Assembly: GCA_000320545.1 (NCBI GenBank)
Contig: ADNK01002586.1
Coordinates: forward strand, 1-33,984
DNA length: 33,984 nt
Direction of reading: 5' to 3'
Source: Bigelowiella natans CCMP2755
Lineage: Eukaryota; Protista; Cercozoa
This document shows positions 1 through 33,984 of the stretch, in pieces (within the stretch, counting starts at the first letter, position 1; every line of letters starts with the position of its first letter). A model generated the notes under the pieces. It searched no databases. It saw nothing but the letters and a program-made list of their open reading frames with translations, and was not told where the DNA came from. Position numbers and translations under genes: made by a program.

Positions 1-94
1 TTCCAGCTTAAACGTCACGTATTAAACGTCGACGTAGGCTAAAGCCATGTCCCTAGGAGGCGACATGCGCCGGCTTAACCGCCCCATAGAGGTA

Positions 95-3000
95 CTACTT
101 AGTACGTATGTTAGCGTAGAACTTCTGGCAACATGCCAGTGTCGGTGTTCGCCCTATAGGTTTAGTCAATATATCTGCAGGTTGTTCCTTGCCAGATATA
201 TGATATAATCGTATAACGTCATCACGTATGAGTTGTCTAACGTTATGGTACGCAACTCTTATTGACTTAGACTTCTTTGTAAAGCCAGGGTTGGTGGCTA
301 TTCGGATGGCAGGCTGGCAGTCTTCAAATACAGGTATTTTCATTAATATTTTCTTGTTAGGCTCGAAGCCTAATTCTTTAACTAACTGCGTAGCATATAC
401 TATATCACGCCCTAGCTGAGACATACTCATGTATTCAGCTTCGGCTATGTGATTAGCTACCACAGTCTGTCTGTGTGAGCCGTATAATACAGGGCCACCG
501 CAGAACTGTAAGAAGTAACCTGATCTGCTTTTGCCATCCTTCTCAGTCATGTGAGTGGCATCGGCGTATCCCTCGAAGCCTCGCTCAGGTCGGTTGTAGC
601 ATATTTTATAGTGTTTAGTATTTAGTAAATACTTCATAACCCTATACGCCATTTTCAAGTGGCTTTCCCTTGGGTCCTGCGAATGTACTGCCAGTAGCGA
701 TAAGGCCGCGACTATGTCCGGTCGTGTAGCTACTGCAACGTATAAACAGGCACCAATGACTGACCTAAATAATGTTTGATCTACTTTAGGTTCACTGCTA
801 CAGTCCTTCCTTATATCCATCGGAATCGGAGTCCGGGCGCGCTTAGAAGGTAAGATTTTAAATCTTTCACACATCTTCGTGATGTATTTTTCTTGACAGA
901 CAGAGTAACAACCTCTGCTGTCTCTTTCTATCTGTAAACCTAAGCACTCTTGCACTGGGCCAAGATAGTGCATTTCGTATTCCTTCTTTAAATTTTCAAC
1001 AACGTAGCCTTTATCTTTCTCGTTTTGAAAACATAAAAGGGTATCGTCTACGTAGATGCCCACTATGACTTTTCTATCTTCTCCTCTGTCCAACACAAAT
1101 AAGCATGGGTCTGTCTCCATTTGTTTGAAACCCATCTTAGTGAGAGACCTCACGAATGTTCGGTTCCATATGTATGCTGATTGCTTTAGACCGTAGATAG
1201 ATTTATTTAACTGACAGGCTGCATTAGCCCTGTCATTCATAATCTCTTCTTCTTGTTTACTCCTACAATCTCCTTTTTCTAACCCATCAGGTATCTCAAG
1301 GTAGACATCGGCGTCAATCTGGCCGTAGAGGTAAGCTGTACGTATGTCTATGTTGTGTATCATTAGCTTGTATCTGGAGCACAACGCTAATAGTATACGT
1401 AGAGATGCCTGTGAGAGAGTCGGTGCATACGAGCGAAACCATTCAACGCCTCGGCGTTGATCGAATCCTCTTGCCACCATACGAGACTTGTAGCGAATAG
1501 ACCCGTCAGGGTTTAGTTTCTTTTTAAATACCCATTTAGTAGAAACTAACTTACCTTTCGGTCGTCTAACTATATCCCATGTATGTCTCTTAACTAACGA
1601 TCTAATTTCATCCTTTATTGATGGTAACCAATACTTCTTCTCAGGTCCAGTAACAGCCTCGCGGAAGGTTTTAGGTATGTCTAATATATCATGTACAGAC
1701 ACATCAACATCCTTTAATATAACCTCCCCGGTGCTTTGATCAAGAGCGGCGAACATACGTTCCGCCGTTTTTATCTTGTCATATTCTAATCGTGGATGTT
1801 TGTACTCTTCAGCGAATAAGCTATTGCCAGCATGGGCAACAGAGGTAATACACTGCTCTTCATCCTGCATGGCCTGAAAATCCATTAGAGCATAGACGCC
1901 GTAGTTAAGGCCTATCATCGCCGGAGGCACGTTCTTATTAGATCTCTTAGAGACTCTAGTAGGTAGTTGAGGTGCCTCCTTACGCTTATGCTTTGCTTTG
2001 TCTATCTCAGGCGCAGTTGAAGAACTCATTCCTCCCGTGGATATCGGCAGCTTTATAGGTAAAGGTAACGTAGTGTCTGCTCTCTCCTCACTATCATCCT
2101 TCTTAGTATCGATGGTAGCTGATGATGATGATGATGACATCGCATCTATCTTCTTAGCGAGAGTACTCAGCGTATCATGTAATGATTTAATAAAATCCAT
2201 TACACTAGTAATGTTTGTACTAGAAGAAGATTCTAATTCATCTCTCTTCTTACTCGCAGGAACCTCGCCTTTATCCATCTCGACATCAGAGTCCTCAGGA
2301 TCCCGATATTGAGGTAACTGTTGTCTTAGAGTAGCAGAGCGAAACACACTTTGATACCACTTATCCACATTCGCTTTTTCTATGATTTTACCGGTATCGG
2401 TACTGACTATGTACGTGCCATGTCTCGTATCATATCCGAGCATGCGTACATACTGTCCAGTATCCTCTAACCGTGACCTTTTGCGCAATTGTTTATCCAC
2501 CGATAGTACACCGATACAGCCAAACACCACTAAATTACTCAGGTCTGGCTTCTTCTTGTAATAGAGCTCGTAGGGAGTCTTCGTGTTATCGGCAGAGTGA
2601 GGTATTCGATTCATAGTGTAGATCACATAATCTAACGCGTAACACCAATACCGTAACGATATACCGCATTGCTTTATTATCGTACGTATTTTAGTCGTCA
2701 CCGTTTGTATCGCTCTCTCAGACATTCCGTTCTGTTCTGGCGTTCGCGGCGTACTAGGATTAAAGGTAATACCGTTCTTGTCTAGAAATTTCTGTAGCGA
2801 AGTAGCCGTAAATTCGGAGCCATTATCCGAACGGAATTCTACAATGTGCGACCCGTATGCGTTTTTATGCTTGCGCAATATACTGCGCGTAAGCGCCGGT
2901 ATTTGCGATTTCTTTTTAGCCTTAGCCGCGGTTATTCTACGTGTACCTTCGTGTACGTATACCACGAAGTACTTGTAACCGCGCACGCTACGCATTAAGC

Positions 3001-4912
3001 TTTTAGTGTCCGCGTGCATACGTTCGCTTTGGGCCGAGGTTGCTCCTGGCACACCTCGCCTTGCGCGTTTAGTGTTAGTCATATCACATGCTGCACAATT
3101 TATCTTTTTCAACTGATTAGGAGTTTTTAATCCAGTTGAACATTTTGCAACTTGTGATATTTTAGGTCGATTATAGTGTAGCAGCTTTCTGTGAAGCTCC
3201 ACGGTATCATCCATTTGATTATAGACCTGATCGACAGTACACTCAGGTACTTCGACACCACACGATACATCAATATCATATGACTGTATGTTGGTTGATT
3301 TTCTATTGTTGAGCATATTATGATTATCATCCAATACGGCATGATATAATCGATTTTTCATCTTGAAATGCATAATAGGCTCATTGTTTTTGAATACCAG
3401 GGTCTGGCCATTCGCGGTTTCTATACGACAACCGATTCTATCAATCTTTGATTGGGATATACAAGACAAAGAAGAATCAGGTGAGTATAACACTCCACTC
3501 AGCATTCCCCTTTTCTTTTTACCCGAGGGGAGTACGAAAGTTATTGGTACTCTCCCCTTGTGTGTTGCAGTATGGGTAACACCCTTCTTGCCAACACTCA
3601 CTTTTCTTTTATTCAAGAGAGGGAGTAGGTGAGAGAAATATTTTTTATTATTGAAAATGTGCGTAGTTGCACCATTATCAAGTATTATTAGATTTTTAGT
3701 ATCACATTCCGTGCTCTGCATGTAACAACCTCTCCCGAATAAATCATCTTCGTCCTCTGAGGAGCCGTATTCCTCATATTTTTTATTCTTTGTTTCCTGC
3801 TGCACGTACATCGCCTCCTTCTTACTCTTCTTATCCTTTTTACATTTTTCTAGGACGGCGTTGTACTGCTTCTCGGTCAGGTCGTCAATGTAATAGCATT
3901 CGCGTGCATAGTGTCCTTTCTTGCCACACGAATAACATACCACATCCTTTTTCGCCTTTTTGTGATTATTCTGCTGATCCTTTTTGTGATTATTATTGTA
4001 GGATCGCTTCCTTCCACCACGCCCTCGGCCTCGGCGTCCGCGTCCTCCTCTACCGCGAGAACCGCGCGACCCTCTGCCTCGTCCGCGCTGGTAATAATTA
4101 TTATTATTATGATGATACTGGTTTCCCTGATAATTCATCATTTCTTGCGCCGGACGCTTTCTAACGTAAATCCTCTTTACTTCTGCCTGCATGTGGTTCT
4201 TCTCCTGTCCGTCTCTATTAGTAGCCATCCTTTTAGCACTGAGTAGATCTCGTAGCTGTTCCATGGTATCTTTTAGTTTTTTATTGTTAGCCGTAGCCAG
4301 GCTATACACGATAGCCTTATATTTCTTCTTTGGTTTTAACCCATTTATGAAACAGGTTATCTGCATCTGCTCGCTAACAGGCTGGTTCGCGTTGGCCAGC
4401 CTTCCGCAGATGGTAACGAATTTAGAATAATATGCCTCTACGTCGTGATCGAAATTTTCGATGGAGGCTTGTTGTAGGCTACTATTCAACTCATGCATGG
4501 ACGCGTTATCGGTAGGCTTGAACCTCTCCGTTAGACGAGCCCAGGCGACAGCTGCAAGGCCTCCGGAGTTATCGAGTAGGTGTTGGTGGGCGGAGTGTAC
4601 AGTTAGACAAATCGCGGCGTAGGCCCTCACATTGGCCTCATCGTCGGCGCTCGTAGCAGGTACACCTCCGCGCCAGATTTTAGCTTCGGTCTCGCTAATC
4701 CGGGCCACCTCCCTGCAGTACTCCGGATTCTTAATCACGTTGATAAGTTTCGCCGGCCTGTTAGCCGTGGTCGATGGTTTCGCCATTTCGAAACAATCGA
4801 TCATGTTTTCGGCCGCGAAAACAGCTTTCATCGTGAAGGCGTAATGGTTGAAGTTGCTACCTGACCTAGTCAGGTGAATCTTGGCTTTGCTCAGAAAAGA
4901 CAACTGGGACAT
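95..4912 (-). CDS. Copia gag-pol polyprotein (~1605 aa from the first ATG; the ORF track starts at an upstream GTG at 4948)
   Basis: Gag (AWARLTERF...CFINGL), RGG tract, zinc knuckle CYSCGKKGHYAREC, protease IILDNGATTHIF, integrase (HRKLLH..CAAC; MHADT, RSDNGSEF, PEQNGMSER), RT (WVFKKK, YKSRMVARG, LNKSIYGLKQS, IYVDD), RNase H (YADA, AEAEY, QPADILTK). No internal stops or frameshifts. Confidence 0.97.
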   Translation of the reverse strand: MSQLSFLSKAKIHLTRSGSNFNHYAFTMKAVFAAENMIDCFEMAKPSTTANRPAKLINVIKNPEYCREVARISETEAKIWRGGVPATSADDEANVRAYAAICLTVHSAHQHLLDNSGGLAAVAWARLTERFKPTDNASMHELNSSLQQASIENFDHDVEAYYSKFVTICGRLANANQPVSEQMQITCFINGLKPKKKYKAIVYSLATANNKKLKDTMEQLRDLLSAKRMATNRDGQEKNHMQAEVKRIYVRKRPAQEMMNYQGNQYHHNNNNYYQRGRGRGSRGSRGRGGRGRRGRGRGGRKRSYNNNHKKDQQNNHKKAKKDVVCYSCGKKGHYARECYYIDDLTEKQYNAVLEKCKKDKKSKKEAMYVQQETKNKKYEEYGSSEDEDDLFGRGCYMQSTECDTKNLIILDNGATTHIFNNKKYFSHLLPLLNKRKVSVGKKGVTHTATHKGRVPITFVLPSGKKKRGMLSGVLYSPDSSLSCISQSKIDRIGCRIETANGQTLVFKNNEPIMHFKMKNRLYHAVLDDNHNMLNNRKSTNIQSYDIDVSCGVEVPECTVDQVYNQMDDTVELHRKLLHYNRPKISQVAKCSTGLKTPNQLKKINCAACDMTNTKRARRGVPGATSAQSERMHADTKSLMRSVRGYKYFVVYVHEGTRRITAAKAKKKSQIPALTRSILRKHKNAYGSHIVEFRSDNGSEFTATSLQKFLDKNGITFNPSTPRTPEQNGMSERAIQTVTTKIRTIIKQCGISLRYWCYALDYVIYTMNRIPHSADNTKTPYELYYKKKPDLSNLVVFGCIGVLSVDKQLRKRSRLEDTGQYVRMLGYDTRHGTYIVSTDTGKIIEKANVDKWYQSVFRSATLRQQLPQYRDPEDSDVEMDKGEVPASKKRDELESSSSTNITSVMDFIKSLHDTLSTLAKKIDAMSSSSSSATIDTKKDDSEERADTTLPLPIKLPISTGGMSSSTAPEIDKAKHKRKEAPQLPTRVSKRSNKNVPPAMIGLNYGVYALMDFQAMQDEEQCITSVAHAGNSLFAEEYKHPRLEYDKIKTAERMFAALDQSTGEVILKDVDVSVHDILDIPKTFREAVTGPEKKYWLPSIKDEIRSLVKRHTWDIVRRPKGKLVSTKWVFKKKLNPDGSIRYKSRMVARGFDQRRGVEWFRSYAPTLSQASLRILLALCSRYKLMIHNIDIRTAYLYGQIDADVYLEIPDGLEKGDCRSKQEEEIMNDRANAACQLNKSIYGLKQSAYIWNRTFVRSLTKMGFKQMETDPCLFVLDRGEDRKVIVGIYVDDTLLCFQNEKDKGYVVENLKKEYEMHYLGPVQECLGLQIERDSRGCYSVCQEKYITKMCERFKILPSKRARTPIPMDIRKDCSSEPKVDQTLFRSVIGACLYVAVATRPDIVAALSLLAVHSQDPRESHLKMAYRVMKYLLNTKHYKICYNRPERGFEGYADATHMTEKDGKSRSGYFLQFCGGPVLYGSHRQTVVANHIAEAEYMSMSQLGRDIVYATQLVKELGFEPNKKILMKIPVFEDCQPAIRIATNPGFTKKSKSIRVAYHNVRQLIRDDVIRLYHISGKEQPADILTKPIGRTPTLACCQKFYANIRTK

Positions 4913-4952
4913 GATTGCTCGTAATTCTCGTTGGTAAACTTTTCTCACTTTG

Positions 4953-4965
4953 AGGCTCTTGACCT
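4953..4965 (-). promoter_or_regulatory. Putative primer-binding site complementary to a tRNA-Lys(CUU) anticodon arm (half-tRNA priming)
   Basis: Minus strand reads CCCA-GT-AGGTCAAGAGCCT. The plus strand AGG-CTCTTGA-CCT is a 3-bp stem with a 7-nt loop and CTT at the anticodon position. No TGGTATCAGAGC-type tRNA 3'-end PBS was seen nearby. Confidence 0.5.
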
Positions 4966-5985
4966 ACTGGAGGGCTGGGTGCGGTGCGATGTGCGCGCAG
5001 TGAGCAAAAGCTAGCAAACGAGCAGGTAGCGGTGTTCAGATTGAACTGGGATGTCATCATGCGAGGGTTGACCGCCCTCTGACAAGTGTCAAGCTTGTCA
5101 TCAGTCACACGTGATTGCATTGGGTTTCTAGGCCGCGACAAGGCTAGTCCTTGTCGTGCGACATGCGTGTGCATTCCTTGTCGCGGCAGGCTGAAGCGTC
5201 ACGGCAATGCTTGTCGCACCTGTGCCGCTTCACCTGCTGCTACGTGCACAGTTAATTTGCTAATTTCCTCGGTTCATGCTCGCTTACGTGTTGACTACAT
5301 GCATGTCAAACTTGCGCGAACATGGGAGCATCAACACACAAAAGTGCGAGCATTCTGGCATTGCACATGCGGCAACACATGCATGCTGATCAGCAAATGA
5401 GATGCGATCCACAGATGGTCATGTTGTGATTGATGATGTGCAATGACGCAAGCTAGCAAGCATGTGTGCGTGCGCACTGAAGCGAACACCACTCATCATT
5501 GTGATCAACATGTGGCCTGCATCATCGTGCTAGCGTGCACATTTCTCGATCAATTCAGACATTGCCGCCAGTGCGCTGCAGGTAGTGGTCCAATGGTGGC
5601 ATGCCATGTGTGCATGGAATCGTCCACGTCAAATTGCAAGCAGCACCTGTCTAGCTGTCTGCTAGCTGTGTGCAACTGCGCTAAGCTGTGCTAGCAGATC
5701 ATGTGTGCACATGCAGTGTGTCGTAGTCCGCCATGTGTCGAGGCATCTAGCAGACATGGCGCTGATGTCCATGTGTGCTAGCACGTTGGCATGTGACAAT
5801 GCGCAAGCACAATTGCGCAAGACGCATCGCAGCTGCGTGTAGCCTAGATCATGTGCACGGCGGCAGGCATTATTTGCTGCGACGTAAACCTTACTTTGTT
5901 TGCGTTTCGTATAGGGACACATGTGTACAGGGACATATATGTCCATATATTCGTGGTAATTCATCGGTCGATCTTGATTTCTCAA

Positions 5986-8900
5986 TCAAAGTACCACAAG
6001 TTCTACTAATTTTGGAAAATACTGAGACCGAATGTGCTCGAATGTACCTAGATATTGACGAGTGTAAGGATGGTGAGGACAGCAGCGTATTTGCGGGTGA
6101 CACTCATGACTGCAGTACGTAGATGCAGATACTTACGGTTTTGCATCCCGATGCATCCATTTATCTGAGATATGATGATGTGCAAAGTAAAAACAATTAG
6201 CGCAACTCTCAGCGATGGTGGTAGTAAGCAAAAGGAGCTGCTGTCTTTGCCTACAGTGACAACGAAAGCATGCATTTTCTCTTCTGCAATGGTGGTCGTC
6301 TCTGAGATTCATCTGTTGTGTTGTTTTTCCAATGTAAGGCACATCTTCAAGTCAGCAGATTTATGTCTACTACTACATACGTGCGTTTGTAAACAATTTC
6401 TGAACGGTTCTTCAACTACTACTCACATCCAAAACGAGCATTTCCCTGCACCCCTTTGAAAGGGCTTCCATGCCTTCAACAGAGTACAACTCAGAATACT
6501 TCTGCAAGATGTTGAAGATGTGGGGTAGGTACTGTTCGCACTGTGGAAAACGAAAGAGTAGGATTTCCCCCGTTTTGTTGTGAAATACCGCTATCAGTGA
6601 CGTTCTTGTTCCCATGTAGAGATAAGGAGGTCAGCTTCCTTTTAATTATAAAAGCGTTTGTTTTGAATGATCTTCGTGCTCACAGCTGCTACGTTTCTTT
6701 AGGATTCACACTCACACACATTTTATTCGTTGTTGTTGTTGTTGTAACTGTTGGATGGACTCTGTTATCTACCTGCATGAAGCTAGGGCAACTAAAGATC
6801 GGTCCGTCACCAGAACACACCTAATTGCAGAAGTCAGAGAATCATTAGAGAAATCAAATGTAATAACAGCAGCAGCAGCATGCACGATTGCGGTAGAGTG
6901 TCTTTCGGTTTGTGTGCGGCATTCAAATGTCATTCGTCTGTCCTTTTTCTTCGTTCCCAACAAGATTTTACGAAAATAGGAGGAGGAGGAGGAGGAGGAG
7001 GAGCAACGTGTGAAAGGGGATAGGAAAGCACCATTGCAGATTAAGTCTCTCAAGCCGAGGACACCCCCTAGCCAACTTTAGAGCGAAATGGAAAGAAAAC
7101 CAAATGAAGAGCGTGGGGGTCAAAGGCGGGATGTAGATAAGAAAACAGGAAGGATGCGATACACGGTGAAGACTTCGGGCCCCCCCCCCCCCCCCCCACA
7201 CATTTAAATGAATATATATATATATATATATATATTATGTATATATTTTGTCTGCACAAAAATACCTTTTCTATGCATTCATCGTCAACATACTTTGCGG
7301 AAGGATACAAAGGGGTGAGGGGGGTTCAATTCGAAGGAACAGCAAACCATGGATGATAGTCGTCAGTAACAATCACGCACATAATAGCAGGCGGATGGTG
7401 TGATGCTAATTGACATGGCAGATGTACCTTCGAGCCACAAATGTCCAAGATCTGGAGTTGAGCGCACACCTGCTTGTTTTGCGCAAAAGAGAAGAAGACA
7501 GGAAAGAGGGAAAACGAATGCGCAACATTAACACTTCATTGACAAGACGACTAGCAAATAACAACAATATTTGTACCAACATCAATGATAACCTTTCCAA
7601 TGTGACTGAGTGCTGACGCTGAGAAGGCCTCGCATGCATACATTCTTAGAGTGTGAAGGTGGGTGCACTAAATAATCCATCCATCAGTCATTTGTTACAG
7701 AGGGAAAGAAGTGTGGAGAGGGCGAGGAACGGTGATATGCGTTGAAATAGAATGTTCCTCTGTCGCTCTCTTTCTTTCTAATACTCTCTCCCAAGTGCCA
7801 CAGTTTGGCAAGAAGACTGCGAAGTACAATAGTTACGACTATATTTTCTTGTCATCATACAACTTCCTCCCTTCATTTTTCTCCTTCTCAACCGTGGTGC
7901 CTATCGCTTTGAGGGTTTTTTCGTTGACAGCCTTGACTCGACTCAGATCAATGCTTCTTAATTCGCGGCCTGCAAAACATAGCATATCTTTCACGTTTAT
8001 TCTCGCTCGCTTCTGGAATGGAAATTAACAGACCGGCCTTTCTTACTACGTCAGCCACCTGTATATTGGAGGAGGGAGGAGAACAAATTTTTTCAGTAAG
8101 CAAATACTAACTTGTATTTTTCCAAATTTATCCCTCATGATTCTATTACATCGTTGTCTGAGAGATGCATAACCCCGCTCAAATTGAGGCTCCTACGCAA
8201 ATGCAAATTAGGATAACTTTCGGTTATTAACATATTTGGTGCAACAGTGTTGTACTTAATAGACTGAAGTCCCTGCAAATATTGGGTTGTTTTGCTTGTC
8301 AGCCATGGCATCCAGAAAAGAGACAAATGATCCAGATCTGGGAGCATCAATTTGGCACGTTGACAATGCTATCAGTATTGGAATTGATTGCATGATTGAA
8401 GGCGCCACCTTTAAAATTTGACAAGAGCGTATTTATACCATCGTCTGATACCTATTTTATGAAATATTACAACCAAAATGGCAACATCTGAAACTTCTTA
8501 CACTACAATTTGGAAACCTTTTGACAATAGTCGAGATTCACGCTTTTCAGGTTTCTAAATTGTGCGAGTAGTTCCAAGTCCTTATTCTCAAGTTCGGCAC
8601 AGAATCTGAGACTAAAATTAAGTCCTGTTGATCAAGCTCTAGCAAAACAAGAGTGTATTTCTCAAGATGTCGACCTGATATGACGCGTATTCTCTGAGCC
8701 TGGATGCTTTCCAAATCGCTCGAGCAACTTCGCAACCCCCGTCTTGCCCTCAAAGTTTAAGTTAGTGAATCCATGATGTACACGCAGCGTTTTGTACCAA
8801 CTGAGAAACGAGGAAAAGCATTTGGAGAAGAACAATATCAATTGCTTGGTAGATATACGAACATCATTCATTTTGAGCAGAAATCGCACTCACGATTTGC

Positions 8901-9258
8901 AAACTCGCTTCGAGCTTATCACATCGCAGTGATCCAAATAGCTAGCAAACGAGGCCTAAACAATACATTTGAAAATACTCGGATGAGCGAATGAAGGCGC
9001 AAGGTGGAGCCCAGATGAGCAGGCACATACCGCAGAGACAGCCATGAAGTCTGACTTCCGAGTTCCTGTCCCGAGAATCCACTTTAATGCAGGCGAATTC
9101 TGCTCGGAGATACGACAAAATGCATGACGTCGAACCATAAAAACCCGTATTACAGACGGAGTTGTGCTCCTGGAATTCTAGGAAGACGGAAGATTTTGGA
9201 TTCACGGAGCTCCAAGAAAGTACCGGGATTCGAATTTTTTCATAGGAACACAGCCCAT
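5986..9258 (-). CDS. F-box / leucine-rich-repeat (FBXL-like) protein, multi-exon
   Basis: Spliced exons give an F-box-like ASFASYLDHCDVISSKRVCKSW and cysteine-containing LRRs: FRNLKSVNLDYCQK, PDLDHLSLFWMPWLT, SLNLSGVMHLSD, RELRSIDLSRVKAVNEKTLKAI, ARGCPRLERLNLQWC, VTDRSLVALA, GMEALSKGCREMLVLD|INGCIGM. Candidate start is MGCVPMKK at 9258; stop TGA at 5986-5988. Some exon joins are unresolved. Confidence 0.85.
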
Positions 9259-9480
9259 TTGCAAGGCTTTTTAGGCCTTTTTCGAGAGTCGAGAATCCAA
9301 ACTGAGAAGATTTGCCGGCGATAAAATGCCGAAGCCGGGAATCTCAATAATAATCTAAATTTGAGGTCGATATTTACTGACGTTCACCCCGAAAGATTGT
9401 CGCAGACAAATAATCTGGCTCTGTACTGGCATAAACCTCAAACCCTATCCCTACCACCCCCTTTCTCCACGTAACCAAAG
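9259..9480. promoter_or_regulatory. Short divergent (probably bidirectional) promoter region between the F-box/LRR and NDPK genes
   Basis: About 220 bp separate two head-to-head start codons. Contains AAACCCTA (9440-9447) and ACGT cores whose function is unproven. Confidence 0.5.
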
Positions 9481-11109
9481 ATGATCAAACCTTCACACGC
9501 TGTCGCTATCTCTGTGGGCTGCCTCGCGGTGGCTGCACTCACTATGTGTATGTCCAGGTATTGACTGGTAGTGTGAGGAGCTCGATGAGACTATTTTCGA
9601 AAATTCACTTTTGCATGAATAGTACGGGTGTTGTGTTCCTTAAATTCGTTGAAATTTGCTATCAATTCTGAGGCATACATACTGCACTCGTGCATGGAAT
9701 TACCGATAGGCCTACTAATTTGGCACACGGTGTTTCCGTTCGTTCCACCATTCGCTCTCCGATGATGGTGCGCAACCTTGGAGGAGGAATTTCACCTCGG
9801 TAACAGTACCACTAAATTCGAAACATTGAAAAGTTCCCCCGCTCGTAGAAGCGAAAGAAGGTTATAATTGCATTCGAACTAATATGTAATATTACCCATT
9901 CGTATTCGCAGCGCTAGTCCTGGATGCTCTCGCACCGCCGTCCACGCCGTTGCCCCAGCTGGAATTCCTGGAACCAATGTTGAGCGCACGTTCATCGCGA
10001 TCAAGCCTGATGGCGTCCAGCGCAGGTGATAATCTTTATCGGATTCGAACAAAACCTTGGAAACATTAATATAGACTTTTTTGTGGGCTTTCTAAACCTA
10101 TTCCTATCCTCTAGGCACATTGGGGAGATTATCCGTCGATTCGAAAACAAAGGCTTCAAGCTCGTCGCAATGTAGCACAAACAAAAATTTTCTCTCTCAG
10201 CTTCATATGCGGATGCATCCTGTAAATATACGTATTTTAACTGTATTAGGAAGTTAATGAGACCAACGAAGGAGCAAGCAGAGGGTCACTACGATTCTCT
10301 GCGCTCCAAGCCATTCTTCGGGGACTTGGCTGACTGTACGACAAGCTCACAATTCAACATTAACACTACCAATCAATTTTATCTATTGAATTGCTGTTAT
10401 ATTCAAACACATTTTGAAATTCTGCTCAGACTTCTCATCTGGACCAATTTGTGCCATGGTTTGGGAAGGAAAGAATGTCATCGCTACCGGCCGTCAGATG
10501 CTTGGAGCTACCAACCCTGCTGAATCGATGCCAGGCACTATTCGGTAATGCGATGAGTCATTTCTGATCGATTTTTTGATATCATCTCGAATTTTTTCGC
10601 TTAAATCTTAAACGTAGTCACCAACCAAATCAATCTTTATCAGTGGTGATCTTTGCATTGAAGTCGGCCGCAACGTATGCCATGGATCGGGTAATAAATT
10701 TGAACATTAATGAGGTTTAGAGCGTCTGTCTACGTTTCTTGATATAATGAAGCGAATATTGTACATCCTGCAGATGGCCCAGAGTCCGCTCAGAAAGAGA
10801 TCAACTACTGGTTTACTCCTGAGGAAGTCGTTGACTGGGGATGCGTAATACAATTATTATGACTTTCATAAAATCATATTTTAAACAATGCTGGTACAGA
10901 GATTTAAAGGACGAACTCTGACTTATCACAAATCAATGAACTTTACGATTTCAAAATGAGAAATGTTCGCAATTCTGAATCAAAAAAAAGGAATAGTTGG
11001 AAGAAACATAACGTGTTCGAATTTTTGATAAAATTTTGGTGCTGAAATCAACTTCATTCAGGCTGATGCTGGATGGATCTACGAAGAACCTCCAACCCCA
11101 TCACTTTAA
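9481..11109 (+). CDS. NDK: Nucleoside diphosphate kinase with bipartite (signal + transit-like) leader, 9 exons
   Basis: Phase-consistent splicing gives [26 protein letters not shown]...[14 protein letters not shown]...[16 protein letters not shown]...[11 protein letters not shown]...[11 protein letters not shown]...[43 protein letters not shown]...[11 protein letters not shown]. The catalytic HGSD motif is intact. Confidence 0.97.
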
Positions 11110-12027
11110 GTATTAATGATGCATCACTGAAAGGGTAAAATATCCTGGTGTTCGGGCCACAGTAGCAATGTCGGAACAGAAAGCATTATTCACAATGGGT
11201 ACCCGATTCACACTAAACTATTCTGCTACATCTCGCCAGCAGAACAGGGAAGCACTTTGATTCAGCTATTCTATTAAGTGATGTAGCATCCAGCAAAATA
11301 TATGATTCCCGGCGGCCGACACGTGTCAAGTTAAAGTTTTAGCAAGAACATTAAGCCGTGAGCGCTTTGGCCGTAGGAATCAAACTTAAGTTTGCTTACG
11401 TACATTCACACATGAAATTCTGTTGCCTTCATCACCACATTTAGATATAGCATCGCTTGCTGCTGCAATCAGCATTTATTCGACTAGGCTAGCTCTAATA
11501 ATTAGATTCTATCATATCAACATTTCAACGCACATGCAGGCTAGCAGGGCGCGGTGGCATCGCTAGGTTATCTAGTCGTCTTGCATGTGCATGACACGCG
11601 CTACGTACATACGAGTCAGTCTTAGCCCACAAGCTATACGGATGGTGTCTATATCTAGATTTGGCGGCGCGCATACTTGCTGACGACTGGCATGCTGTGC
11701 TCGCTCGCGTGTATCGTTTATATTATTAACTAGATTAAACTCACGGCGGTCATGCTATTATAATAAATTGCTTCAATGCCTATAGTTTGAATATAACCAC
11801 ACTCGTGCAATGACCCACTACGTCTAGACGTATACTGTGGTACACTGGCGATGACAAAATGGTATACTAGTATACGTTTCTTGTTAGCAATGTTTAGTTA
11901 TTTACAACGCTTGGATTTATTTATTTACAATGTAAGTAACAATTTTTGCCCGAGATACGCGCAACACTGCTAGTCGGGTGTGCATGGCATGTATTTAATG
12001 TATTGATATATCTTTAGCAAACAATAT

Positions 12028-14003
12028 CTACACATCGACTGCATAGGCAGTCGATAATGAGGATGTGCCTCGTTCAGGGATGTAGTAGGAATCCGTGTTT
12101 GAAGCTACCTCTGGATAATCCTCTGCAGTAGAAGCCACATAGATTGATTCTTCCGTATTATCATTTTTATCATCATCGTTATCGTCTTCGGTTTGAACTC
12201 CCTGTGCCAAAGCCGCTGAGCCTTGACCTCCTTCTGAGTTGAGACCTCCTCGTGGACCTCCATCAAGACTGTCAATTCCGTCTCCTCCAGAATCGCCACT
12301 ACCACCACCGAGTGCTTTGTGGAACGGCAAATGTGTATTCAGTGATCTTTATTGTTTTCGCACCACCAGACAAAGCATTTTACCTAAATTCCCTCCATCA
12401 GTGACAGAAACTTGGACATTCTTCCCCAACAGCCGGTCAAGGAGATCACGAAGTTCTTCTAGCCTAGCCTTTGTTGTTAATAGCTCGTTCTCCGCCTGAA
12501 AGGAGGAACTCGATTTAGCTTCTAAGATGAAAGCTGTGACGAAAACGCACCTGTATTCTCAACTGATCGTATTCGAATGCAAGGCGCCGTTCGGTTGAGA
12601 GTTCCCATTTCAATTGGGTTATCTCTTGCTGATAAATAATACACCACTCTTTAGTAAATTCCGCCAAGTGGCATTTTTCTCCGCGTACAACCTTTAGGGC
12701 ATGCATGTTGTGCTTCCAGTCCAAATTCAAGGTCGAAGAGAGTGCTAGGGAGCAACCAAATCAGTAGAAGTAGGAAGTAGTAGAAGTAGTAGTAATAGTA
12801 GTAGTAGTGGTAGTAGGAATCATTCGATTCAACAAAGATTGGGGGTGGCTGATAGAATCTCACTCTGTTCTGCTGCTGAGAGGAACTCTGGCTCTCCCTC
12901 GAACGATGATCCACTGAAAATGCCTCGGAAGATCCAGAGCCCTCCAAAAGCAGCACCTCTGCGAAATTTTACTTTTTAATTTGTGCTTGGGACTATACGC
13001 TTCACATACATACTTTATATATGTTATTCACATACATTAATGAATAAATATATATATGTCATATTTCATTTAGTAAATGTTTGAATGATACAAGTTTAGA
13101 GCATAGCTCGAGTCAATCCCCTCAATCGCTATCTTAAAGATGATTATTGCTAGAATGAAAGACTATTAATACCCGGCGAGGGCAAATCTGGTTGGTTTGC
13201 TTAAACTCTCCATGAATTCACGGACAGCAGTCAGAGCAGCCTGTGAAGCATCATAATCGAACGATAATTAAAACCAAATCAAAGATCTTTCAACGAACAG
13301 GCTGCACCGAATTTGCAAGATTTTGGCCCCAGTTTTTCGCGAAGTCGTTCGCCGCTGAGAATATATAGATGAACACAAAGGACATAGTTATCTCTTGCCT
13401 ATATGGGGAAAATACGATTCGTTTCACCAGCAATAGCAGCATTATCGATGAGAGTTTGAGTGATATTATTCACTCGGGATCCCCAGTCGTCTGCGAAATA
13501 GAATTAAGTTTTGCGTAGCGAATCACTTAAATGTTGACCTGGGCGAATGTGCTCTTGAAGCCATTGGTTGCTATCCTTCTGAAATGCACCAAAAGCCTAG
13601 AGGCAGCGATGCGACAATCAGTTTCTTAATATTATGTTGAAGATTAGGACGAAATACGAACGTATGTTGTTGAATTCCAGAAGGTCGAAGATGATTCTTT
13701 CAGCCCAGTGCTCCAGGCAGCTAGCCCATCTCTCCAACTGAGTGATAAGTGGCCATCAAGAAGACTCACCCAATTCAACGATAGCGTCAAGAATGCAAAA
13801 AATGGCAAACCTGGGATTCTCGTGCGTTTCTATAAACATTTTTGTTTCCGAGGGTGGCCTTTGCCGATGATTTCATGCATTAGGAATATCTTTCTAGTTA
13901 AAACAACAAGCTCTACCTCGATCTTTCCGTTTCCTTCTCATTATTCCTAAATGAAATGGCTGCACTTAAAATTTCTTCTTTATATGAATAGGCGCACTTA
14001 AAT

Positions 14004-14056
<53 letters not shown>

Positions 14057-14613
14057 TAAGCTACCCTGAAGATATTGCGCTAACTCCATTGTGGATACTT
14101 CTTCTGTATGTTGAGATAAACAATAATTTTGGTATTCAGAAGATTTCGGCCATTACATCGAACATATCATAGGGAGACTTTGGTGGTTTTGTTCTTCGAT
14201 TAACAAAGTCGAATGGATTTCTGCTTTCCGAGGTCGTCGATCTGATAGTAATGCAGTATCTTTATATCAGCAGGTTCGAGACAGGAGGATTAACTGTTAC
14301 GGACTGCTCAGTTGAGTTCGTCTCAGTCCCCACGCCCCAGAACGCCCTTGTGCGATGACAGATTCTGCAACTAAACGAGATTGTACATCTCAGCCTAGCT
14401 AATACGAGGAGTTCTTGCGCTGCCTCACCTTTTTTTTGTGAATCGGGCGCTCGAGTAATACCGGATATTAGCATTGCCTCGATCCCCATTCCTTCTAATA
14501 TTTGGAGTCGATGCACGGGGATAGGACCGCAACAACGGTGAAGAAGTATATAATTGGAGCAACAATAGTAGCGCTGCAGCGACCACCACATGAAGCTGGC
14601 CTTCTGCTACCAT
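12028..14613 (-). CDS. Unknown protein: signal peptide + transit-like peptide, one hydrophobic segment, coiled coil, acidic C-terminal tail; multi-exon
   Basis: Leader MVAEGQLHVVVAAALLLLLQLY followed by an R/S-rich stretch ending RICHRTRA-FWGV. Later exons read AALTAVREFMESLSKPTRFALAG|GAAFGGLWIFRGIF, QEITQLKWELSTERRLAFEYDQLRIQ|AENELLTTKARLEELRDLLDRLL, and a last exon with EDDNDDDKNDNTEES. Junction phases are consistent in the 3' half and less certain around 14050-14300. Confidence 0.75.
14006..14055. repeat. (TG)n microsatellite in an intron
   Basis: Directly visible TG run. Confidence 0.95.
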
Positions 14614-15039
14614 GAGTAGTGTGTTTTCAACACAGAAGCCACAGGCTCCCACAACTTACCTAACCAACAAGAGTCAAAATCCAATTTTAGCATTACCCTA
14701 ATTATAAAGCATTGTTCTTCGAAAAGATACCGCAGATATACTGACTAGGGCACTGTCTTGTTGTTGTGAGAGGGGCCCGTGTTGTGGCCGACAGGGCCCA
14801 AAAAAATCAGAAAACGCGGGTAGGGCTATGGTCTTATGCTATTATTTCTATAAATCAGCTGTATTTTTTAGTGACGACAATGCTTCTGGGGTAGTCCTGG
14901 GGAAAACCTTCGGACAGCTTCAGAGATGCAAGAATAGAAGTGTTTTCAGAGTTGCGACAATAACAAAGGGAATAATACTAAGAATTATCCCTCTGCAGGT
15001 GCCTATCGACGTGCCAGAGCCCATTCAACCACACTCAGA

Positions 15040-16196
15040 ATGAGCTTCCATGCAATGGAGACAAGAGCGAAGAGAGGCCAAGCCTCGACCGCCTACGTTG
15101 CAGTGATGTTTTTTGCTGTCATCGCCACAGCAGGACTCGCTTGTGTATATGTAATTCCTCGTAGCCAACAGGCAAACATGATGTTGACTCAAGCGGTCCG
15201 TAGTTCTCCAACTTCGATGGGGCCTCTCCGGTGTCGCAAACAAAACAGCAGGGTAGCTGTACGAAGTCAAAGACATGGTACCACCGATGAAATATCGCAT
15301 CGTATCAGTGAATTGATAGTCTGTGTGTTTGTAGGAAGAAAACTTCATGAAAGTGAAAGACCTTCCAGTTCCCGTCGTAATTTTTTCAAAAAATCCGTCG
15401 CATTATTACTTCTTAGCCAAGGAACAAGGCAAGCTTTTGCAGATCCTGGTGACTCATTGCCAGAACCTATAAGGAAGACATTCATCAAAAAGGTCCCAAA
15501 GCAGGTGCTTGATGCAAGGTATCATGACACTGTGAGCTATGGCTACAAGTTTAAATCGTCTATTTTTCAGGCGTTTAAGGAAATTAGAAGATGCTGTTGA
15601 TGTATTTGAAGGACTTGACGATTTACTAGAACTTGAACAGGTTTTCCCTGCAATAACTATGCGTGGCATGTTGGCCGTTCCCTCGAATAGGGTTTAACTA
15701 AGAGATTTTACTCCTGTCAGTTTGAGGATGCAATGAAATTGTTGAGGGATCCAAAGGTGAAGTATCTTCGAGGAAATCTGAGAGAATCGAATAAAGATTA
15801 TATTTGTGGTAATGACGGTGTTTCACCGTGCATCAACGCCGGTGAGGCCGAGAAAATCATAGGTAAGCAATCCAACTCCTTAAGTTTTCCACGTTTTCGA
15901 AGTATTTTTTTCAAAATTCACAGAGGCGATTGAGTCTTTCGATAAGGATCTGAAGAAAAATGTCAACAAAGATGAAGCAGCCCCAACTGTTGATGCTCTC
16001 CGCGACTCGGTGATGAACACATTTGTTGTATCAGCGGCAATTGCTTGAGAGTAAATTGCATATATAATCTTCGATATTAAATCAGGCCGAAAAAATAAAT
16101 GAGCAGATTCGAAAAGTCACAGATATCGTACGAGAGAGAACACCGAAGGATGTGCCAGAAGAATTCGTAGGCACCAAGGCAGATAGTAGTGCATAA
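15040..16196 (+). CDS. PsbQ-like thylakoid lumen protein with tripartite leader (signal, transit-like, twin-arginine Tat peptide)
   Basis: Hydrophobic signal (YVAVMFFAVIATAGLACVYV), R/S-rich transit, then SRRNFFKKSVALLLLSQGTRQAFA|DP (RR, hydrophobic core, AxA). The mature part RLRKLEDAVDVFEGLDDLLELEQFEDAMKLLRDPKVKYLRGNL...AEKIIEAIESFDKDLK resembles the PsbQ helical bundle by eye. Stop at 16194-16196. The gene is well supported; the family call is moderate. Confidence 0.7.
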
Positions 16197-16409
16197 ATGA
16201 CTGCACTGGATATTAGTACAGCTTTCCAGGAGACTGCCGTTAGCTATGTCTGACGATGCGATCTAGCTTTGCAGCCATTCATTTCCTTATGGCATTTGGT
16301 GTCTACGTTATAAATGAATAGGTTGCTAAATAAAGCTATGTATAATCCTGTGGGATACAGACTCAGAATTGGGCATAAAATCTTAATGCAAGCATTTACG
16401 AGCGTCGGT

Positions 16410-16564
16410 ACATTTACTAAAATATGCGCCAACATTGCATATGTACTGGAGCTAGATAGCATGCATGAATGGATGCTGATTACATCCGTCTCACATTTAC
16501 TAAAATATGCGCCAACATTGCATATGTACTGGAGCTAGATAGCATGCATGAATGGATGCTGATT
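16410..16564. repeat. Perfect 72-bp direct duplication with 11-bp spacer
   Basis: ACATTTACTAAAATATGCGCC...GGATGCTGATT at 16410-16481 and 16493-16564. Confidence 0.95.
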
Positions 16565-17040
16565 TTGGTAATCAAGCGCTGTGTCCAAAGTAGATAGAGT
16601 CCTGAGCAGGAGGATTTTCTATAGATTTCCACATATACTGATAATCTACATCTAGTAGACATAGCACACGATATATGTATAGCATATCTGCTGGATATAG
16701 CGTATATACCAATAAAGCGTATAGCCATTAATGCACGTATACATGATCAATATCTGGATATCCAGCGCCATAGCTGCACTTATTTGGTGACGAAGAAATC
16801 TAGGCACTAGACGTTATGTCAGTTAGTTATGCGCGCGACCTCCGATGAATTTAATTAGGGTTATCGATCAGCTTTAGTGGTAGCATCGAAACACTTTTGA
16901 ATATTATATTGCTATATCGATGTATCGCTGTGTGCAAATATCTACGGCCGATGAAGCACATATGTAGCTAGAGACAGAAGTTTCGAGATGTTATTTACAT
17001 GAAAATTATTTGGGTACAGGATGATGTGCTACAATGGAAA

Positions 17041-17711
17041 TTATGCATTTGACTCTGAGGCTTTGCGTTGCATCTCTAGAAGCTCCCTTGCTCTCTGTTT
17101 CATCTTGAATATCCTTGTTAGTATGAAAAAGTAAGTACCATGAAAATTTTGAACAATTTTTAAACTACCTTTGACTCAGCACCTTCATACGCTTTGATAA
17201 CTCTATTGTTTTCTTCTGATATCGTGGAACTAATGCCATCGCTGTTGCAACTCGTTTTAATTCAGAATTCTGTAAACACATATCATTATATTATTGTAAT
17301 GATAGGATTATAGAGCTCTGACCAAGATAGTTACCCGTATTCCTCCTCCATGAAGACGTTCAAAGTTTTTATTTTCAAATTCCAATTGCTCCCTTATTGA
17401 GCCCTGTGACTCGTTCAATTCTGTCAGCAGCTCCCTTAACTTCTTCGTACTGTGATTTTTTATAGAATTCAATCAGTGTATCCCAAAATATATCCGAAAA
17501 TTTTTCACCGTTTATCTACAAGCTGGAGATGCGCAGCTGACATTTTGTCCGTGGAGGAGTCCTGGATGATGGTATTATGTGTCCAGATTTTGTAGTGCTA
17601 TATCATGTGAGCTTTGAAGATGTAGAGTATAATCTTCACAAATTCTCTAAGGAGCTATATTACCATCGATGTATCCGCTACGGACACATCAGGGTGGGCC
17701 TCGAGGTCCAT
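17041..17711 (-). CDS. Pallidin/Snapin-family coiled-coil protein (BLOC-1 subunit 6-like), ~130 aa, 5 exons
   Basis: Spliced product MDLEAHPDVSVADTSM|DSSTDKMSAAHLQLVDKR|TKKLRELLTELNESQGSIREQLEFENKNFERLHGGGIR|NSELKRVATAMALVPRYQKKTIELSKRMKVLSQR|IFKMKQRARELLEMQRKASESNA*. The pattern L.EL..SQ..I..QLE.E...F and Y..K......M..L..R...MK.RA..L matches pallidin from memory. An upstream ATG near 17814 is an alternative start. Confidence 0.7.
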
Positions 17712-18103
17712 GGAAGAGAAAGAGAAAGCTCAGAAAGCAAGTGTTGCCAGCACGTGGGGGACAACCCTTTTTGCAGACGAGCTGTCGCAAGCGTGAAAAC
17801 CCAGTCCTTTTCATCGTGTAGACTACTACGAAACGCAGAAATGAATTGCCAACTTCGCAGTTCGTTCGTCGTTACCGGTTACTACCATGCCAGCACCCGA
17901 TGATACTTGGATGTACGACGTGTGAGTCGTTCGCATGATTCTCACGTAGATCTAGTAAATCGTCGCCGCCAGCTCTTATCTCGCCAACGCCACCCCCCCC
18001 TCTCCAGGCGATCACCCTTGGAACCTGTAAAGAGCGGGGAGAAAGGTTGTTGAGGCCGATTGCAGCATTTTTGTCGACGTTTCGTTTCTAGTCGCTAGAA
18101 CGG

Positions 18104-26108
<8,005 letters not shown>

Positions 26109-27541
26109 AAATGCGATTCATATCCACTTGATTCATATCCACTTCTCCTCAATTCTCGTACGTTCTAAGAAAGAATACTGGGGAACGATGATTATCAGCC
26201 GATCGTGTGTGCCCATATTGCTTCTGAGCTAAAACTTTAGATAAGTTATTTTAGATAAGTTCGTCGTCGTACAATCGTCGTGAACAGGAAGACGACTCTC
26301 ACCGTCGCGACTTAGCAGGGCCAAGCTAGATGTGTTGTGTATGCTTTTAAATCGTCGTAAAACGTGGATGTTATTGTGCGGATAAAATAGCAGTTTGCAG
26401 GCGCACAATGGTGCGTGGTAATGATCAAAGCTAGCTCCCTTCGCAATAGCAAAGTGTAGAACAGCGTTCGTAGTCTGCCAGCATGTACGCTCAGTTTGCA
26501 GCTTGTGACACCGTGCTGTGCGTGCTCGTATTGCACTGAATCATGCCAGCTGCGTTGTCACGTTCTGTGCGCGGCTAGGCGGGCTGGCATTACCATCTAG
26601 ACGTCGATCGTGACCACTTGTTTGTCACGTGTCATCATACGCATGTGTGCATGTCTATCTAGCCATGATGAGGCCATCTTTTTGCCCAAAGCAATAAGAG
26701 TTAGTATCCCCATTCAGTGTTGGACGACACAGCAGAAATTGAGCACTGCGACCGCTACTTTATTTGTACAGCTACGCTAGTACGTACATCAAAGGATGAC
26801 CATATATGTTGGGAAAAATAAATGTGTTCATTGCATCCGTCTCCCACCTAATAGCGACCACGCAACGTGCATAAATGCCACACCTTGAGACGCGCAACGT
26901 GCGTAGCACACACATCGTACGCATCATGCGTGCCACATATCCGCGATGTGAGCAAATGCACACAGCAGTCCATGCATGCTAGCATGGCGGAGCGCACATG
27001 TCTAGTAGGCACACTACTAGCTGAAGCTAGCTAGCTAGGGCTAGCCTGCTAGCGCTATGCACGTCTATCCATCAATAGGGAAGCCCAAAACAATCTGGTA
27101 GCGCACCGTGGGCCTCCTAGCCTCTAGGCCTACGGATACAAATGCAGTCACATTTATGTAGAGAGAGCATGCGAGAGGCTTTGGCGGAGATCCTAGCATA
27201 CCTTGTTATAGTGTCGAAATGGGCCTGAATTTTTGTTTTGTTGGATCAGGAACAATGCAACTGGCATGTGCACATTTAAATATGCCGTACTAGATGTATA
27301 CATACGGTACGTCAGTATGTCAAGAGCGTGATAACATTTGAAATTGATTCCATCGATTGTTGCTAATGCAGTTAAGACATGTCCATCTAGACATTGTATA
27401 CGCATGATGCGGCTTTAGTATGATGTACATGTTGCGTGCATTCCCCTTCTCATCCGCAGGCGTAAGCTATACTACCGTGCGTTTCTATCGTCCTCGTTAC
27501 TCTGTTACTTTATTGCCAGGTCGGGCAGCTTCCTCTGCTGT

Positions 27542-30203
27542 TCAGAAAGATCCACGTACAAAACTTGGTCTTGATTCGTCCACGAAGTTTCCAAAAGCAG
27601 AAGTTACGTTAATATCAGGAGTCAAATGATCACTCCGACCAAGTTTAGAATCCCCATGGTTCACGACGGATGGACGACGAGCAATTTTCGAGGATTTCGC
27701 AAACCTTTTCCAGCAAAGAAAGACAAGGCGCATCTGTAGACCTTGCGAGCTTTGAACTTCTCTGCGGAAAATTGCTTTACATGGCAGCCCAGCCATGAGT
27801 TGCAACTCCTTATTTAAAAAGCTATTCATTAATTCCTCAGTATGCCGAGACTTTTTGCGGACGACCGAAATCAATCTGGCCATGAGCTTGCAGCATTCTG
27901 GAGGTAGGAACGGTACGTGGTGAGTATCGGTTTTCGCAGAATCGACAAAGCATTTCTTTTCTTCATGCCGCTGCTGCCCTTTCGACCCCTCCTCCTCCTC
28001 CTCATCTTCCTTCTCCTTTTTGATGGACAATGAATCCACACAACGCTCTATCTGTTCGAAGCTTCTGTAGGCGTCGGTAACGAACCAATGCAGAGTCTCA
28101 ACGAAGTCTGTCGCGACTTCAGGACCACAGTGCCTCAAGCGGGCGCTGTCTTCTGAAAACTCTTCCGGCCCATTCGGTCTATGAAGGGTTTCCTGATACT
28201 CCGAGTTCTTTCTGGAGATGTTCACGGCGACGATGGTGATGGGAATAGCAAGGCAAACGATGGATATAAACAGGATGTAGCTACTAAGGATACGCCCCGG
28301 AAGAGACGTCGGGTAGAGGTCACCGAAGCCTACAGTGGTAATGGTAACGACCATCCAATAGAAGGTGTCAGGGATAGACCGGAAGGGACTTCTCTCCTTC
28401 ATTCCATAGAAAGTCTCTCTCTCGTACATATTCATTTCTTCGCTCCACGTGCCCTGTTCGCAATAAAATATTATACTACTGCAGAAGATGGTCCATCCAA
28501 CCAAAACGACCCCGAAAGACACGAGGGGAACAAGCGAGGCATGTAATGCTTTTGTCAGGATCTCCAAGTTCTTCAGTCTCTTGAATAACCGAATGAGTCT
28601 AAGTAGGCGGAGGAGACGTACGACCCGCAGAAATGAAATGTCTGGGATAGTGGTGAACCTCTGGATGTAGAATGGGATGGTTGTAAAGAAGTCTATGATT
28701 GTCATCGGATTGAGCATCCAGATGTACATTTTGTAACAAGCGGATGGCTCTCTTCCGTTCTCATCTTCTGCAACGTCGTAGTAGCACCGTCGAAGAAATG
28801 CGCTCCGGGTGAAAGGCACGCTCAAGGAGCGACACGACAGCTCTACCGTGAATATTGCCACTACTACAGTGTCGATTATGGAAAATACAGGGGCTGTATC
28901 CCCGTCCTTGCTGCCGTAGTTTGGGTATCTATACTCCGGGAGCGACTCGGTTAACACAGACATCACGGATGTTACCACTGCAACTCGCACGAGCCATTGT
29001 AGGATTTTGCCGATTAATCCAGGATATTCATCTTCCCAAATCTGAAATGTCTTCTCCATGAAATTCCCCTCTTTAGGGAGCCAAAGTATTGGCTGAGAGG
29101 GTGGCTCTCTAGTGCCCCAAATCCGCATGGACTGCTTTCGTCGCAGCATCACGTGATACAATATCGACTGCGCCTTTGCCTTTGATTCTACTCTCCTATT
29201 CTCCCAAGGGTCAATTTTGTGGGTTACACTGGTTTTGTTGCTATTATCATTATTGACGCTACTGCTTGCATCGCTGCTATCATGATAGGACTCGGGGCTT
29301 TCTTCCATTTTACGTCGCTCCTCATCGCGTTCATACTCTCTCAAGAAGACATTGGTTACCACTGTGATGGGAATAGCGAAGAGCACGAGTGAGCAGATCA
29401 TGATTATGCATCCTGTCGCTCGGCCTTGTGGAGTGCTTGGGGCCTATTGAGCCAGATATGGCAGTAGTAGCAGCAGCAGCAGCAGCATAGGGATATAACT
29501 AAATGAGGAGTTGTGCGTTTGTGAAGGCATCTTGCTGCCTAGATAGTGAATCACCAGGACGTAAATTGTCTACTTGTGATAGTACAACGGCAAGGCGGCT
29601 TTCAAAGGCACATTTCTCTCTTGTCGCACCCTGGAGCGTAAAGCCGTTAATTTTTGTCCCACCGTGGTAAAGCGGAACAAAAATCATCGAGCATTTCCGT
29701 GCTCCAAGGATGAATAAAACACTAATATCTTTTTGCATTCTATGCATGCGCTATGGCACTACCATATCTCCATAGCCGACTGTGGTAAAGGTCTGGATCA
29801 CCCACCACATCGAGATGTACACCGAGGTAAATGGTGTAGGCTAAGGATGAGGGAAGACTTCTCAGTAAAAATGGAGATTGATGGTGAAAAATACATGGGG
29901 AACCGAACCATCTATCCAACTTCTAATGAAAAGAAATTCGCGATAGGAAATTTCCACTGAAGTATTCACAAGCTTTAAAATCAAAAAACTTAAGTAGTAG
30001 ATTATTCTGAACCGTCACAGATTCTTGACAACCCTTCCATTACACATTACAACCTACCTCTTTTTCGCCAAAGACGTTCTCACGGAGAAACTTCTCACGA
30101 TCAGAATCATAGACTCCTTCTTCGCACACGTATATGAAGCATGCGGCTATCAAGACGAAGACCAGAAGCAGCATAAAGACCTGATCAGTAGTGGTAATGA
30201 TAC

Positions 30204-30234
<31 letters not shown>

Positions 30235-31968
30235 AATTATAATCGCCCTCCACTATTGCAAAAACACATATAGGATGCGTAGAAAGCTTTTTCGCGAAGT
30301 TTTATCACGATTTGCAGTCGTCGTTCAAACTTGGAATGCCTTAAAGCAGGAATTATATGATGCAAAGCACCAAAATACCTGAGAAAGCATGTCAGCAGCG
30401 AGATACATAACGTTAGCAAGCAGCGGGATCATCCGATTTTCCCTGAACAGCTTCACCAGCCGAATCAATCTGCACAGCAGTGACAATCAATTAGAGAATT
30501 AGAACCCATCATACGCGGACATATGCTCATATCAAAGAGCAAGGGCAGAATAAGAACAACCGACAAGTTATAATTGACGAGTAAAGCAGCTTCTATCACC
30601 ACTACGTGGCGCAAAAGTTTAGGACTAATCGCGCTTTAAATTCTACTTGGCTAGCAACACGTGCGATTTCCGTGTGATTGGGTTGATACACTGTTAGGTT
30701 TTCGATCGTAATTGATCTTTCCGACCATCTGATAAAACGACACAACCTGCCTATCCTCAAGCTTGTAAGATTTATTGACTCCCCAGTTGCATTCTGAAAA
30801 AACACCATATACGGCAGCAGTGCATTTGATGAGACTGCTACGGAATAGCTACAGAATAAATAGCTGGCACGCGCATAGGTCTTGTGCACTATTCTATCGA
30901 ATCTGCTGGGTGTATGTCCAATGTTGTTCTCTAGACAAAACTTACTTCAAGATAGAAGGGCAAGATGGCAATAAGATCGATAATGTTCATTGGACGTAGA
31001 ATGAAGACTGCAGTTTTGTCCAAATGTACTTGAAGTTTTGGTGATATGCACGAAGAAAGGCATCCATTAAGAACGTAAAGCTCTTTTTCCTCCTCCCCCT
31101 CCTCTGGTGGTCCATACTCGCTGTAATCGATGGGACCCACTATCTTCTTCATTCGCCACACCCCAGTTATGATGTAGAGATAATTTGCAGAACTTGCAGT
31201 TAGCAGTCGCAACACATACTCTATAGTGAAAAAAATGGTGCATCCCATCTCTATCATGTCGAGCGCGGGTGCCGTATCGTTCTCTTCAGATCCGTATTTT
31301 GGGTATCGATACTCTGGAAGCGAACTAATAAGCTATCACGCACAGTAATGGAACATACCATCAGCCGATCAGCAATTCTTTTAAAAAAAACAAGAAAATT
31401 AACAGCACACCAGCTGTCATGTCACTTTCCTTTTTCCCTCGAGAATAGGTACAAAATTGTGGTGCATATTAGAGGCAAAAAAACTTCATCATGCAAATGA
31501 AAGGACGGTGGTACCAGAACTATGGTTGAAGTGACTACCATCGCTGAACTGTGCATATATGTAAATATATGCAGTGAGAAGAATTAATGAGAAGAAGCAA
31601 TGAGAAGTTCAGTTCGCGAAACGGAAAAGCACATTTACCTTAGAACAGAAAAAAAAACTGAAATGTAAGAGGAATTGTTGTCATCGACGACTTGAAACAG
31701 AAATAATCTAAATGTGTGGGCCTGGGGAAACCTGGAAGGAAAACACATATTAGTCAAATGAAGAAGAGGATGATATCCAACTATTACTACTCTATGTTCC
31801 TATCATCTCTCATTACCAAGGTTTCCTAGTTTCTATCTGAAGATTTTTGACAATTGCAGATTTTCCCTCTTGGGATTTAGAATGCGAATCAAGCCCATTG
31901 GTGATGGGACTCATTGGAACGCTCATGGGCTGCCCGGGCAGCGGTTCTCGGGCGTCCATCTCTTTCAT
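27542..31968 (-). CDS. Tandem two-domain (2 x S1-S6) voltage-gated potassium channel, ~970 aa, 9 exons
   Basis: Domain I: IFFTIEYVLRL (S2), PMNIIDLIAILPFYLE (S3), SLRIGRLIRLVKLFR (S4), MWWVIQTFTTVGYGDM (pore), LVLFAIPITVV (S6). Domain II: IFTVELSCR, PMTIIDFFTTIPFY, FLRVVRLLRLLRLIRLFKR, YWMVVTITTVGFGDLYP, CLAIPITIV. All 8 GT-AG introns are phase-consistent. Domain I S6 and domain II lie in the same uninterrupted exon (29443-27542). Confidence 0.93.
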
Positions 31969-32263
31969 ATTTCCCCCTATTTCTTCACCATCTCGCTTTA
32001 TATATAACCCTCTTTTTCTATTATAACGAGTGGAAGCCCCTCATATGAACTGGAAACTGGGGAATCTGCGCACACAGGGGGTGGGCATGACCATCCCTGC
32101 ACGTGTAGCTGTATTCGAGCGTTTCGGATATGTTTCTGCGGATCTACTGCCCGGTAATGGCCGGGAAATGAAATTTAACAAAATCACCGATGATTTTTAC
32201 CTTTTTTGGAGCTCTCCTGCTCATTTAATCCATTTTTGCCTCAGTAAGATCAATACCGACCAA

Positions 32264-33585
32264 ATGATCTGTCGCAAGGTAAGAAAAACGGACTTTCCAG
32301 GGCTCTCATTCTGAAATTGTTCCATTTTTAGCCTTCACTACTGAAGAAAAAACAAATTCTTTTAGGTAAAAACAGGCAATGATGCCCTTGTCGTTCATCG
32401 CAAATCCATGCTATTTTTAGTCGCTAGTGGAAAATCTATGAATACTGATCATATCTGAGAGCTCTACTTTGCTTTTTCTCCCCCCCCTGCACAGAACACA
32501 GATACATTCCGTTTCGAGGTCAGGACATAATAATCCGCACAAAGAGGGAACAAGTTACCTTTTTGCGAATTCTACCTTCAAGTTTTCCCCCACCCCAGCC
32601 CTTTCCCTCTTTAAATCTTTTAATGCTCGTAGCTGGAGCGGCGACATCCCTTATCCCATCAAAGAAGGTCCTCCTCCTCCTCTAATTCCATAAAGGAAGA
32701 TTTTGTTCTATCTGACTAAATCATACTATTCTAGTGTGAGGATGAATACAAATGCAGTGAAAAATTGAATAATGATTCGAAAATATGCCGCCTCTGCTTC
32801 GAAACAGAAGACCAGGTTTGATGGTATCCTTAAAGTCCAGCACGATCAAGTTTCATGTTCATTCAAAATTTCACAGGAATCAATGATAGCTCCTTGTCTT
32901 TGCAGTGGAGATCAAAAATGGGTCGGTTCCAACTCCGTATCCAACAGCTTTTCCTCTAAAATGTGCTGGTGAAGGACCTAAGTAGTAATGCTATGGTTTC
33001 TTGTAGATTCATAGAAGCTGTCTCAATAAATGGAGAATCCAGGTCTGCAAAAATGTGAGCAAAACCAACTACTCGCTGCTGAATGAAAGTAAAATAATTA
33101 ACTTCATGATGTAATTCATTGACAATTCTATATTTTACTTCCAAATGCGGTGGAATCGAGCAGGAACAAATCCCCCATACATTCGAGCGATGTCCTACAT
33201 GTCGCTATGAATACATAACTCACATCAACACAAAGCAACTGACTTACCAGCAGAAGGTCAGGAGCTGATATTTTGACAGCTATCTCCTATAATATAACTT
33301 CGGACATAGTATTTCTCAGCCGAGTTCTTTCATCATGTAGATGGAATTTAGTGCACTTGTGACTCGAGACGTCCTTGTTTTGATAGCTGGAGTGATCATC
33401 TGTGTATTAATTGGAGCCTGGGTCATCTTCAGCATCGATCCAGTAAGCTGATCATAGCAGTACACAATAAGTACCACAACTAACAACTTCTTTAAGAGGG
33501 TGGATGAGGAAGAGCGAAATATTTCACTATTTCTGCGGGTTGTTTGTATGGGCGAGATTGAGGACATTTATGATGATTTCAAACC
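32264..33585 (+). CDS. RING-CH (RINGv/MARCH-like) membrane E3 ubiquitin ligase, 3'-truncated in this sequence
   Basis: Exons from 32735 splice to KICRLCFETEDQ|ESMIAPCLCSGDQKW|IHRSCLNKWRIQ|EQIPHTFERCPTCRYEY (C4HC3), then the hydrophobic segment VLVLIAGVIICVLIGAWVIF. The 5' exons and start are uncertain, and no stop codon is reached before the palindrome. Confidence 0.88.
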
Positions 33586-33586
33586 G

Positions 33587-33668
<82 letters not shown>

Positions 33669-33984
33669 TATATATATGTCTCCAGTCCCGCCCATACCAC
33701 CGATCCGCATAAATACTGAAAGATTTCGCTCTTTCCCCTCCACCCTCTTAAAGAAGTTGTTGGTTGTGGTAATGATAGAGTACTGCTATGGGCGGCTTGG
33801 TGGATCGATGCTGAAGATGACCCAGGCTCCAATTAATACACAGATGATCACACTAGCTATCTAACAAGTACGTCTCGAAACACAAGTGCACTCATTCTAT
33901 CCACCTGACGAGAGATCTCGGGTGGAGAGATACTATCTCTGCAGTTCTCTCATTCGGAGATATCGGCGATATTGAAGCTTAGTG
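33265..33984. repeat. Imperfect long inverted repeat (fold-back) centred on an (AT)n tract at about 33587-33677
   Basis: 33676-33984 aligns to the reverse complement of about 33570-33265, for example the shared GGATCGATGCTGAAGATGACCCAGGCTCCAATTAATACACAGATGATCAC. The ORF track shows near-identical peptides on opposite strands. Confidence 0.93.

Follow-up and report, generated by a model that had tools for sequence, protein, structure and literature searches.

The locus described here raises the question of whether two complete voltage-gated potassium channel subunits are truly joined in one polypeptide or only appear so through an error of gene prediction or assembly, and, if the join is real, what kind of channel such a chain would build. 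In natural tandem Kv channels the order and stoichiometry of the subunits are set genetically, an outcome for which physiologists have needed artificial concatemers, and channels of this kind stand as a two-domain stage between single-domain and four-domain voltage-gated channels. We analysed positions 1 to 33,984 of contig ADNK01002586.1 from Bigelowiella natans CCMP2755; this whole stretch of 33,984 nucleotides is the window referred to throughout.

A manual gene model places nine exons on the minus strand between 31968 and 27542, with GT-AG boundaries at every intron (Table 1). The ATG lies at 31968 and the stop codon ends at 27542, giving a CDS of 2907 nt, or 968 codons and the stop, and the 968-aa product consists of two Shaker-type S1-S6 modules, each of them complete, as an earlier note on this sequence had claimed. 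Full-length analyses were based on the database proteins P0067 and P0001, and the exons of the window were searched singly. P0067, also of 968 aa and corresponding to transcript contig L017, agrees with the model at every exon junction and differs at 11 residues; P0001, from MMETSP, has identical junctions throughout exons 4-9.

That a single transcript carries both modules, as had been predicted, is shown by contig L017, an independent, intron-free transcript of 3290 nt (~98-100% identical) that comes from a slightly divergent strain. Aligned to the window by blastn, it falls into nine collinear blocks of 97.3-100% identity that coincide precisely with the nine exons, and therefore one mRNA spans both modules; the transcript covers the whole CDS and passes without a gap through the inter-repeat linker. 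The last part of repeat I (S6), the linker and repeat II share exon 9, a single open frame of 633 codons (29443-27545) over which 2135 nt of the transcript match with 3 mismatches and 0 gaps. The region in which a stop or misassembly would have counted against the join (about 29050-29330) is thus open and collinear with the mRNA. Because a single exon and a single mRNA contain the join, it is proven real, and the argument of the earlier note that it could not be an artefact of the splicing model holds. The contrary reading, that two adjacent single-module Kv genes were misjoined by the gene model or that the linker is an assembly error, has no evidence for it beyond a generic concern that attaches to any long multi-exon model and to polycistronic transcripts of the sort considered for dinoflagellates (PMC7576140), and it is made vanishingly improbable by the uninterrupted frame, by the independent transcript of a slightly divergent strain, collinear and gapless through the linker, by a paralog on C534 of identical layout and by more than 10 homologs of other genera that possess both repeats. 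The locus is a real, expressed nuclear gene for a 968-aa tandem Shaker-type Kv-like channel subunit. A possible single-module isoform was also considered, since transcripts encoding only one module had been envisaged in the note; the candidate, P0066 (395 aa), is a 5'-truncated fragment that begins inside S3 of repeat II, and it was rejected.

Table 1. Exons, transcript limits and channel features of the tandem gene, in window coordinates.
Feature	Position	Strand	Content and evidence
mRNA, minimum extent	27310..32119	-	L017 coverage, blastn
5' UTR	32119-31969	-	L017
Exon 1	31817..31968	-	Start codon and poorly conserved cytoplasmic N-terminus; no Pfam match; pLDDT <50 for residues 1-47
Exon 2	31639..31731	-	Pre-S1 W-F-P motif and first half of S1-I; 57% identity to corresponding exon of C534 paralog
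Exon 3	31515..31548	-	Second half of S1-I; 34 nt
Exon 4	30946..31332	-	End of S1-I, S1-S2 loop motif (31323-31267), S2, S2-S3 insert, S3; Pfam Ion_trans 1.1e-6
Exon 5	30747..30793	-	S3-S4 loop and first two Arg of S4-I
Exon 6	30379..30469	-	Remainder of S4-I (total R-R-R-K-R, then E-N-R) and S4-S5 linker I
Exon 7	30058..30180	-	S5-I and turret (30126-30058)
Exon 8	29763..29840	-	Pore helix I and filter TTVGYGD (29786-29766); Pfam Ion_trans_2 4.9e-6
Exon 9	27542..29443	-	S6-I, linker, all of repeat II, C-terminal tail, stop; Pfam Ion_trans 3.9e-36, residues 146-415
Inter-repeat linker	about 29299-29063	-	Within exon 9; about 80 aa, low model confidence
Repeat II S1-S2 loop motif	28945-28889	-	Exon 9
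S4-II	28636-28571	-	Exon 9
Repeat II turret	28462-28394	-	Exon 9
Repeat II filter TTVGFGD	28339-28319	-	Exon 9; Phe codon TTC
C-terminal tail, 213 aa	28183-27545	-	Exon 9
3' UTR	27541-27310	-	L017

The domain content agrees with two channel modules. Pfam finds Ion_trans in two stretches of P0067 (2.9e-63), as the earlier note had anticipated, together with two stretches of Ion_trans_2, and one or other of these domains is also recognised when exons 4 and 8 are searched individually. The same searches gave no T1 (BTB_2) match in P0067 or exon 1, in keeping with the absence of T1 noted before, no CNBD in P0067, and no known domain in its N-terminus or C-terminal tail. Ahead of the pre-S1 helix there are only about 55 residues, modelled as disordered; the tail is conserved and helical in the AF2 model, its conserved helices spanning residues about 776-924, and a small sheet is predicted in the turret. 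Within repeat I, alignments and invariant columns show that exon 4 has the F-x-x-E charge-transfer motif in S2 and the conserved Asp in S3, the two segments being separated by a long insert. The S6 gate motif is I-P-I.

The two repeats differ at the sensor and at the filter in just the ways first noticed. S4-I has five charges in register (R-R-R-K-R), and S4-II has six (R-R-R-R-R-K) followed by an extra R and K; the first is shorter than the second by 4 residues across the whole family. The full T-T-V-G-Y/F-G-D signature is present in each filter, accompanied by a Shaker-like W-W or Y-W pair in the pore helix, the asymmetry of Tyr in repeat I and Phe in repeat II being confirmed, and among family members GFG is confined to second repeats. 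Channels that select for K+ can have GFG, for example hERG, Kir6 and, in their second pore, several K2P channels. Invariant columns computed over 17 tandem proteins include E121, F128, D212, R238, R241 and T328-G333 in repeat I, and F533, D586, R608, R611, R614, R617 and T705-D710 in repeat II, so that both repeats are equally and strongly conserved at pore and sensor residues. Judged by these alignments, each repeat retains the residues of a predicted working sensor (Phe and an acidic residue in S2, Asp in S3 and an S4 Arg at every third position) and a predicted K+ filter of canonical form, TTVGYGD in the first and TTVGFGD in the second.

The closest solved structures, by sequence and by fold, are Kv2, Kv3, Kv4, Kv1 and Shaker. 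A sequence search of the PDB places Kv2.1 first (1.9e-25), followed by Kv3.1, Kv4, Kv1.2 and Shaker, with matches that cover both repeats, and Foldseek with the AF2 model is led by Kv2.1, Kv4.2, Kv1.2 and Kv3.1 at target-normalised TM-scores of 0.76-0.82. The monomer model itself is of moderate confidence (mean pLDDT 63, pTM 0.50) and does not fix the relative placement of the repeats; superposed on Cav and Nav chains over both repeats it gives an rmsd >26 Å, and the packing of the repeats cannot therefore be taken from it.

The expected function would be a K+-selective conductance, activated by depolarisation, through which the membrane potential is set or restored; one point against it is the S6 gate motif, which departs from that of Shaker. 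It could be objected that unequal sensors, or a filter of mixed GYG/GFG type, make this a non-selective cation channel or one activated by hyperpolarisation, given that the two sensors differ, that gating polarity is unreadable from sequence, and that filter motifs alone are no guarantee of K+ selectivity, GYG being carried by HCN channels (PMC7576140). This we consider quite improbable, for both filters show the full signature together with the pore-helix aromatic pair, and the nearest solved relatives by either measure are Kv1-4.

How the two repeats came to share a chain is addressed by their divergence and phylogeny. The earlier note had taken the S1-S2 loop and turret strings common to both modules as evidence of duplication within one channel lineage. 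The strings are correct and the lineage claim stands, but the motifs point to nothing recent or specific to this gene: the repeats are only 29% identical over 339 columns, and each chlorarachniophyte relative (the cluster A proteins) has the motifs in its first as well as its second repeat, for which reason they are best read, from the alignments, as conserved signatures of the family. The same two facts rule out that the near-identical S1-S2 loops stem from gene conversion or from a recent duplication specific to this gene. In a careful IQ-TREE run the first repeats form one clade (100/99) and the second repeats another (100/99), each including Lotharella globosa P0009 and Gymnochlora P0003, and the two clades are sisters (97/94), so the internal duplication predates the radiation of the family. 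The phylogeny thus indicates an old duplication, common to the whole family and placed within one channel lineage. Since both repeats are mutually closest within the Kv-like group, the tandem layout arose independently of TPCs.

The gene is one paralog of a multigene family that spans several chlorarachniophyte genera. At least four tandem paralogs are present in the B. natans genome (on C1151, C534, C570 and C706), and family members include Bigna1 83110, 82352 and 82898 of B. natans as well as proteins of Gymnochlora and Lotharella globosa; P0075 of the latter, which falls in one 90% cluster with P0009, is in the clade of the present gene. A second group of tandem proteins, cluster B, has no close member in the B. 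natans genome. A single origin of all retrieved tandem Kv-like proteins was rejected by an AU test of one first-repeat clade (delta lnL 55.4, p 1e-4), a constraint formulated post hoc, after the tree had been seen.

In proposing how such a chain might assemble, we draw on TPCs and K2P channels. Two chains would form a pseudo-tetramer with the repeats alternating I-II-I-II, the filter ring containing two Tyr and two Phe strands, and around it would stand two non-equivalent pairs of sensors, one with the short S4-I (five charges) and one with the longer S4-II (six to eight charges). The S4-S5 linkers are long and Shaker-like and would favour a domain-swapped arrangement; covalent linkage may assume the stoichiometry-fixing role of the absent T1, and the conserved helical tail may aid dimerisation of the chains. 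A dimer of this kind, with 2:2 pore asymmetry, is plausible from the parallel with TPC and K2P, and the reading of the gene as a whole, as a tandem Kv-like subunit that would work in this way, we judge to be probable. One alternative is that the channel is not a simple alternating homodimer, and that a chain instead pairs with another tandem paralog of the same cell or contributes one repeat only to the pore, as reported for certain engineered Kv concatemers. The genome offers several potential tandem partners, there is no T1 to enforce partner choice, and the linker is long and modelled with low confidence; against this, equally strong conservation of pore and sensor residues in both repeats is what would be expected if both contribute, and the two repeats have diverged in parallel, each as a clade of its own. 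We judge such an arrangement unlikely, though less so than the departures from Kv function considered above.

More tentatively still, the two repeats may have become specialised in function. S4-II might open the channel and S4-I modulate kinetics or inactivation, with the Phe of the second filter tuning filter stability or C-type inactivation in a fixed 2:2 pore, and the tandem layout might have arisen at least twice, independently, in Kv-like channels. Together these points would make the family a natural, living intermediate in the passage from one to two to four domains that led to Cav and Nav; we put this combined proposal forward as possible, though somewhat doubtful. Two asymmetries recur throughout the family, namely the restriction of GFG to repeat II and the shortened S4 of repeat I, and both supply concrete hypotheses for electrophysiology.

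The novelty of the locus is limited because the tandem class was published in 2020. Whether the layout had been described was left as a question by the earlier note: Pozdnyakov et al. reported the 2x6TM Kv-like architecture in silico from dinoflagellates, oomycetes and the chlorarachniophyte Lotharella globosa, the last through transcriptomes, with no mention of Bigelowiella, and unequal S4 charges were already part of their description (PMC7576140). Our literature search found no functional or laboratory study of any member of the class, and the present gene is a well-supported further case of a class that is described and uncharacterised. Relative to the 2020 account, what is new is a genomic exon map with the join inside a single exon, a family of paralogs in one genome, the restriction of GFG to second repeats, and the loop and turret signatures common to both repeats. 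The locus is genome-level proof of a real join, which removes the doubt about transcript chimeras attached to evidence from transcriptomes only, and it makes available a full-length sequence, ready for expression, from an alga whose genome has been sequenced.

The features of this protein have counterparts in several known systems. The tandem class of 2020 likewise has two 6TM Kv-like repeats per chain, with first and second repeats in separate clades, about 30% identity between repeats, unequal S4 charge counts, long S4-S5 linkers and a TVGY/FG filter. CNGK, of sea-urchin sperm and cnidarians, is also a natural concatenation of K+-selective 6TM units in one polypeptide (PMC7576140), but it has four 6TM-CNBD repeats and belongs to the CNBD channel branch, whereas the present protein has two repeats and no CNBD. 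Among animal Kv1-Kv4, Kv2.1, Kv3.1, Kv4 and Kv1.2 align with each repeat over its entire length, and each repeat shares with them the L-P-E at the end of S1, the S2 F-x-x-E, the S3 Asp, the S4 Arg triplets, the Shaker-like S4-S5 linker and the TTVGYGD filter (GFG instead in repeat II). Animal channels, however, have an N-terminal T1 (BTB_2), which is absent here, and are built from four chains of one 6TM subunit, where the present chain has two subunits; Shaker has P-V-P in S6 in place of I-P-I, and the present protein adds the long S2-S3 insert, the predicted turret sheet and a family-specific helical tail.

The 2x6TM topology is that of TPC1-3, which dimerise into a pseudo-tetramer whose voltage sensors are non-equivalent, but TPCs lack the K+ signature that both filters display here, and neither the 60 best PDB sequence matches nor the 50 best fold matches include a TPC. 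K2P and TOK channels have two pore loops per chain and form a dimeric, pseudo-tetrameric K+ pore, and in several K2P channels the first pore even has GYG and the second GFG. The 4TM/2P K2P channels, however, have no voltage-sensor domains, in contrast to the two full S1-S4 modules seen here, whose gating charges are conserved, and the 8TM/2P fungal TOK has one S1-S4-like module among its 8 TM helices, where the present protein has two full S1-S6 modules.

The DNA of the window has a eukaryotic character, with a GC content of ~43% and short GT-AG introns. A three-frame reading of its minus strand between 32100 and 27500 yields a channel gene of nine exons (see table) in which every intron runs from GT to AG and the phases agree throughout. 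The coding sequence comprises 2907 nt, or 968 codons and a stop. Exon 9 is one open frame of 633 codons that takes in S6 of repeat I, a linker of ~80 residues, the complete second S1-S6 and a tail of 213 residues, and so bears out the claim of an earlier note that the first S6, the linker and the second domain share an exon. The motifs quoted there for both pores and both S4 segments are all found in this gene. The filter of pore I is TTVGYGD, in exon 8, and that of pore II is TTVGFGD, in exon 9, where TTC at 28327-28325 encodes the Phe; S4-I reads R-R-R-K-R, divided between exons 5 and 6, and S4-II reads R-R-R-R-R-K with one more R and K following, an inequality that had likewise been noticed, as had the missing T1. 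Pfam, applied exon by exon, found Ion_trans and Ion_trans_2 domains, and the channel protein has no T1/BTB_2 domain. The Shaker-type modules on the single chain are both complete and conserved; their sensors are not identical, nor are their filters, each of which is canonical for K+.

Exons of the channel gene and predicted helices of the C-terminal tail, with the basis for each
Feature	Position	Strand	Basis
Exon e1	31968-31817	minus	three-frame reading
Exon e2	31731-31639	minus	three-frame reading
Exon e3	31548-31515	minus	three-frame reading
Exon e4	31332-30946	minus	three-frame reading; Ion_trans 1.1e-6
Exon e5	30793-30747	minus	three-frame reading
Exon e6	30469-30379	minus	three-frame reading
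Exon e7	30180-30058	minus	three-frame reading
Exon e8	29840-29763	minus	three-frame reading; Ion_trans_2 4.9e-6
Exon e9	29443-27542	minus	three-frame reading; Ion_trans 3.9e-36
C-terminal tail helices (P0067 776-924)	~28120-27674	minus	AF2 and alignment

Transcript evidence spans both modules. Exon 9 as query in a word-based protein search recovered P0001, an 850-aa ORF of an MMETSP transcript, whose 90% cluster includes the 968-aa database protein of this gene (P0067); the latter agrees with the gene model at all eight junctions, and one or other of these two sequences was used in the full-length protein analyses. A transcript contig of 3290 nt from JGI sample 3300017192 (L017) encodes P0067 as an uninterrupted ORF and, when compared with the window by blastn, falls into nine collinear blocks that end where the model exons end and extend the gene by a 5' UTR of 151 nt and a 3' UTR of 232 nt. 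The block over exon 9 covers 2135 nt with 3 mismatches and no gaps; the transcript is therefore continuous through the linker, where the earlier note had considered a stop or a misassembly. No transcript encoding a single module, the other possibility it raised, was found: P0066 (395 aa), a candidate for such an isoform, is 5'-truncated and begins inside S3 of repeat II. L017 matches the window at ~98-100% identity and so derives from a slightly divergent strain or allele, and hence constitutes independent evidence. The 2x6TM Kv architecture is thus upheld by gene model and transcript alike, and we regard it as virtually certain that the gene is real and belongs to a tandem Kv-like family.

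Some incidental features of the locus may be recorded here. The L017 strain differs from the window at about 14 to 16 nucleotides in or near the coding sequence, a number too small for a selection test, and at 11 of 968 residues (4 among the first 23), so that most differences are protein-changing. Trinucleotide microsatellites lie within intron 6 (ATC, ~30245-30200, minus) and intron 8 (GCT, ~29490-29465, minus), and according to L017 both are removed by splicing. Near the window start, an uninterrupted ORF of 1617 aa (95-4948, minus) has the domain set of a Ty1/copia-type LTR retrotransposon (gag, zinc knuckle, Pol beta-barrel, integrase and RVT_2 reverse transcriptase). Its ORF and domains give the appearance of an intact element belonging to the alga, and the element may extend past the window start.

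Within P0067, repeats I and II can be aligned over their whole length, pre-S1 W-x-P motif through S6, with 29% of positions identical (E 2e-48), and over this background the 19-residue S1-S2 loop (16/19 identical) and the turret stand out. These extracellular parts are the most alike of the two repeats; the AF2 model has a short beta bridge in the S1-S2 loops and folds the turret of both repeats as a small three-stranded sheet (residues 291-310, in the region of the exon 7 to exon 8 junction, and 667-686, at 28450-28391, minus). The earlier note had taken the likeness of loop and turret to indicate duplication within one channel lineage; the single lineage stands, but these motifs do not mark a recent or gene-specific duplication. 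In an alignment of all repeats, the loop motif S-L-P-x-Y-R-Y-P-x-Y-G...D-x-A-P and the turret motif C-E-Q-G...Y/F-E-R...F-G-E-K-E occur in both repeats of every protein of the chlorarachniophyte cluster, the tandem family that includes the window gene. Both are therefore signatures conserved across the family, with a presumably structural role, rather than marks of a recent duplication; an S1 ending in L-P-E is common even to human Kv2.1.

The lineage is instead established by the phylogeny of separate domains that the same note had envisaged. We built a maximum likelihood tree of separated repeats and single-repeat channels (IQ-TREE, LG+C20+F+G4 by PMSF; support given as ultrafast bootstrap / SH-aLRT), from which five rows (P0013_s, P0002_I, P0020_s, P0043_s and P0019_s) were excluded. 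All first repeats of the chlorarachniophyte cluster form one clade (100/99), all second repeats another (100/99), and the two are sister to one another (97/94). The internal duplication was therefore a single event in one Kv-like lineage, earlier than both the split of the sampled chlorarachniophyte genera and the expansion of paralogs.

A second cluster of tandem channels consists of marine-transcriptome proteins (P0012, P0014-P0017, P0089), with no close member in the B. natans genome. The repeats of P0012 and P0014-P0017 are sisters to each other (93/85) and stand apart from those of the chlorarachniophyte cluster. A constraint placing every first repeat in one clade, set after the tree was seen, was rejected by an AU test (delta lnL 55.4, p 1e-4), which suggests either two independent tandemisations or early homogenisation. 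In this second cluster the S1-S2 loops of both repeats are Cys-rich (C...C-E-P-x-P) and the turrets are much longer.

Within B. natans, the protein P0069 (jgi/Bigna1/83110, EP00466_Bigelowiella_natans) maps at 100% identity to exons on contig C534; the gene there is paralogous to the window gene over its full extent and 52% identical to it, with the same order of exons 2 to 9 and GYG in both pores. P0007 (Bigna1/82898) maps to a many-exon gene of ~7.6 kb on contig C570, and contig C706 carries two separate pore matches, so that, with the window gene included, four or more tandem Kv-like genes are present in the genome. Gymnochlora sp. CCMP2014 (P0003) and Lotharella globosa (P0075) contribute relatives with two filters, as do NCBI, JGI and Logan contigs, while P0013 of Amorphochlora amoebiformis is a 374-aa match with a single filter. 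S6-I, linker, repeat II and tail occupy one exon in both the window gene and the C534 paralog (L016/L002), whereas repeat II of the C570 paralog (C570:54886-62529) is broken into at least six exons, a difference that can be read as 3'-biased intron loss.

The asymmetries between the repeats differ in their distribution. The short S4-I reflects a four-residue deletion at the end of S4 that all first repeats of the chlorarachniophyte cluster share. GFG occurs in 5/15 second repeats against 0/14 first repeats, and on the tree requires several independent Tyr-to-Phe changes; in the window gene this change is derived, because GYG is found both in its sister, the C534 paralog, and in Gymnochlora, the next outgroup. 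Sequencing error can be dismissed, as 3/3 transcript-derived proteins of other strains carry GFG. Sensor and pore positions are similarly conserved in the two repeats: the positions that do not vary among 17 tandem proteins include the S2 Phe (F128 in I, F533 in II), the S3 Asp (D212, D586), S4 arginines R238 and R241 of repeat I and R608, R611, R614 and R617 of repeat II, and both filters.

Tandem channels of this kind have been reported before, in dinoflagellates, oomycetes and Lotharella globosa, by Pozdnyakov et al. (2020; PMC7576140), who found first and second repeats in separate clades and no more than 30% identical to each other, S4 segments that differ in R/K content, long S4-S5 linkers and TVGY/FG filters, and suggested independent origins. 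Neither their text nor the supplements examined mention Bigelowiella, and full-text literature searches returned no functional study and no other paper using their term. The class is one previously described only in silico, and the window gene is a further member. What this locus adds is proof of the join at the level of genome and exon, a family of paralogs inside one genome, the family-wide status of the loop signatures and S4 asymmetry, and the confinement of GFG to second repeats.

Among solved structures the best sequence match is Kv2.1 (1.9e-25), followed by Kv3.1, Kv4.2/4.3, Kv1.2-2.1 and Shaker, with both repeats matched and no TPC among the best 60. The AF2 model of P0067, built on a 17-sequence alignment, has a mean pLDDT of 63 (mostly 70-88 in the transmembrane blocks) and a pTM of 0.50. 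Its top Foldseek matches are Kv2.1, Kv4.2, Kv1.2 and Kv3.1, with target-normalised TM-scores of 0.76-0.82 and one repeat per match, and superposition on Cav/Nav chains over both repeats gives an rmsd >26 Å; the model is therefore unreliable on the packing of the repeats. In the tail, where Pfam has no match, it predicts long helices at 776-807, 850-886 and 891-924, and an F-x-x-W motif (W913) is conserved in all members of the chlorarachniophyte cluster. A role in assembly, in place of the missing T1, may be proposed for the tail.

TPCs, K2P channels and engineered Kv tandem dimers provide the analogy for how such a chain might work. Two chains would assemble, their repeats alternating, into a pseudo-tetrameric pore, which would fix GYG and GFG strands at 2:2 and place two sensor pairs of different charge in each channel, and the length of the S4-S5 linkers points to domain swapping. 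We consider a K+-selective, depolarisation-activated dimer of tandems the probable mechanism. In contrast to Shaker-type Kv channels, the window protein is without a T1/BTB_2 domain. The S4-S5 linker of its repeat II keeps the Shaker-like pattern L-x-I-L...L-x-A-S.
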